Positions 1-64,000 of a stretch of DNA of 64,000 bases are shown one piece after another. The first letter of the stretch is position 1, and every line of letters starts with the position of its first letter. Under the pieces are notes generated by a model, which searched no databases, was not told the DNA's origin, and worked only from the letters and a program-made list of their open reading frames with translations. This DNA is from an uncultured Spirochaetota bacterium. GTDB taxonomy: Bacteria > Spirochaetota > Spirochaetia > SZUA-6 > Fen-1364. The position numbers and the translations under genes were made by a program. The stretch spans positions 256,001 through 320,000 of the forward strand of contig CAVTHO010000004.1 of NCBI GenBank assembly GCA_963734545.1. The letters run 5' to 3'.

Positions 1-872
1 ACTTTCCTCACGCTCTCATCGTCATCCACCAGCAGGACGGTGCCGCTGCCGCGCCATTTGCCGCTCGCCTCCGCGCGCTGGCCCGAGTAGTCGGGCACGG
101 CCGCGGCGGGAAAGAGCAGCTTGAATGTCGTGCCCCGTCCGGGCTCGCTGTACACCTTGATGGCTCCACGGTGACCGCGCACCAGGCCCATCACCGCTGC
201 GAGCCCCAGGCCTCGTCCCTTCACCTTCGTGGTGAAGAACGGCTCGAAGATACGGGCGCGCAACGTGTCATCCATGCCGCACCCGTTGTCCGCGACCTCG
301 ATGAAGTCATAGAGCCCTTCCGGCAGCGGCTCGCCGCTCCACATCTCCCGAAGATACGCGTGGTCGCACTGCTGGGAGCCCGTGCTGACCGTGATGACGC
401 CGTTCGCCGTGGTGATTGCCTCTGACGCGTTGATCACGAGGTTCATCACCACCTGCTGGATCTGGGAAAGGTCCGCCTCCAGCAGGGGGATGCTCGGGGA
501 CAGGCTGAACCGGATGGCCGCCTTCTTCGAGATCGACAGCTTCAGCATCTGCTCCATTTCCGTGATGACCGCGTTGAGATCCAGGGTCCTCTTCTCGAAA
601 CGGCCCTTCCCCGAGTATGCGAGGAGCTGCTGGCAGAGGTTCGCGGCCCGCTTTGCCGACTGCGTGATCTCGTGCAGGTTCTCACGCGCGGGGGAATCGG
701 GAGAAAGGCCCCGCTCGGCGAGGTCCGCGTTGCCGAGAATGGTCATGACGATGTTGTTGAAATCGTGGGCAATGCCGCCGGCGAGCACGCCGAGGCTCTC
801 CAGCTTCTGCGTCTCCAGCAGCCGTTGGTCGAACGCCGCGCCGCCGGAGGCCTTGCGCCGCTGCCCCCGCAT
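1..872 (-). CDS. Hybrid sensor histidine kinase (HisKA-HATPase-start of receiver), 3' end runs off the window
   Basis: Read by eye on minus strand from ATG at 872: QKLESLGVLAGGIAHDFNN H-box, IQQVVMNLVINASEA N-box, DNGCGM / FEPFFTTK / GLGL G-boxes, then a VLLVDDDESVR receiver start. Confidence 0.9.
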   Translation of the reverse strand, partial: MRGQRRKASGGAAFDQRLLETQKLESLGVLAGGIAHDFNNIVMTILGNADLAERGLSPDSPARENLHEITQSAKRAANLCQQLLAYSGKGRFEKRTLDLNAVITEMEQMLKLSISKKAAIRFSLSPSIPLLEADLSQIQQVVMNLVINASEAITTANGVITVSTGSQQCDHAYLREMWSGEPLPEGLYDFIEVADNGCGMDDTLRARIFEPFFTTKVKGRGLGLAAVMGLVRGHRGAIKVYSEPGRGTTFKLLFPAAAVPDYSGQRAEASGKWRGSGTVLLVDDDESVRK

Positions 873-884
873 GGTCTTCAAGTA

Positions 885-1211
885 TCAGGCGTCCTCTTGT
901 TCCAGCACGCCGGCGGCCATGCCTTTCTCCACGAGCGCCGCCCAGGTAATGCGGATGGGCCCTCCCCGGGCACCGGCACGGGCCCGGGTCTCCAGTATCC
1001 CCGCCTTGTGCACGCTCTCCGCAATCTGCTGCGCCGCCGCATCCGTGTAGTCATCCGGGACCGCAATGACCTCGAGGACGGCGTGTTCCATCGCCGCGGC
1101 CAGACCGAGGGTGCCGTCTGGTTCAGAGGTGAAGTATAGCGAGCGGATCACGCGATGACTGCCTTTCATGCCCCACGGCGCGGTACTCCGCGCATTTTCT
1201 TCCGGGGCCAC
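885..1211 (-). CDS. Hypothetical protein, possibly a degenerate PAS-like domain, in frame with the downstream kinase
   Basis: 108-aa ORF; its TGA (887-885) is in frame with the kinase ATG at 872. Confidence 0.5.
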   Translation of the reverse strand: MAPEENARSTAPWGMKGSHRVIRSLYFTSEPDGTLGLAAAMEHAVLEVIAVPDDYTDAAAQQIAESVHKAGILETRARAGARGGPIRITWAALVEKGMAAGVLEQEDA

Positions 1212-1221
1212 TGTCTTTGTG

Positions 1222-1392
1222 CTATGAAGCCCGAAACGTGTTCAGAGCGGCTTGAGTGACGTAACCGAGGGCGAGCGCAATCTCGCCGAAGCTCCTCTTG
1301 TCGCCGTCCTTCTGCGCGCGGAGCACTGCCTCCACGTGGGACTGCTGCATGGCTTTTGTTCTCACCAGGAAGTCGCCTATTCTTTCCGCCAT
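1222..1392 (-). CDS. Small stand-alone MshEN-like (c-di-GMP-binding motif) protein, 56 aa
   Basis: MAERIGDFLVRTKAMQQSHVEAVLRAQKDGDKRSFGEIALALGYVT resembles the tandem RLGxxLxxxGxxxxxxLxxxLxxQ motif; GGAGG upstream; TTGTGT-N17-TATACT promoter-like element at 1439-1411. Confidence 0.7.
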   Translation of the reverse strand: MAERIGDFLVRTKAMQQSHVEAVLRAQKDGDKRSFGEIALALGYVTQAALNTFRAS

Positions 1393-1503
1393 TCCCCGAT
1401 CCTCCCTGACAGTATAGTCGGGCACGCCATCCGACACAAGCCTCGTAACCTTTGCACCTCTCGCTTGTTTATTGTTTGAATCTTCATAGAACCTCCTTCT
1501 GTA

Positions 1504-1546
1504 GGGGCCCCGCGAGCGTCTCCGTTCGCGGGGCCTATCTTTTTAT
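1504..1546 (+). terminator. Intrinsic terminator-like hairpin with no upstream plus-strand gene
   Basis: GGCCCCGCGA..TCGCGGGGCC stem followed by TATCTTTTTAT. Confidence 0.55.
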
Positions 1547-1549
1547 CCC

Positions 1550-1577
1550 TTGACTCCCCCCCCTGAACGGGTAGAAT
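1550..1577 (+). promoter_or_regulatory. Sigma-70-like promoter for the XRE/acyl-CoA synthetase operon
   Basis: TTGACT-N16-TAGAAT. Confidence 0.55.
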
Positions 1578-1616
1578 GGCCGCGCATTCCCTTACACGCC
1601 AGACCCGGAGGCCACC

Positions 1617-2171
1617 ATGAACGAGCAGATCAGGCTGATCGCCCAGAGGATCCGCGCCTTGCGCGACATCGCGCAGATCTCGCCGGAAACCTGTGCCCGG
1701 GACCTCGGCGTCCCCCTGGAGACCTACTGCGCCTACGAAAGCGGGAAAGCCGACATCCCGGCGAGCTTTCTGTACCAGGTTGCGGGCAAATTCCACGTGG
1801 AGCTTTCCTCCCTGCTCACCGGCGAGGAGCCGCGGCTGCGTGTCTACGCCGTCACCCGGGCGGGACGGGGCGTCCGGGTGGATCGAAGGAAGGACTACGG
1901 CTACCAGAGCCTCGCATTCAACTTCATCGACAAGAAAATGGAGCCTTTCCTCATCACGGTAGAGCCCCGGCCGGCTTCCGATCCCATTCCCCTGAACACC
2001 CACCCCGGCCAGGAGTTCAACTACGTGCTGGAAGGGGCCTTGAAGGTCGTGGTGGAAGGCCACGAAGTGCTGCTCTCCCCGGGCGACTCGATCTTTTTCG
2101 ATGCGCGCCACGGCCATGGAATGAAGGCGGTCGGAGAGACGACGGCCAAGTTCGTGGCGGTCATACTATAG
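1617..2171 (+). CDS. XRE-family transcriptional regulator with C-terminal cupin domain
   Basis: N-terminal HTH (IRALR..YESGKADIP), cupin HPGQEFNYVLEG..DSIFFDARHGH; GGAGG RBS. Confidence 0.92.
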   Translation: MNEQIRLIAQRIRALRDIAQISPETCARDLGVPLETYCAYESGKADIPASFLYQVAGKFHVELSSLLTGEEPRLRVYAVTRAGRGVRVDRRKDYGYQSLAFNFIDKKMEPFLITVEPRPASDPIPLNTHPGQEFNYVLEGALKVVVEGHEVLLSPGDSIFFDARHGHGMKAVGETTAKFVAVIL

Positions 2172-2189
2172 AAAGCGAGGTCCGGGTCC

Positions 2190-3833
2190 ATGCTGGAGCA
2201 ATTCCTCTCACAGACGAGCTTCTCCTCATACGAGGAGCTGATCAGAAAGTTCCGCATCGCCGTCCCCCCGCGGTTCAATTTCGCGTGGGACGTGGTGGAC
2301 GTCGTGGCGAAAAGAGAGCCGGGCAGGAGGGCCCTGGTCTGGTGCGATGAGAAAGGCCAGGAAGCCACCTTCACCTTCGGCCAGATGGCGGAGCTCTCCC
2401 TGCGGGCAGCCACATTCTTCCTCTCCCTGGGCATCGGGCGCGGTGACCCGGTCATGCTGATCCTCAAGCGCCGCTACGAGTACTGGTTCTGCCTCCTGGG
2501 GCTGCATCGGATCGGGGCAATCGCCATTCCGGCCACGCACCTTTTGACGAAAAAGGACATCGCCTATCGCAACAATGCGGCTGCCGTGAAAGCCGTCGTC
2601 TGCGTGAACGATCCGAAGGTGCTGGACAACGTGGACGCCGCCCTGCCCGAGTCCCCCACGCTGAAGCACCGGATCGCGCTGGGGGTGAACAGGACCGGCT
2701 GGCAGGACCTCCGGGCGGAGATGGAAAAGTCGCCCGCCACGCTGGACCGGGTGCACACGGAAAACACGGACACGAGCCTCCTGTATTTCACCTCCGGCAC
2801 GACCGGAATGCCCAAGATGGTTCAGCACGATTTCGTGTATCCGCTGGGCCATATACTCACTGCCAAGTACTGGCAGAACGTCATGGATGGCGGCCTCCAC
2901 CTCACCGTGGCGGATACCGGCTGGGCCAAGGCGGCGTGGGGCAAGATCTACGGCCAATGGCTGTGCGGCTCCGCCGTGTTCGTCTACGACTATGACCGTT
3001 TCGTGCCGAGCGCCCTTCTGGGGGTCATCGCCAGACATCGAGTCACCACCTTCTGCGCCCCTCCCACGATGTACAGGTTCTTCATCAAGGAAGACCTGAG
3101 TCAATTCGACTTTTCCAGCCTGAAGTACTGCACGGTTGCCGGAGAACCTCTGAATCCCGAGGTGTATTCCCGGTTCCTCGAGCTGACAGGTCTCAAGCTG
3201 ATGGAAGGCTACGGCCAGACTGAAATGACCGCCGCCATCGCGGTCTTCCCGTGGATGGAGCCCCGGCCCGGCTCGATGGGCAAGCCTTCTCCGGGGTACG
3301 ACATCGACCTGCTGGATGATGACGGCAAGTCCTGCGAGGCAGGGGAAAAGGGCCAGATCGTGGTCCGCACCAACGCGCGCGCCCCTGTGGGCATGTTCCA
3401 CGGCTACTACAAGGACCCGGATCTCACGGCCCGTGCATGGCATGACGGGGTATACCGCACCGGTGACGTGGCCTGGAAGGACGAGGACGGCTATTTCTGG
3501 TTCGTGGGAAGGACAGATGACGTGATCAAGAGCTCAGGGTATCGCATCGGCCCGTTCGAAGTGGAGAGCGCGCTCATCGAGCACCCCGCCGTCCTGGAAT
3601 GCGCGGTGACCGGCGTACCGGATGCGGACAGGGGCGCCGTGGTGAAGGCCACCGTGGTTCTTGCCAAGGGGTATACGGCGTGTCCCGAGCTTGCCGCGAC
3701 CCTGCAGGAGCACGTGAAGAAAACGACCGCTCCCTACAAATACCCGCGTATCATCGAGTTCGTCCCGGAGCTTCCCAAGACAATCAGCGGGAAGATCCGC
3801 AGGGTCGAGATCAGGGAAAAAGACATAGAGTAG
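2190..3833 (+). CDS. AMP-forming acyl-CoA synthetase (acetyl/medium-chain type)
   Basis: [51 protein letters not shown] motifs. Confidence 0.93.
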
Positions 3834-3869
3834 CAGGGGCCGCGCCCGGCCTTTGCGCGCGCCGGCCGC

Positions 3870-5735
3870 TCACCTCATGGCGCGGGTCGCGTTCAGGATT
3901 GCGACCAGGGCCACTCCCATGTCCGCAATCACCGCCTCCCACATGGTGGCAATTCCGAACGCGCCCAGCGCGAGGAAAACCCCCTTCACCCCCAGCGCGA
4001 AGACGATGTTCTCCGCGACTATCGCGCGGGTTCTTCTTGCCCGGTGGATGGCCTCCACGATCTTGCCCGGGTTGTCCGACATGAGAACGACATCCGCCGT
4101 CTCCACCGCGGCATCGGCGCCTGATCGGCCCAGCGCAATGCCCACGTCCGCGCGCGCGAGCACCGGCGCGTCGTTGATGCCGTCTCCCATGAACGCGGTG
4201 CGCGCGCGCTTCCCGCCTGCCCGCATGATCGCTTCCAGGTGCTCGACCTTCTGCGCCGGCAGCAGGTCTGCATGGTACTCGTCGATGCCCAGCTCGGCGG
4301 CCACCCTCTGGGCAACCTCGACGCCGTCACCGGTCAGGAGGGCTGTCCGATCCACCCCCAGCGCGCGCAGATCCCTGATCGCCTCCTTTGCCCCGTGCCG
4401 CGCCACGTCATTGATGGCGAGATAGCCGGCGTAGGCCCCGTCCACGGCCACGTGCACCGCGGTGCCCTCGATGCAGCAGGTGTCGTGGGGGATCTGCTGG
4501 GCATGAAGGAGCCGGTCGTTGCCGGCCATGATCGCGTGCCCCTCCACCGTGGCGAAAACCCCCTGGCCGCCGAGCTCACGGAATGCGGTAGCGGCGGAGT
4601 CGTCCACGGGCCGGCCATAGGCTTCTCGAATCGACGCGGCGATCGGGTGATTCGAATGCGCCTCGGCAACGGCCGCGTAGCGGAGGAGGTCGGGGCCGGA
4701 GACGCCGTTGCGGGGATTCACCGAGGTGACGTGGAAGCTCCCCTTCGTGAGAGTGCCGGTCTTGTCGAAGACCATGGTCTTCACGCGCGCCAGCACGTCG
4801 AGGTACGCCGATCCCTTCACCAGTATGCCGTGACGCGAGGCTCCCCCCACCCCGCCGAAATACCCGAGCGGGATGCTGATGACCAGCGCGCACGGGCAGG
4901 AGATGACGAGCATGGTGAGGGCGCGATAGACCCAGTCGTGCAGGAGGGCGCCGGGAACGAACAGCGGCGGCAGGAAAGCCACCATGGCCGCCGCGGCAAC
5001 CACGAGGGGCGTGTAGATCCGGGCGAACCTGCTGATGAACCGCTCCGTCTTTGCCTTGGCGCGCGTGGCGCCCTCCACGAGCTGTATAATCTTCGCGGCG
5101 CTGGACTCCCCCGCGCTGCGCGTGACCCGCATTTCTATCAGGCCGTCCATGCAGATGAATCCCGCCAGCACTTCCTGGCCGGGCTCCACGCGGCGTGGAA
5201 CGGGCTCTCCCGTGAGGGCGGAAGTGTCCACGAAGCTCCCGCCCGACGTCACGCGACCATCCAGCGGCACGCGCTCGCCGGGACGGACCACGACTTCAGC
5301 GTCGATCGCGACCTCTTCGGGCCGGATCTCCACGAGGTCCCCGTTGCGCCGCACACGCGCGGAATCCGGCCGCAGGTCCAGGAGCTTCCGGATGGACCTG
5401 CGGCTGCGATCCACGGACAGGTGCTCCAGTATCTCCCCCACCTTGAAAAAAACCATCACCGCGACCGCTTCCGAAGGCAGGCGTATGGCGAATGCGCCGC
5501 CCGTGGCCACGGTCATCAGGAAGTTCTCGTCGAACACCCGGCCCCGGAAGATCCCGCGCACCGCCGCGGCCAGCACGTTCCAGCCCGCCAGGAGATAGGC
5601 TGCCCCGAAGATCACGTAGCTCAGCCAGGGCCATGCGGAGGCCTGGATCCTGCCGCCGGCAGCGATCCCGAGAACGAGCAGGGCGATCCCCACGCCCAGC
5701 ACAACGAGATCCGCGCGAAGGTTGAAGCGCCCCAT
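3870..5735 (-). CDS. cadA: Heavy-metal (Zn/Cd/Co) translocating P1B-type ATPase, no N-terminal HMA domain
   Basis: TGEP, SCPCAL, DKTGT, HP, GDGINDAP motifs. Confidence 0.9.
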   Translation of the reverse strand: MGRFNLRADLVVLGVGIALLVLGIAAGGRIQASAWPWLSYVIFGAAYLLAGWNVLAAAVRGIFRGRVFDENFLMTVATGGAFAIRLPSEAVAVMVFFKVGEILEHLSVDRSRRSIRKLLDLRPDSARVRRNGDLVEIRPEEVAIDAEVVVRPGERVPLDGRVTSGGSFVDTSALTGEPVPRRVEPGQEVLAGFICMDGLIEMRVTRSAGESSAAKIIQLVEGATRAKAKTERFISRFARIYTPLVVAAAAMVAFLPPLFVPGALLHDWVYRALTMLVISCPCALVISIPLGYFGGVGGASRHGILVKGSAYLDVLARVKTMVFDKTGTLTKGSFHVTSVNPRNGVSGPDLLRYAAVAEAHSNHPIAASIREAYGRPVDDSAATAFRELGGQGVFATVEGHAIMAGNDRLLHAQQIPHDTCCIEGTAVHVAVDGAYAGYLAINDVARHGAKEAIRDLRALGVDRTALLTGDGVEVAQRVAAELGIDEYHADLLPAQKVEHLEAIMRAGGKRARTAFMGDGINDAPVLARADVGIALGRSGADAAVETADVVLMSDNPGKIVEAIHRARRTRAIVAENIVFALGVKGVFLALGAFGIATMWEAVIADMGVALVAILNATRAMR

Positions 5736-5736
5736 G

Positions 5737-6084
5737 TCATTCCGCCAGGTGGGTCCGGATGGACTGGAGGACCGCGCTCACGTGGTGGTCACTCAGCGAG
5801 TAGTACACGATCTTGCCGTCGCGGCGGTGGCTGACGAGCCGCGCGCTCTTCAGCACGGCGAGCTGGTGGCTCACCGCGGAGACGCTCATGCCGAACGCCT
5901 CGCTGAGGTCGCCGACGCACAGCTCTCCGGCAAGAAGCGCGTGAAGTATGCGAAGCCTCGTCGAATCTCCGAGGATCTTGAAAAAGATCTCCATGTCTTC
6001 GAGCTCATCCGGGTCGGGAATCTTCGCCCTTCCCGCAATCACCGCCTCCGGATGTATGCCGCGCATGCTGGTTGCTGGTGCCAT
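5737..6084 (-). CDS. ArsR/SmtB-family metal-sensing repressor (alpha5-type)
   Basis: FFKILGDSTRLRIL, ELCVGDL, SAVSHQL, YYSLSDHHV..HLAE; ATG at 6084 with AGGAG RBS. Confidence 0.9.
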   Translation of the reverse strand: MAPATSMRGIHPEAVIAGRAKIPDPDELEDMEIFFKILGDSTRLRILHALLAGELCVGDLSEAFGMSVSAVSHQLAVLKSARLVSHRRDGKIVYYSLSDHHVSAVLQSIRTHLAE

Positions 6085-6093
6085 GAATGCTCC

Positions 6094-6152
6094 TTCTCTC
6101 ACTTGAACAGTTGTTCAAGTGAGAGAATAACGCGACAGCAGCGGATTGTCAA
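6094..6152 (-). promoter_or_regulatory. SmtB-type operator (16-2-16 inverted repeat) overlapping a sigma-70 promoter
   Basis: TTCTCTCACTTGAACA-GT-TGTTCAAGTGAGAGAA at 6094-6127; TTGACA(6152-6147)-N17-TATTCT(6129-6124). Confidence 0.85.
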
Positions 6153-6189
6153 GAGGAGGAAGGGGACGGCGCGGGCGCCCGGCCCCGGA

Positions 6190-7571
6190 TCAGGCGCGCA
6201 CGCGCCCGCGAAACAGGGATGCAAAAATGCCGGCGCCGCACAGCGCCGCAAAAATGAAGAATCCCGAGCGGAAGGCGCTGAGAAACGCATTGTATCGCTC
6301 AGGGGTTATCTCCACCTCGCCCACATATACGGCGATGATCAACGCGGCGATGCCCATGCTCAACATCTGCCCGATGAGACGCATGGCTCCTGTCGTGGCC
6401 GAGGCGACAGCATAGTGTTTCCTCTCCACGGAACCCATGATGGCGCTGGTATTGGGGGAGGAGAACAGCCCGAACCCCAGGCCGCAGACAACCAGGATGG
6501 CGATGATGTATGCAAGGCTCGAGGCGCGGCCGAGGAACGCGGTGAGAAGAAGACCGACCGTGCTCAAGGCCATGCCCACGGAAGCCACTATTCGCGGCTC
6601 CACCCGGTCCGAGAGCCGCCGGCCAGCGGGGAGAATACCGCCATCATCACCGGCTGGGTCAGCATGATCAGACCCGCGGAACGCGGAGAGAATCCCTTGA
6701 TGTACTGGAGGAACAGGCTCAGCAGGAAGGAAAGGGCAAAGGTAGCCGCGTAGTTGATCAGCGCCGAGAGATTGGAAAGGGCGAAGACCGAGCTGCGGCG
6801 AAAGAGACTGACATCCAGCACGGGGGAAGCGACACGGCTCTCCCTCAGCACGAAGGCCGCGAGCAGCACGGCGCCGCCGATGATGAGCCAGAGGCCGGTC
6901 ACTGCCGGCAGCAGCCGGAAACCGTACATCACGGCGAACAACGCGCAGGCGTAGAAGAGCGATCCGACCACGTCCATCTTCTGGCCGCGCGCCTCCGCCC
7001 ACTCGCCCCTCACCTTCCAGAGAGCCAGCCCGGTCACGAACAACCCCAGGACCATGGTCAGCAGGAAGATGCTCCGCCAGCCGAGGAACTGGGTGAGCAT
7101 GCCGCCGATGAAAGGACCGAGCGCGCCGCCGGCGTACACGGATGCCACGGTGATTCCGAGAGCGCGTCCCCTCTGCTCGGGCGGATAGACCGAGGTGACA
7201 ATGGCCAGCGAGGTCCCGAACATCATGGCGTCGGTGAATCCCTGCAAGGCACGGAGGGCGACCAGCATGGCCTCTGAGGCGGCAAGCGCGCACAGGAGCG
7301 ACACGACCGAGTAGCCGGCCATGCCCGTAAGGAAGACCTTTTTTCGGCCGTGGATATCCGCCATCCTCCCCATGGGAACGAGGAACATGGCTGCGGCAAG
7401 CAGGTAGGCGGTGCTGATCCAGCTCAAGGTGATGGCGTCTGCGGAAAACTCCTTGCCGATCGAGGGGATTGCGATGTTGATCGAGGAGGCCATGAACGGC
7501 GTGAGAAATGAGGCCGTCGAGGCAACGAAAAGAACCACGCGTTTGTCGACCGTACCGTGCTGCGGGTGCAT
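6190..7571 (-). CDS. MFS drug:H+ antiporter (DHA2/EmrB-QacA type), one frameshift near 6618
   Basis: GRMADIHGRKK motif A; ORF 6588-7571 continues into the C-terminal frame RLSDRVEPR..SSPNTSAIMG ending at 6190. Confidence 0.85.
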
Positions 7572-7659
7572 GCGCTTTCACCCACTATATGCGGAATCAG
7601 CGTCCATGGCTATTCCGACAGATGCGCAAGACGGGTATACTCGGGGTCGAGAAACGACA

Positions 7660-8232
7660 ATGCAGTCTGAACAACTGAGAGCGCTGTGGGAGAGGTACTG
7701 CTGCCGGCTTCTTGCGTTCATACGCGGGAAGATCGCGGATGAATCTGAAGCGGAAGACATCCTTCAGGAGGTCTTCCTCCGGATCCACCGCAACCTGTGC
7801 TGCCAGGAATGGAACAAGCCGGACGGCTGGATCTACCAGATCACGCGCAACCTGATCATCGACCATTACCGCAGCCGCAGGGAAACGGTCGAAGTCGACG
7901 AAACCATGCCCGCCCTGGAACAGGGTGGCCCTGAGGATGATCCCGTGACCCGGCTGGCATTCTCCCTGAGGGAAACCATCGATGCGCTGCCGGAGCCGTA
8001 CCGCCAGGCCCTGGTGCTGACCGAATATGAGGGCCTGAGCCAGAAGGAGCTCGCCTCCCGGATGGGAATATCGCTCTCCGGAGCCAAGTCGCGCGTGCAG
8101 CGCGCACGGGAGAAGCTGCGCGATCTGCTCCTGACCTGCTGCCACTTCGAGCTGGACCGGCGAGGAAGGATCATAGACTACTACAAGCGCTGTTGCTGCT
8201 GCGGCGCGGCCGCCCAACGGCACCCGGCATGA
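7660..8232 (+). CDS. sigZ: ECF RNA polymerase sigma factor, SigZ family
   Basis: AEDILQEVFLRIH, WIYQITRNLIIDHYR, GAKSRVQRAREKLRDLLLTCCHFELDRRG; Cys-rich C-terminus. Confidence 0.85.
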   Translation: MQSEQLRALWERYCCRLLAFIRGKIADESEAEDILQEVFLRIHRNLCCQEWNKPDGWIYQITRNLIIDHYRSRRETVEVDETMPALEQGGPEDDPVTRLAFSLRETIDALPEPYRQALVLTEYEGLSQKELASRMGISLSGAKSRVQRAREKLRDLLLTCCHFELDRRGRIIDYYKRCCCCGAAAQRHPA

Positions 8233-8278
8233 TTTTCAGGAACGGCTCCGCGCCGTTCGCCCGCAGACTCCTCGTGCG

Positions 8279-9367
8279 TCACACGCTGTACCGGCGCCCT
8301 TCATCCAGCATTGCGAGGTAGTTGTCCAGTGGGACGTAGTTGGCCACGGTGTTGCCCGTGCCAAGGCAGTAGCCGCCGCCTTTCATGCAGACTTCCAGCG
8401 TCTCCCGTACCCGCCGCCTGATGTCTGACTCGGTGGACCTGCACAGGAAGTCCATGTCGATCCCGCCGAGAAGCGCAATCCTGCCGCCGTAGCGCCCCTT
8501 GGCCTCGGTCACGGGCAGTATTGCGTCCTCGAAGGAGTGTTTTCCATCGATGCCGACATCATCGATAAGGTCGTCCATGATCTCGTCGAGCTTGCCGCAC
8601 GAGTGAAGCAGATACGGCTTGCCTTTCGACCGGGCGATCGCCGCGCAGCGCGTGTGCCAGGGAAGGACTTTTCGGCGCAGAAAGTCGGGAGAGAGCATTG
8701 TGCCTGACCGGAATCCCAGGTCATCCGAGCCCCAGATCACCGCTACCTTTGAGAAGTCCGCAAGAGCGTCGGTGAAAGCCACATAGAAAGTCCCGACCTT
8801 TTCCAGAACAGCGTCGACGAGGGCGGGCTGGTCGACCAGGAAATAGCAGAGCGTTTCGTACCCCAGCAGAAAAGAGAGAATCTCGAAGATGTGCGCGGTG
8901 AGCTCGTAGCATCCCATGTTCGGCGGCAGGTTCCGCTCGAGCCATTCGAGGGGGGAAAAGTCGATCTCCGCGACTTTCGGCCAGGGGTAGGCTTCAAAAT
9001 CCTTCCAGCTCTGGATGGGTCCGGTGTGCTCCTCCTGCCAATCTCGAGCAGCTCTTTCCTGTTCAGGGAGCATGGTCGTGTCCGGCGCAGACAGGCGTGC
9101 CATCGGAAACACGGTCTTGCGCGCGACACCGACCCGGAACATGTCATAGCCAAGGAATGCGTGCAGTGTCATATCCCGTTTCGTTTCGTACAGGGGATCG
9201 GACCTGTCCAGCCCGGCTGCGAGCTCGAACCGCGCGCAGACGGCCTCCTTGATCTCGGCGTCGAGAAAGAGCTCGACGTGGTGCACCCTGCGGGGCATCT
9301 TCCGCCGGAAGAGGACCTCCCTCATTTCCCCTACGTCCGGGTCGAGCGGTTTCGAAAACTCCTTCAT
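8279..9367 (-). CDS. Uroporphyrinogen decarboxylase (URO-D/MtaA-like) family protein
   Basis: GSDDLG, LLHSCG, LLGGIDM, GGGYCLGTGN motifs. Confidence 0.85.
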   Translation of the reverse strand: MKEFSKPLDPDVGEMREVLFRRKMPRRVHHVELFLDAEIKEAVCARFELAAGLDRSDPLYETKRDMTLHAFLGYDMFRVGVARKTVFPMARLSAPDTTMLPEQERAARDWQEEHTGPIQSWKDFEAYPWPKVAEIDFSPLEWLERNLPPNMGCYELTAHIFEILSFLLGYETLCYFLVDQPALVDAVLEKVGTFYVAFTDALADFSKVAVIWGSDDLGFRSGTMLSPDFLRRKVLPWHTRCAAIARSKGKPYLLHSCGKLDEIMDDLIDDVGIDGKHSFEDAILPVTEAKGRYGGRIALLGGIDMDFLCRSTESDIRRRVRETLEVCMKGGGYCLGTGNTVANYVPLDNYLAMLDEGRRYSV

Positions 9368-9538
9368 CGTCGTCCCTCCGTGGCTTCCTCCATCCTACCA
9401 CGATCCGCCCGGGCCGTGCTGTCGCCGCTGCGGGCGGCGCGCAGCCGCTCCGGAAGTATTTTCCGGAAAGATTGCGTCTTTTTCGCTCTGCCTCCGTCTA
9501 CCAGGTTGTCACTGCACGCGAGTGACGAGGAGGAACAG

Positions 9539-9688
9539 ATGTTGCAGGATTTCTTGATGCGGATGTATGCGCCCCTTCTTTGGCAGGAGCAGTGCGACCA
9601 CCGATCCCGGACGGAGCCGCGCCCGCTGAACCTGGCGAGGCTCCGAGGATGCGCGTGTGAGCAGCCTTGCTGCGGGCAGGCGGCCTGA
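9539..9688 (+). CDS. Putative 49-aa Cys-rich small protein
   Basis: GAGGAGG RBS then ATG; MLQDFLMRMY..GCACEQPCCGQAA; stop 2 nt before the permease ATG. Confidence 0.5.
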   Translation: MLQDFLMRMYAPLLWQEQCDHRSRTEPRPLNLARLRGCACEQPCCGQAA

Positions 9689-9690
9689 CC

Positions 9691-10728
9691 ATGGACTTCA
9701 TCCTGAATCTCGTCGCGCAGTCGGTCAGGCAGGTCCTTCTCACTCTCCTGCACAACTGGCCCTTTCTTCTCGCCAGCATCCTGATCGCGGCCTTGATGCA
9801 GGTGTTCGTGGATGTGAAGAAGGTATCCGCTTTCCTCGGCCGGCACCGGCGCGCGGGGGTGGCGGCAGCCACGGCTGCCGCCGTTGCCACGCCTTTCTGC
9901 TCGTGCGGTACCACGGCCGTGGTGCTGGGCATGATGGCAAGCACCATGCCCTGGGCGCCGATCGTTGCCTTCATGGTGGCGTCCCCGCTGAGCTCTCCCG
10001 AGGGCATGGTGTACACCGCCGGCCTTTTCGGATGGCCTTTCGCGCTCACTTCCTTCCTGTTCTCGATTCTTCTCGGGCTATCCGGGGGATTCATTGCGGC
10101 GTCATTCGAGCGGCGCGGCTGGCTCGACCACCAGGCGCGCTTCGAGGCCGCCTGCGCATGCAGCCAGCCGTCCTTCCCGTCCTTCCCGGTCAGGGAGATC
10201 CCGGTGAGTGGAACCGCCGGGCTTCAACTCGCTGCCTGCTGCGCGGGCAGCGTGGCCGTGGAAACGGCAGCAACGCGGGTCACGGAGACCGTTCTCATCA
10301 AAACCCTCGCGCGCGTGTCAGGTCTGCCGAAGGAGATATGGAACATCGGCAAGAAGCTTCTTCCGATGTTCCTCGGGTTTGCCTTTATCGGCTATCTCTT
10401 GAATGGCCTCGTGCCGGCCGCCTGGGTCAATGCGCTGTTCGGCAGCGGCAACGTCTACGGCGTTCCTCTGGCAGCGACCCTTGGCCTGCCGCTGTACATC
10501 TCCGAAGGATCTCTGCCTCTGATCCGCGCCCTCATGGATTCCGGGATGAGCCAGGGGGCTGTCATGGCGTTCCTCATCGCAGGATCAGGCACGTCGATGG
10601 GAGCCATTGCCGGTGCCCTGACGATAGCCCGCTGGCGCGTTGTCGGGCTGGTCGTCGGTGTGCTCTGGATCGGGGCAATGTGCGCGGGCTTTGCCTATGA
10701 TACTCTCCTGGCTCTCAAGGTGTTCTGA
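9691..10728 (+). CDS. DUF318/ArsP-like permease
   Basis: TPFCSCGT, AFMVASPL, LGLPLYI, GAVMAFLIAG; Cys-rich central loop. Confidence 0.85.
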   Translation: MDFILNLVAQSVRQVLLTLLHNWPFLLASILIAALMQVFVDVKKVSAFLGRHRRAGVAAATAAAVATPFCSCGTTAVVLGMMASTMPWAPIVAFMVASPLSSPEGMVYTAGLFGWPFALTSFLFSILLGLSGGFIAASFERRGWLDHQARFEAACACSQPSFPSFPVREIPVSGTAGLQLAACCAGSVAVETAATRVTETVLIKTLARVSGLPKEIWNIGKKLLPMFLGFAFIGYLLNGLVPAAWVNALFGSGNVYGVPLAATLGLPLYISEGSLPLIRALMDSGMSQGAVMAFLIAGSGTSMGAIAGALTIARWRVVGLVVGVLWIGAMCAGFAYDTLLALKVF

Positions 10729-10785
10729 GGCGGCATCTGTGGCTGCCCGTGGCATTTCCGGGTGCCCCGTGATAAGCTGGCCGGC

Positions 10786-11199
10786 ATGTCAGCAAGAAGC
10801 GATACATCAGGCTCCCTTCTGTTCCTTCACATAGCGACGGCCGCGTATCTCATCCTGCTCGGCCTCGTCGGCATCATCAACTACAACTCCGACCTCAACA
10901 GGTTCGGCAGAGGGCTCGTGCAGGCCGTCGGAGGCAGGAACGACGTCCTGGGGATCATCATTTCGATTCTCAGCCTTCTTGCAGGCGTTGCACTGATCGC
11001 GGCGCTTTTCGCCCGGTTCGATTCGAGTATCGGACGGGCGGCCGGGCTTGCCGTGTTCGTATTCTGGGCCCTGCGGATCGTGTATGTCTGGTTCCGCAAG
11101 GACGTGTTCCAGCCGGACCTTCTCGTCTGGCTTGTGCAGATCGGTCCGGACATCGTGATCCTGGCGGCGCTCTGGCACATCGGCCGCAAGTATTCCTGA
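10786..11199 (+). CDS. Hypothetical membrane protein (about 4 TM)
   Basis: Four hydrophobic segments, co-oriented with neighbours. Confidence 0.65.
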   Translation: MSARSDTSGSLLFLHIATAAYLILLGLVGIINYNSDLNRFGRGLVQAVGGRNDVLGIIISILSLLAGVALIAALFARFDSSIGRAAGLAVFVFWALRIVYVWFRKDVFQPDLLVWLVQIGPDIVILAALWHIGRKYS

Positions 11200-11203
11200 C
11201 GGA

Positions 11204-12130
11204 TTGGCGCGGCTCGTTTCCTCCCGTAGAATCTGGAGCCGCGCGCCCCATAACGCCTTCACGGATCTCATCCGGTTCAGGGGCAGGTGGTACTGCGCGC
11301 TGCGCGAGTCGCGGAACCACGTGGGGCACATGGGCCGGGTGCGCATCATCGAATCCGCCGACGGCAGGGACTGGGTTTCCGCCGCGCTTTTCTCCGAACG
11401 CGGCGTGGACCTGAGGGACCCCAAGCTTTCCGTCGCGCCCGGGAACCGGCTCATGCTCCTGATGGGAGGCTCCCGGTACACCAAAGGGAAATACACGGGG
11501 AGGAATCCGAGAGTCGCCTTTTCCCGCGACGGCCGCACCTGGAGCGAGCCTCGGGGCATCCTCGCCGAGGGGGACTGGCTGTGGAGAGTGACATGGCAGG
11601 GAAGACAAGCCTTTGGCGTCACCTACAGGATCGTCGACAAGGACACGTGGACGGTCACGCTCGTGACGAGCGGAGACGGTCTTTCGTACCGCGAGGTGTG
11701 CAGCCTGCGCGTCCCGGGCAAGCCGAACGAAACGACCGTGCGATTCAGACGTGACGGCAGGGCAGTCGCCCTCGTCCGACGGGAAGGCGGCAGCAGGAAA
11801 GCCTGGATCGGCACCAGCCGGAAGCCCTACACGGCGTGGCAGTGGCGGTCAACGAGGCATCGGGTAGGCGGCCCGAACTTTCTCGTTCTGCCGAACGGTG
11901 ACATGTGGGCGGCGGGCCGCGCCTACCTGCCGGATGGTCCGCGCACCCTTGTTGCCCGGATGAACGACCGCCGGTATACACCGGTGCTCGCGCTGCCCAG
12001 CGCCGGTGACTGCAGCTATCCGGGCCTTGCCTGGCATCGCGGCCACCTATGGGTGAGCTACTACTCTTCCCACGAGGGGAAGACAGGCATCTATCTGGCA
12101 CGAATACGATTGGACGGGGAGGGACGGTGA
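11204..12130 (+). CDS. Sialidase/BNR-like beta-propeller protein
   Basis: HNAFTDL, Asp-box-like [22 protein letters not shown]; [15 protein letters not shown]. Confidence 0.75.
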
Positions 12131-12774
12131 AAGCACTTGTCGTGTGGGGAGGCTGGGAAGGGCACGAGCCGAGGCAGTGTGCCGAGCGCTTTGTTCCGTG
12201 GCTTCGGCAGCAGGGTTTCGAGGTGACGGTTTCCTCTTCCCTCGATTCGTATCTCGATAAGGCGCTGATGGGCTCGCTGCAGCTCATCGTGCCTGTCTGG
12301 ACAATGGGCACGATCACGGGCGATCAGGAGAAGGGCCTGCTGAAGGCGGTGGAGAGCGGCGTGGGCATTGCCGGCTGGCATGGGGGCATGGCGGACTCCT
12401 TTCGCGCCAGCACGGAGTACCAATACATGGTAGGCGGACAGTGGGTGGCGCATCCGGGCGGCATCATACCCTACCGCGTGCACGTGCTCGACCGCGCGGA
12501 CCCGATCACGCGGGGCGTCGCCGACTTCGACATGCTCTCCGAGCAATACTACATGCACGTGGATCCTTCGAACGAAGTGCTGGCCACGACGACGTTCGGC
12601 GGCGGCGTGCACCCCTGGATCGAGGGCACGGTCATGCCGGTGGCATGGAAGAGGACGTACGGAAAGGGGCGCGTATTCTACTGCTCGCTGGGACACGTGG
12701 CAAAGGATTTCGACGTTCCGGAAGCGATGACGCTGGTCCAGCGGGGTATGCTGTGGGCCTGCGGCGCGCTCTGA
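12127..12774 (+). CDS. ThuA-like domain protein
   Basis: [38 protein letters not shown]; GTG overlaps the upstream TGA. Confidence 0.85.
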
Positions 12775-12839
12775 GGGCCCGCGAGCCGCGGTCACGGTAC
12801 CCCGTGACATTCGCCCAGGCCTGAGAGCGGCACCCGCTC

Positions 12840-13781
12840 TCAGGGGTAGAAGAGGAAGATGTTGCCCACGTCCGGGACGTGTCGCATCGCCTCAGAGGAA
12901 AGACGCGTGAGCTCCTCCGCAACCGCGGGCTCGATGCTGCCGTTGGCGGCCGCGACATTGCTTTCGATCTGCTCGACCCTTCGGGCTCCCACCAGGGAGG
13001 AGACGATGCCGGGCCTGCCGAGCACCCAGCGGATCGCCAGTGTGCTCAGGGATGTCGAGCTTTTTCGAGCCACTTCCCGCATGGCGGCAGCCGCGTCCCG
13101 CACGAACGGCCATACATCGGGTCGATAGTAGAGGGTTGTTCCCCTGGCATCGCCCTTCTCGAACGAATCCGGGCTCCGGGGCGTGTCGGAGAGGAGGCCC
13201 TGCGCAATGGAGCTGAACGTGACCACCGCAATGCCATGTGCGATACAGTAGGGAATGATGTCCCGTTCGGGGTAGCGCCACAACAGGTTATAGCAGAGCT
13301 GGTGTGCGTCGATCCGCCCGGCCTCGGACGCCATGTCCATGTCCTTGACGCTGAAGTTGCTGACGCCGATGAGCCGGATCCTGCCCTGCGTGCGCAGGAG
13401 CTCGAGGCCTTCCATCATGGGACGGATGTCGAAACCGGTTTTCGGCCAGTGGACGTAGAAAAGGTCGATCCACTGCCTTTTCATCCGTGCAAGCGACTGC
13501 TCCACTCCCGCGATCGTCTCCCGCTTGCCCGCCGCGTGCATCTTCGTGGAGACGAAAGCTCTTTCTGAAAAGGGCTCGATGCCCCGGCCCAGGACCTCTT
13601 CCGAATGACCCATTCCGTAGTCGTGAGCGGTATCGAAATGCCGCATTCCCCTGCGATACGCCTCCCGTATCAGCGCGACCGACATGTCATCCGCAGGGGT
13701 TCCGCTCCCCATGTCGCCGAACTGCCAGCATCCCAGGCCTACACCTTTCGGAATAAGCTCCGTGACGGAACGCGCGCCCAT
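12840..13781 (-). CDS. Aldo/keto reductase
   Basis: GLGCWQFG, FDTAHDYG, IDLFYVHWP, IGVSNF motifs. Confidence 0.9.
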   Translation of the reverse strand: MGARSVTELIPKGVGLGCWQFGDMGSGTPADDMSVALIREAYRRGMRHFDTAHDYGMGHSEEVLGRGIEPFSERAFVSTKMHAAGKRETIAGVEQSLARMKRQWIDLFYVHWPKTGFDIRPMMEGLELLRTQGRIRLIGVSNFSVKDMDMASEAGRIDAHQLCYNLLWRYPERDIIPYCIAHGIAVVTFSSIAQGLLSDTPRSPDSFEKGDARGTTLYYRPDVWPFVRDAAAAMREVARKSSTSLSTLAIRWVLGRPGIVSSLVGARRVEQIESNVAAANGSIEPAVAEELTRLSSEAMRHVPDVGNIFLFYP

Positions 13782-14236
13782 CAATCGTTCTCGAGGAGCT
13801 CGATGATGACTTTCAGGTCCCGGTTCGCGTCCACGTATGCGTAGCGGCCGCCGGTGTATTCCCCCGTCTGCAGGAGCGGCATGTCCGCCGCCTTCAGCTC
13901 GGCGATTTTCTCCTTCATGCCCTTGATCACGAAGGCGATGTGGTGGACTCCTTCTCCCTTGCGGTCGAGGTCCTCCCTCCAGGTGCTCGGCCCCTTGTCC
14001 GGTTCGATCAGCTCGATATCCAGGGTGGGCCCGACCTTGAAAAACGCGAGCTTGGACCGTGCCTTTGTCGGAGCGCCCTTGTAGCGCGCCTGGGACTTGT
14101 CCAGCTCGTCCGTGATCTGGATGGGAGGCTTTTCCACCCCCAGAAAGTCCGCGTACACCTGCGCCGTCTTCTCGATATCGTGCACGAGAATCCCCACCTG
14201 CGTGACCACGTTCGTGCCGAGGATTTTCTTCTTCAT
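13781..14236 (-). CDS. VOC/glyoxalase family protein (methylmalonyl-CoA epimerase-like)
   Basis: QVGILVHDIE, IELIEP, GEGVHHIAF, IELLE. Confidence 0.88.
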   Translation of the reverse strand: MKKKILGTNVVTQVGILVHDIEKTAQVYADFLGVEKPPIQITDELDKSQARYKGAPTKARSKLAFFKVGPTLDIELIEPDKGPSTWREDLDRKGEGVHHIAFVIKGMKEKIAELKAADMPLLQTGEYTGGRYAYVDANRDLKVIIELLEND

Positions 14237-14268
14237 TCTCCGCGCCTCCTTTGTGTGTGCACTCTGCC

Positions 14269-15144
14269 TTATTGGCGATAGCCGAAACGCTTCTCCAGCC
14301 CCAGGAGCATGGCAATCAGGAAAAGGGCAATGATGAGGAGTATCCAGGCCATCGCGGACGCAAGCCCCATTTTGAAATACTGAAACGCGTTCTGATAGAG
14401 ATACAGCGAATAGAACAGGGTCGACTGGTTGGGCCCGCCGGACGTGATGATGAATGACTCCGCAAAGGATTGAAAAATGCCTATGACGTACGTGATGACA
14501 TTGAAGAGGATCACCGGGGAAATCATGGGGATGGTGATCCGGAAAGTCCGGTGCAGGAAGTTTGCGCCGTCAATTGCCGCGACCTCGTACAGGGACTGCG
14601 GGATGTCCTGGAGTGCGGCGAGGTAGATGATTACCGCGCCCCCCGATATCCAGAGAAAGATCATGATGAACGCCGGCTTTGCCAGGTACGGATCCGCGAG
14701 CCAGCCGGGTCCCTTGACGTGGATGTAGGACAGAAAGGTGTTGATCAGGCCGGTCTGCGGCTGCAGCATCCAGATCCAGAGAATGCAGAGAATGACGAGC
14801 GGGACGAGCGTCGGCACGAAGAAGATGATGCGGAATACCGAAAGGCCCTTGATCCTCTTGTTGCTGAGGATGAGGGCAAGGGTGAGGGTGGCGATCGTGA
14901 TCACGATGGTGCCGACGACGACCATGTACAGGGTGTTGAGCAGCGAGGTGCGGAAGACCATATCGGTGGTCAGGAGGTCGATGTAGTTGCCCAGCCCTAT
15001 GAATTTCGGCGGATCCACCACGTTGTAGCGGGTGAGGGAATAGAAGAGGGAGCTGAAGATCGGATACGCCGTGAAGACAAGGAATCCGACGATCCACGGA
15101 GAGATGAAAAGCAGCCCGTTTCTTTGATCCTTTGAACCGATCAT
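14269..15144 (-). CDS. Carbohydrate ABC transporter permease (CUT1)
   Basis: FIGLGNY, LYEVAAIDGA EAA loop, ITSGGP. Confidence 0.92.
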   Translation of the reverse strand: MIGSKDQRNGLLFISPWIVGFLVFTAYPIFSSLFYSLTRYNVVDPPKFIGLGNYIDLLTTDMVFRTSLLNTLYMVVVGTIVITIATLTLALILSNKRIKGLSVFRIIFFVPTLVPLVILCILWIWMLQPQTGLINTFLSYIHVKGPGWLADPYLAKPAFIMIFLWISGGAVIIYLAALQDIPQSLYEVAAIDGANFLHRTFRITIPMISPVILFNVITYVIGIFQSFAESFIITSGGPNQSTLFYSLYLYQNAFQYFKMGLASAMAWILLIIALFLIAMLLGLEKRFGYRQ

Positions 15145-15148
15145 CGGG

Positions 15149-16000
15149 CTATCCCTTTATTCCCGTCATTGCGATCCCCTGGATGAAGTATTTCTGCAGC
15201 ACGAAGAAAATGATCAGCACGGGGAAGGTCATCATCACGCCGAGGGTGAGAAGCATGTCCCATTTCGGATCCAGGTTGTGCATGATCTGCTGCGCTCCGA
15301 GTGAGAGCGTGTACAGCTTGTTGTCCGAGAGGAAGATCAGCGGGCCGATGAAGTCATTCCAGGTTTTCAGGAAGGAGAAGATGATCACCGTGGTGATTGC
15401 CGGTGTCGACAGCGGAATAATGACGCGCCGATAGATCATGAAATCTCCCGCCCCGTCCATTTTTGCCGCATAGGAGAGCTCGTTCGGTATCGACATGTAG
15501 AACTGGCGCAGAAGGAAGATGAAGAAGGCGTTCCCGAAGAAGGCCGGCACGATCAGGGGCAGGAGGGTTCCGATCCAATGAAGCTGGTGGAACAGGATGA
15601 AAAGAGGAATCATGACAACCTGGAAGGGCAGGATCAACGTGGCCAGAACGACATAGAAGAGCGCTTCCCGGCCTTTCCAATCGATCTTGGCGAACCCGTA
15701 TGCAATGAGCGTGTTGGAAAGGACTGAGCCGATCACGTTGAAGACCACCAGGACCATGGTATTGCGAAAGTCCTGCAGAAAGGGAAACTCGTTGAAAATA
15801 CGGACGTAGTTGTGCCACTGGGCTTTCTTGGGAAGCCACTGCATGGGAACGACGAAAAGCTCGGCAGGGACTTTCAACGAGCTCAGGGTCATCCACACGA
15901 AGGGAACAATGAAGACGAGGGCAAGCACGGCGAGAATAATAGTCGAAATGGCGATTTCGCCCGGCGCAAGATAAACAGCTTCTTTCGCTTTCCGTGGCAT
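15149..16000 (-). CDS. Carbohydrate ABC transporter permease (CUT1)
   Basis: FLLRQFY..AAKMDGAG EAA motif, WNDFIGPL, QKYFIQG. Confidence 0.92.
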   Translation of the reverse strand: MPRKAKEAVYLAPGEIAISTIILAVLALVFIVPFVWMTLSSLKVPAELFVVPMQWLPKKAQWHNYVRIFNEFPFLQDFRNTMVLVVFNVIGSVLSNTLIAYGFAKIDWKGREALFYVVLATLILPFQVVMIPLFILFHQLHWIGTLLPLIVPAFFGNAFFIFLLRQFYMSIPNELSYAAKMDGAGDFMIYRRVIIPLSTPAITTVIIFSFLKTWNDFIGPLIFLSDNKLYTLSLGAQQIMHNLDPKWDMLLTLGVMMTFPVLIIFFVLQKYFIQGIAMTGIKG

Positions 16001-16152
16001 CAGACAGCTCCCCTACCCAGTGTAGCCCACGAGCCCTACCTTAAGCGATCCCTCTCCTGCATGAGCAAAGCGACTGTAATAAACCGGATGCCCGGCCCGC
16101 GCGGGGGCGGACCCGGGCATCCGAAATGATCGGGGGCGCATCCGCGCCCGGG

Positions 16153-16180
16153 AAAAAATGAGGGCGTTCGCGCGCCCTCA
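16153..16180 (-). terminator. Intrinsic terminator/stabilising hairpin after the solute-binding protein gene
   Basis: Minus strand TGAGGGCG-loop-CGCCCTCA followed by TTTTTT. Confidence 0.7.
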
Positions 16181-16200
16181 AGAAAGGGCAGTTTCCGCGC

Positions 16201-17514
16201 TTACTGCGCGAGCTGCTTCTCGAACTTGGCCTGAAGGGCCTGCAGCAGGGGCAACGGATCCTTGTTGTTGTAGATCACGTCGTCACGCATTGCGTTCAGG
16301 TCGTCTCCGAGCTGGGCCGCCACCTTGGTCAGCGCCGCATGACCCGAATTGGGAGAGTTCGCCAGCTCCCTTTCGATCTTGTAGATAGGGTCGTTCTTCA
16401 AAGTCCAGCTCACTTCGTCGAACTGCTTGTTGTTCGTGGGGATCGAGCGCCAGATGTCGAAGTTGTTCGCGCTGATCGGCGTGGTGATGACGAAATTGTA
16501 GAACCTGTACGCGAGATCAGGCCGCTTGGCGCCCTTGGGGAGCAGGAACACGTTGGACTGGAAGATCGTGCCCCCTGCCCTTCCGCCTGCCGGGGTCGGG
16601 ACCTTTGCCACCGCGTATTCGATGTTCGGGGCGTAGATGCGCAGCGCGTTCGTGAACCAGTTGCCCACCACGGTCATCGCGACCTTGCCGGTCATGAAGG
16701 GGTGATCCGGAGAGAACAGCGCGCCGAACCCCGAGGTGAATCCCTTCATCTCGGTGGGGCTCTTCTTCTGCGCGTACTTGTTCATCCACCTGTACACGTC
16801 AACGAGCGGCTTTTCCGTCAGGTACAGCTTCTTGGTGCTCGTGTCGAAGATCTTGGCGCCGAACATCCAGCCCCAGTAGAAAGGATTGTCGTTGCCGTAG
16901 TCCATCCAGGGAATGTAGCCGAACCGGTCGATGCTGCTCGCGCTGAACTTGTCGAGCTTGGCGGCCAGGGCGTCGAGCTCCTCGAGGGTCTTGGGCGGCT
17001 TGGTCACGTCGAGACCGGCGTCCTTGAAGACCTTCACGTTCATGTAGAGCAGGATGACATTCGAGTCCTGGGGCAGCAGGTACGTCTTGCCGTCGATCTG
17101 CGTGACCTCTTTCATCCCGGGGAACATGTCGGCGATCTTCAGGGTGATCTTGCTCATGTCCCAGGGAAAGGCCGTGCCGTTGGCCGCGAATGAATACGCC
17201 GCGCTGGCATTGTCCGAAAGCGCGATGTCGGGAGCATCACCTCCGGCAATCGCTGCCAGGAGCTTGCCCGTGTTGACGCCGCCGGCAGGGGTGGCGACAA
17301 GGTTGACCTTGACGCCGGGATTGGCCTTCTCGAACTCCCCGACGCGCCACTGGTCCCATTTCAGGGAATCACCCCCGAACGGGGACCAGTACACGAGCGT
17401 TCCCGGTCCCGAGGCGGACGCCTGCTCGGACCCGCCCGCCGCGAGAACGGGGAATGCGAACGCTGCCATCATCAGCGTCGCGACAAGAACCGTAGCCCAT
17501 GATCTTCTGTTCAT
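16201..17514 (-). CDS. Carbohydrate ABC transporter solute-binding protein (SBP family 1)
   Basis: Signal peptide, FEKANPGVKV, PDIA, FMTGKVAM; AGGAGG RBS. Confidence 0.92.
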   Translation of the reverse strand: MNRRSWATVLVATLMMAAFAFPVLAAGGSEQASASGPGTLVYWSPFGGDSLKWDQWRVGEFEKANPGVKVNLVATPAGGVNTGKLLAAIAGGDAPDIALSDNASAAYSFAANGTAFPWDMSKITLKIADMFPGMKEVTQIDGKTYLLPQDSNVILLYMNVKVFKDAGLDVTKPPKTLEELDALAAKLDKFSASSIDRFGYIPWMDYGNDNPFYWGWMFGAKIFDTSTKKLYLTEKPLVDVYRWMNKYAQKKSPTEMKGFTSGFGALFSPDHPFMTGKVAMTVVGNWFTNALRIYAPNIEYAVAKVPTPAGGRAGGTIFQSNVFLLPKGAKRPDLAYRFYNFVITTPISANNFDIWRSIPTNNKQFDEVSWTLKNDPIYKIERELANSPNSGHAALTKVAAQLGDDLNAMRDDVIYNNKDPLPLLQALQAKFEKQLAQ

Positions 17515-17539
17515 TTTCGCCTCCTCCTACAGTTGATTG

Positions 17540-17647
17540 CGGGCTCGCTTTCGTCCATCCGTGGACTCGCTCGCCCTCGCCATCCATGTCTACGGGCTCG
17601 CTTTCGTCCATCCGTGGACTCGCTCGCCCTCGCCATCCATGTCTACG
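17540..17647. repeat. Perfect tandem duplication of a 53-nt REP-like unit
   Basis: CGGGCTCGCTTTCGTCCATCCGTGGACTCGCTCGCCCTCGCCATCCATGTCTA starts at 17540 and 17593. Confidence 0.9.
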
Positions 17648-18089
17648 AATCGTGCTTCACGTTCAGCAGAACCCCCAGCTTCTGTGCGCTCTCCACAAAC
17701 ACGTAGCGGCCCCCGGGATAGTCGCCGCTGTGCCTTTCCGGGATGCCTTTCTTGCCCAGGAACTCGAGAGTGGCCGGCAGATCATCCACCATGAAGCCGA
17801 TGTGGTGGACGCCCTCCCCCTTGGTATCGAGAAACTCCTTCCACGAGCTCGGCTCTCCATCGGGCTCCGTGAGCTCGAGCACGAGCGCGCCCAGATCGAA
17901 AACCGCCAGCTTGGCGCGCGTCTTTGTCGGCTTGCCTCGAAACCTCGTGTGGGCTTCTTCGACGGGAGGGATCTGGAATATTTTGGGCATCGGCAGACCG
18001 AAGATCTCGCAGAAGCTTTTCGCCGTTTTTTCAATGTCACGCACTACTAATGCAACCTGGCAGATCCGCTTCGCATCAATCGGTGGCAT
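17643..18089 (-). CDS. VOC/glyoxalase family protein (paralogue of 13781-14236)
   Basis: QVALVVRDIE, LELTEP, GEGVHHIGF, YPGGRY. Confidence 0.88.
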   Translation of the reverse strand: MPPIDAKRICQVALVVRDIEKTAKSFCEIFGLPMPKIFQIPPVEEAHTRFRGKPTKTRAKLAVFDLGALVLELTEPDGEPSSWKEFLDTKGEGVHHIGFMVDDLPATLEFLGKKGIPERHSGDYPGGRYVFVESAQKLGVLLNVKHDS

Positions 18090-18448
18090 GTGCAGCTCCC
18101 CTCTGAAACTCCGTTTACCTACACGATAAACTACACGGCACATGCGACTGAGTCAAGATAAGAATTCAGGAATGAGCGAAAAAAGGCAAAAGAGCCCGCA
18201 CAGGTATTTTGTATTTTATTTGCTTATGATTAAAATAAGTTATCGACTTTGGCCAGTGCATGTGTAGTAGATTCAGTCCATTATTCGGTCTTTCCGAAGG
18301 AGGCTTGTTTGTACCGCTCAAGCACTGCATCACGGTAACGAAAACGTCATTCGTCATGAGATACTCACGGGTCTCCTTGCGGCCTCCAGCGCGATTTGGC
18401 GAAAAACAGCAGAATTCCCTGAATCCAGGCAAACCGACTTCCCTGTTC

Positions 18449-18497
18449 TTGACTTGCGAACCAGGGACGAGTATGATCGTGTACGTTACCGTTACAG
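18449..18497 (+). promoter_or_regulatory. Sigma-70 promoter of the LacI gene with an adjacent candidate operator
   Basis: TTGACT-N17-TATGAT at 18449-18477; CGTTACCGTTAC downstream, with an inverted partial copy ACGGTAACG near 18332. Confidence 0.55.
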
Positions 18498-18663
18498 GAC
18501 ACGGCAAGGGTGTCTGGAAGCCCCTCGGGATTCCGTCTGCGGCATCGAGGTCAGGATTGACAGCAGTTGCCTGGAAACGGATACTTGCGCCGACGCGAGA
18601 GGGACCGGACCGCCAGGAAGCGCGGAGGATGCGGCTGCTCGCGAGCGGCAAGGAGCTGGTTCC

Positions 18664-19650
18664 TTGAAGGTGACGATAAAAGAAATAGCTGCCATCTGCG
18701 GATTTTCCATCGGCACCGTCGACCGCGCGATGCACAACAGAAAAGGCATCAATCCGAAGTCGCGTGAACGGGTGCTGTCGGTCGCGCAGCAGCTCGGGTA
18801 CCGCCCGCACCTGCTGGCGCGAAGCCTTGTGACCGGCTTCACCATGACCATCGGCGCGGTCGTCCCCAACCTCAAGAATCCCTTCTTCTCGGAGCTGGTG
18901 GAGGTGATCCAGAAGAAAGCGCGGACTGCGGGTTACCACGTGTACATGATGCTGAGCGAGTTCGATCCGCAGGAGGAGATCGCTTCGCTGGACCGGCTGC
19001 GGGCGCTGAACGTCGACGGCATCGTCATCATGCCGGTGAATCGCGGCCGCTCGTTCCAGGCCTACCTGAAGAGTCTCGCGACCCCCCTCGTCACCATCGC
19101 GAACAGGGTGTCGAAGCAGTGGACGTGGGTCGGGATCGACGACCGCGCGGCGGTTCGGGACGCCGCCCGCTACGTGATCTCCAAGGGGTACGCGCGCATC
19201 ATTTTCGTGACGCAGCAGCAGGATCCACGGTCTCTGCAGACCCTCTACTGCGACGACCAGCGCATCCTGGGCTACAAGGAAGCGCTCCACGAAGCGGGCA
19301 GCGCCTATGCTCCCTGCGTGCTGACGGACGAGACGATGATGCGCATGATAGAGGAAACGCGCCTGGCGGGCTGGGAGCGCACCTGCATTCTGGCTTCGTG
19401 CGACGCGGTGGCCCTGGAGGTCATGTCCCTTCTGAAGGCGAACGGAATCGCCATTCCGGACACGGTCGGCCTGATGGGATTCGACAACCTTGACGAGCTG
19501 AAGTACATCACCCCGCGGCTGACGACCGTCGCGAGCCCGATCCAGAAGATCGGCGAACAGGCGTTCGACTACCTGCTGCAGACCATCAACGGCACGTGCA
19601 TCGACTCCCGCGTCCTGGAGCACCGGATCATCGAGGGGGAGACGGTCTGA
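18664..19650 (+). CDS. LacI-family transcriptional regulator
   Basis: VTIKEIAAICGFSIGTVDRAM HTH, LGYRPH..ARSL, MGFDN, PRLTTV; start TTG 18664 or GTG 18670. Confidence 0.92.
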   Translation: MKVTIKEIAAICGFSIGTVDRAMHNRKGINPKSRERVLSVAQQLGYRPHLLARSLVTGFTMTIGAVVPNLKNPFFSELVEVIQKKARTAGYHVYMMLSEFDPQEEIASLDRLRALNVDGIVIMPVNRGRSFQAYLKSLATPLVTIANRVSKQWTWVGIDDRAAVRDAARYVISKGYARIIFVTQQQDPRSLQTLYCDDQRILGYKEALHEAGSAYAPCVLTDETMMRMIEETRLAGWERTCILASCDAVALEVMSLLKANGIAIPDTVGLMGFDNLDELKYITPRLTTVASPIQKIGEQAFDYLLQTINGTCIDSRVLEHRIIEGETV

Positions 19651-19651
19651 T

Positions 19652-21054
19652 CTATTTCCAGGCGCCCCCGCGGGCCGCGCGCTTGAGGTAGTTCCCGCGC
19701 CCCGCCTTCCCGAGGAACTCCTGCCCGTCCACGATCACCTCTCCCCGTGAAAGCACCATCCGCGCGTTGCCGCGCACCTGGAAGCCCTCGAACATCGAGT
19801 AGTCCACCTTCATGTGGTGCGTGCTCGCGCTGATGGTGTACGGAGCCTTGGCGTCCCAGATCACGAGGTCCGCGTCGCTGCCCGGCGCGATCTCCCCCTT
19901 CTGCGGGGATACATGCCGAAGATCCGGGCCGGCGTGGTGGAGGTCAGCTCCACGAACCGGTTGAGCGTGATCTTTCCCGAGTTCACGCCGTGGTGGTGGA
20001 TGAGCTGCAGCCGATTCTCGATGCCCGGGCCGCCGTTGGGGATCTTCGTGAAATCGTCCTTGCCCAGGATCTTCTGGTCCTTGAAGCAGAACGGGCAGTG
20101 ATCGGTGGACACCACCTGCAGGTGGTCGTTCTTGAGACCGTCCCAGAGCTTCGGCTGGTGCTCCTTGGGCCGCAGCGGCGGCGTGAACACGTACTTTGCC
20201 CCTTCGAAGTTCGGCCGCGCCAGCTCGTCCTGGGACAGGAGCAGGTACTGGGGACAGGTCTCCGCAAAGGCCGGCACGCCCCGGTCACGCGCCTCGCGCA
20301 CCTCGTTCAGCGCGTCTTCCGAGGAGAGGTGCACGATGTACACGGGCACGCCGGCGATCTCCGCCATGGCGATGGCCCGGTGCACGGCCTCCGCCTCGGC
20401 CCGGGGCGGGCGGGTCAGCGCGTGGTAGATGGGCGCGGTCTTTCCTTCCGCGAGGGCGCGGGCCACGATGACGTCGATGACGCTGCCGTTTTCCGCGTGC
20501 ATGCAGACGAGCGCGCCGTTCTTCGCGGTCTGGGAGAGGGCCTTGAAGATGGTGGCGTCGTCCACCATGAGCACGTTGGGATACGCCATGAACAGCTTGA
20601 AGCTGGCCACGCCCTCTCTCACCATGTCGTCCATGTCTTCCAGGCCGGAGGAGCCGAGGTCGGTGATGATCATGTGCAGGCCGTAGTCGATGGCGGCGCC
20701 GTGCCCTCCGCCTTCTTCCACCAGGTGTCCAGGGCGTCGCGCATGCGGGTGCCGCGCGCCTGGATGGCGAAGTCCACGATGCGTCGTGGTGCCCCCGAAA
20801 GCCGCGGCGCGCGTGCCGGTTTCGAAATCGTCCGCGGACGTGGTGCCGCCGAACGGCATGTCCAGGTGCGTGTGCGCATCGATCCCGCCGGGGATCACGT
20901 ACATCCCCCTGGCGTCGATCACCTTCTCCGCGGACCGGGCGGGGATCCCGCGCCCGCACCTCCTTGATGTGCTCGCCCTCGATCAGGACGTCCGCCGTTC
21001 TTGTCTCCTTCGGCGGTGACAACGGTTGCCGCCCTGAATCAGCGTGTTTCCCAT
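19652..21054 (-). CDS. hydA: Dihydropyrimidinase/D-hydantoinase, several frameshifts
   Basis: PGGIDAHTH, SFKLFMAY, HAENG, VHLS, STDHCPF, IPNGGPG spread over ORFs 19652-19864, 19861-20922 and 20285-21022. Confidence 0.88.
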
Positions 21055-21064
21055 GTCTCCCTCT

Positions 21065-22445
21065 TTATTGTCCCGGTTTGCTGTAGACGCGCCCTGCCGT
21101 GCGCTGCTCCCAGCTTTCGCTTCGGTTTGCCCGTCTCCACCTTCTCCATCGTGATGCACTCTTCCACCGGGCAGACCAGGGAGCAGAGATTGCAGCCGAC
21201 GCACTCCTCCTCGTCCACGTGAGGAACGTGGGGAGCGGCCGCGGCGCCGTTTCCGTTGCCCCCGCGCGCCTGGTCGAGCTTGGCGATGGGCGTCACCGTG
21301 ATGCTCTGCCTGGTCCGCGCTTCACGCGACAGCGGGAGGCTCCGCGAGCCTCGTCGTGGTGGATGCACTGGTGCGCCCCGTCCCAGCAGGCAATGTAGCA
21401 CAGGTCGCATCCGATGCACTTGTCCGGGTCGATGCGCGCAACGATCTTGTAGTTCAGGTCGAGGTGCTTCCACTCCTTCATCCGGGGCATGCGTGCGGCC
21501 GCGGAAATCCTCGAGGGTCCGGATAGCCCTTCTCGTCCATCCAGTTGGAAAGTCCGTCGATCATGTCTTCCACGATCCGGTAGCCGTAGTGCATGACGGC
21601 CGTGCAGACCTGCACGTTGCCGCAGCCCAGGAGGATGAACTCCGCCGCCTCCCGCCAGCCGGCAATGCCGCCGATCCCGGAGATGGGGAGCGCCACCTCC
21701 GGGTCCGAGGCGATCTGCTGGACCAGGTGCAGGGCGATGGGCTTGACCGCCGGGCCGCAGTAGCCGCCGTGCGCGGACAGGCCGCCCACGTTCGGCCGCG
21801 GGATCAGCGTGTCGAGGTCGATCCCGGTGATCGAGTTGATCGTGTTGATCGCCGAAAGGCGCGTCCGCGCCGCCCTTCTGTGCCGCGCGCGCCACCAGCG
21901 CGGATGTCCGTCACGTTCGGAGTGAGCTTCACCATGACCGGCGTGTGCGCCGCCTCCTTGGCCCACTCGGTGATCATGCAGGAGTATTCGGGCACCTGCC
22001 CGACCGCGGCGCCCATGCCGCGCTCGCTCATGCCGTGCGGGCAGCCGAAGTTCAGCTCCAGGCCGTCCGCGCCCGCGTCCTCGGCGCGCTTGACGATGTC
22101 GTGCCAGACCTCCCGCTTGGACTCCACCATCAGGGAGGCGATGACGGCGTGCTTCGGGTAGCGCTTCTTGACCTCGGCGATCTCGCGCAGGTTGTCTTCG
22201 ACGGGGCGGTCGGAGATCAGCTCGATGTTGTTCAGCCCCATCATCCGCTGGCCGTTCCAGTCCACCGAGGAGTAGCGGGAGGCAGTGTTCACCACCGGCT
22301 CGCCGATGGTCTTCCACACGGCGCCGCCCCACCCCGCGTCGAACGCGCGCATGATCTGCTCGCCGGTGTTGGTGGGAGGCGCGGAGGCCAGCCAGAACGG
22401 GTTCGGGGAGCGGATGCCCATGAAGACCGTGTTGAGGTCAGCCAT
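21065..22445 (-). CDS. preA: NAD-dependent dihydropyrimidine dehydrogenase subunit PreA, several frameshifts
   Basis: NPFWLASAPPT, LNNIELIS, ELNFGCPHGMSERGMG, KLTPN, INTINS, GGYCGPAVKP, two 4Fe-4S motifs (CIGCDLC, CVGCNLC); exact 3' end uncertain. Confidence 0.88.
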
Positions 22446-23794
22446 CGAACGTCCACCCTCCGGAGCCTCTGCGCGAATGGCCTGGGCCGGCCGCCCTTTG
22501 CCGTCCGCCACCGCGTCCACGACCTCGCGGCCGCCGTTCACGCAGTCCCCGCCGGCGAAGTACCGCGGATTCGCGGTCCGGCCCGTGGGACGATCCACGG
22601 CGATCGGCCCTCCTGTCGATGCTGATTCCCCGTGACGTGCTGCAGCAGCTCCAGGAACCGTGACTGGCCCAGCGCGGGGATGACCATGTCGCAGGCAAAG
22701 TCGAACTCGGAGCCCGGCACCGGTTCGGCGTTCCGCCGCCCGCTTGCGTCGGGGGCGCCGAGGCGCGGTCTGCACGAACCTGACGCCCGCCGCATGGCCA
22801 TCCTGGCCGCGAGTATCTCCACCGGCTGCGCCAGCCAGTGGAAACTGCACTCCTTCGACTCTTTGCGTGCTCGTACTCGAAGGGAAAGGCAGGCATCTCC
22901 TTCTCGGTCCGGCGGTAGAAGAGATGGACTTCCTCCGCGCCCAGCCGGCGCGCCGCGTTCGCCGCGTCGATGGCGGTGTTGCCCCCGCCTATGACGGCCA
23001 CGCGCTTCCCGACGGGAAGATCCGGCTGCGTCTTGTAGCGCTCGATGAAGTGAAGCGCATCGATCACGCCGCGGGCGTCCTCCCCCGGAATGCCCAGCAT
23101 GTCCATGGCGCCCAGTCCCAGCCGAGGAAGATGTAGGCGTACTCACGTCTCCAGGGTGTCCAGGGGGACATCCTTGCCGACCTCCGCGCGGCGGAACTCC
23201 ACGCCCATGTCCCGGACCATCTCGACCTCCCGCAGGCTGTCGGACGGGCGCAGCTTGTACTCCGCCACCCCGTAGGTGGCCAGACCGCCCGGCAAGGGGC
23301 GGTTGTCGAAGACGGTCACTGCGAAACCCTGCTGCCGGAGCTCGGCGGCGCAGGCAAGCGAGGCCGGGCCCCCGCCGATGCAGGCTACCTTCTCCGGGTG
23401 TCGTGACCGGGACAGGCGTGCCCGGCTTTCTCTTCTCATGGAAATCCTCCATGGCGAAGCGCTGCAGCCGGCCGATCTCTATCGGCTTCTTGTTGTACCG
23501 GTGCATGACGCACGCGCCCTCGCAGAGGACCTCCACGGGACACGCGCGGGAGCAGCTCATGCCCAGGATGTTCGCGTCCAGGATGGTCCGCGCAGAGCCC
23601 CGCACGTTGCCGCTGGCGATCTTCTTGATGAAGCGCGGCACGTCGATGTGCGTGGGGCAGGCGTCCATGCAGGGCGCGTCGAAGCAGCCCAGGCATCGAT
23701 TCGCCTCGGTGACGGCGGATTTCGAATCCAGCGCAGGGTGCAGGTCAGCAAAACGCTCGAGATTTCGTTCGAGGGGAAGCCCCGGATCGCTCAT
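22438..23794 (-). CDS. preT: NAD-dependent dihydropyrimidine dehydrogenase subunit PreT (GltD-like), several frameshifts
   Basis: RCLGCFDAPCMDACPT, CSRACPVEVLCEGAC, IGGGPASL, VIGGGNTAID, FAGGDCVNGG. Confidence 0.85.
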
Positions 23795-23947
23795 GTCGTG
23801 CTCCTCGCGGGTCCGAAGATGTGATGCACCCTACTATAGTAATCACGCGGCGCGGGAGCGGAAACTAAAATGCCGCGGCCGGCGGAGGTGCGCCGTACCG
23901 TTCGGCGAATGCGCCGTGCGGGGGGGCGCCGTACCGCGGCCGCGATA

Positions 23948-24703
23948 TCAGCCGGGCTTGGTGGCACGATGAAATCCGAGCGTGCCGGCAAACAGCGTCC
24001 TGACGGCGACGCTCCGGAAGCCCTGGGCGCGCAGCAGGCCGGACAGCTCATCGGCGGAGTAGAACATCTCGAGCGCGTTTATGAAATACGTCCGCGCGCC
24101 CAGGGCGGTCGGCCCGCTTCCGAACAGAACGGCGGTGAACGAGAGGCAGAACCGCAGGTAGCCATGATAGAGCTTCTCCACGACCCGGTTGCGGGGGCGC
24201 AGCATGTCGCAATGATAGAAGCGGCCGCCGGGCTTGAGCACCCGGAAAACCTCGTCGAAGACGCGTCGGATGCGCAGGTGGCGGGACGCCCATTGCAGCG
24301 TGATGACGTCGAAGTGATTATCCGGGAAAGGGAGCTCGTGCACGTCACCTATGAGGCTCTGGATATGAAATCCTCGTGCCTCCGCTCGAGAGAGCCCCAC
24401 TTCCTGCATGGCCACGCTTCGGTCGATGGCCAGGACCTCGAGGCCCGGCTCGCGCTGGAGGAGCGCAATCCCGACTGCATTGGTGCCGGCGCAGACATCA
24501 AGCACACGCTGCCCGGACCGCACGTCGATTGTCGCCATGAATCTTCCCAGGATCCAGTTCCACAGCCCGAGACTGGCGACAAGATTCGCGCGGTCGTAAT
24601 AGGGGGCAACGTCGGCAAACACCTTGTCGAGCTGCCTCGTCCAGACCGTATCGAAACGCCGTTGACGCGCCTGTTCGCGCGTCGCAAGAGGCGGAGGACT
24701 CAT
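23948..24703 (-). CDS. Class I SAM-dependent methyltransferase, UbiE/MenG-like
   Basis: FADVAPYYDRAN, VLDVCAGT, LPFPDNHFD, RVLKPGG. Confidence 0.85.
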   Translation of the reverse strand: MSPPPLATREQARQRRFDTVWTRQLDKVFADVAPYYDRANLVASLGLWNWILGRFMATIDVRSGQRVLDVCAGTNAVGIALLQREPGLEVLAIDRSVAMQEVGLSRAEARGFHIQSLIGDVHELPFPDNHFDVITLQWASRHLRIRRVFDEVFRVLKPGGRFYHCDMLRPRNRVVEKLYHGYLRFCLSFTAVLFGSGPTALGARTYFINALEMFYSADELSGLLRAQGFRSVAVRTLFAGTLGFHRATKPG

Positions 24704-24914
24704 TGTACAAACCTTCCTGGCGGCTCCCGACACGGCGCACAGGGCCCGTCGCGCGGTCTTCCCGCCGGAAAACAACAAAAGATATTGCTCCTGTCTCCGA
24801 CGGTCAACCGAGGGTGCCGTGCGCACGCAGAGCTCCTTGTGGCACGGCAGGACGCCCGTCCTGCCGAGGCCCCCGGCGGGCGCCCCTGCGCTGCCCCCTC
24901 GCCACCGCTCCCGC

Positions 24915-24969
24915 TTGACGGCTGGGCGAAACAGGGATACATTTCAATCAAGTTTATGTCATAAACTTG
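24915..24969 (+). promoter_or_regulatory. Sigma-70 promoter followed by a perfect 10-1-10 palindromic operator
   Basis: TTGACG-N17-TACATT at 24915-24943; CAAGTTTATG-T-CATAAACTTG at 24949-24969. Confidence 0.75.
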
Positions 24970-24983
24970 TTTATGGAGGCGCC

Positions 24984-25690
24984 ATGAATACGACAGATCT
25001 GGATACGCTCCTTCGCGACGTGGAGGAGCTGCGCCGCGCGGTAAGGCGGAACAGCCCGTTCCTGCGTGAAGTGATTTCCTCGCGCCTCTTCGCCGCCTAC
25101 GCGCTGGCGCTCGGCCTCGCAATAGCGGCGTTCTGCCTGGCGAGCCAGATCCTCATCGGGTGGTACGGCTCCTTTCCCGCCATCCCGCCTGCATGGAAGA
25201 CCGGCTTCTGGCTGGCCCTCGCGGTGCTGGGCGCCGCGGCAGTGATCAGCAAGCCACTGATCCTCGGACGGCGCGCCGCCGAAGTGGATACGCGCGCCAC
25301 GTTCATCACGGTCGTCAAGGTGCTGTATGGCGGTCTGGTCTCCAATATCTACGCCCCGGCCTTCCTCTGCATGGCGGCTGCGTCGATCTTCGCCGTGACC
25401 ATCGGCCATCCCTGGTACATTGTTCCGGCTGTCGCCGTCTTTTACACTTTCGCGGCCAATGGCGTCGGCCTTTTCGTGCAGCGTCCCGAGTATTTCGCCT
25501 CGGGCTGGTATTCACTGGTCGCCGGGATCGCATCCGTCTTTTTCCTGGAAAGAGTACCCTTTATCTGGACGGCAGTTGTGGCCGCGGAATGAGCCTGGTC
25601 TTCGGCATGGTCTCTCTCATCTGGGGCGGCGGGCGCCGCAGGAGCGGTGACAGCGCTGAACCGTCCCATGCCGGGCCGGGGAAGAGATGA
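24984..25690 (+). CDS. Hypothetical multi-TM membrane protein, frameshift near 25588
   Basis: GGAGG RBS; about 6 hydrophobic segments; C-terminus continues in the frame ending at 25690, overlapping the next ATG. Confidence 0.65.
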
Positions 25691-26073
25691 GCGCGAAGGA
25701 GAGCTCGGGCCGCAGGGAGCGCGCCCTCTCCGGGCTGGAGCTGGATCGCGTGATCCACGAACGGGCGCGGCTCGTTCTGCTCACGTACCTGGCCTCCTCG
25801 GACCGGGCCGAAACGAGCTTCACGGAGCTCAGGGACAATCTCGGCTTCACGGCGGGAAACCTCTCCGTGCAGCTCAGGACGCTCGAGGAGGCAGGCTACG
25901 TGAAGATCGACAAGCGGTTTGTCGCCCACAAGCCCTTGACGGGTGTGAGGCTTACCGTGAAGGGAGAAAAGGCAATCACGGCATACCTGGGAAACCTGGA
26001 AGTGATCGTGACGGCCCTTCGCGGCGGAGCGCCGGCGAGAGCGTCCGGGGGGGCTCACCGGACAGGTGAATGA
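25687..26073 (+). CDS. Winged-helix transcriptional regulator (ArsR/MarR-like)
   Basis: LDRVIHERARL, FTELRD, TAGNLSVQLRTLEEAGYV. Confidence 0.88.
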   Translation: MSAKESSGRRERALSGLELDRVIHERARLVLLTYLASSDRAETSFTELRDNLGFTAGNLSVQLRTLEEAGYVKIDKRFVAHKPLTGVRLTVKGEKAITAYLGNLEVIVTALRGGAPARASGGAHRTGE

Positions 26074-26084
26074 GGAGGAGCAGC

Positions 26085-26792
26085 ATGGCGGTATTGCATC
26101 TGGAAAAAATCACGCGCGTCTATCGCAAGGGAGACAACGAGGTGCGCGCGCTGGATGGCGTCGACCTCGACATCGAGGCCGGGGAATTCCTGACCGTGGT
26201 GGGGCCTTCGGGCTCGGGAAAGACGACATTCCTCAACATCCTGGGCTGCCTCGACTCACCCACCGAGGGGCGTATCGTGTACGACGGGACCGAGCTGCAG
26301 GGGCTCGGAGAGAAAGGAAGATCGGCCTACCGGCGGGAGCGGATCAGCTTCGTCTTCCAGTCCTACAATCTCATTCCTGTCCTCACCGTGCGGGAGAATG
26401 TCGAGCTTCCGCTGGTGATTGAACGGAGGCTGGATACCGCGGAAATCCGCCGCCGCGCCGAGGAGATGATCGCCGCGGTGGGCCTTGCCGGGATGGAGAA
26501 CCGCTTTCCCCGCGAGCTCTCCGGCGGGCAGGAGCAGCGGGTTGCCATTGCCCGCGCGCTGGTGAAACGGCCGCTCGTCATTCTTGCGGACGAGCCCACG
26601 GCGAACCTGGACTCGCACACCGCGGAGGAGATCGTGGAGCTCATGCGCGGCATCAATGCCGCAAGGGGCAGCACGTTCGTGTTCTCCACCCACGACCGGC
26701 TGGTCATGGAGCACGCGCGGCGTGTGGTGACCATCCGCGACGGCCACGTGACCGCGGACGAACGTAAAAGTCCGCCTTTGGCGGCGCCATGA
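26085..26792 (+). CDS. ABC transporter ATP-binding protein (LolD/MacB-like)
   Basis: GPSGSGKT, LSGGQEQRV, ILADEPTANLD, STHD. Confidence 0.93.
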   Translation: MAVLHLEKITRVYRKGDNEVRALDGVDLDIEAGEFLTVVGPSGSGKTTFLNILGCLDSPTEGRIVYDGTELQGLGEKGRSAYRRERISFVFQSYNLIPVLTVRENVELPLVIERRLDTAEIRRRAEEMIAAVGLAGMENRFPRELSGGQEQRVAIARALVKRPLVILADEPTANLDSHTAEEIVELMRGINAARGSTFVFSTHDRLVMEHARRVVTIRDGHVTADERKSPPLAAP

Positions 26793-26808
26793 TCCGCCTT
26801 CGGCGGCG
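26771..26808. repeat. Two REP-like hairpins TCCGCCTTYGGCGGCG
   Basis: Same unit as the 53052-53112 repeats; straddles the ATPase stop codon. Confidence 0.7.
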
Positions 26809-26819
26809 GGGAAATAGGC

Positions 26820-28076
26820 ATGGGTACCCTCTGGAAAATCGCGCTGCGCAACACGATCCGGCACGCGCGGCGGACCATCATCACCGCGGTGGTGATGATG
26901 GGCGGCATTGCCGTCTTCATCTTCTACGATTCCCTGCTGGCAGGCATGGACCGCATGGCAGTGGATACAATGGAGAACTACACGCTTTCCTCGCTGAAGA
27001 TCCGGACCCCTGCCTATGTGCGGGACATCCAGGGCGCGCCGCTGGACAAGGGTCTGGCCCATCCCGAGGAGACTCTTTCCGCGGTGACCGCGCTGGGCCT
27101 GCAGGCCGCGCCGCGGATCCGGTTCGTGGCCAGGCTCTCCAACTACACCGACGAGATCCCGGTTCTGGCCGATGCGGTGGACCCTGCCGCGGACCCCAAG
27201 GTATTCAAGCTCGCCCAGGCCGTCACGGAGGGTGCCTGGCTCTCGCGCGCCGCGTCCCGTTCCGTCGTGCTCGGAGCGGAGCTGGCACACGAGCTTTCAG
27301 TGAAACCGGGTGACACGGTGCTCGTCGCGGCGCAGACCGTGCATGACGCCACGAACGCGGACGAATACACCGTGGCGGGCCTCCTGAGCACGCCGGCACC
27401 AGAGATCAACCGGGCCGGGCTCTTCATGCCGCTGGATGACGCGCGTGCTCTCCTGGACACCCCGGCGGGCCCGGACGCGCTCGTGACCGAGGTGGACGTT
27501 GCCCTTCCCCGGGCACCCAGCCTGGCCGCGGCGCTCGCGCAGGGGGAGGCCGCCGCGTCACGCCTGCGGGCCGCGCTGCCGGAGGAGCGTGTGGACCCGA
27601 TCGGGTCCCTCGCGGAAGGCTACCTCGCGCTCCGAAACGCCAAGGCGAGCTATTCGCTGATACCCGTGATCATCGTGCTCATGATCGCCGCTGTCGGCAT
27701 CGTGAACACCATCCTCATGTCTGTTTTCTCACGGATCAGGGAAATCGGAATCCTGCGGGCATACGGCATGACGGCGCGCGACATCAAACGGCTCTTCACC
27801 CTGGAGGGGCTGGCACTCGGGCTGGCCGGCTCCACCCTTGGCGTGGCGCTCGGGGCGGCCCTGGATCTCCTCCTCGTCGTACGGGGGTTGAGCATGAGCG
27901 CCATCTCGAACAGCCTCGGATCGCTTCCGATCTCCGGCGTCCTGCACGGCGAGTGGAACCCGAAGACCATGCTCATCGGCTTCCTGTTCGGGATCGTTGT
28001 GTCCCTGATCGCCGCGCGCATCCCCGCGCGCCGGGCCGCGCGCCTTCAGCCGACCGATGCGCTCAGGTTCCAGTAG
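26820..28076 (+). CDS. FtsX/LolE-like ABC permease
   Basis: IALRN..RRT N-terminus, RIREIGILRAYG, PARRAARLQP C-terminus. Confidence 0.9.
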   Translation: MGTLWKIALRNTIRHARRTIITAVVMMGGIAVFIFYDSLLAGMDRMAVDTMENYTLSSLKIRTPAYVRDIQGAPLDKGLAHPEETLSAVTALGLQAAPRIRFVARLSNYTDEIPVLADAVDPAADPKVFKLAQAVTEGAWLSRAASRSVVLGAELAHELSVKPGDTVLVAAQTVHDATNADEYTVAGLLSTPAPEINRAGLFMPLDDARALLDTPAGPDALVTEVDVALPRAPSLAAALAQGEAAASRLRAALPEERVDPIGSLAEGYLALRNAKASYSLIPVIIVLMIAAVGIVNTILMSVFSRIREIGILRAYGMTARDIKRLFTLEGLALGLAGSTLGVALGAALDLLLVVRGLSMSAISNSLGSLPISGVLHGEWNPKTMLIGFLFGIVVSLIAARIPARRAARLQPTDALRFQ

Positions 28077-28088
28077 GAGGAAGTCGTC

Positions 28089-29336
28089 ATGAACGTGCTC
28101 GGCATGGCTGTCCGCAACCTCGGACGCAACCGCCGTCGAACCTTCCTCGCCGTGCTCTCCGTGCTCATCGCCATCACCCTGGTGGTCTTCATGGACGGGC
28201 TCATCGGCGGATTCATGGACTCGATGGCGCGCAACTTCACCAAGAACGAGACGGGTCACGTGAGCGTGACGACCTCCGAGTACCGTGCCCGGGAGCGGTT
28301 CATGCCCGCCTCCGTCGCGATGCCGGACTCTGACGCGGCTGAGAAAGCCATCCGCTCGACCCCCGGGCTGGAAGGACGCATCGTGCTGGTCGCCCCCCGG
28401 GCGCTCTTTGGTGTCGTGCTGTCCTCCGCTTCGGCCACGAAGGCCGCCCGGGGGATCGGCGGCGACCCCGATGGGGAGAAACACCTCCTCATGCTGAACC
28501 GGGCGCTCCTGCCGGGCAGCGCGTACCTCGATCCGCGCGGAGGCACCACCATCCTGGGCGCGAAGCTGGCCGAGGACCTGGGACTGAAAGTGGGGGACAC
28601 GCTGAAGGTCGTCACTGAGAAGGCGGACTACGGGATGGGCTTCAAGAAGTTCAGGATCGTCGGTGTCTTCCGCACGAGAGTGGATACCTTCGATGCATCG
28701 ACCTTCCTGGTAAGCCTTGCGGATGCGCGGGAGCTTCTCGGGCTGGGCAAGGGGGCGTCGCAGATCCTCGTGATGCTCAAGGACTACAGGGACTCGGATG
28801 CAGCGGCAAAGCTCATTTCGACCCATCTTGCGTCCGGCGGCCTCGGAAAACTCTCCGTGCAGAGCTGGACGTCCCTCGGAGACACCGCGGCGCTCATCAC
28901 GATGTCGGGGAGGATCTACTTCTGGGCGGAAATCGTCGTGGCGTTCCTCGGGGCGTTCATCATCGCCAACATCATGATGATGGTCGTTCTGGAGCGGCGG
29001 CGGGAGATCGGCGTCCTGAAATCCATGGGCATGGAAGGGCCGCGGATCCTGCGTCTCTTTCTCGCTGAGGGGATATTTCTCGGTGTCATCGGCTCCGCGG
29101 TCGGGTCGATTTTCGGGACCGCGCTGAACGCGTGGCTTTCCGTGAAGGGGCTGGATTTCAGCTCGAGCGTCTCGGGCAGCGGCATCGCGATGGACAACGT
29201 CATCTACACCGGCGTGCATCCGCTCAACGTCATCCTGCTCTTCACGCTCGGGGTGGCGGTTTCCGCAGTCGTGTCTTTCCTGCCGTCCCGCAGCGCGGCG
29301 CGAATGGACCCTATTGAAGCGATACGGTCGGTGTAG
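28089..29336 (+). CDS. FtsX/LolE-like ABC permease
   Basis: RNLGRNRRRT, ERRREIGVLKSMG, PSRSAARMDPIEAIR. Confidence 0.9.
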   Translation: MNVLGMAVRNLGRNRRRTFLAVLSVLIAITLVVFMDGLIGGFMDSMARNFTKNETGHVSVTTSEYRARERFMPASVAMPDSDAAEKAIRSTPGLEGRIVLVAPRALFGVVLSSASATKAARGIGGDPDGEKHLLMLNRALLPGSAYLDPRGGTTILGAKLAEDLGLKVGDTLKVVTEKADYGMGFKKFRIVGVFRTRVDTFDASTFLVSLADARELLGLGKGASQILVMLKDYRDSDAAAKLISTHLASGGLGKLSVQSWTSLGDTAALITMSGRIYFWAEIVVAFLGAFIIANIMMMVVLERRREIGVLKSMGMEGPRILRLFLAEGIFLGVIGSAVGSIFGTALNAWLSVKGLDFSSSVSGSGIAMDNVIYTGVHPLNVILLFTLGVAVSAVVSFLPSRSAARMDPIEAIRSV

Positions 29337-29347
29337 GAGGTGAGGTC

Positions 29348-30091
29348 ATGAGAGCGTTCAGATCAGCGTCGCTGGCCGTCGTGCTTGCGGGATTTGCGGC
29401 AGCGGCAGCCCCGGGACAATCGGTGGAAGAGATCCTTGCAAGGCTCGACGCGAACATCTCGTATGAGAGCATCCGATACAGCGGGCGGATGGAAATCACG
29501 GTGGGCGGGGAAACCCGGTACAAGACCATGGACGTGGCTGCAAAGGGAACGGAGAAGGCGTTTGTCGAATTCACAAATCCCGAGGACAGGGGAACCCGGT
29601 ATCTGAAGCTCGACAAGAACCTCTGGATCTACTTTCCGAAAGAACAGGACACGGTGAAGATCTCCGGCCACCTGCTCAAGGAAGGGATGATGGGCTCCGA
29701 CGTCTCCTACGAGGACGCCCTCGAATCAGCGGACTACAGGGCCCGGTATTCTCCCGCCCTCAAGGGCGAGGATACCGTGAACGGGCGGCGCTGCTATATC
29801 GTGGAGCTCAGCGCAAAGGTGCCGACCGCCTCCTATGACAGGCAGCTTCTCTGGATCGACGCGGAGCGGTACGTGAGGCTCAGGTCCGAGATGTACGCCA
29901 GGTCGGGAAAGCTTCTCAAGGTGGGTACGACGCTCGATGTGGTTCGCCTGGGGGACCGCTGGTTCCCCGCGCGCACCGAGCTCGTATCGAAGCTTCGCCA
30001 CAACACCAGGACCGTGTTCAGCATGGACAAGATCGACATCGGGGCCGTTGTCGACGAACGCCAGTTTTCCCTGGCAGCGCTGTCCAGGTAA
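29348..30091 (+). CDS. Outer-membrane lipoprotein-sorting (LolA-like) protein
   Basis: Signal peptide; FTNPEDRGTRYL, LWIYFP, MMGSDVSYED. Confidence 0.85.
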   Translation: MRAFRSASLAVVLAGFAAAAAPGQSVEEILARLDANISYESIRYSGRMEITVGGETRYKTMDVAAKGTEKAFVEFTNPEDRGTRYLKLDKNLWIYFPKEQDTVKISGHLLKEGMMGSDVSYEDALESADYRARYSPALKGEDTVNGRRCYIVELSAKVPTASYDRQLLWIDAERYVRLRSEMYARSGKLLKVGTTLDVVRLGDRWFPARTELVSKLRHNTRTVFSMDKIDIGAVVDERQFSLAALSR

Positions 30092-30101
30092 GGCGGCTGC
30101 C

Positions 30102-31220
30102 ATGAACCGACGAAAAGTCATGAGAGCCGCGGCCGCCGCTCTGACCGCCGGGATGATGACCGTTCCGGCCTGGGCCGAGGACCCGGCATCCTGGAGCCTG
30201 GGCGGATCCGTGGCCGCACAACCCTATGCAACCTATGCCGGCAACGGATCCATCGAAGCCGCGGACTTCTCATACGGCTCAACCACGACGCTCGGCCTCG
30301 ACCTGCGCGCCCGGGGCGAGCGCGCCCGGGCCGAGGCCTCGGCAGAGGCAGCGGTGCTGACAGGCGCATCGGCCCAGGCTGCCTGGGCCGCCTCGGCAGC
30401 CGGTCTTGCGCGGCCTGACGAGCTCCTTGTCCCCGGGACCGCACCTGCCGCGCCTGCGGCGGAAACCCTCGTGGCCTTCAGGCTTCGCACTCTCTACCTC
30501 AAGCTCGATCTCGACTGGGCTTCGCTGACCGCGGGTCGCCAGGTGATCAACTACAACCGCGGAGCCCTCTGGAGCCCGACCGACCTCTTCAACGAGCTCG
30601 ACCTGACAGGCCTCTCGCCGGTCCGGCTGGGCAGCGATGCGCTTCGCGCGTCTGTCCCCCTGGGCGCCACGGCCGGCTTCGATCTCGCGGCGGCTCCCAC
30701 AGCCGCGCCGGCTGACGGACGCTACTCCGCGCGGCTGTCAGGCCTCGTTGCCGGTATTGACGGCGCACTCACCGCGGCCCGGGCCGGGAAAAGCTGGATG
30801 TTCGGCGCGGACTTCAAGGCCGACATCGAGGTCGGTATCTACGGGGACGTCGCCTACGCGCTGCCGGACTCGGGTCAGGCAGGCGCGCTTCGCGCGGCGG
30901 CCGGGGCCGACTGGTCCATTGGTGACTTTGTCATGGCAGCCGAGTACTACTACAACGGAGGCGGTGTCGAGGCAGACCCCCTGTTTCCCGGCACGCATAA
31001 CCTCTATGCGTCCCTCGTCTGGAATGCGACCGAGCTTTTCAGCCTTTCGGGGAATGTCATCCTGGATATCACGGACGGCTCGGGCACGGCCCTGCTTCTC
31101 GGATCCCTCAGCGCGGCCCAGAATGCCACGTTCCAGGCCTATCTCAAAGCCGGCTACAACCCGGCAGCGGCCGCGCGGGCGAGCCTGCAGGCAGGGCTGA
31201 ACATCGAGGTGAAGTTCTAA
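30102..31220 (+). CDS. Hypothetical exported protein, probable outer-membrane beta-barrel
   Basis: Signal peptide (PAWA), LRTLYL..TAGRQ..WSPTD motif, C-terminal aromatic residue (EVKF). Confidence 0.7.
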   Translation: MNRRKVMRAAAAALTAGMMTVPAWAEDPASWSLGGSVAAQPYATYAGNGSIEAADFSYGSTTTLGLDLRARGERARAEASAEAAVLTGASAQAAWAASAAGLARPDELLVPGTAPAAPAAETLVAFRLRTLYLKLDLDWASLTAGRQVINYNRGALWSPTDLFNELDLTGLSPVRLGSDALRASVPLGATAGFDLAAAPTAAPADGRYSARLSGLVAGIDGALTAARAGKSWMFGADFKADIEVGIYGDVAYALPDSGQAGALRAAAGADWSIGDFVMAAEYYYNGGGVEADPLFPGTHNLYASLVWNATELFSLSGNVILDITDGSGTALLLGSLSAAQNATFQAYLKAGYNPAAAARASLQAGLNIEVKF

Positions 31221-31367
31221 GGGGGCCGTGCGCCCTCCCCTGAATCCAATCATCTGGCTGAATCGCTTGATCACGTCGCGAAGGGTTTCTCCCCCCGTCA
31301 TAGTCGAATCATGCAGAGGCGCGGCGGACGGACTGCGGCGCGCCCTGCATCGGCAAAGGAGAAAACC

Positions 31368-32761
31368 ATGGCACCACGAACAAAAGGAGGCTTCAGCCTC
31401 CTGCAGCGTCTGGGACTGTTCGCCCTCCCCATCGGGCTCACGCTCCTCGGACCTGCCTGGGCGGAGGACAGGGGGGCTGCCGGCGGGCGGGCGGGCCGGG
31501 CGGGACGGGCGGGACGCCCCCCGGCAGGGCACCTTCCGGCGCGGGAAGCGAACAGGCGGCAGCGCGCCCCTGGTACGATCTGCGCATGATGCCGGATCCG
31601 ATCCTCGACCAGGTTCTGCTCTTCTACCTGGGCGAAGCGCGCATGGGCATGACGGATGTGGGAGAAGTCCTGGACACCGCGAGCCGCGTAAGGGCGGATG
31701 ACGAGTACAGCTGGACTCGGGAATGGGAAAAGACCGCCGAGCGCATGCGCGCCGCGGCGGAAGCAGGGGAGAAGGCGGGACATCCGCTTGGCGCCGGGGA
31801 GTCCTTCATGCGGGCAGCGGCCTATTACCGGGCGGCGCTGCACAGGCACCCGGATCCCACGGCGCCGGAGGTGCGGCAGTTGGCGGAAAAGGAGGTCTCC
31901 TGTTTTGCGCGGGCAGCACGGCTCCTTTCCCTGCCCGTCCAATCCGTGAGAATACCCTACGAGGGCACGACTCTTCCCGGGTATCTCTTCAAGGCTCCCC
32001 ACTCGGCAAAGAAGGCGCCGATCCTCATCGTCCACTCGGGCCGTGACGCGTGGGCGGAGGATGACACCTACATCGCCCAGGAGGCTCTCCGGCGAGGCTG
32101 GCACTGCCTGCTCTTCGACGGCCCCGGCCAGGGCCAGACGCTCCGGCTGCAGGGGCTTGCCTTCCGCCCTGACTGGGAGAAGGTGATCACCCCCGTGGTG
32201 GATTTCGCAGTCAAACAGCCGGGCGTGGATTCCAGCCGGATCGCGCTCATGGGCATATCAATGGGAGGGGCGCTGGCCCCACGGGCCGCGGCATTCGAAA
32301 AGCGCCTGAAGCTTCTGGTCGCAAACCCCGGGGTCCTGGATTGGGGGCGCGTCGTCACGGGATACATCGCGGAGCGCTATCCCGAGATTGCCGACATGCC
32401 GGAAAGAGATCCGCAGGGATTCAATGCCCTCATGGCCCAGGTGATCGCGGGAAACGCCTTCATGCGATGGGGACTCAGGGACACGATGTGGAAGCAGGGG
32501 TGCGCGACCCCGGCCCAGCTTTTCCAGGAAATGAGGAGGTACACGAACAAGGGCTTCGCAGGGAAGATCACCGCAAAGACCCTCGTCGTGGACGGTGAGG
32601 CGGAGGAGTTCGGCCAGGCAAAGGAGCTCCTCGAGGCGCTTCGCGGCCCGAAAGACTACATGCTCTTCACCGCTGCCGAAGCGGCGCAGCTCCACGTGCA
32701 GACAGGGTCCTCGGCCGTTTCCAGCCAGCGGATCTTCGACTGGCTGGAAGAAAACCTCTAG
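31368..32761 (+). CDS. Exported alpha/beta hydrolase (FrsA/DHPON-hydrolase-like); N-terminal leader separated by a frameshift, catalytic ORF 31586-32761
   Basis: IPYEGTTLPGY, FDGPGQG, GISMGG nucleophile elbow; AAGGAG RBS and a signal peptide from ATG 31368. Confidence 0.8.
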
Positions 32762-32925
32762 GAGCATCGCGCGAAGCGCGATATCCGTAGGGCGGCAGGC
32801 GTTTGCGGAGCAAACGCCGGGAGCCCGGCAGATGGGTCTATCCGGATGAGACGAGCCATCGCCCTAACCTCAATATGCCTTGCCCGAGGACCGCGCAGCA
32901 AGTACCTTCAACCGGGGGGCCCATC

Positions 32926-33967
32926 ATGATCAAAATATCAGGCAGAAAGCTGGAGCGGCTGGAGCATCTGGCCGACTCGCGGGGCGTTATCGCGGCGGCC
33001 GCAATGGATCAGCGCGGCTCATTGAAGAAGTCCATCGCCAAAGAAAAGGGCGTGGACGCCGCGCAGCTCTCCGACGACGTCATGAGCGAGTTCAAGGAGG
33101 CGGTGAGCAAGGTGCTCACGCCGCATGCCACCGCCATCCTCCTGGACACGGAGTTCGGCGAGCGTGCCATCAAGGCGCGCGCCAGGAACGCGGGCCTTCT
33201 GCTGGCGTACGAGAAAACCGGCTACGATGCGACGCAGCCGGGAAGGCTGGGTGATCTCCTCGATCACCTGAGCGTCCGGCGCCTCGCGGCGTACGGGGGA
33301 GACGCGGTGAAGCTCCTCCTTTACTACGCCGCGGACGACGATCCACAGGTCAACGACATCAAGCACGCGTGGATAGAACGCGATTGGGGCCGAGTGCGCG
33401 GCGGAGGAGATGCCGCTCTTCCTCGAGGTCGTGACCTATGATCCCCGGGGCGGGGAAGAGAAGAGCGTGGCCTTTGCCAGGCGCAAACCGGACCTTGTCA
33501 TGGGGTACATGCGGGAGTTCTCCAAGCCCCAGTACCGCGTGGACGTCCTGAAAGTCGAGATCCCCTTCGATATCGCGTTCGTCAAGGGTTCCAAGGCAAA
33601 CAAGAGCGGCCAGGCGGCCTATGACAAGCAGGAGGCAAAGGACATCCTCCAGCGTGCCGCCCAGTGCACGCACCTGCCGTTCATCTACCTCTCGGCAGGC
33701 GTGGACGATGACGTCTTTCGCGAGTCTCTCAACATGGCGGGAGAAGCCGGCGTGCCCTTTGCCGGGGTCCTCTGCGGCCGGGCCACGTGGAAAGAGGGAA
33801 TACCCGTCTATGCGAAACAAGGGGTAAAGGCGCTGGAAGACTGGCTTTCCGACCGCGGCGTAAAAAACATCGAGACGCTGAACGACGTGTTGAAGCAGTA
33901 CGCCAGGCCCTGGTACGCGGCGTACGGCGGACGGGACAAGGTACAGGCGGTCGAGCGGACCTCATAA
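32926..33967 (+). CDS. lacD: Tagatose-1,6-bisphosphate aldolase (class I), frameshift near 33382
   Basis: AAMDQRGSLKK, LLAYEKTGYD, VDVLKVE, PFIYLSAGV, GVLCGRATW. Confidence 0.88.
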
Positions 33968-33982
33968 AGCACAGCCTCGCCG

Positions 33983-34103
33983 TCGCGGCCGCTCCTGGCG
34001 GCATTCGCGGCCGCTCCTGGCGGCATTTCATGTCCACTGGTCGGCCTTTCGGCCATCCCTGGCCTCGGCCGACCTCGACATCACGGCCGCTCCTGGCGGC
34101 ATT
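33983..34103. repeat. Composite REP-like intergenic repeat cluster between convergent genes
   Basis: Three copies of CGGCCGCTCCTGGCGGCATT flanking a nested hairpin GGTCGGCC-TTTCGGCCATCCCTGGCCTC-GGCCGACC. Confidence 0.8.
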
Positions 34104-34109
34104 CCCTGT

Positions 34110-35072
34110 CTACGGTATCAGCACGATCTTGCCGAACGCGCCGGGCTCCATCACCTTGCGGTGAGCCTCGGCGGCACTGGCCAGCGGCAGCTCTGCTCCC
34201 ACCACGGGCCGCAGCGTCCCGTTTTCCAGCCCGGCCACGATGGCGGCATGCGCCGCCGCCACGTCCTCGTCGGAGATGTTCCACAGCAGCATGCCATAGA
34301 CTGCCCCGTCCCTGCCCATCAGCTCCCGTGGATTGATCGTCACCTCCCCGCGATTGCCGATCACCACGACACGGCCGCGCGGTGCCAGCAGCTTCAGGTC
34401 GGCGCCGAGGTTGACGTTGGCCAGCATCTCGAGGATGACATCGACTCCCCTGCCCCCTGTCAGCTCCCTCACCTGGTCCTGGTAGCCCGCCGCGCGGTGG
34501 TCCACCACGTGGTGCGCGCCCTCGCGGAGGGCCAGCTCGCGGCCCCTGTCCGTGCCGGCGGTGCCGATCACGATCATGCCCCGGGCCCGGGCAAGCTGCA
34601 CCGCCGCGACGCCGACCCCGCCGCTCGCGCCATGCACCAGGAGCGTTTCCCCTCCGCGGGCATGCGCCACCTGCTCCAGCGCCCGGTACGCTGTGGCGTA
34701 TGGCACGAACACCCCGGCGCCCTGGGCCCACGAGACCCGCTCGGGAAGCGGCTGGACCTGCGACTCGAGCGCCAGAGCGTATTCCGCGTACGTGCCGCTC
34801 ACCGTGCGGGCCGTGTACACGCGGTCACCCGGCTTTACCCGGCTCACGCCGGGTCCCGTCGTCTCGACCAGCCCGGCGCCGTCGGTGCCCGGCGTGTACG
34901 GAAGCTCGGGCTTGCGCGCATAGCTTCCGCTGCGCACGTACGTGTCCGCCGGATTGACGCCCGCTGCCATGATGCGCACCACGACCTGCCCCGGACCCGG
35001 CTTCGGCAGGGGGAGCTCGCCGAGCTTCAGCACCTCGGGTCCGCCAAACTCCCTGACAACGATGGCTTTCAT
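34110..35072 (-). CDS. NADPH:quinone reductase (zeta-crystallin/MDR family)
   Basis: FGGPEVL, AGVNPAD, HGASGGVG, GKIVL. Confidence 0.9.
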   Translation of the reverse strand: MKAIVVREFGGPEVLKLGELPLPKPGPGQVVVRIMAAGVNPADTYVRSGSYARKPELPYTPGTDGAGLVETTGPGVSRVKPGDRVYTARTVSGTYAEYALALESQVQPLPERVSWAQGAGVFVPYATAYRALEQVAHARGGETLLVHGASGGVGVAAVQLARARGMIVIGTAGTDRGRELALREGAHHVVDHRAAGYQDQVRELTGGRGVDVILEMLANVNLGADLKLLAPRGRVVVIGNRGEVTINPRELMGRDGAVYGMLLWNISDEDVAAAHAAIVAGLENGTLRPVVGAELPLASAAEAHRKVMEPGAFGKIVLIP

Positions 35073-36944
35073 GGTCCCTCCTCGGCGTCAGCCGTCGATT
35101 CAGGCAGCCGGATATCGAATTGGCATCCGGAGCCTTCGAGGTTCCTGACGCTCATGCTCCCTCCGTGCCTCTTCACGATCTGGTAGCAGATCGACAGGCC
35201 GAGCCCGATATTGTCGCCCTTCCCTTTCCGCGTCGAGTAGAAGGGAATGAAAATGTCGTTGAGGTCCGCGTCCCGGATCCCCGGGCCGGAGTCGGTGAAT
35301 GTCACGTGCACGGCGCCCCTGCCCTGCTCGTCCCGCGTCCGGCGGGTCTTGATGCTGATGGTCCCGCCGGCCGGCATGGCCTCGAAGCTGTTCTTCACCA
35401 GGTTGAGGACCACCTGCTTCATCTCGTTCCTGTTGACCGTGGCCAGGAGCGTCTTTTCCGGCGAATCGAACGTGATCGTGATGTGCTTGTAATCCGCGTT
35501 GTGACGGAGGAGGCCCAGGATGTTGCGGATCAGGTCATTGAGGTCGATCTCTTCCCTTTCCACCCTGTCCATGTTCGACAGGGAGAGGAGGTTCTTCACG
35601 ATGCCCGCGATATACGTGATCTCCTCGTGCAGCTCGTCGATCGCCTCGTGCAGCTTCCTGTCATTGAAGGAGAACTTGATATGCGTCAGGTAGTTGTAGA
35701 CGATCTCCAGCGGATTGTTGATCTCGTGCGCGACCCCCGCGGCGAGCAGGCCGAGCGAGGCGAGCTTTTCCGAGAGGATGACCTGTTTCTGCAGCTTGTC
35801 GAACTCGGTGACGTCCTCGATGATGATGATGTTGCCGATGCGCGCTCCTTCATCATAGATGGGGAGGGTCCTGACGTTGTTCACCGTGTCGGTCCCGCCG
35901 ATGACCAGGGGGACGTGGTAGAACGCCCTGCCTTCGTCGGAGAGCAGCGCGTCCCGTATGAGCCCGAGCGTCCCGCTGTTCCGCGCCCCCAGCAGGTCCG
36001 CGAGCGGCTTGTCCGCGAACTGCACGCCTTCCAGCCGGAAGTATTCCCGGCAGCGCTCGTTCACGATCTTGACGTTCTCCTGCGCGTCGCTCACGATGAG
36101 GTTCACCGGGCAGATTGAGCAGGACCGCCTCGTTGAACTTGAGGAACTGGTTGAACTCGCGTTTCAGGTTTCCCGAATCATTGCGCGCGTAGACCTGCGT
36201 ATAGGTGAGCTTGAGCAGGTTCATCCTGTCGATGTGCTCGACGTCGTCCGTCACCAGGATCTCGCCGTTCTTCACGATGCTGACCCGGTCCGCCACCTCG
36301 TAGACGTCGTCGATGCGGTGCGTGATGAAGAGGACGGCCATGCCTTCCTTCTTCATCCCGTCCATCATGCGCAGCACGCGGGCGAGATCTCCCGAGGAAA
36401 GTTTTTCCAGGGCTTCGTCCAGGATCAGCAGTCGCGGTTTCTTCTGCAGGGCGCACAGGATCGAGGTCAGGACCCGGTCGGGAAGGTTGAGGTGGCTCAC
36501 CGTGGCGGACGCATCGAGATTGAATCCGTGGGAGGAGAGGTATTCCTCCGCGTGACGCAGGATGTCCCTCCTGCTCAGCATGCCCCAGCGCTTCATCTTA
36601 CCGTCCAGGAAAAAGATGTTCTCGGCGACGGAGAAATAGTCATTGAGCTGGACCTGCTGGTGCACCATTTCGATGCCCATGCGATGCGCAAGGCTCGTGG
36701 ACAGGGCGGCATATCTCCCGGTGCCGAACTCGATGCATCCCCTCTTGGGCTTCATGTTGCCGCTGATGACCAGCCCGAGAGAGGATTTTCCCGCACCATG
36801 CTCACCCACCACCGCGTGGACCTTGGAGGGAAACAGGGAGAGGTTGACGTCTTTCAGCGCTTCGATCTGGCCGTAGTCCAGCGAGATGTGGGCAAGACGG
36901 AGCAGCTCGCGGGTTTCGCCCCCGACGCTACGCATTGATCCCAT
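35069..36944 (-). CDS. Sugar-ABC ATPase domain fused to PAS-HisKA-HATPase histidine kinase; single-base frameshift near 36108
   Basis: GEHGAGKS, MVHQ, LLILDE, ITHR in the N-terminal ORF; EKLASLGLLAAGVAHEINNPL, NLVKN, DSGPG, GLGL in the C-terminal ORF; deleting 1 nt gives continuous EAVLLNLPVNLIVSD. Confidence 0.8.
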
Positions 36945-38260
36945 AGCGCTCCATCTTGTTGTAGAGCGTCTTCCTGCTCATGTTCAGGAGCTGCGCGACC
37001 CGGGACCTGTTGTAGTTCGTGCTCTGGAGGGTCCTCAGGATCAGGTGCTTTTCCATGTCCTCGCGGATGTTGCGGGGGGTCGCGTTCAGCCCGCCGTCCA
37101 GGAAGGCGACAGGGAGGTCCTCCATGCCGATCCGTTCGCCCGCCGACATGGCCACGGAATAGTTGATCGTATTCTTCAGCTCTCTGACGTTCCCCGGCCA
37201 CGAGTGATCGAGGAACCGGGCCAGGACTTCCGGGGCAACGTCCTTCCGTGCGCCGGGGCTGGAATTGTGATACTCCGCGAGAAAATGCTCGACGAGGAGA
37301 GGGATGTCCTCTTTTCTCTCCCGGAGGGGAGGAACGGTGAGCACCGCCGCATTGAGCCTGTAGAAGAGGTCTTCGCGGAACAGGTTCTTCTCTATCAGTG
37401 CCCCGAGGTCCTTGTTCGTGGCGGCGATGAAGCGCACATCCACCCGGATCGTCTCGCTCCCCCCCAGCCTTCTGATCTCGCTGTTCTGGAGGGTCCGGAG
37501 GATCTTTGCCTGGATGCCGAGGGGCATGTCTCCGATCTCGTCGAGGAACAGGGAGCTTCCGTCCGCCTTCTCGAACACGCCCTTGAAGGCGGAATCCGCG
37601 CCGGTGTAGGCGCCCCTCTCGTGCCCGAACAGCTCGTTGTCCAGGAGGGACTCGGGAAAAGCCACGCAGTTGATCTTGATCATCTTCCGGGCGCCGCGCG
37701 CGGAGCTCGCATGGATGTTGTCCGCGATGACCTCCTTGCCGGTGCCGCTCTCGCCGCAGATCAGGACGGGGAGGCTGGTGGCGGCGAGCTTCTCCACCTT
37801 GCGGCAGAGGTCGAACATGCGCGCGTCCTGGGTGACGATCGTCGCGGAGAGCTCCATGCAGCCGGCTGCGAAGCTGGACATTTTCTTCCCGCAGCCGCGA
37901 GCACTCGGACGCGTTCTCCACGGTCTTCAGCAGCTCGTCGAAATCCAGCGGCTTCTTCACGTAGTCGAAAGCCCCCAGCTTGATGGACTGCACGGCCGTG
38001 TCTATGGAGGCGTACGCGGTGATCATGATCACGGGCACCCGGGCGTTGATTGCCAGGAGCCGCTTGAGGATGTCGATGCCGCTCTCCTCCGCCAGCATGA
38101 CGTCGAGAAGAACGACATCGATCCTGTTGTCGGAAAAGACCGTGACCGCCTGCTGCCCGTTGGTCGCGTAGAGCGCCCTGTAGCCGACGTGCTCGAAGTT
38201 CAAGGCCAGGCTCTTGCAGAGCTTCTCTTTATCGTCGATGACCAGGATGCAGCTTTTCAT
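36928..38260 (-). CDS. Sigma-54-dependent response regulator (NtrC/AtoC type), frameshift near 37859
   Basis: Receiver ILVIDD..LLDVML..KP; AAA+ GESGTGKE, GAYTGA, FLDEIG, FREDLFYRL, WPGNVREL; Fis-type HTH. Confidence 0.9.
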
Positions 38261-38304
38261 CTGTTGATTGTCACCAGGTTACCCAGGGGCCCCTCGCAAT
38301 ATGA

Positions 38305-38383
38305 GTAATTTTTACGCACTCACTATAGGGCCGCTGCTCGCCGGCTGTCAACGATTTTCTTGACAGCAGGGTAATTCCTTACA
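38305..38383. promoter_or_regulatory. Candidate enhancer-binding sites
   Basis: TGTCAA-N8-TTGACA at 38346-38365, flanked by GTAA..TTAC dyads near 38305 and 38371. Confidence 0.45.
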
Positions 38384-38432
38384 AGAATGCCACTTGAGAA
38401 AAGGGAATTCCCCTGCCCGGCAGCCATGCGAT

Positions 38433-38448
38433 TGGCATGAGAAATGCT
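38433..38448 (+). promoter_or_regulatory. Sigma-54 (-24/-12) promoter of the sugar ABC operon
   Basis: TGGCATGAGAAATGCT: GG-N10-GC with correct spacing, 60 nt upstream of the binding-protein ATG. Confidence 0.8.
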
Positions 38449-38508
38449 TCGGAGAGAGGCAAATCTGGAAGTTTTCCAGGGTTCCCATCCGAAGAAGGAG
38501 GAGAGAGC

Positions 38509-39453
38509 ATGAAGAAGCTGCTGTTCATTCTCGTTGCGGCGTCCCTCATATTCACCGCAACATCCGCGACAGCCCAGGCAAAGGGACAGATCAAGATCGC
38601 CATGGTGAATCTGGCGCTCACGAGTCCCTATTTCATCGGCATGTCCCAGGCGGTGAAGCAGGAATGCGATCGCTTCACGAACATCAAGCTCGTCACGACC
38701 GACGCAAAGGGCGACGCGCAGAAGCTGACCTCGGACGTGGAGGACGTCCTGGCACAGAACGTGAACGGTCTCATCATCAGCGCGGCATGGCTGGAGGCGG
38801 CCCCTGAAGCGCTGGACGCCATCAAGAGGGCCGGCGTGCCCGTGGTGCTCGTGGACAGGAAGCTCAAGGGCGGAGACTATACGAGCTGGGTCGGCCCCGA
38901 CAACACGCGCATCGGCATCCAGGACGGCGAGTACATCGTGAAGCGGCTGAACGGCAAGGGCCGGGTCGTGGTCCTGCGGGGCGGGCCCGCGGACAACTCC
39001 ATCGGCCTGGATCGGACCAACGGCATGATTTCCGCGGTCAAGAAGGCGGGCATGGAAGTCGTCATGGCGCCGAACTTCGGCGGCTGGAGCTCGGACGGCG
39101 GGTTCAAGCTGATGGAAGACATGCTGGCCAAGTACAGGAAGATCGACGCGGTCTTCGCGGAGAACGACTCCATGGCGCTGGGCGCGCAGAAAGCTATAGC
39201 CGATGCGGGACGCTCCAAAGAAATGTTCCTGTGCGGCGCCGACGGCGAAAAGGCCGCCCTCGTGGAAATCAGCAAGAAATCGAACTTCGCCGCCACCGGG
39301 CTCAACAGCTCGGATCAGATCGGCCGCGCGGGGTTCACCCGGCTCATGTCGCTCCTGGCGGGCGCGCAGTCCGAGAAGGACACGATCCTGCCCTCGCCCC
39401 TCATCACCATAGACAACGTCGCTCGGTTCCTCATTCCCGAGAGCGTATTCTAA
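38509..39453 (+). CDS. Monosaccharide ABC transporter solute-binding protein (RbsB-like)
   Basis: Signal peptide, PYF, PVVLVDR, VGPDN, AENDSMALGA. Confidence 0.92.
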   Translation: MKKLLFILVAASLIFTATSATAQAKGQIKIAMVNLALTSPYFIGMSQAVKQECDRFTNIKLVTTDAKGDAQKLTSDVEDVLAQNVNGLIISAAWLEAAPEALDAIKRAGVPVVLVDRKLKGGDYTSWVGPDNTRIGIQDGEYIVKRLNGKGRVVVLRGGPADNSIGLDRTNGMISAVKKAGMEVVMAPNFGGWSSDGGFKLMEDMLAKYRKIDAVFAENDSMALGAQKAIADAGRSKEMFLCGADGEKAALVEISKKSNFAATGLNSSDQIGRAGFTRLMSLLAGAQSEKDTILPSPLITIDNVARFLIPESVF

Positions 39454-39460
39454 ACCATCG

Positions 39461-39495
39461 CCATGACCTCCCTTCGGGGAGGTCATGGTCTTTTC
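39461..39495 (+). terminator. Hairpin/intrinsic terminator after the binding-protein gene
   Basis: 12-bp stem CCATGACCTCCC-TTCG-GGGAGGTCATGG then TCTTTT. Confidence 0.75.
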
Positions 39496-39508
39496 AGGGA
39501 GATCGTCC

Positions 39509-40972
39509 ATGCAAATGCTCATCGACGGCAGGTGGGTCGACGCCCGCGACGGAAAGACCCGCGCGATTCGAAATCCGGGGAACGGCGAGGTCATCGATAC
39601 CGTCCCCATGGCCGGGCTCCAGGACGTGGACGCTGCGCTGGAAGCCGCGGCGGCAGGCAGCGCGCGGATGCGCGCCACCCCCGCCCACGCGCGATCATCC
39701 ATCCTCGCGCGCGCGGCCCTGCTCATAGCCGCGAGGAAAGAGGAGCTCGCGACGCTCCTGGCCCGGGAGAACGGCAAGCCGATCCGGCAGACGAGGGACG
39801 AGATCGAGGTCACCTCCCGGATTTTCCGCGGCTTCGCCGAGGAGGCCAGGCGGATATTCGGCCGGACCGTGCCCATGGACGCGGTGCCGGGGCAGGAGCG
39901 GCATTTCGCCATGACCATCAGGCAGCCTTTGGGAGTCGTGGCCGCGATCGTTCCGTTCAACTACCCGGCGGAGCTCTATGCGCACAAGGCCGCCCCCGCG
40001 CTCGCCGCGGGCAATGCGGTGATTGCCAAGCCGCCCAGTGACTGCCCCCTCACGATGCTCCGCATCGCCGCGATACTGGAAGAGGCCGGCCTCCCGCGCG
40101 CGGCCCATCAGATGCTCACGGGGCCGGGGCAGCTCGTCGGCGAGCGCCTGGCCATGAGCCCCCTCGTGCGCCTCGTCTCGGTGACGGGAAGCACGGCAGT
40201 GGGAAGGAGGCTCGCGCAGCTTGGCGCGGAGAACCTTCAAAAGATCCACCTGGAGCTCGGCGGCAACGATTCGGTCATCATCTGCGCGGACGCCGACATA
40301 GAGAAGGCGGCCGAGGCCGTGGTCCTGGGCCGGCTGGCGCGCGGGAACGGTCAGATCTGCTGCGCGGTCAAGCGCGTGTTTGTCGACGCCCGGGTCATGG
40401 ACCTGTTTGCCCGGCGCCTGGCGGAAAAGGCCGCGGCCCTCAAGGTGGGGGATCAGCTTGCCGAGGACACCGACGTGGGACCGCTCATCACGGAGGAGGC
40501 GGCCCGGAGAGTGGAGGAGGCGGTTGCCGAAGCGGTGACGGCGGGCGCTAAAATCCTGTTCGGCGGCGGGCGGCGCGGTTCGTTCATGATGCCGACAGTT
40601 CTCACAGACGTGCCGGTGCAGACGCACCTGTTCAAGGACGAGACCTTCGGTCCCGTGGCGCCCCTGGTCGCCTTTTCCACGGAGGATGAAGCGGTGCGCA
40701 TGGCCAATGACAGCCCCTTCGGGCTGCAGGCAGCGGTCTTCACCAACGATATCACGCGGGCAATGAACATGGCATACCGGCTGGAGGTGGGCGGCGTGAT
40801 CGTGAACTGGTCCTCCGCGCTCAGGGCGGAGAACCTCCCCTTCGGGGGAACCAAGCTGAGCGGGTACGGCCGCGAGGGTCTGCACGACACGCTCCTCGAA
40901 ATGACGGAACAGAAGGTGATCCTGTTCCACAACGCGCTCTCGGTGTACGATGCCGGGCAGGCCGGTGCATGA
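39509..40972 (+). CDS. NAD(P)-dependent aldehyde dehydrogenase
   Basis: IVPFNYP, TGSTAVG, LELGGND, GQICC, ETFGP, PFGGTKLSG. Confidence 0.92.
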   Translation: MQMLIDGRWVDARDGKTRAIRNPGNGEVIDTVPMAGLQDVDAALEAAAAGSARMRATPAHARSSILARAALLIAARKEELATLLARENGKPIRQTRDEIEVTSRIFRGFAEEARRIFGRTVPMDAVPGQERHFAMTIRQPLGVVAAIVPFNYPAELYAHKAAPALAAGNAVIAKPPSDCPLTMLRIAAILEEAGLPRAAHQMLTGPGQLVGERLAMSPLVRLVSVTGSTAVGRRLAQLGAENLQKIHLELGGNDSVIICADADIEKAAEAVVLGRLARGNGQICCAVKRVFVDARVMDLFARRLAEKAAALKVGDQLAEDTDVGPLITEEAARRVEEAVAEAVTAGAKILFGGGRRGSFMMPTVLTDVPVQTHLFKDETFGPVAPLVAFSTEDEAVRMANDSPFGLQAAVFTNDITRAMNMAYRLEVGGVIVNWSSALRAENLPFGGTKLSGYGREGLHDTLLEMTEQKVILFHNALSVYDAGQAGA

Positions 40973-42505
40973 GCAATGAGAGCTACCTCCACATGGAGGC
41001 CATCTACAAGAAGTTCGGAGGCACGATTGCGCTGAAGAACGTCTCCCTGTCCGCCGCGCTCGGTGAGGTCCACGCCGTGGTGGGGGAGAACGGAGCCGGC
41101 AAGTCCACGCTCATGAACATACTCTCCGGGGCCGTCACGCCGGACTCGGGGACAATCGCAATAGACGGCAGGACGGTCGTGCTGGGCACGCCGCACGAGG
41201 CGAACCGCATGGGCATTCGCGCGGTGCACCAGGAGTTCAGCCTGGTACGCCACCTGACCATTGCGGAGAACATCCTCATGGGCAAGATGCCCACCCGCGG
41301 CGCGGGACGCGTGTGGGTGGACTGGGCCGGCACCAACCGGCGCGCCCGCTCGATCCTGGAGGACCTCGGGTTTCCGCACCTCGACGTGCGCACGCGCGTC
41401 TCCCACCTGAGCGTGTCCCACCAGCAGATCGTGGAGATTGCCAAGGCCCTGGCGGAGAAACCCCGCATCCTCATCCTGGACGAACCCTCGGCGGTCCTCT
41501 CCAAGGATGAGCTGGCGCTGCTGTTCTCCCTCATCAGGAGGCTCGCGGCGGAGAACACGCTCGTCATCTACATCTCCCACAGGCTGGAGGAGGTCTTCGA
41601 GATAGCCGACCGCATCACCGTTCTCAGGGACGGCGAGGTGGTGGGCACCGTACCGCCGGGTCGAGGTGGACCAGAACGCCCTGATCCGCATGATGGTCGG
41701 CCGTTCCGTGGAAGAGATCTACCCGGCGCGCGCCGCGCGGTCCGCGGAGGAGATCCTGTCCGTGCGGGGGCTCGGCCGCGCGGGGGAGTTCCACGACGTT
41801 TCCTTTTCCCTGCACAGGGGAGAGGTCGTCGGGGTGTTCGGCCTCGTGGGGAGCGGAAGGACCGCCGTGGCCCGCAGCATCTTCGGAGCCGAGCCGCCGA
41901 CATCCGGCAGCATCTTTCTGGAGGGCAGGGAGGTGCGCGTGAAATCCCCGCAGGACGCGGTGAACGCGGGGATCTCCTTTGTGACGGAGGACAGGAAGCG
42001 GGACGGGCTGATCATGAGCTGCACGCTGCGTGACAACATCAGCCTTGCCACTCTGCGCCAGATGAGCCACGGATTGATCCTGGACCGGCGCCGGCAGGAC
42101 AGGATGGTGCAGGGAAAGGTGAACGACCTTGCCATCCGCCCGTCGGACATCGGACAGAAGGCCAGGACACTGAGCGGGGGCAACCAGCAGAAGGTGGTCA
42201 TTGCGAAATGGCTGCTCTCCCGCACCCGGGTCCTGCTTCTGGACGAGCCTACCCGGGGCGTGGACATCGGAGCGAAGGTCGAGATCTATCACATCATCAA
42301 TGGTCTCGTGGAGGCGGGGATCGGCGTCCTGCTCATCTCGTCGGAAATGTCGGAGGTACGCGGCATGAGCGACAGGATCATCGTCATGAGGGAGGGACGG
42401 CTCGTGGGGAATCTGACAAGGGCGGAAGCGGATGAAGAGACGCTGCTCCAGTACGCCGCGGGGGTGACAGGAGCAGCCGGTGCGCACATAAGGGGAACAC
42501 CATGA
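40969..42505 (+). CDS. Monosaccharide ABC transporter ATP-binding protein (RbsA-like, two NBDs), frameshift near 41659
   Basis: GENGAGKST, ILDEP, ISHR; then EDRK, LSGGNQQKV, LDEPTRGVDIGAK. Confidence 0.9.
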
Positions 42506-43455
42506 AAGCAACGCTCCCGCTCGCGGAGAAGGCGCGGCTGTTCGTGAGGCTGCGATGGTCCGACTTCATCTTCATGGGGATATTCGTCGTCCTGATCCTG
42601 ATCAGCTCCCTCATATCCGAAACTTTTTTCACTTCCCGAAACCTCATCAACATCTCCCGGCAGATCGTGACCAACGGTCTCATCAGCCTCGGAATGCTGA
42701 TCGTGATCCTCACCGGCGGCGTCGACCTTTCCGTAGGATCCATCGTGGCAATCTGCGGCATCATGGCCACCGGATTGCAGAAGCAGATGCCCACCCCCGT
42801 GGCAATCCTCGTCGCACTTGCCGTGGGAATCACCGTCGGAATGGCCAATGGCTTTTTCATCGCGCGCTTCAAGCTGCAGCCCTTCATCGTCACCCTCGCC
42901 ACCATGGGCATCATCCGCGGCGCAACCTATGTCTTCTCGGAGACCCCGCAATCGCCGGTTGATCCGCTGTTCCGTTCGCTTCTGGGGGGTGGATTCATTG
43001 GACCCATTCCGAGGGCGGCAATCATCATGCTCGTCTTCTTCGTCATTGTGTGGTTTTTTCTCAACAGGACGATCCCCGGGCGCGCCGTCGTGGCCATCGG
43101 CGGCAATGAGGAAGCGGTCCGCCTTGCCGGCATCAACGTCAAGGGGCACCTCCTCATGGCGTACATGGTCTGCGGTCTGTTTGCCGCCATCGCGGGCGTC
43201 CTCCTGGCATCCCGGCTCGGCATCGCGCAACCGAGCTTCGGGGCCGGCTTCGAGATGGACGCGCTTGCCGCCGTGGTCATCGGGGGCGGAATCATGGGCG
43301 GAGGCGGCGGCGGGGCCATCGGGACATTATGGGGGGTGCTCATCCTGGGGGTCATCGACAACCTGTTGAATCAATACAACGTCCAGTCGTACTATCAGCA
43401 GATCATCAAGGGTCTCATCATCCTCGCCGCGGTGCTCTCGCGGAGGAAAAAATGA
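42502..43455 (+). CDS. Monosaccharide ABC transporter permease (RbsC-like)
   Basis: GGVDLSVGS, PFIVTL, AIGGNEEAVRLAGI, AAVVIGG. Confidence 0.92.
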   Translation: MKATLPLAEKARLFVRLRWSDFIFMGIFVVLILISSLISETFFTSRNLINISRQIVTNGLISLGMLIVILTGGVDLSVGSIVAICGIMATGLQKQMPTPVAILVALAVGITVGMANGFFIARFKLQPFIVTLATMGIIRGATYVFSETPQSPVDPLFRSLLGGGFIGPIPRAAIIMLVFFVIVWFFLNRTIPGRAVVAIGGNEEAVRLAGINVKGHLLMAYMVCGLFAAIAGVLLASRLGIAQPSFGAGFEMDALAAVVIGGGIMGGGGGGAIGTLWGVLILGVIDNLLNQYNVQSYYQQIIKGLIILAAVLSRRKK

Positions 43456-43489
43456 GACCAGGGTATTCGCGCACGGGGAGGATATCGCA

Positions 43490-43966
43490 ATGAGCGGCAC
43501 GGACAAACCGGATTTCGAAAAGCGGCTGCGGGACCTGGGATTCGCCGTCCCCGCGCTTCCTCCGCCCATGGGCCTCTACGTTCCCGCGGTGAGGACGGGT
43601 TCCCTGGTTTTTTGTTCGGGGCAGGGACCCTCCGTCGACGGAGTGTTGAAGTACATCGGCAAGGTCGGGGACACGCTGACGCTGGAGGACGGCTTCCAGG
43701 CCGCGCGCATCGCCGCTTTGAACTGCCTGGCGGAGGTCCGGTCGGTGATCGGCTCCCTGAACAAAATACGCCGCATCGTGCACCTGAGAGGATTCGTGAA
43801 CAGCGCCCCTGATTTCTTCGACCAGCCCAAGGTCGTGAACGGCGCCTCCCAGCTCGTGCTGGACGTATTCGGAGAGGCGGGCAGGCATTCGCGCGCCGCC
43901 CTGGGCACGTCCAACCTCCCCTCGAATATCGCCGTCGAGCTCGAGATGGTCGTCGAGGTGGAGTGA
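43490..43966 (+). CDS. RidA/YjgF family protein
   Basis: SGQGP, GFVNS, NGASQL, GRHSRAA, VELE. Confidence 0.9.
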   Translation: MSGTDKPDFEKRLRDLGFAVPALPPPMGLYVPAVRTGSLVFCSGQGPSVDGVLKYIGKVGDTLTLEDGFQAARIAALNCLAEVRSVIGSLNKIRRIVHLRGFVNSAPDFFDQPKVVNGASQLVLDVFGEAGRHSRAALGTSNLPSNIAVELEMVVEVE

Positions 43967-43992
43967 GCGGGGAAAGCCTCCGCGCTGCGCCC

Positions 43993-44388
43993 TCAGTCCA
44001 GCCTTCCCTTCCCCCGAGACACGCTGAACGTTCCCGCGCCGAGGAAGAAGACCGCCAGGGCGGTCAGCAGGTAGAAGGCCTCCAGTTCGATGCCCCATCC
44101 GCCCCCGCGGTTGATGGTGAGGGCGAGCTTCCACGCTTCCAGGGAGATCGCCATGACCATGTTGAAGGCGACCACGAGCGCCGCAACGCGCGTCCAGAGA
44201 CCGATGACAAGGAAGATCGGCGCCACGACCTCTCCGACGTACACGCCGTAGGCGATGAAGGTGGGCAGGTGCATGGCGGCCAGGGGCCCGCTCATCCACG
44301 CAATCCCGTGAATGAGCTTGTTGACGCCATGAAAGAGGATCAGACCCGCCAAAGTGAGGCGCAGGATCAGTTTTCCGGTGTCTTGCAT
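43993..44388 (-). CDS. DoxX family membrane protein
   Basis: LILRL..FHGVNK, YVGEVVAP, GLWTR, GAGTFS. Confidence 0.88.
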   Translation of the reverse strand: MQDTGKLILRLTLAGLILFHGVNKLIHGIAWMSGPLAAMHLPTFIAYGVYVGEVVAPIFLVIGLWTRVAALVVAFNMVMAISLEAWKLALTINRGGGWGIELEAFYLLTALAVFFLGAGTFSVSRGKGRLD

Positions 44389-44552
44389 ATTGAAAAAGCT
44401 ATGGTCTCCCGCGCCCCGGGTCAAGCCGCGGAGAGCGTCACTTACGACAGCACCGGAGGCTTCCGGCCTGAAGAGCGGCCTTGCGCCACGGGCATCTTGT
44501 GGTGCTCATCCGATGTTTATAGAATGCGCGATGATCGGGCGAGGGTACGCGC

Positions 44553-44870
44553 ATGGAACAGCTTGTCTACCAGGAGATGACCGAGGAGGAAAAGAGCCTT
44601 GACTGGTTCATCACCACGACGGTGCTGTCCGACGCGCTCCTCCTGAAGTCTCTGGAGGAACGCCAGTCGGGAAAGGAGAAGCACGCCATCATCGCCGTGG
44701 TGGAGAACGGGGCGCTGAAGGATGCATACGTGAGCCCGGAAAGCGCCGTGATAAAGAACTTCCCATTCGACCAGGTTCGCCATGCTTTCGAGTACTACGA
44801 GATCGGAGACGAGATCTGCCTGGTGATCGTCAGGGACAACAAGGTCGTGATTTCGATCAGGGGAGATTGA
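44553..44870 (+). CDS. Hypothetical protein
   Basis: 105-aa acidic ORF with typical codon usage; stop overlaps the next start. Confidence 0.65.
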   Translation: MEQLVYQEMTEEEKSLDWFITTTVLSDALLLKSLEERQSGKEKHAIIAVVENGALKDAYVSPESAVIKNFPFDQVRHAFEYYEIGDEICLVIVRDNKVVISIRGD

Positions 44871-45586
44871 TGACGCACTTCAGGGTCGCGCTCATCGGTG
44901 ACTATGACCCGTCGGTCACCGCCCATCAGGCCATCCCGCGGGCGCTTGCGGCGGCGGGCCGGGCCCTGGGCGTCACGGTGACCGGGGAGTGGATCGGCAC
45001 GCCCGCGGTGGAACCGGACCCGGCCCGCCAGCTCTTCGGCTTCCACGCCCTCTGGTGCGTGCCGGCAAGCCCCTACGCGAGCATGGACGGCGCGCTGCGG
45101 GCTATCCGGTTCGCCCGGGAAGCTCCGCGCCCGTTTCTGGGCACGTGCGGCGGCTGTCAACATGCCCTGCTCGAGTACGCGAGAAACTCGCTGGGAATCA
45201 CGGAAGCGGATCACGCCGAAACGAATCCCTCCGCGCGCCTGCCATTGATATCCGAGCTGTCCTGCGCCCTGGTGGAGATGTCCGGATCCATCCTGCTGGC
45301 GGAGGGCTCAAAGATTGCCGGAATCTGCGGCACGCGTGAGATCGAAGAGACCTATCATTGCAGCTATGGGTTGAATCCCCGATTCGAGCACCTCTTGAGT
45401 CGATCGGCGCTCACGATCAGCGGGCGCGATAGACAGGGTGAGGCCCGGGCGTTCGAGCTCGCCACTCATCCCTTTTTCATCTGCACGCTTTTTCAGCCCG
45501 AGCGCGCCGCGCTGGCAGGAAAAAACCATCCGCTCGTACACGCATTTCTTGCGTCCGCAATCGAGCGGCAAAACGACCCTGCCTGA
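44870..45586 (+). CDS. Stand-alone CTP-synthase C-terminal (glutamine amidotransferase)-like protein
   Basis: IGDYDP..AHQAI, PASPY, PFLGTCGGCQH, HPFF..LFQPER. Confidence 0.85.
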   Translation: MTHFRVALIGDYDPSVTAHQAIPRALAAAGRALGVTVTGEWIGTPAVEPDPARQLFGFHALWCVPASPYASMDGALRAIRFAREAPRPFLGTCGGCQHALLEYARNSLGITEADHAETNPSARLPLISELSCALVEMSGSILLAEGSKIAGICGTREIEETYHCSYGLNPRFEHLLSRSALTISGRDRQGEARAFELATHPFFICTLFQPERAALAGKNHPLVHAFLASAIERQNDPA

Positions 45587-45642
45587 TTATTTGGAAATAC
45601 CTTACAAAAGAAGTAATGTATTAATGAAGAAGAGCTGGCAGG

Positions 45643-46485
45643 ATGCTCCTCAGGGACAGGCCGTACATCATCGAGCTCCTCACGCCCAAGCAGAGCGACG
45701 AAGACTTCGAGCAGAAGCTCGAGGTCTTTGCGCAAAGGTACCGCAGGATCCTCGACAGCAGCGCCATCGTCTCGGTGTGCGACAATCCGCTGGGCAACAT
45801 CCATTTCACGGCCATGGAGGTCGTGGGATTCCTGGGGCTTCCGCTGGACCCGGAGTGTACCCTCCTTCACCTCAACTCGTTCCATAGAAAAGTCGATTTC
45901 GACCTGTTTCTCCGCTACGCGCGGGAAAAGGGCCTCAGGTACCTGCTCGTGGTCAGCGGCGACGGCGGGCCGCGGCTGACCCGGCTCGAGCCCGCGGAGC
46001 TGGGCATCGAAGCAAAGACCGTCACCTCGGTGGAATTGCTGCGCTACATCGAACGCGAGCACGGCGGATTCTTCACCTGCGGTGTTGCCTTCAACCAGTA
46101 CGAGCCCCTGAAAGAGGAAAGGGAGAAGCTCCATCGAAAGCTGCAGGCAGGCGCCCGTTTCGTCATTACGCAGCCCGTGATCGCGGCGGATTCCCTGGTA
46201 GAGGGGCTTCGTATCGAAGGGGTCCCGGTCTTCGTCGGCGCCTGGATGTCCAGGCGCATCGATCCTCTCTGCGAATGCGTCGGAGTAAAGAAGCCGGAGC
46301 CTTCAGACTATGATCCGGTCTCCAATCTGTCCCGGATACACGACCGGTTCACGGACTGGGGGATCTACCTGTCACAGCTCGGATTCAAACGCCCGTGGGA
46401 GAATCTCCTGACCCGCATGCCTGCCCGGAGCGCCGCGGGCACGGCAATCTCACAGCCAGGTGACCAGCTCGATCACGGTCAGTGA
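45643..46485 (+). CDS. Methylenetetrahydrofolate reductase-like protein
   Basis: IIELLTPK, SVCDNP, LLVVSGD, KLQAGARFVITQP. Confidence 0.7.
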   Translation: MLLRDRPYIIELLTPKQSDEDFEQKLEVFAQRYRRILDSSAIVSVCDNPLGNIHFTAMEVVGFLGLPLDPECTLLHLNSFHRKVDFDLFLRYAREKGLRYLLVVSGDGGPRLTRLEPAELGIEAKTVTSVELLRYIEREHGGFFTCGVAFNQYEPLKEEREKLHRKLQAGARFVITQPVIAADSLVEGLRIEGVPVFVGAWMSRRIDPLCECVGVKKPEPSDYDPVSNLSRIHDRFTDWGIYLSQLGFKRPWENLLTRMPARSAAGTAISQPGDQLDHGQ

Positions 46486-46974
46486 CACGATCCTGCAGTC
46501 CCGCACCAGGGCCTCCACCTTGAACAGCGGATAGGACCTGCCGTTCGGTCTCTTCCGGTCCGGCTCGAGCGAAAACCGGACCGTGTCCCCTGACACCCCG
46601 ATGCGCGTGTCATGATAGACTGGTCCGTCCGTCGACATGCCCGGCAGATGCCAGCGCACGCCGCGCGCGTCCGCAAGGAATTGCCGGATTGCCTTTCTGC
46701 CCTTCAGATGCTTCTGCGCCATGATGTAGCCGTTCACGCCTGTTGCCCATGTCGCAAAGACCGCGTCATCCGCCAGGTAACTCGCGCCGGCCTCGAAGTT
46801 GCGCGCGTCATTCGAGTCGTAGAAGGCCCGCAGGACTGCCAGCGGGTCGGAACAAGGAGCGGAAACGCCGGGGACGACAGCACCCCCCGCAGCGCTTCCG
46901 CAGGGTCCCCCGCGGCGATCCCCGCGGACACCAGCCACGGCAAAGAACGAGAGAAGCGCCGCAGTCCTGATCAC
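46450..46974 (-). CDS. Exported NTF2/SnoaL-like protein
   Basis: VLRAFYD..YLADDAVF..GRKAIRQFL; hydrophobic leader. Confidence 0.6.
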   Translation of the reverse strand: MIRTAALLSFFAVAGVRGDRRGGPCGSAAGGAVVPGVSAPCSDPLAVLRAFYDSNDARNFEAGASYLADDAVFATWATGVNGYIMAQKHLKGRKAIRQFLADARGVRWHLPGMSTDGPVYHDTRIGVSGDTVRFSLEPDRKRPNGRSYPLFKVEALVRDCRIVSLTVIELVTWL

Positions 46975-48006
46975 GAGCGTGCCGGCATCTCCAGCCTTCC
47001 CGCGCGCTGCTGTTGCTCGGCAGCATCGTCATAGGGGTAGGAAACAGGCAGGGCGCTTGCGGCGTCGAGACGGCGCATATGCTCGTCGCTCAACTGCCAG
47101 CCGATGGATCCCAGATTGTCGTTGAGCTGTTCCATGGAACGGGCGCCAAGGATGGGAGCGGTGACGACAGGGTTCTGAAGAAGCCAGCGGAGCGCGGTCT
47201 GCGCGGGAGTCTTGCCGACCTGCTCGGGCAACCGCGAGAAGCTCGTCGATCGTCTTCCACGTGGCCTCATTGTTGTACCTGCTCCACGCCTCCGACCAGC
47301 CCTGTTTTTCCGCCATGTCGACACGGCTGCCCTCCGCGGGACTCTTCATGCCGCGGCGGTACCTGCCGCTGAGCCATCCGCCGCGCAGCGGGCTCCAGGG
47401 AATGACGCCGAGGCCCTCATTCCGGCATACCGGAAGGATCTCGAACTCGGTTGCCCGGCACATCAGGTTGTACTGGGGCTGCAGGCACACGAATGGCTCC
47501 CAGTTGTGGGAACGGGAAAGATCGATCGCCTTCTGGAGCTGCCAGCCGCGGAAGTTGCTGGCCCCGATGTACCGCACCCACCCTCGCGCCACCAGCTCGT
47601 TCAGGGCGCCCAGGGTTTCTTCAAGCGGAGTGACCGGGTCCCATGCGTGGACCTGGTAGAGATCCACGTAGTCGGTCCCGAGACGCCGGAGACTCTCCGT
47701 CACGGCCGCATGGATGTGCGCGCGGCTCAAGCCGACGTCATTGGGCCCCGGCCCCATGGAAAACCGGACCTTGGTCGCAATGACGAAGCTTTCCCGGCGC
47801 TGGCGTTTCAGCCACCTGCCGACCACTTCCTCCGATTTTCCCGCCGAGTACACGTTCGCCGTGTCGATGAAGTTGCCGCCGGCCTCCACGTAGCGATCCA
47901 GCATGGCGTGGCTCTCCGCTTCGCTCGCTTCGCGGCCGAATGTCATTGCTCCCAGGCAGAGCTCGCTGACCTTGAGCCCTGTTTTTCCCAGATGTCGGTA
48001 TTCCAT
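46971..48006 (-). CDS. Aldo/keto reductase, frameshift near 47227
   Basis: [40 protein letters not shown]; C-terminal [11 protein letters not shown] in ORF 46971-47324. Confidence 0.88.
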
Positions 48007-48054
48007 GAGGCCCAATGTAAACAGAGCGGAGAGCCGCGTCGAGTCAATCTTTCT

Positions 48055-49695
48055 TCAATATCCTTTTATGTAGGCCCAGATCACCTTGGGAGGCAATCTC
48101 GGTTTCCTGCATATGTATACCGTGTTCCTGTTGTAGGGCATCGCAAAATCGTTTGTGATGACTGCTTTCTTCTGCACGTCCTCGAAGAAACCCTTCCACG
48201 TATCCATGGTGGCGCTCACGAATACCATTACCTCCCAGGTGTACTCACCCGGCCCCCACCGATAGTAGTTCATGTGCCCGCTCACCGCATGAGGAAGCCC
48301 ATAGCGCGGCCCCAGGAGATCTATCGCGCCTGCCGGGCCATACCAATCGCAAAAGATGCCGGCTTTTGCCTGGTCTTCCGGAGGAAGGCTGTGAAAAACC
48401 TCGCCGACTGTCCGCACGAGGTCATCCCAGCCGATCCTGTTGGAGAACTCCTGCGGATAGTCCGACTTGGGATCGTTGAAATCCTTCACGGGCTTGTAGA
48501 GAAAGCCGAACGTCCTGGCATATGACGGCAGGAGATCGATAGGCAGCAGCGGCAGGCTGGCCGGCGCGACGAGGATTCCGCCCGCGACCATGAGGGAAAC
48601 CGCAGCGATTCTGGCTCCCTTCTTCCCGCCTGCCCCGGTGAGCGCCTCTTCCACCCACACGGCGCCTGCGGCAATGAGGGGGATGCAGACCTCCGCCAGC
48701 ATCATGGCCCTTGCGTGCAATACGAACAGAAGCACGAGCGTGACAAGAAACAGGATGCCGAGGACAGTGCAGCGAAATCCGCCGGGTACGGCGGCGCCCA
48801 ATCCGCTGGGTACGGCGGCGCCTAATCCGCCGGGTACGGCGGCGCCCAATCCGCCGGGTACGGCGGCGCGGGTGTCACCGAAGCGCTTGAAAATGCGATA
48901 CAGCCCGAACCCGAGGAGCGGAATGAGGACCGGGTTCATTGTGAGAACGATGTTGATGAAGTACTCGGGGATGGTCGAGTGATACAGCTTCAGTGAGCTG
49001 TACCTGCCCCAGTGTGCCAGGGTCGGCCAGTGATTGACATACTGCCAGATCACATAGGGCGATATGATGACCAGGAAAACCCCCACCGCCAGCCACGGCC
49101 AGGGCGTCAGCAGTTGCCGGCGCTGCCGGGAGGCAAGCAGGCCGATCAGGAGACCAGGCCCCAGGAACAGGATGGTTGCCTTGGTCATGAAGGCGATTCC
49201 CGCGGTCACCCCCAGCGCGATCCAGAGCCTCCTGTTCTCCGTACGGATGAGCTTCACGAGGAAGTAGAGGAAGATGGCGAGGACGAGCTGATCGATGCTG
49301 TCGTAGCAGAAGAAAGAATCCAGGATCAGCCAGACTGGAGCGATGATGAATCCGAGCGCGGCAACACCCGTGGCAAACAATTTCCCGCCGAGCTCCCGGG
49401 TGATGAGGCACACGAAGACAAGCGTGGCCGCTCCGGCGAGCGAAGGGAAAATGTGGATTGCAAGCAGAGATTCTCCGAACAGCACGCGGCTGACCGCGTG
49501 CAGGGCGGGGACAAGCGGGGGCAGGTCGACATAGCCCAGGGCAAGGTGCTTGCTGAGGGCAATGGTGTACAGCTCGTCGCAAAAATAGCCGTACGCCTGC
49601 CCGGTCAGAATGTGAACGAGAAACTTCGCGGCGGCAAAAGCAGCCACGAGCAAAGCAAAGCTCGAAAGGCCGAACAAGCGCCTCTCATTCTGCAT
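48055..49695 (-). CDS. Glycosyltransferase family 39 / ArnT-like membrane protein
   Basis: YGYFCDELY, GYVDLPPL, many TM segments, WYGPAGAID, SGHMNYYRWG. Confidence 0.85.
   Translation of the reverse strand: MQNERRLFGLSSFALLVAAFAAAKFLVHILTGQAYGYFCDELYTIALSKHLALGYVDLPPLVPALHAVSRVLFGESLLAIHIFPSLAGAATLVFVCLITRELGGKLFATGVAALGFIIAPVWLILDSFFCYDSIDQLVLAIFLYFLVKLIRTENRRLWIALGVTAGIAFMTKATILFLGPGLLIGLLASRQRRQLLTPWPWLAVGVFLVIISPYVIWQYVNHWPTLAHWGRYSSLKLYHSTIPEYFINIVLTMNPVLIPLLGFGLYRIFKRFGDTRAAVPGGLGAAVPGGLGAAVPSGLGAAVPGGFRCTVLGILFLVTLVLLFVLHARAMMLAEVCIPLIAAGAVWVEEALTGAGGKKGARIAAVSLMVAGGILVAPASLPLLPIDLLPSYARTFGFLYKPVKDFNDPKSDYPQEFSNRIGWDDLVRTVGEVFHSLPPEDQAKAGIFCDWYGPAGAIDLLGPRYGLPHAVSGHMNYYRWGPGEYTWEVMVFVSATMDTWKGFFEDVQKKAVITNDFAMPYNRNTVYICRKPRLPPKVIWAYIKGY
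48776..48869. repeat. Four tandem 24-nt hairpin units inside the glycosyltransferase CDS
   Basis: AATCCGCCGGGTACGGCGGCGCCC x4 (last copy partial), encoding AAVPGGLG repeats. Confidence 0.9.
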
Positions 49696-49906
49696 GCGTA
49701 CCTCCACATCAGGCGGCAATCGGGCCACTATAAGGGAGGCGTTTCGGGCTGTCTTTGGACGCTGCGGCTATTTTGTGCACTTTCTGGCATATCGGGGAAA
49801 TAAGGGATTCTGCTTGACGACGGTCATGGGTTCCCGTACTGGTCGCGCAAACCCCGAGTGGCCAGGTGCACTATCCCGCTTCGAGCTTTGGAAGTAAGTT
49901 TGATTC

Positions 49907-50230
49907 ATGGTCATACGCATCCTCACATTCGAAGGTTGTCCGAGCTGCGAGGCGACCAGAAGACTGGTGGAAGAAACTGTGAATGAGCTTCACCTTCACG
50001 CTGAGATTGACTCCATCCGTATCGATGGAGAGGACGAGGCTCGACAACAGGGATTTCTCGGATCACCGACCATCCAGGTTGACGGCCGGGACATAGAAGT
50101 GAGCAGGCGTGGAGGCAAGGCTGCTTTTGCCTGCCGCCTCTACCAGACTCAGAACGGCGTCGACGGCGTCCCGCCCCGGAGCCTTCTTGTAGCTGCGATC
50201 AGAGAAGCTCAGCAGGGCGCAGCGAAGTGA
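49907..50230 (+). CDS. Thioredoxin-fold DUF2703-like protein
   Basis: FEGCPSC, FLGSPTIQVDGRD, ACRLY. Confidence 0.8.
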   Translation: MVIRILTFEGCPSCEATRRLVEETVNELHLHAEIDSIRIDGEDEARQQGFLGSPTIQVDGRDIEVSRRGGKAAFACRLYQTQNGVDGVPPRSLLVAAIREAQQGAAK

Positions 50231-50257
50231 AAATCTCTTGAATGCCGCACCCGACGG

Positions 50258-50716
50258 CTACCTCGTCTTCCATCTGAGGAAGAGCGGCTTGGCCTCCTTG
50301 AAGAGCCACTTGCCAATTGTGATGGTGTTCGCGTCCTCGGTCTTCAGATCCGCGGTGATCGCCACGGGATTGCATCCGCCCTTGATAATCTCCACCTGGC
50401 TGGCCTTGAACCGATTGCGGCAGTTCTGGCAGACGAGCACGTCTCCCTGCTGCACATAGTAGCCGCGCCCGGATGAGTAGCACACCTGGCAGGTATTGAA
50501 GGCGGTCCTGACCGTCCCATCCGGTGCCCGAAGCGCCAGCACCTCCATGAGCACACCGTCCAGCTTGTAAGGGTAGAACTTCGCAGCAGCCGTGACCTCC
50601 TTCTTCTGAATCTGCAGGTCGCCGTTGGGAAGAATCCTGCCTCCCGCAAACCCGGCCAAAGCGCCGACAGTCAAAGCGAGCACCGCGGATACCGTAACGG
50701 CTAGTTTCCTTTGCAT
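50258..50716 (-). CDS. DUF2318 (Cys-rich, predicted Fe-S/metal-binding) exported protein
   Basis: AFNTCQVC, LVCQNC, GGCNP; signal peptide. Confidence 0.85.
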   Translation of the reverse strand: MQRKLAVTVSAVLALTVGALAGFAGGRILPNGDLQIQKKEVTAAAKFYPYKLDGVLMEVLALRAPDGTVRTAFNTCQVCYSSGRGYYVQQGDVLVCQNCRNRFKASQVEIIKGGCNPVAITADLKTEDANTITIGKWLFKEAKPLFLRWKTR

Positions 50717-50749
50717 GTGAAATGCTCCTTCTGAGGTGTGGTGTATCGG

Positions 50750-50821
50750 AATCTAGCCCACCGGTGTGAAGAAAGTGTGAATGCCCGCCTTCACAAATCC
50801 TTCACATGCGGCGCCTATACT
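50750..50821. promoter_or_regulatory. Back-to-back promoters, each with a TTCACA-N5-TTCACA direct repeat 9 nt upstream of a -10 box
   Basis: Minus: repeat 50781-50765, TAGATT 50755-50750; plus: repeat 50790-50806, TATACT 50816-50821. Confidence 0.75.
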
Positions 50822-50852
50822 CACGCGCATCCAGGTTCTGCGGGGAGGTTTC

Positions 50853-52824
50853 ATGTCAGGAAAGCGTGCCATCGCTCGTCTCATCGTGGACGGAATGACG
50901 TGCAGCAGCTGCGAGCAGCGCATCGAGAAGGCGGTGCGCGCGCTCGACGGCGTGAGCCAGGTGAGCGCCAGCGCGTCACTCTCCGAGGTGATGGTCTACT
51001 ACGATGTGCACATCGTCACCCGGGAGAAGATACTCGACGCCATCAGAGGCGCGGGATACCAGGTGCGGGATGACCCTGCAACGGCTGCGCTCTCCTCCGC
51101 CGCTGCCCAGGACAAGACGACGAAGTCGGAATCGGGCGGCGTGTACCGCCTCCTCGGCCTTATCGCGGTCGTGGCGGCCATCTATCTCATCATCCGCTAT
51201 ACGGTGGGCTTCACGTTCCTGCCCAATGTCACGCAGTCGATGGGCTACGGCCTGATCTTCGTGGTCGGCCTGCTCACCTCCGTGCACTGCATCGCCATGT
51301 GCGGCGGGATCGTGCTGTCCCAGGGAATCAAGCGGCGCGACGCCGCGGATACAGTGGCGCTGCCGATCGTGGATTCCGCGCCGATCACTGCGAAGCCGTC
51401 ATTGGGGGCCGACCGGATTGAAGGAACGTCTGCTTCCGAGCCTTCTGTACAACGGAGGACGGGTCGTTTCCTACACGATCATCGGCGGCGTCGTGGGCGC
51501 CCTCGGCTCCCTGTTCAGCCTCTCCACGACTCTCAAAGGCGCGATGCCGGTGATCGCGGGCGCGTTCATGCTGTTCCTCGGCGTGCGGATGCTCGGAATA
51601 TTCCCCTGGCTTTCGCGGCTGAAAGTCCGTTTCCCCGGTCTCGGGGGCAGGAAACTGCGCTCCGCCGCGTCAGGGCGCGGGCCATTCGTCGTGGGCCTGT
51701 TCAACGGTCTCATGCCGTGCGGGCCGCTGCAGACGATGCAGGTCTACGCCCTCGGAACGGGAAGCTTTTTCGCCGGCGCTCTGTCCATGTTCCTCTTCAG
51801 CCTTGGGACAGTTCCTCTTCTGCTCGGATTCGGGGCGATCAGCGCATTCCTCAGCGCAAAATTCAATCGCCGAATGTTGAAGGCCAGCGGCGTTCTGGTC
51901 ATGGCGCTCGGCCTCGTCATGTTCACCCGCGGGGTGAGTCTCTTTGGCGTTGCCCTGCCCACGCTCGCCCCGGCAGCGGGCGGCTCCGTTGCCGTGGCCA
52001 AGGTGGTCGGCGACTACCAGGAAGTGAGGACCACTGTCGAATCGGGTGACTACCATCCTTTCATCGTGCAGAAGGGCATCCCCGTCCGGTGGATAGTGAG
52101 CGCGAAAGCGGATGACCTCAACGGCTGCAACAACCCTCTCACCGTTCCCCAGTACGGGATCAGGAAGACGCTGGTGCCCGGTGACAACCTCATCGAATTC
52201 ACCCCCGACAAGGACGGGACAATCGCGTACACGTGCTGGATGGGCATGATCTCGAGCTCCATCAGGATCGTGCCGGATCTCAAGCTGCTGACGGCCAAAG
52301 ACCTCTCCGCGCCGGCAGGCGGAGATATCGCGTCCGCTTTCGGGCCCGGAGGGCCGCAGGGCGGCGCCGGGGGGGGATGCTGCGGCGCAACGCCCGGGAA
52401 ATTTGCGAACGGCAAGATCCCGACTGACGTCATCCAGATTGCGAAGCGCACTGCCGAAGGCCAGGTGGCGGACATCGTCGTCGATGCAAACGGCTATACG
52501 CCCGCGGTCATTGTCATGAAGCGCGGCGTGAAAGGGAAGGTGAGGTTCACCGCGGGCAACCTGAGCTCCTGCAACTATGTCGTGAACTTCCCCGAGTACC
52601 GGGGCGGGCTGGACCTCAGGCAGGGGCAGCTGGAGACGCCTCTTCTCGACATCTCCTCCGACTTCACCTTCGAGTGCGGAATGGGCATGCTCCACGGATA
52701 CGTCAAGGTCGTGGACGACACGGACAATGTCGATCTCAATGCGGTGAGGACCCAGGTGGCATCCTTCAAGCCTCGAGCCGGCGCAGGTGGGTGCTGCGGA
52801 AATCAGGCGGCCAGGCCCCAATAG
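50853..52824 (+). CDS. HMA + DsbD_2/TauE-like membrane domain + two cupredoxin-like domains; frameshift near 51410
   Basis: GMTCSSC; SVHCIAMCGG; YNGGRVVSY, GLMPCGPLQ; YTCWMGM and FECGMGM. Confidence 0.85.
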
Positions 52825-52876
52825 TGAGGCGCCGGGCGCCTCACTCGAGTCCCACGGCGCCCTCGTTCCCCTGGAC

Positions 52877-53041
52877 TTATTTGCCGATGTACTTTTTCGG
52901 ATCGGTATCGAACGTGCGCGCACACCCCTGGGCGCAGAAGTAGAAATCCTTGCCGCCGTACGTTCGCCTGGCGGCAGCAGTAGCCGGGTCGATCATCATC
53001 CCGCAGACCGGGTCTTTCACCTTTTCAGCCGTTGCGGCCAT
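52877..53041 (-). CDS. YHS domain protein
   Basis: KDPVCGMMID..FYFCAQGC..FDTDPKKY; GAGGAGG RBS. Confidence 0.88.
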   Translation of the reverse strand: MAATAEKVKDPVCGMMIDPATAAARRTYGGKDFYFCAQGCARTFDTDPKKYIGK

Positions 53042-53051
53042 TGCTTCCTCC

Positions 53052-53112
53052 TCGCGCCGCCGAAGGCGGATTCGCGCCGCCAAAGGCGGATTCGCGCCGC
53101 CGAAGGCGGATT
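53052..53112. repeat. Three tandem 20-nt REP-like hairpins
   Basis: TCGCGCCGCCRAAGGCGGAT x3 between csoR and the YHS gene. Confidence 0.88.
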
Positions 53113-53119
53113 CTATATT

Positions 53120-53395
53120 TCACCTTTCCAGGTACTTCTCCAGTATCATGGAGATCTCGTCGATCTTCTCCGCGCCCTTGTCCGTGCGGATGGCGTCCTT
53201 GACGCAGGTATCCATGTGCTGCTTGAGAATGACGATGTTCGCTTTTTTCATCAGGGCGATGGTGGCGAGGACCTGCTTCGAAATATCGATGCAGTAGCGG
53301 TCTTCCTCCACCATCCGCAGCACTCCGTCGATCTGGCCGCGCGCTGTTTTCAGGAGCGCAAGCGCCTTGTGACTTTCGTGGCTTCCATGATCCAT
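53120..53395 (-). CDS. csoR: CsoR/RcnR-family copper-sensing repressor
   Basis: ARGQIDG..EEDRYCIDI..HMDTCV (C-H-C ligand pattern). Confidence 0.88.
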   Translation of the reverse strand: MDHGSHESHKALALLKTARGQIDGVLRMVEEDRYCIDISKQVLATIALMKKANIVILKQHMDTCVKDAIRTDKGAEKIDEISMILEKYLER

Positions 53396-55879
53396 TAGTT
53401 CTGCCTCCCCGCCGGGCGGCGTGCACCGAACCGGCGCAGCCGAAGGGCGTTGCTCACCACTGACACGGAGCTCAGGGACATGGCGGCGGCCGCGAAAATG
53501 GGGTTCAGCAGGGGACCGCCGAACAGGTGCAGGACCCCGGCCGCGACGGGGATGCCCAGGACGTTGTAGCAGAAAGCCCAGAAAAGGTTCTGCCTGATGG
53601 TGCGGATGGTGGCCTTGCTGAGCCGTATGGCTCCCGCCACGTCTCCCAGGTCGCTCTTCATGAGAACGATATCCGCAGATTCGATAGCGACATCCGTGCC
53701 CGAGCCGATTGCGATCCCGATGTCCGCCTGCGCCAGGGCGGCGGCGTCATTGATGCCGTCCCCGACCATCGCCACTTTCCGTCCTTCCGATTGAATCCGC
53801 TTTACCGCCTCGGCCTTCTCATGAGGCAGCACTTCCGCCAGCACCCGGTCCACGCCGACCTGCGCCGCGATTGCCTTCGCGGTTCTCTCGTTGTCTCCCG
53901 TAATCATCACGACCTCGAGACCCATGTCCCGAAGGGCCGCAATTGCGCGGGCGCTCGTCGCCTTCGGCACATCGGCCACGGCAATCACGCCGGCCGCAGA
54001 CTGGTCCACCGCGACGAACATGGGCGTCTTTCCCGCAGCGGCCATCGAGCCCGAAGTCTCGACCAGGCTGCCCAGATCGACACCCCGCTCACTCATCATC
54101 TTCTCATTACCCAGGAGGACGGCTCTTCCGTCGATGCGGGCTTCGATGCCCCGGCCCGGGCATTGCCTGGAACTGCTCAAGGGGCAGCAGCGCAAGCGTG
54201 CGGCGCTCCGCGCTCTGCACGATGGCGTCTCCCAGCGGATGCTCCGAGCCCTTTTCCGCGGAGGCGGCGAGCTGGAGCAGCGTCTCCTCCTTCATTCCGT
54301 TGGACAGCACGATGTCGGTGACGACAGGCGCGCCCTCGGTGATGGTCCCTGTCTTGTCCAGTATGATGGTCTGGATCCTGTGCGTCTCTTCCAGCGCGGC
54401 CCCGCCCTTGATGAGGATGCCGTTCTCGGCTCCCCTGCCCGTTCCCACCATGATTGCGGTGGGAGTGGCGAGCCCCAGGGCGCACGGGCAGGCAATGACG
54501 AGCACCGAGGTGAAGATGGTCATGCTGAACGCCACGCTCTGGCCGCTTATCAGCCAGGCGGCTCCCGCGGCGAGCGCGATGAGCATGACGATGGGCACAA
54601 AGTATCCCGAGACAACGTCCGCGAGCTGCGCGATCGGCGCCTTGCTTCCCTGCGCCTGCTCGACGAGCTTGATGATCTGGGCCAGCGCCGTGTCGCTGCC
54701 CACGCGCGTGGCACGGAAAGTGATCGTGCCGTTCTTGTTGATGCTCGCCCCTGTGACCTGGTCTCCGATCTTCTTCTCCACCGGGATGCTTTCCCCGGTG
54801 AGCATGGATTCATCAACCGAGGTGTAGCCGTCCACCACTTCGCCGTCCACGGGGACTTTGCCTCCCGGGCGGACCCGCACGAGGTCCCCCACCTCCACCT
54901 CGGAGATCGGGATCTCTGTCTCCTGCCCGTCATGGATCACGATCGCGGTCTTGGGCGCCAGACCCATGAGCTTCTTGATGGCCTGGGACGTCCGTCCCTT
55001 GGAAACGGTCTCCAGCGTCTTGCCCAGCAGGATCAGGGCGATGATGACCGCGGCCGTCTCGAAGTAGAGGCTGCTCACCGCGGTCATGTCACCCGTGGCG
55101 ATCCTCCACGTCGAATAGAGGCTATAGAGGATCGCGGCAGCGGTGCCGATGGCGATGAGCGAATCCATGTTCGGCGCCCGGTGCCAGAGGGCCTTGCCTC
55201 CCACGCGATAGAACCGGTTCCCGGCGGCAATGGCCGGAATGACGAGGATCACCTGCACCAGGGCGTACACGAGCGGGAACTGCATGGGATCCAGGAACCA
55301 CGGCAGAGGGAACTTCAGCGCAGGAAGCATGTGCCCCATGGCCAGGTACAGGAGCGGCACCGCGGCCGCGGCAGCCACGATGAACTTTGTCCACATCACG
55401 CGGATCTCGTGCGCCTTGCGCTCCGCATCCTGATCAACGGTCTCCGCCGCGTCGATTTCCCGAGGAGTATATCCGGCATCTGTTATCGTCTTCTTGATCG
55501 CCGACAACCGGACCTTTCCTGGATCATAGAGAACGTCCGCCTTCTCCGTTGCCAGGTTGACCGAGACCTTCGTGACGCCTTCGAGCTTCCCGACCACCTT
55601 TTCGATCCGGGCGACGCAGGAGGCGCAGGTCATCCCTCCAATCGGGATCGTGACGTGCTTTGTCTTTTCCTGTTCGCGAAGACCATAACCCGCTGCTTCA
55701 ACGGCCTTGCGGACCGCGCCCGTCTGAATACGGGTCTCATCGTAGACGAGGTGCAGCTTCTCCGTAGCGAGGTTCACGCTCGCCTTCTCAACGCCTTCGA
55801 GCTTTCCCACGACCTTCTCGACCCGGGCGGAGCATGACGCACAGGTCATCCCGGTGACCGTCATTTCCTCGGTTCTCAT
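53395..55879 (-). CDS. copA: Copper-translocating P1B-1 ATPase with two N-terminal HMA domains, frameshift near 54158
   Basis: GMTCASC x2, TGES, CPCALG, DKTGT, SEHP, GDGIND, YN and MSLSS. Confidence 0.92.
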
Positions 55880-55894
55880 ACCACTCCTCTTCTG

Positions 55895-55956
55895 ACCCCC
55901 ACCCCTGGTGGGGAGGGGTATGCGCTCAATCTATCCCAGCCTGCGTTGTGTGTCAA
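55895..55956 (-). promoter_or_regulatory. copA promoter with CsoR-type C-tract/G-tract operator
   Basis: TTGACA(55956-55951)-N17-TAGATT(55933-55928); ACCCCCACCCCTGGTGGGGAGGGGTA at 55895-55920. Confidence 0.7.
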
Positions 55957-55976
55957 CACAAATCGATCAGCCGGGC

Positions 55977-56008
55977 TTCATAGATCCTTCACAATGGTCC
56001 GGTACTGT
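55977..56008 (+). promoter_or_regulatory. TTCATA-N5-TTCACA direct repeat plus -10 box upstream of cueP
   Basis: TTCATAGATCCTTCACA at 55977-55993, 9 nt, TACTGT. Confidence 0.7.
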
Positions 56009-56031
56009 CGGGAGTTCTTCCGGAGGCACAA

Positions 56032-56589
56032 ATGACCACATCTGCGAGGTTCCTCGCTGTCCTTCTGCTCCTCGGCTCGATACGCCCTGGCGCGTTCGCC
56101 GACACGGTCGGTGAGCAGCCATCGCCCAGCTCGCTCGTCAGCCTGACCCCGGAGGCGACCCTCAGCCTGGCCAATGAATGGGGTATGAAAAGCGATGAGA
56201 ACAAGGTCACGATCTGGACATCCAGCCGGGCGTTCAATTTCCAGTTTGCCGACGGAACAAAAACCGTCATCGCGATGCCGGAAGAGCGCATGGTTGTCTC
56301 CATTGCTCCCTACATCATGAAAACTCATCCCTGCAGCGGTCACTATCCGTCCACCTGTCGGGGCGAGCTTGCCAATACTCCCGTGCACGTGACGGCGGTC
56401 AGCTCCGACGGCCGCAAGCTGCTGGACGAAGATACCACTACTCTTGCGAACGGCTTCATCGACCTGTGGCTCCCGCGTGATATCAAGGTTGATGTGTCGA
56501 TAAAGGCGCGGGGACTTCAGGCCACCGTGCAGCTCGGCACCTCCGACACCGACATCACCTGCATTACCACGCCGAAGCTTCACTACTGA
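56032..56589 (+). CDS. cueP: CueP-family periplasmic copper-binding protein
   Basis: SIAPY..THPC..H..TCRGEL, NGFIDLWLPR, TCIT; signal peptide. Confidence 0.85.
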   Translation: MTTSARFLAVLLLLGSIRPGAFADTVGEQPSPSSLVSLTPEATLSLANEWGMKSDENKVTIWTSSRAFNFQFADGTKTVIAMPEERMVVSIAPYIMKTHPCSGHYPSTCRGELANTPVHVTAVSSDGRKLLDEDTTTLANGFIDLWLPRDIKVDVSIKARGLQATVQLGTSDTDITCITTPKLHY

Positions 56590-57023
56590 GGCTTTGCGGC
56601 GGGCTCCACCGGTAACCGCTTCAGCGGCAAACCCGCCTTCTCCCACTGGATCATGCCGCCCTCCAGATTGAAGACGCGCGTGTATCCCTGGCGCACCAGT
56701 TCCCTGGCCGCAATGTCAGACATGCGCCCGCTTCTGCAGTAAAGGACGATCTTCGCGGACTTGTCCGCCGGGTATCTGTCGAGACTTGCCTTGGTCTGGT
56801 CAAAGGGAATGAATGCATCAGTCAGCGCGATTTCCCCTTCGTAGGGGATATGCACGTTCACGAAATAAAAGTCCTTCTTCGCCAGCATGGCATTCAGTGT
56901 CGCGGAGGTGATATTCAGGTAGCGGCCGCCGTCAGTAGAAACCGACGTTCCCTCTCCGCGCGCGGCAACGGTCGCCGCCATGACGCCAAGAAAAAGCAGA
57001 ATCCCCCTGCACGCGGTCTTCAT
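56583..57023 (-). CDS. Exported rhodanese-like domain protein
   Basis: VNVHIPYEGEI, IVLYCRSGRMS, NLEGGM..W. Confidence 0.88.
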   Translation of the reverse strand: MKTACRGILLFLGVMAATVAARGEGTSVSTDGGRYLNITSATLNAMLAKKDFYFVNVHIPYEGEIALTDAFIPFDQTKASLDRYPADKSAKIVLYCRSGRMSDIAARELVRQGYTRVFNLEGGMIQWEKAGLPLKRLPVEPAAKPQ

Positions 57024-57739
57024 CAGCTCCCCTTCCCTTCCTTCATGCGGATGAACTTGCCGTGCCACTCGTGGTACCACACCCAGCCGGTGTACCCATT
57101 CACGCCCAGCATTCCATAGACGCTCCCGTCCTTGTTCAGCACGTGTATCGTGTAGTACCCGTAGAACACGTCCGCGTCATTCTCCACCTTCATTCCCGGC
57201 AGCCGCGCGTCAAGAAACTCCTGCCCATACTTTCGGGCCTGCTCGGCGCTCACCGTCATTTCCCTGCCCGGGTTTGCCCAGGGGCGATAGCCCTGGCGTC
57301 CACCCCAGCCCCAGCCGGGGCCGCCCATCATGCCGCCCCCCATCATGCCGAAGCCCATTTGCCCGTACTTCGTGTTCCACATCATGTTGGGTCCGGGCTC
57401 GGGGATGACTGCCCCCGTCCACTTGTTGATCAGCACCTCGAAAGCGTGCACGCCTCCTGTCTTTTCCGCAACTTCGCCGTAGAACTGGTTGTCGAACTCC
57501 ATCACCTCGGTGAGCTGAAGGTCCGCATTCCAGAAGTTGTTCACATACTGCTCGGCCGTCTGCCATGCCTGATCAATCGTGAGGGCCGGAGCGTTCCCCG
57601 GTGGAGTTGCGCTCCACCAGCCGCCCATCATGCCGCCCCATCCCCCGGGACCACCCGGACCCGGGCCCATCATCTGTCCGAACGTAAGTCCCGATACTGC
57701 AAGGAGCAGTACGGAAGTGATTGTCGCTATCTTGCGCAT
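57023..57739 (-). CDS. Exported Met/Gly-rich protein with two PepSY-like repeats
   Basis: Signal peptide; GMMGG tracts; EVMEF..FY, PEPGPNMMWNTKYG, FYGYYT, WYHEWHG. Confidence 0.7.
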   Translation of the reverse strand: MRKIATITSVLLLAVSGLTFGQMMGPGPGGPGGWGGMMGGWWSATPPGNAPALTIDQAWQTAEQYVNNFWNADLQLTEVMEFDNQFYGEVAEKTGGVHAFEVLINKWTGAVIPEPGPNMMWNTKYGQMGFGMMGGGMMGGPGWGWGGRQGYRPWANPGREMTVSAEQARKYGQEFLDARLPGMKVENDADVFYGYYTIHVLNKDGSVYGMLGVNGYTGWVWYHEWHGKFIRMKEGKGS

Positions 57740-57745
57740 GTGATC

Positions 57746-57777
57746 AATATACGGAAACTCCATGAAGGATTTGTGAA
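57746..57777 (-). promoter_or_regulatory. TTCACA-N5-TTCATG direct repeat plus -10 box upstream of the Met/Gly-rich gene
   Basis: Minus strand TTCACAAATCCTTCATG at 57777-57761, 9 nt, TATATT. Confidence 0.7.
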
Positions 57778-57834
57778 GGATAATTCCGATTGCTTTTCCG
57801 GCCTTTGTCCCGCATAATCGTCCTGGGAACCCCC

Positions 57835-60048
57835 ATGACAGCGATTTCCGTACCGACAATAGTCATGGCCGGCGTCTCCCTGTACGTCGGCCTCTATCAC
57901 CTGTTGATCCACGCGCGAAGGAAGGGCCATCCGGAGGATCTCACTTTTGCGCTCCTCTGCCTGGCGACATGCATTTACGAAGTGTTGTGCACGGGGCTGT
58001 ACAATGCCACTTCCCCGGCGGACGGAGGACGGTGGCAGCGGCTGCAGTTCATCTCCCTGACGCTGTTCACCACCGCATTCCTCTGGTTCGTAGCCGATTA
58101 CACGCGCCGCCGGAAGGGCATCGTGATATACGCATTCACGGCATACTACGTGGGCGCTCTCATCGTCCAGGCCGTGGATCGGAGCGCCTTCACGTGGATC
58201 TACGCGCTCCCTTCCGTCAAGACAATCCATCTCCCGTTCGGGATCGACTTCACCTACTATGAGGTCACGTTGGGGATCTTCAGCACCATCCAGGGGCTGA
58301 TCGGCCTCGCAGCCAGCGTGTACATCTTCTGGTGCGGCGTGCGCTTTTTCCGGAGCGGCAGCCGCCGGGAAGCCGTCCCCTTGCTTGTCGCATTTGCGGT
58401 CATGCTCGTCGCGGCAATCAACGACACGATAGTGAGCAACGGGCTGTTGGAGTTCGTTTACCTCATCGAGTACGGCTATATCGCAATGATTCTCCTGATG
58501 GCGTTCTCGCTCTCCCGCACCGTCGTCGATGCCGCGATTGCGCGCGAGGCACTGCGGCAGGCGGAGCTGGTGATCGACAACAGCCCGGCCATATTGTTCC
58601 GGTGGCAGAACAAGGAGAGCTGGCCCGTCGAATACGTCTCAGAGAATATCCGGCAGCTCGGGTACGCGCCCGGGGAGCTCCTGAGCGGGGAGATCCCGTA
58701 CTCCTCGCTCGTCCATCCGGACGACCTCGAACGGGTGATGACGGAAGTAAAGACGTATTCAGCGGGCACGCAGGAGAGTTTTCCCCAGGAATACCGGATT
58801 CTCACCCGGGACGGCAGAGTGCGCTCCATGGATGACCGCACAACGATCATACGGAACGACGCGGGGATCATCACCCACTACCAGGGCATCATCATCGACA
58901 TCACGGATCGGCGCAGGATCGAAGCGGAGCTCCTGGAAAGCGAGGAGAAGTTCCGTTCCATCGTGGAGAATGCGCTGATCGCCATCTTCACTGTGAATGA
59001 TTCATACCAGTTCATCTACTGCAATGACGAGCTCTGCCGGATCCTCGGGCGTACCCGGGAGTGGATCCTCGGCCGCGATTACCGGGAGGTCCTGGCACCG
59101 GGAAGCCTTCAACTGGTGTCGGACCGCTATATCATGCGTCAGCAAGGCCAGTCTCCACCCCCGCGCTACGAGGTCGACGTGGTACGCAGCGATGGTGAGT
59201 ACCGGCACCTGGAGATGCACGTGGCAGTGGTAAAGGATGCCGCGGGAAGGCCGCGGACCATGGGCCAGCTGGTCGACATCACGGACCGCACGCGGGCGGC
59301 GGAGGAGATCCGCCGGCTCAATGCCGAGCTGGAGCAGCGGGTCCGTGAGAGGACCGCCGAGCTGGAAGTCGCGGTGAAGGAGCTGGAAGCATTCACCTAT
59401 TCGGTGTCCCACGACCTTCGCGCGCCGCTTCGCGCCATTGGAGGCTACGCGGGTATCCTTCTTCAGGATCATGCCGAACGGCTCTCCGCCGAAGCGTCAC
59501 GCTTCCTCTCCACGATCCAGGCCACGGCCCGTCAGATGGGGCAGCTCATCGATGACCTGCTGAGCTTTTCGCGGCTGAACAAGCAGCCGCTCGTCCTGCA
59601 GACCTGCGCAATGGAGGACATTGTGCGCGATGTCCTGGCCACTTTCGGTGAGGAGAAGGCGGGACGCACCATCGAGGTGACCGTGGAACCCCTTCCCCCC
59701 TGCCAGGGGGACCCGGGGCTGCTGAAGCAGGTCTGGCTCAACCTCCTCTCGAACGCCCTGAAATACACACGAAGATCCGCCAAGGCGACAATCGTGGTCG
59801 GCCACGAAGAACACGGCGCCGACGTGATCTATTTCGTCCGGGACAACGGGGTGGGATTCGACATGAAGTACGCGGACAAGCTCTTCGGCGTGTTCCAGAG
59901 GCTTCACCGTGACGACGAGTTCGAGGGAACGGGAATCGGCCTGGCCATCGTGAAGCGGATCGTGAACCGCCACGGGGGACAGGTATGGACGGAATCGGTC
60001 CCCGGGCAGGGGGCCGCGTTCTATTTCACGCTGTCAGGCTCCCACTGA
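57835..60048 (+). CDS. Sensor histidine kinase: 7TM-like N-terminus, two PAS domains, HisKA-HATPase
   Basis: Multiple TM segments; VHPDD and DITDR PAS ends; SVSHDLRAPL, NLLSNALKY, DNGVGF, GIGL. Confidence 0.92.
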   Translation: MTAISVPTIVMAGVSLYVGLYHLLIHARRKGHPEDLTFALLCLATCIYEVLCTGLYNATSPADGGRWQRLQFISLTLFTTAFLWFVADYTRRRKGIVIYAFTAYYVGALIVQAVDRSAFTWIYALPSVKTIHLPFGIDFTYYEVTLGIFSTIQGLIGLAASVYIFWCGVRFFRSGSRREAVPLLVAFAVMLVAAINDTIVSNGLLEFVYLIEYGYIAMILLMAFSLSRTVVDAAIAREALRQAELVIDNSPAILFRWQNKESWPVEYVSENIRQLGYAPGELLSGEIPYSSLVHPDDLERVMTEVKTYSAGTQESFPQEYRILTRDGRVRSMDDRTTIIRNDAGIITHYQGIIIDITDRRRIEAELLESEEKFRSIVENALIAIFTVNDSYQFIYCNDELCRILGRTREWILGRDYREVLAPGSLQLVSDRYIMRQQGQSPPPRYEVDVVRSDGEYRHLEMHVAVVKDAAGRPRTMGQLVDITDRTRAAEEIRRLNAELEQRVRERTAELEVAVKELEAFTYSVSHDLRAPLRAIGGYAGILLQDHAERLSAEASRFLSTIQATARQMGQLIDDLLSFSRLNKQPLVLQTCAMEDIVRDVLATFGEEKAGRTIEVTVEPLPPCQGDPGLLKQVWLNLLSNALKYTRRSAKATIVVGHEEHGADVIYFVRDNGVGFDMKYADKLFGVFQRLHRDDEFEGTGIGLAIVKRIVNRHGGQVWTESVPGQGAAFYFTLSGSH

Positions 60049-61055
60049 ACGATCTCTGTGGCCATCCTCAGCAGTCCCACCGGCACGGGAAGGCCCAGCT
60101 CGTTCATCCTGCCGGGGTTGACCCAGAGCTCGTATTCCGGAGAGATCACCGGCAGGTCCCCGGCGGGGATCCCTGAAAGGATCTTTTTTGCCAGGAGCGA
60201 GGCTTGGAACCCGGCCTTGCGGACATCCGCTGCGTTGCCGAAGATGGCACCCTGCTCGACCGTGAAGCGCTGGCTCCCCGCCACGGGGACGCGCATCATC
60301 GAGGCATAGTCCCTTATCGCCCTCCATCCAATCGGCGAAGTATTGAACATGTCGGGCACGATCATCACCGCATCCACCCGGTCAGCAGGGCGGCGCGCAC
60401 GCTCCTGCATGGCCTTTGCCATTGCGTCAATCGTTGTGACGGGAACCTCCACGAGCGTGATGCCAGCCGCCCGAGCGTGCTCGCGCAGCATGTCGAGCAC
60501 CGGGGGAATGATGGGATACTCCTGGTCGTAGCAGATGAGAAGGCGCTTGACGCCGGGCACAGCCTCCTGAAGCAGCTCGAACCGCTTGGCAATAAGGTCG
60601 ACTCCCGGGTAACGCACACCGGTGATGGCGTCCCCAGGGTGTCGGACACTTTTTACGAGGCCGGAGCCTTCGAGACCGGCGTACGCAAACAGGACAGGGG
60701 TGTTCTTTCCGGCTGCCGCGGCTTTTGCCGCCAGGGCCGGCTCCGTGGGCACGGCGAAGAGAAGGTCCAGCTTCTGATCGATCAGCTCGTTCGCGCCGCG
60801 CCGGATTGCCTCGGGATCAGCGCCAAGAAGACGCGTGAGGTAGGTCACGTTCTTCCCCTCTGCGTATCCCTGTTTCTCCATGCCCTCTTTGAACCCCTCC
60901 ACGGCGCCAACAAAGGAATCACCGCCGCAGATGAGGCCGATTCGGTAGGTGCGGGGGGGATGACCGCATCCCGCGACCGCAATGAGGCAACAGAATCCCA
61001 GCGCGGCCAGAAAGAACCAGCCCGTCCGCGCTTTCGGCGACGAGCCTACTGCCAT
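60021..61055 (-). CDS. Orphan ABC-type substrate-binding lipoprotein
   Basis: Lipobox-like VAGC, GFKEGM..GYAEGKNV, PVLFA, KILSG..GDLPV. Confidence 0.8.
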   Translation of the reverse strand: MAVGSSPKARTGWFFLAALGFCCLIAVAGCGHPPRTYRIGLICGGDSFVGAVEGFKEGMEKQGYAEGKNVTYLTRLLGADPEAIRRGANELIDQKLDLLFAVPTEPALAAKAAAAGKNTPVLFAYAGLEGSGLVKSVRHPGDAITGVRYPGVDLIAKRFELLQEAVPGVKRLLICYDQEYPIIPPVLDMLREHARAAGITLVEVPVTTIDAMAKAMQERARRPADRVDAVMIVPDMFNTSPIGWRAIRDYASMMRVPVAGSQRFTVEQGAIFGNAADVRKAGFQASLLAKKILSGIPAGDLPVISPEYELWVNPGRMNELGLPVPVGLLRMATEIVQWEPDSVK

Positions 61056-61165
61056 GACAGACAAACTATACAAGGCGGCAGCCCCGAACACAAGCTCATC
61101 CAGCGCCGCGCGCAATCTTGCCGAGGACAGGGACCCGGACTATAATCAGGCGGGAAATCCACTTC

Positions 61166-63016
61166 ATGCGCAGTGCAGGCAACACGCCCGTGCGTAACTC
61201 CGTGCGCGGTCCGGTCAGAACGAAGAATCCGCGCAGCGTCACTGTGACGATGGCCCTCGCTTTCTTCACGTTGAGCGCCATCGCCCTTCTCATCTCAGGG
61301 ACATTGCAGGTCATCTGGAGCGTGCGTGCCCAGGAAGATATCGTGCTCAGAGGGCAGCAGCTCATTGCCCAGGACGCGGCGAAGACCGTGAGCGCGTTTG
61401 TCGAGGAGAAGCTGGGGGCCATGGAGACGAGCGTGCGCGTGGCCGACGTCGCCGCGGCGGATCCGGCCTCTCGAACTCTGCTCGTGGAGAGTCTCCTCGG
61501 CATGCAGCCTTCCTTCCGGCAGCTCGTGCTCCTGGACCTGGAAGGCAGGATCCTCGCGTGGACGTCCCGGCTCTCGCAGCAGGCATCGCGCAATTTTCAG
61601 GGCCGGGTGGCGCGAGAAGGGTTCACGTTGCTGCACAAGGGAAGCCCTTACTACAGCCCCGTGTACGTTGACCCCGTCTCCAGCGAGCCGCTCATGACAC
61701 TGGCGGTTTCCGTGAGGGATCCGTTCGGCGATCTGCGCGGGCTGCTCGTGGCGGAGATGAATCTCAAGTTCATGTGGGACATCGTCAACAGCCTGAATCT
61801 GGGCCCCACCGGGCAGGCCTACGTGGTCGACCACGAGGGAATGCTCATCGCGTTCAACGACATGGCGCGCGTTCTCAACGGGGAGAATCTACGCGGGCTC
61901 GAGCCCGTCAGCGCGTTCGTCTCTGCGCAGCCCCCTGTACAGCTGCCCGGCGCGCAGCTGTACAGGGGCATTACCGGCACCCGTGTCATCGGCACCTATG
62001 TTCCGCTGGTCACTCCGGACTGGGCGGTGGTGACAGAAATTTCCGCCGCGCACGCGTTTCATGACGTCTTTGTCGCGTCTGCACTGTCGGCAGGGCTCAC
62101 GCTTTTCCTCGCCCTTGCGTCCGGCCTGGTCGGCATGTCCCTGGCACGTCACCTGACCGTTCCGATTACGAGGCTCGCGGACACCGCCACACGGATCGCG
62201 GCCGGTGATATCACGCAGGAGGCGACAGTCTCGGGCCCGAAAGAGATTGCCGCTCTGGCGGCCGCGTTCAACAGCATGACCAAGCAGCTCCGCCAGACCT
62301 TTGAAAACCTCGAATTGCGCGTCAGGAAGCGCACCGCCCAGCTCGAGGCCTCCAACAACGAGCTGGAAGCATTCTCCTATTCCGTCTCTCATGACCTTCG
62401 CGCGCCCCTGCGCGCCATCGGCGGCTACTCGAGAATCATGGTGGAGCAGTACGGGAAGACAATGCCCGAGGAGGCGGCCCGCTACCTGGGCCACATCGCC
62501 GAGAATACCCGTCACATGGGCATGCTGATAGATGGCCTGCTCGATCTCTCCCGGTCGGGACGCATGCCAATGAGACGGGAGACGGTCCCCTCGGCCGGCC
62601 TCGTGGCCGAGGTCGTGGAAAGGCTCGGCCCGGAACGCACCGGCCGGAACGTGCAGGTGTCCGTGGGTGAGCTCCCGGATTGCCAGGGCGACCCGACCCT
62701 GCTGCGGCAGGTGTGGGAGAACCTCATTTCCAACGCCCTGAAATTCTCCCGCTGGCGCACGGAGGCGATCATCCACATCGGGTGGGAGCGGCAGGACGGA
62801 GAGGGTGTATACTTTGTTCGGGACAATGGCGTGGGCTTCGATATGAAGTACGCGGGCAGGCTGTTCGGCGTGTTCCAGCGCCTGCACAGCCCTGAGCAAT
62901 TCGAGGGAACGGGTGTCGGGCTGGCAATCGTGCAGCAGATCATCCGCCGGCACGGAGGCCGGATCTGGGCGGAGGCGGCCGTCGATGCCGGCGCCGCTTT
63001 TTACTTTACGCTGTGA
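61166..63016 (+). CDS. Sensor histidine kinase: TM-Cache-TM-HAMP-HisKA-HATPase
   Basis: SPVYVD..AYVVDHEG Cache motifs; PITRL..EIAALAAAFNSM HAMP; SVSHDLRAPL. Confidence 0.92.
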   Translation: MRSAGNTPVRNSVRGPVRTKNPRSVTVTMALAFFTLSAIALLISGTLQVIWSVRAQEDIVLRGQQLIAQDAAKTVSAFVEEKLGAMETSVRVADVAAADPASRTLLVESLLGMQPSFRQLVLLDLEGRILAWTSRLSQQASRNFQGRVAREGFTLLHKGSPYYSPVYVDPVSSEPLMTLAVSVRDPFGDLRGLLVAEMNLKFMWDIVNSLNLGPTGQAYVVDHEGMLIAFNDMARVLNGENLRGLEPVSAFVSAQPPVQLPGAQLYRGITGTRVIGTYVPLVTPDWAVVTEISAAHAFHDVFVASALSAGLTLFLALASGLVGMSLARHLTVPITRLADTATRIAAGDITQEATVSGPKEIAALAAAFNSMTKQLRQTFENLELRVRKRTAQLEASNNELEAFSYSVSHDLRAPLRAIGGYSRIMVEQYGKTMPEEAARYLGHIAENTRHMGMLIDGLLDLSRSGRMPMRRETVPSAGLVAEVVERLGPERTGRNVQVSVGELPDCQGDPTLLRQVWENLISNALKFSRWRTEAIIHIGWERQDGEGVYFVRDNGVGFDMKYAGRLFGVFQRLHSPEQFEGTGVGLAIVQQIIRRHGGRIWAEAAVDAGAAFYFTL

Positions 63017-63036
63017 GCGACACGGAGGAACCGACA

Positions 63037-63513
63037 ATGTCACCAAGCACCGCGGAAATCGTCCTGGTGGAAGACAATGCCCACGACGCCGAGCTCACGC
63101 TCTACACTCTCTCGAAGCGCAATTTCGCGCAGAATGTCGAGGTCCTCCGCGACGGTGCCGAGGCCCTGGATTACTTCTTCTGCACCGGCCGTTTCGCCGC
63201 CCGCAGGCTCCAGGAGCTGCCCCGGCTCGTGCTTCTCGATCTGAAGCTGCCCAAGGTGGACGGCATCGAGGTGCTGCGCCGCGTCAAGGCGGACCGGCGG
63301 CTGTGCGCCACGCCGGTGGTCATGCTCACGTCCTCCCGTGAAGAGCGCGACGTGGCAGAGAGCTACCGCCTGGGTGCGAACAGCTACGTCGTCAAACCCG
63401 TCGATTTCGACCAGTTCGCGGGGGCGCTGCAGGCAATCGGCGCCTACTGGCTGGAGCTGAACGAGCGGGCCAGGCTGGAGGGTGACACCGAATCGGAAGA
63501 AGTCCAGCGATGA
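63037..63513 (+). CDS. Single-domain response regulator (Rcp1-like)
   Basis: LVEDN, LLDLKLPKVDG, LTSS, GANSYVVKP. Confidence 0.92.
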   Translation: MSPSTAEIVLVEDNAHDAELTLYTLSKRNFAQNVEVLRDGAEALDYFFCTGRFAARRLQELPRLVLLDLKLPKVDGIEVLRRVKADRRLCATPVVMLTSSREERDVAESYRLGANSYVVKPVDFDQFAGALQAIGAYWLELNERARLEGDTESEEVQR

Positions 63514-64000
63514 GCGGCCCCGCGGAGCTGCCGACGTCCCCGCCGCTTCCCCTGCGCACGCTGATACTGGAGGACCGGGTCGCGGACGTCGATCTCATGC
63601 TGTACGAGCTGCGCCGCGCGGGTTTCGATCCCCGGCCCCGTCACGTCGACAACGAGAAAGACTACCGCGCCTGCCTCTCGGAGCCGTTCGACGTGATCCT
63701 CGCGGATTACACCCTGCCGCAGTTCAATGCCCTGGAAGCGCTGCACATCCTCCAGGAACGGCAGCTGATCATCCCGTTCATCGTGGTGACCGGGAGCGTC
63801 TCCGAGGAGGCGGCGGTGGCCTGCATGAAGAGCGGGGCAACCGACTACCTGCTGAAGGACCGCATGGCGCGTCTGGGCCCCGCGATCCGCCAGGCGCTCC
63901 AATCCCAGGGCATGCGCGAGGCGAAGCTGAACGCGGAGGAACAGATGCGGCGCCGCAACAGGGAGCTCTCCCTGCTCAACCGGATCATCGCCGCATCGAC
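63510..64000 (+). CDS. Receiver-domain signalling protein (receiver then coiled coil), runs off the window
   Basis: Read by eye from ATG 63510: LILEDR, ILADYTLPQF, IVVTG, GATDYLLK, RNRELSLLNRII. Confidence 0.85.
   Translation, partial: MSGPAELPTSPPLPLRTLILEDRVADVDLMLYELRRAGFDPRPRHVDNEKDYRACLSEPFDVILADYTLPQFNALEALHILQERQLIIPFIVVTGSVSEEAAVACMKSGATDYLLKDRMARLGPAIRQALQSQGMREAKLNAEEQMRRRNRELSLLNRIIAAS

Follow-up and report, generated by a model that had tools for sequence, protein, structure and literature searches.

The ATPase subunit of an ABC importer can also act in regulation, as in MalK-MalT, where it regulates the transcription activator of its own regulon; no kinase is involved, the activator is sequestered through the C-terminal domain of MalK, and the proteins are unfused. 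In ChvE-VirA and other binding-protein-dependent kinases or chemoreceptors, an RbsB-like sugar-binding protein from an ABC system provides input to a histidine kinase as well, contacting the periplasmic domain of this membrane protein. ChvE and a VirA-like kinase appear in the present analysis as NCBIfam names only. The two-nucleotide-binding-domain (two-NBD) sugar ATPases of the RbsA/AraG/YtfR type belong to the CUT2 family. Coupling of transport to a kinase is described for the Bce modules of Firmicutes: BceS is reported to have no ligand-binding domain of its own, to read the activity of the ABC transporter BceAB by flux sensing and to induce the transporter's genes, the transporter serving antimicrobial-peptide resistance and not sugar uptake (PMC4513084, PMC10314905, 10.1101/2020.02.28.969956). 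In the PhoR-PhoU-PstB system, the state of an ABC importer reportedly reaches the histidine kinase via contacts at the transporter ATPase (PMC6978683).

The locus presented here lies in a window of 64,000 nucleotides from an uncultured Spirochaetota bacterium and combines a cytoplasmic, presumably dimeric, NBD-fused histidine kinase with a response regulator and a divergent sugar-uptake operon (Table 1). The reading favoured here, which falls a little short of probable, is that the kinase uses its NBD as input module, senses by docking on the transporter, and together with the AtoC/NtrC-type regulator activates the operon.

Table 1. Features of the kinase-regulator locus and the divergent operon (window positions).
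Feature	Position	Strand	Remarks
NBD-fused histidine kinase gene	35069..36944	(-)	two ORFs, one extra base at 36108
HisKA (DHp, H-box AHEINNPL) + HATPase_c	35096..35755	(-)	Pfam; invariant H, N, G1, F, G2 box residues
PAS domain	35801..36100	(-)	Pfam PAS_4, residues 3-102 of second ORF
Conserved NBD-PAS linker, family-specific (YTQ...EFxQFLKYNEAxLxNLP)	36109..36194	(-)	alignments A2, A4
N-terminal ABC nucleotide-binding domain, NBD1 type of RbsA-like sugar ATPases	36195..36944	(-)	Pfam ABC_tran, motifs, tree, AF2
NtrC/AtoC-type response regulator, ~443 aa	36928..38260	(-)	split by one extra base at 37859
Two inverted repeats, CCGGCTGTCAA-N8-TTGACAGCAGG and GCAGGGTAATTCC-N25-GGAATTCCCCTGC	38341..38416	(.)	upstream of promoter
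Sigma-54 type -24/-12 promoter TGGCATGAGAAATGCT	38433..38448	(+)	~60 nt upstream of binding-protein start codon
Periplasmic sugar-binding protein (Peripla_BP_4, RbsB-like), signal peptide	38509..39453	(+)	
Aldehyde dehydrogenase	39485..40972	(+)	best NCBIfam match lactaldehyde dehydrogenase, below cut-off
Two-NBD sugar ABC ATPase (RbsA/AraG-like), ~511 aa	40969..42505	(+)	split by one extra base at 41653
ABC permease (BPD_transp_2, RbsC/AraH-like)	42502..43455	(+)	
YjgF/RidA-like protein, final operon gene	43490..43966	(+)	Pfam

The kinase gene appears in the window as two overlapping minus-strand ORFs in different frames, 35853..36944(-) with 363 aa and 35069..36106(-) with 345 aa, which the original prediction had joined by removal of a single base. 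They form a single intact gene and encode a real fusion. The intact homologue P0001 (621 aa) aligns colinearly with 94-95% identity to each half, and the halves meet on it where NEAVLLNLP passes directly into VNLIVSD, at the junction that had been proposed. The minus-strand letters at this junction are ctg ccc ggt gaa c, and exactly one base, at 36108, is absent from the short-read contigs of two of four runs (one contig in X1, depth 7.24 of 7.24; one contig in X2, depth 10.6 of 10.6; zero depth in X3 and X4), the contigs being 98-99% identical to the window. The rejoined kinase has ~624 aa from its first ATG and 621 aa, the length of P0001, from its second. Compared with short-read contigs, one surplus base each is also present at 37859 in the activator gene, at 41653 in that of the transporter ATPase, and at 33382 in an aldolase gene. 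The original prediction had not mentioned these. An assembly error at 36108 is indicated because the regulator, the transporter ATPase and the aldolase are broken in like manner, and a crude genome-wide count in five families (21 split vs 73 intact genes, about a fifth split) fits such an error; the breaks in all four genes are most likely of this kind. That the frameshift is real in the organism, leaving either separate genes for a half-ATPase and a PAS kinase or a pseudogene, is very improbable. The letters of the window as given do carry two frames, and kinase-half-only proteins, maybe fragments, occur among the clusters (e.g. P0335, 359 aa; P0374, 346 aa), but the base is missing from the closely matching contigs, the same type of defect recurs in three neighbouring genes and in about a fifth of the genes of the five families, and the second ORF would have to start at a GTG inside the conserved LPVNLIV motif.

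Pfam assigns ABC_tran to the first ORF and PAS_4, HisKA, and HATPase_c to the second. All NBD motifs named in the original prediction are found (GEHGAGKS, MVHQ, LNLPDR, LLILDE, ITHR). Walker A, Q-loop, and Walker B with the catalytic Glu are invariant or nearly so: residues G44, E45, G47, G49, K50 (Walker A), Q93, and D173, E174 (Walker B) do not vary among the 28 sequences of alignment A2, and most ATP-binding residues of the NBD stay invariant across 37 sequences, down to 29% identity. The window protein has the H-loop His, as do 22 of the 26 rows shown for the family; the remaining rows read ITRS (one row) and LSSR (three rows). Two elements deviate: the LSGGQ signature is replaced by LNLPDR in the window, LNLSDR in the family consensus, and LSVSQQ in KSB3 members, and a SALD-like D-loop is missing, the family having DEALEKLS vs DEPTsaL in sugar-ATPase NBD1. 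The kinase core shows an invariant phospho-acceptor H403 in AHEINNPL (28/28 sequences) and a HATPase_c domain (Pfam, 5e-24) with invariant residues N511, N515; D548, G550, G552; F562, P564, F565; and G577, L578, G579, which represent the N, G1, F, and G2 boxes. The C-terminal half of the kinase matches AtoS best in NCBIfam (208 bits), also ZraS; the closest solved relative is the PAS kinase 3a0r. The linker columns between NBD and PAS are nearly invariant in alignments A2 and A4, and the linker is partly helical in the AF2 model (helix at residues 257-273). This model, with pLDDT ~80-94 over most of residues 12-245 and dips near 111-120 and after 230, consists of soluble domains only. No membrane helix was detected in the kinase, in agreement with the original prediction, the top Kyte-Doolittle 19-residue mean being 1.37 in P0001 vs 2.44 in the permease P0124.

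The architecture is not rare: PF00005, HisKA, and HATPase_c occur together in 120 of the 120 best long matches (609-645 aa), the best 150 clusters formed at 50% identity include 124 with the full-length architecture, and all family members carry a PAS domain. ABC_tran-PAS-HisKA-HATPase_c proteins make up a large family, so far uncharacterised, whose members are listed in sequence databases under automatic names. The earlier statement that no protein of this architecture has been characterised agrees with a literature search for it, which found no paper, and with an NCBIfam search, which yielded no characterised member of the NBD-fused kinase family. In the tree, 26 of 26 kinase NBDs group in a single clade (SH-aLRT 99) nested within the radiation of first-half (NBD1) domains, NBD2 domains form a separate clade (support 100), and HMM scores of the kinase NBD amount to 150-188 on NBD1 vs 40-73 on NBD2. 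The kinase NBD has a single origin within the NBD1 domains of RbsA-like sugar ATPases. The degenerate signature noted in the original prediction is present, but not peculiar to the window protein; non-LSGGQ signatures already exist in RbsA-like NBD1, from which it is inherited. Within its own genome, the closest relative of the kinase NBD is the NBD1 of the adjacent ATPase (40% identity vs at most 33% for others). The NBD1s of neighbouring ATPases are spread over the tree (11 rows, 10 label changes), whereas the kinase NBDs form one clade, so that no partner-specific co-evolution is visible.

The regulator gene lies directly upstream of the kinase gene, its end overlapping the kinase start, as expected from the original prediction of an NtrC-type activator beside the kinase. 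Its product contains Response_reg, Sigma54_activat, AAA_lid_14, and HTH_8 domains (Pfam) and the GAYTGA loop of sigma-54 activators, and its best NCBIfam match is AtoC (331 bits). The pair faces the predicted sigma-54 promoter of the sugar ABC operon, also as anticipated, with genes for binding protein, aldehyde dehydrogenase, ATPase, permease, and YjgF/RidA-like protein following TGGCATGAGAAATGCT. This element is among just four matches of at least 10/12 on both strands of the whole window, scored against the -24/-12 consensus, and the genome encodes rpoN (Sigma54_DBD, 183.7 bits, G000:C5:393509-394021); promoter and sigma factor expected of an NtrB/NtrC-class system are both present. The inverted repeats upstream are candidate activator binding sites.

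The linkage of fused kinases to sigma-54 activators and sugar ABC genes, put forward in the original prediction, extends to the related loci, which come partly from related genomes and hence are not independent. An NtrC/AtoC-type regulator gene is directly upstream of the kinase in 20/20 loci, and a sugar ABC transporter adjoins the kinase in 19/20, 18 of these having all three transporter parts and one (L062, a short contig) the ATPase and the permease. Locus L109 has arabinose catabolic genes and zero transporters within ~9 kb; in L111 the sole ATPase is a single-NBD protein of 265 aa. The transporter's own two-NBD ATPase is encoded in a single open frame in 17 of the 19 transporter-bearing loci, those of the window and of L110 being split by frame changes. 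Elements like TGGCATGAGAAATGCT occur at the same position in related loci: of the 21 upstream regions, 20 contain a -24/-12 match of at least 9/12 and 16 contain one of at least 10/12. This conservation supports well the prediction that kinase and regulator control the adjacent operon, and the kinases of the family probably monitor and switch on the neighbouring sugar ABC transporter.

How the NBD would take part in sensing was approached by co-folding. Two permeases (42502-43455) with NBD residues 1-250 gave a score of 0.46 (best of three controls, 0.00), the runs sharing at least 83% of their contacts and the partner pLDDT being 76 or higher. In the calibration, 116 of 157 solved complexes and 2 of 215 mismatches attained the mark; those that did so at scores of up to 0.60 were only 18 of the 157 solved complexes and both mismatches. 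The signal may reflect a general likeness to solved ABC importers. Docking of the kinase NBD on the permease is plausible from this model. Of the original interpretation, the fusion, the sigma-54 pairing, and the sugar-operon linkage have stood, while docking has received weak support from the co-fold. In the proposed mechanism, the input module is an ABC NBD descended from NBD1 of an RbsA-like transporter ATPase, with an AtoS-type PAS-DHp-catalytic core in the place of the second NBD. Both NBDs of a kinase dimer would bind at the coupling helices of the dimeric permease, in exchange with the ATPase that belongs to the transporter; competition or exchange is needed because the transporter owns a complete two-NBD ATPase with normal motifs. 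When the binding protein, loaded with sugar, docks on the permease, the spacing or nucleotide occupancy of the NBDs would be altered, a change that may pass through the conserved linker helix to PAS and DHp and set the kinase output, and kinase and regulator would then switch on the divergent sigma-54 promoter. That transport state is relayed in this manner by docked NBDs is possible, if somewhat doubtful. If docking is true, a kinase that has no membrane segment itself reads the sugar outside the cell or the activity of transport.

The kinship with NBD1 of the adjacent ATPase speaks for docking. Against it can be set locus L109, the lack of partner-specific co-evolution between neighbour-ATPase NBD1s and kinase NBDs, a PAS domain that could be the true ligand sensor, and the altered signature and D-loop, which could indicate that the normal function between NBDs has been lost, and not that a new use has arisen. 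Several of these observations fit a rather unlikely alternative without docking, in which the NBD binds cytoplasmic ATP or ADP and forms an ATP-dependent clamp in the kinase dimer; output would track energy charge, the operon being on only when uptake is affordable, with the sugar signal entering via PAS or absent. The family-wide invariance of residues in Walker A, the Q-loop, and Walker B, the soluble nature of the kinase, the locus without an adjacent transporter, and the failure of neighbouring ATPases to co-cluster with kinase NBDs suit such a sensor. However, signature and D-loop, the very elements that build the NBD-NBD ATP sandwich, are changed, which makes a classical ATP-driven NBD dimer unlikely; adjacency to an RbsA-type transporter in 19/20 loci and descent specifically from RbsA-type NBD1 are unexpected for a generic sensor, and ATP is already bound by the catalytic domain of the kinase.

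Less probable still is that PAS senses the imported sugar or a catabolite and that the NBD is a scaffold or dimerisation relic of a transporter-ATPase gene duplication. Cytoplasmic PAS sensing is common among AtoS-like kinases; every family member has a PAS domain, the core is AtoS-like, and a PAS kinase is the nearest solved relative. In a relic, however, Walker A, Q-loop, and Walker B would not have stayed invariant at identities as low as 29%; the best 150 clusters include 124 that retain the NBD, and the NBD-PAS linker ranks among the best conserved stretches. It is highly unlikely that the kinase NBDs serve the permease as a stand-in ATPase that drives or slows transport, kinase activity being a by-product. 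The retained catalytic Glu and Q-loop, the co-fold that sets the NBD on the permease (weak support), and L111 with its single-NBD ATPase would agree with such a motor, but two NBD1-type domains would leave both sites without an LSGGQ signature, contrary to efficient hydrolysis, and 17 of the 19 transporter-bearing loci encode their own two-NBD ATPase in one open frame.

Docking-based sensing by an NBD-input kinase, the favoured reading, relates to known systems as follows. Residues ~10-250 best match the NCBIfam models YtfR, AraG, XylG, AlsA, LsrA, GguA, and RbsA, always in their first half and with scores far below cut-off (e.g. 157 vs 850 bits). A GExGAGKS-type Walker A, a non-LSGGQ signature, and placement with NBD1 in the tree (the nested clade of 26) tie the kinase NBD to these ATPases, but the kinase has one NBD and carries PAS-HisKA-HATPase_c in place of the second (LSGGNQQK, GxGRT Walker A) of RbsA/MglA-type tandems; its D-loop region (DEPTsaL to DEALEKLS) is changed and its signature (LNLSDR) further diverged. 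AtoS/AtoC and ZraS/ZraR resemble the pair in the kinase half, the REC-AAA+-HTH_8 regulator, and the -24/-12 promoter. The window scores are under the AtoS/AtoC equivalog cut-offs (646 and 714 bits), the kinase lacks their membrane or HAMP part and has an ABC NBD as input module, and the regulator gene precedes that of the kinase. Unlike VirA, the window kinase lacks both periplasmic and membrane parts. PhoR-PhoU-PstB comprises three separate proteins with a membrane-anchored kinase, PstB being a working transporter ATPase outside the kinase, whereas the window kinase is soluble and has a fused NBD. The Bce regulator is not known to be sigma-54 dependent. The Bce-type module has a two-helix intramembrane-sensing kinase, and the extracellular domain of its BceB permease is large; the window kinase has no membrane helix, and its neighbouring permease is RbsC-like (BPD_transp_2). 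BceS and BceAB are separate proteins whose contact is made by the kinase at the permease within the membrane, whereas the link at the present locus would be an NBD covalently fused to a soluble kinase.

The ABC nucleotide-binding domain (NBD) and the kinase domains are encoded in the window by two overlapping minus-strand ORFs in different frames, ABC_tran being assigned by Pfam to one and PAS_4, HisKA and HATPase_c to the other. According to the original prediction, both belong to one gene broken by a single superfluous base, and this is borne out by P0001, an intact 621-aa protein that spans them. It is the nearest homologue among the matches listed, with 94-95% identity to either half, and the halves meet in it at ...NEAVLLNLP and VNLIVSD...; this join falls at the break point originally proposed, and the junction in the window reads ctg ccc ggt gaa c. 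Metagenome contigs point the same way. Logan contigs of four wetland-metagenome runs (X1-X4) were compared with the assembly over window 32800-43500. Around 36100-36115, contigs without one base at 36108 were present in X1 (one contig, depth 7.24/7.24) and X2 (one contig, depth 10.6/10.6), depth at this position being zero in X3 and X4. Of the pieces bridging the site, one measures 750 nt and differs in 13 other letters, and one measures 385 nt and differs in 2. These runs may contain the sample of origin, and the contigs are therefore a check of the assembly rather than independent population evidence.

Three further single bases are omitted in contigs, at points where neighbouring genes of the window switch frame. 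At least four genes are thus split by single extra bases inside 10.7 kb of the window. The extra bases are very probably assembly insertions. In the whole 5.14-Mb, 10-contig assembly, a crude count over five gene families gave 21 split versus 73 intact genes. A gene that is truly split, as the two frames of the assembly would have it, is highly unlikely beside P0001 and the contigs. Programmed recoding at 36108 was rejected, since near-identical contigs simply lack the base and the same defect affects three neighbouring genes. Broken genes of this genome should be compared with reads before any is named a pseudogene. Between the aldolase-like gene and a quinone oxidoreductase gene lies a strain-variable intergenic stretch (window 33976-34108), where one X2 contig carries 35 other letters in place of 131 nt. 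Within it, 34003-34007 shows a cluster of many small insertions at very high contig depth, perhaps a repeat common to other organisms. An Rfam scan of the window gave no RNA family at the gathering score.

Positions of the fused-kinase ORFs, of bases omitted in metagenome contigs, and of domains in the intact homologue P0001
Feature	Position	Remarks
ORF with ABC_tran	window 35853..36944 (-)	363 aa
ORF with PAS_4, HisKA, HATPase_c	window 35069..36106 (-)	345 aa
Omitted base, fused kinase	window 36108	X1, X2
Omitted base, NtrC-type regulator	window 37859	X2, X4
Omitted base, two-NBD ATPase	window 41653	X2, X4
Omitted base, tagatose-bisphosphate-aldolase-like gene	window 33382	X3
NBD	P0001 residues 12-245	AF2 pLDDT ~80-94 mostly; dips near 111-120 and after 230
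Linker	P0001, between NBD and PAS	AF2 low confidence; helix 257-273
PAS	P0001 residues 278-374	AF2 model
DHp, two long helices	P0001 residues 376-451	AF2 model
Catalytic domain	P0001 residues 461-612	AF2 model

The AF2 model of P0001 (mean pLDDT 75.8, pTM 0.43) resolves the protein into the domains tabulated. Neither this model nor a hydropathy scan revealed a membrane helix, the highest 19-residue hydropathy mean being 1.37 versus 2.44 in the permease, which agrees with the lack of a TM helix originally described. No NCBIfam model reached its cut-off against the fused kinase. Below cut-off, the N-terminal 250 residues resemble the first half of the sugar ATPases YtfR, AraG, XylG, AlsA, LsrA, GguA, and RbsA, and AtoS or ZraS is the nearest likeness of the C-terminal half. 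Among solved structures none was found that covers both the NBD and the kinase parts; the best match was a PAS kinase (3a0r).

The same architecture recurs in many proteins. When longer proteins were searched with the kinase half as query, 8000 candidates were scored, 6906 of them with E <= 0.001, and the best 120 listed all carry PF00005, HisKA, and HATPase_c (120/120; 609-645 aa). The search for ABC_tran, PAS, HisKA, and HATPase_c in one chain, suggested together with the prediction, thus yielded many full-length members. A profile was also run against 1.84 billion cluster representatives (50% identity); 124 of the best 150 clusters measure 585-646 aa and run in one stretch from the NBD through the catalytic domain, and 24 are shorter (fragments or kinase-only). 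The other two of the 150 are, by Pfam, a longer variant with ABC_tran, HisKA, and HATPase_c (P0355, 851 aa) and an ordinary HAMP kinase (P0359). The number of full-length clusters is at least 124, as the best 150 end at E = 2e-98 with members still in the final rows. Spirochaetia, candidate division KSB3/Vecturithrix, and Desulfomarina are among the source names of the matches listed. Within the phylum to which the window belongs, sampled evenly, 9/401 genomes, including the window's own, gave a match at E <= 1e-90, with a patchy spread (e.g. 4/17 in family f19 and 1/50 in family f2). NBD-fused kinases may form a wider class including candidate ABC_tran-GAF-HisKA forms of Actinomycetota: ESM Atlas leads at score 0.83 comprise ABC_tran-GAF_2-HisKA proteins of ~826-852 aa, mainly from Actinomycetota, and a 515-aa ABC_tran-HisKA cluster in Spirochaetota.

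The window's genome, which encodes ~20-25 two-NBD sugar ATPases, harbors a second, divergent copy outside the window (C5:210187-212016, in the region C5:198001-224000). Its N-terminus is frame-shifted, it has its own sigma-54 regulator, and it is flanked on either side by sugar ABC transporter genes. Immediately upstream of it, another sigma-54 regulator is accompanied by an ordinary PAS kinase of 867 aa and by one more transporter.

Gene neighborhoods were compared by a six-frame scan with HMMs built from Pfam-checked seeds. It covered 19 stretches with 20 fused-kinase genes (the window, the C5 paralogue, 6 named MAG loci, and 11 loci from 8 further genomes), several of which, being from related genomes, are not independent cases. 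The linkage originally predicted was found almost throughout: in 20/20 the kinase gene is directly preceded, in the same orientation, by one for an NtrC/AtoC-type regulator, and a complete RbsABC-like set of binding protein, ATPase, and BPD_transp_2 permease adjoins the kinase-regulator pair in 18/20. At L062, a 7.5-kb contig, only ATPase and permease are present. L109 has no transporter within ~9 kb and instead carries LacI, an FGGY kinase, a class II aldolase, and L-arabinose isomerase; it is the sole such locus among the 20, the NBD-kinase pair being followed by the LacI-type regulator and sugar genes (L109:11153-16130). Of the 19 transporter-bearing loci, one permease gene adjoins the kinase in 16; L105 and L108 have two adjacent permease genes, and in L012 and in the region of the C5 paralogue there is a second transporter set, separate from the first. 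At L111 the transporter has an ATPase of 265 aa with a single NBD (L111:5703-6500), followed by GatZ/KbaZ-like and PfkB genes; this half-size ATPase occurs with an RbsC-like permease. One Spirochaetota MAG (L041:4941-11791) has two regulator and NBD-kinase pairs back to back, each facing a sigma-54 promoter and an operon for binding protein, ATPase, and permease of its own, and both kinases fall into a small divergent subclade with the C5 copy. Near a KSB3 module, L009:13702-16341 encodes an 879-aa methyl-accepting chemotaxis protein with a fused Peripla_BP_4 sugar-binding domain.

Upstream regions were scored against a -24/-12 consensus (TGGCACG-N4-TTGCW). Among 21 regions of unequal length, one of which belongs to a neighboring operon with a different kinase, the element scored >=10/12 in 16 and 9/12 in 4 and was absent in 1. 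As the sole control, both strands of the entire 64-kb window gave 4 matches of >=10/12, one of them at 38433-38448. An exact TGGCAC-N5-TTGC has no match in the window, the element at 38433-38448 being two letters off. Just upstream, at 38341-38416, two inverted repeats are candidate activator binding sites. rpoN was found in the genome. The kinase and its regulator most probably control the adjoining sigma-54-dependent sugar-uptake operon. Speculatively, the ALDH and RidA-like genes of this operon might point to a pathway for a deoxy- or amino-sugar.

The origin of the NBD was addressed with a tree of 86 rows (IQ-TREE quick mode, SH-aLRT support only): 26 fused-kinase NBDs, 33 first halves (NBD1) and 15 second halves (NBD2) of RbsA-like ATPases, and 12 other ABC NBDs of the window's genome. 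Rows had been thinned, from 37 to 26 for kinases and to 15 for NBD2, three odd n1 rows being left out. The kinase NBDs form a single clade (26/26, support 99) nested in the NBD1 radiation, and the NBD2 rows form a separate one (support 100). The 11 NBD1 rows that neighbor a fused kinase are spread over the tree (10 label changes for 11 rows). One clade with scattered neighbors indicates a single ancient fusion, in which a PAS-kinase core would have replaced NBD2; repeated fusion of kinases with the NBD1 of their own neighbor is rejected on the same grounds. As judged from the aligned motifs, strong constraint acts on the nucleotide-binding residues of the fused kinases and not on the elements with which two NBDs form an ATP sandwich.

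Motifs of fused-kinase NBDs and of the two halves of RbsA-like ATPases
Motif	Fused kinase	NBD1	NBD2
Walker A	GEHGAGKSS, kept	GENGAGKST	GL.GsGRTE
Q-loop Gln	kept	kept	replaced (pED)
Walker B	LLILDE with catalytic Glu	limDE	LilDe
H-loop	ITHR, His in 22/26 rows shown	ISH	iSS (no His)
Signature	LNLSDR	LSVaqQQ	LSGGNQQK
D-loop region	DEALEKLS	DEPTsaL	DePTrGiD

As the route from NBD to kinase, we favor docking on the permease, because the NBD stems from the type of module that itself docks on such permeases and has been retained beside them, because a kinase dimer brings two NBD1s to a permease dimer, and because the closest relative of the window NBD in its own genome is the NBD1 of the neighboring ATPase (40% versus <=33% for others). 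Two permease copies were co-folded with NBD residues 1-250, using alignments A3 and A4. The score was 0.46 versus 0.00 for the best of 3 controls, and the runs share >=83% of contacts at a partner pLDDT of >=76. In calibration, the mark was reached by 116/157 solved complexes and 2/215 mismatches; at <=0.60, by just 18/157 solved complexes and both mismatches. The model thus lends the originally proposed docking weak support without giving an interface, and a resemblance to solved importers may account for the pass. Against docking stand the complete ATPase owned by the transporter, the failure of kinase NBDs to cluster with the NBD1s of their neighbors, and the exception L109. A reading in which the NBD senses energy or nucleotide without docking would suit the constrained ATP-binding residues, the lack of such clustering, and L109, fits less well with the sugar transporters found beside nearly all the kinases, and is rather unlikely. 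The PAS domain, a possible sensor, also counts against docking; that it is the sensor and the NBD a scaffold is improbable, given how strongly the nucleotide-binding residues are held. Kinase NBDs serving as an alternative motor, which their retained catalytic Glu might recall, are very improbable, with the sandwich elements relaxed and a complete ATPase at hand.

Under the docking proposal, the borrowed NBD would act as a plug. On some of the sugar permease dimers, the kinase dimer would sit in place of the ATPase, yielding a complex devoted to sensing; when sugar-loaded binding protein docks outside the cell, NBD spacing or nucleotide state would change inside, and this change would lead to phosphorylation of the sigma-54 activator. 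The scheme is advanced tentatively, as a possibility. If true, it amounts to transmembrane signaling with the permease as receptor and a kinase devoid of a membrane segment, and with at least 124 clusters at 50% identity it would be widespread. Should the NBD be a mere scaffold, the finding reduces to an odd domain fusion.

A search of the main texts of mostly open-access literature found no paper on an ABC-NBD-fused kinase, in line with the initial statement that no characterized protein of this architecture was known to its author. Sequences in public databases bear automatic names (e.g. 'ATP-binding cassette domain-containing protein'), and the family has therefore been recorded without having been studied. 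The fused kinase can be regarded as part of a transporter-coupled two-component system with a new input module, by which the ABC NBD joins the list of histidine-kinase input domains. The family would allow a regulator to be assigned to many sugar-uptake operons of Spirochaetota, KSB3, and further anaerobes that are known chiefly through metagenomics. It is large and diverse, its partner genes nearly always adjoin, and it has kept its ATP-binding residues but not the NBD-NBD contact motifs; with the module fused to the kinase, it thus offers a compact, soluble, and genetically defined system for testing how transporter or nucleotide state becomes kinase output.

Transporters and regulators also communicate in MalK-MalT and ChvE-VirA. 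The mechanics of known cross-talk between transporters and two-component systems, such as Bce and Pst-PhoU-PhoR, are hard to pin down. Transporter and kinase are described as coupled, but always separate, proteins in Bce modules (PMC4513084, PMC10314905, 10.1101/2020.02.28.969956) and in Pst-PhoU-PhoR (PMC6978683), whereas here a transporter-derived module is fused to the kinase itself.
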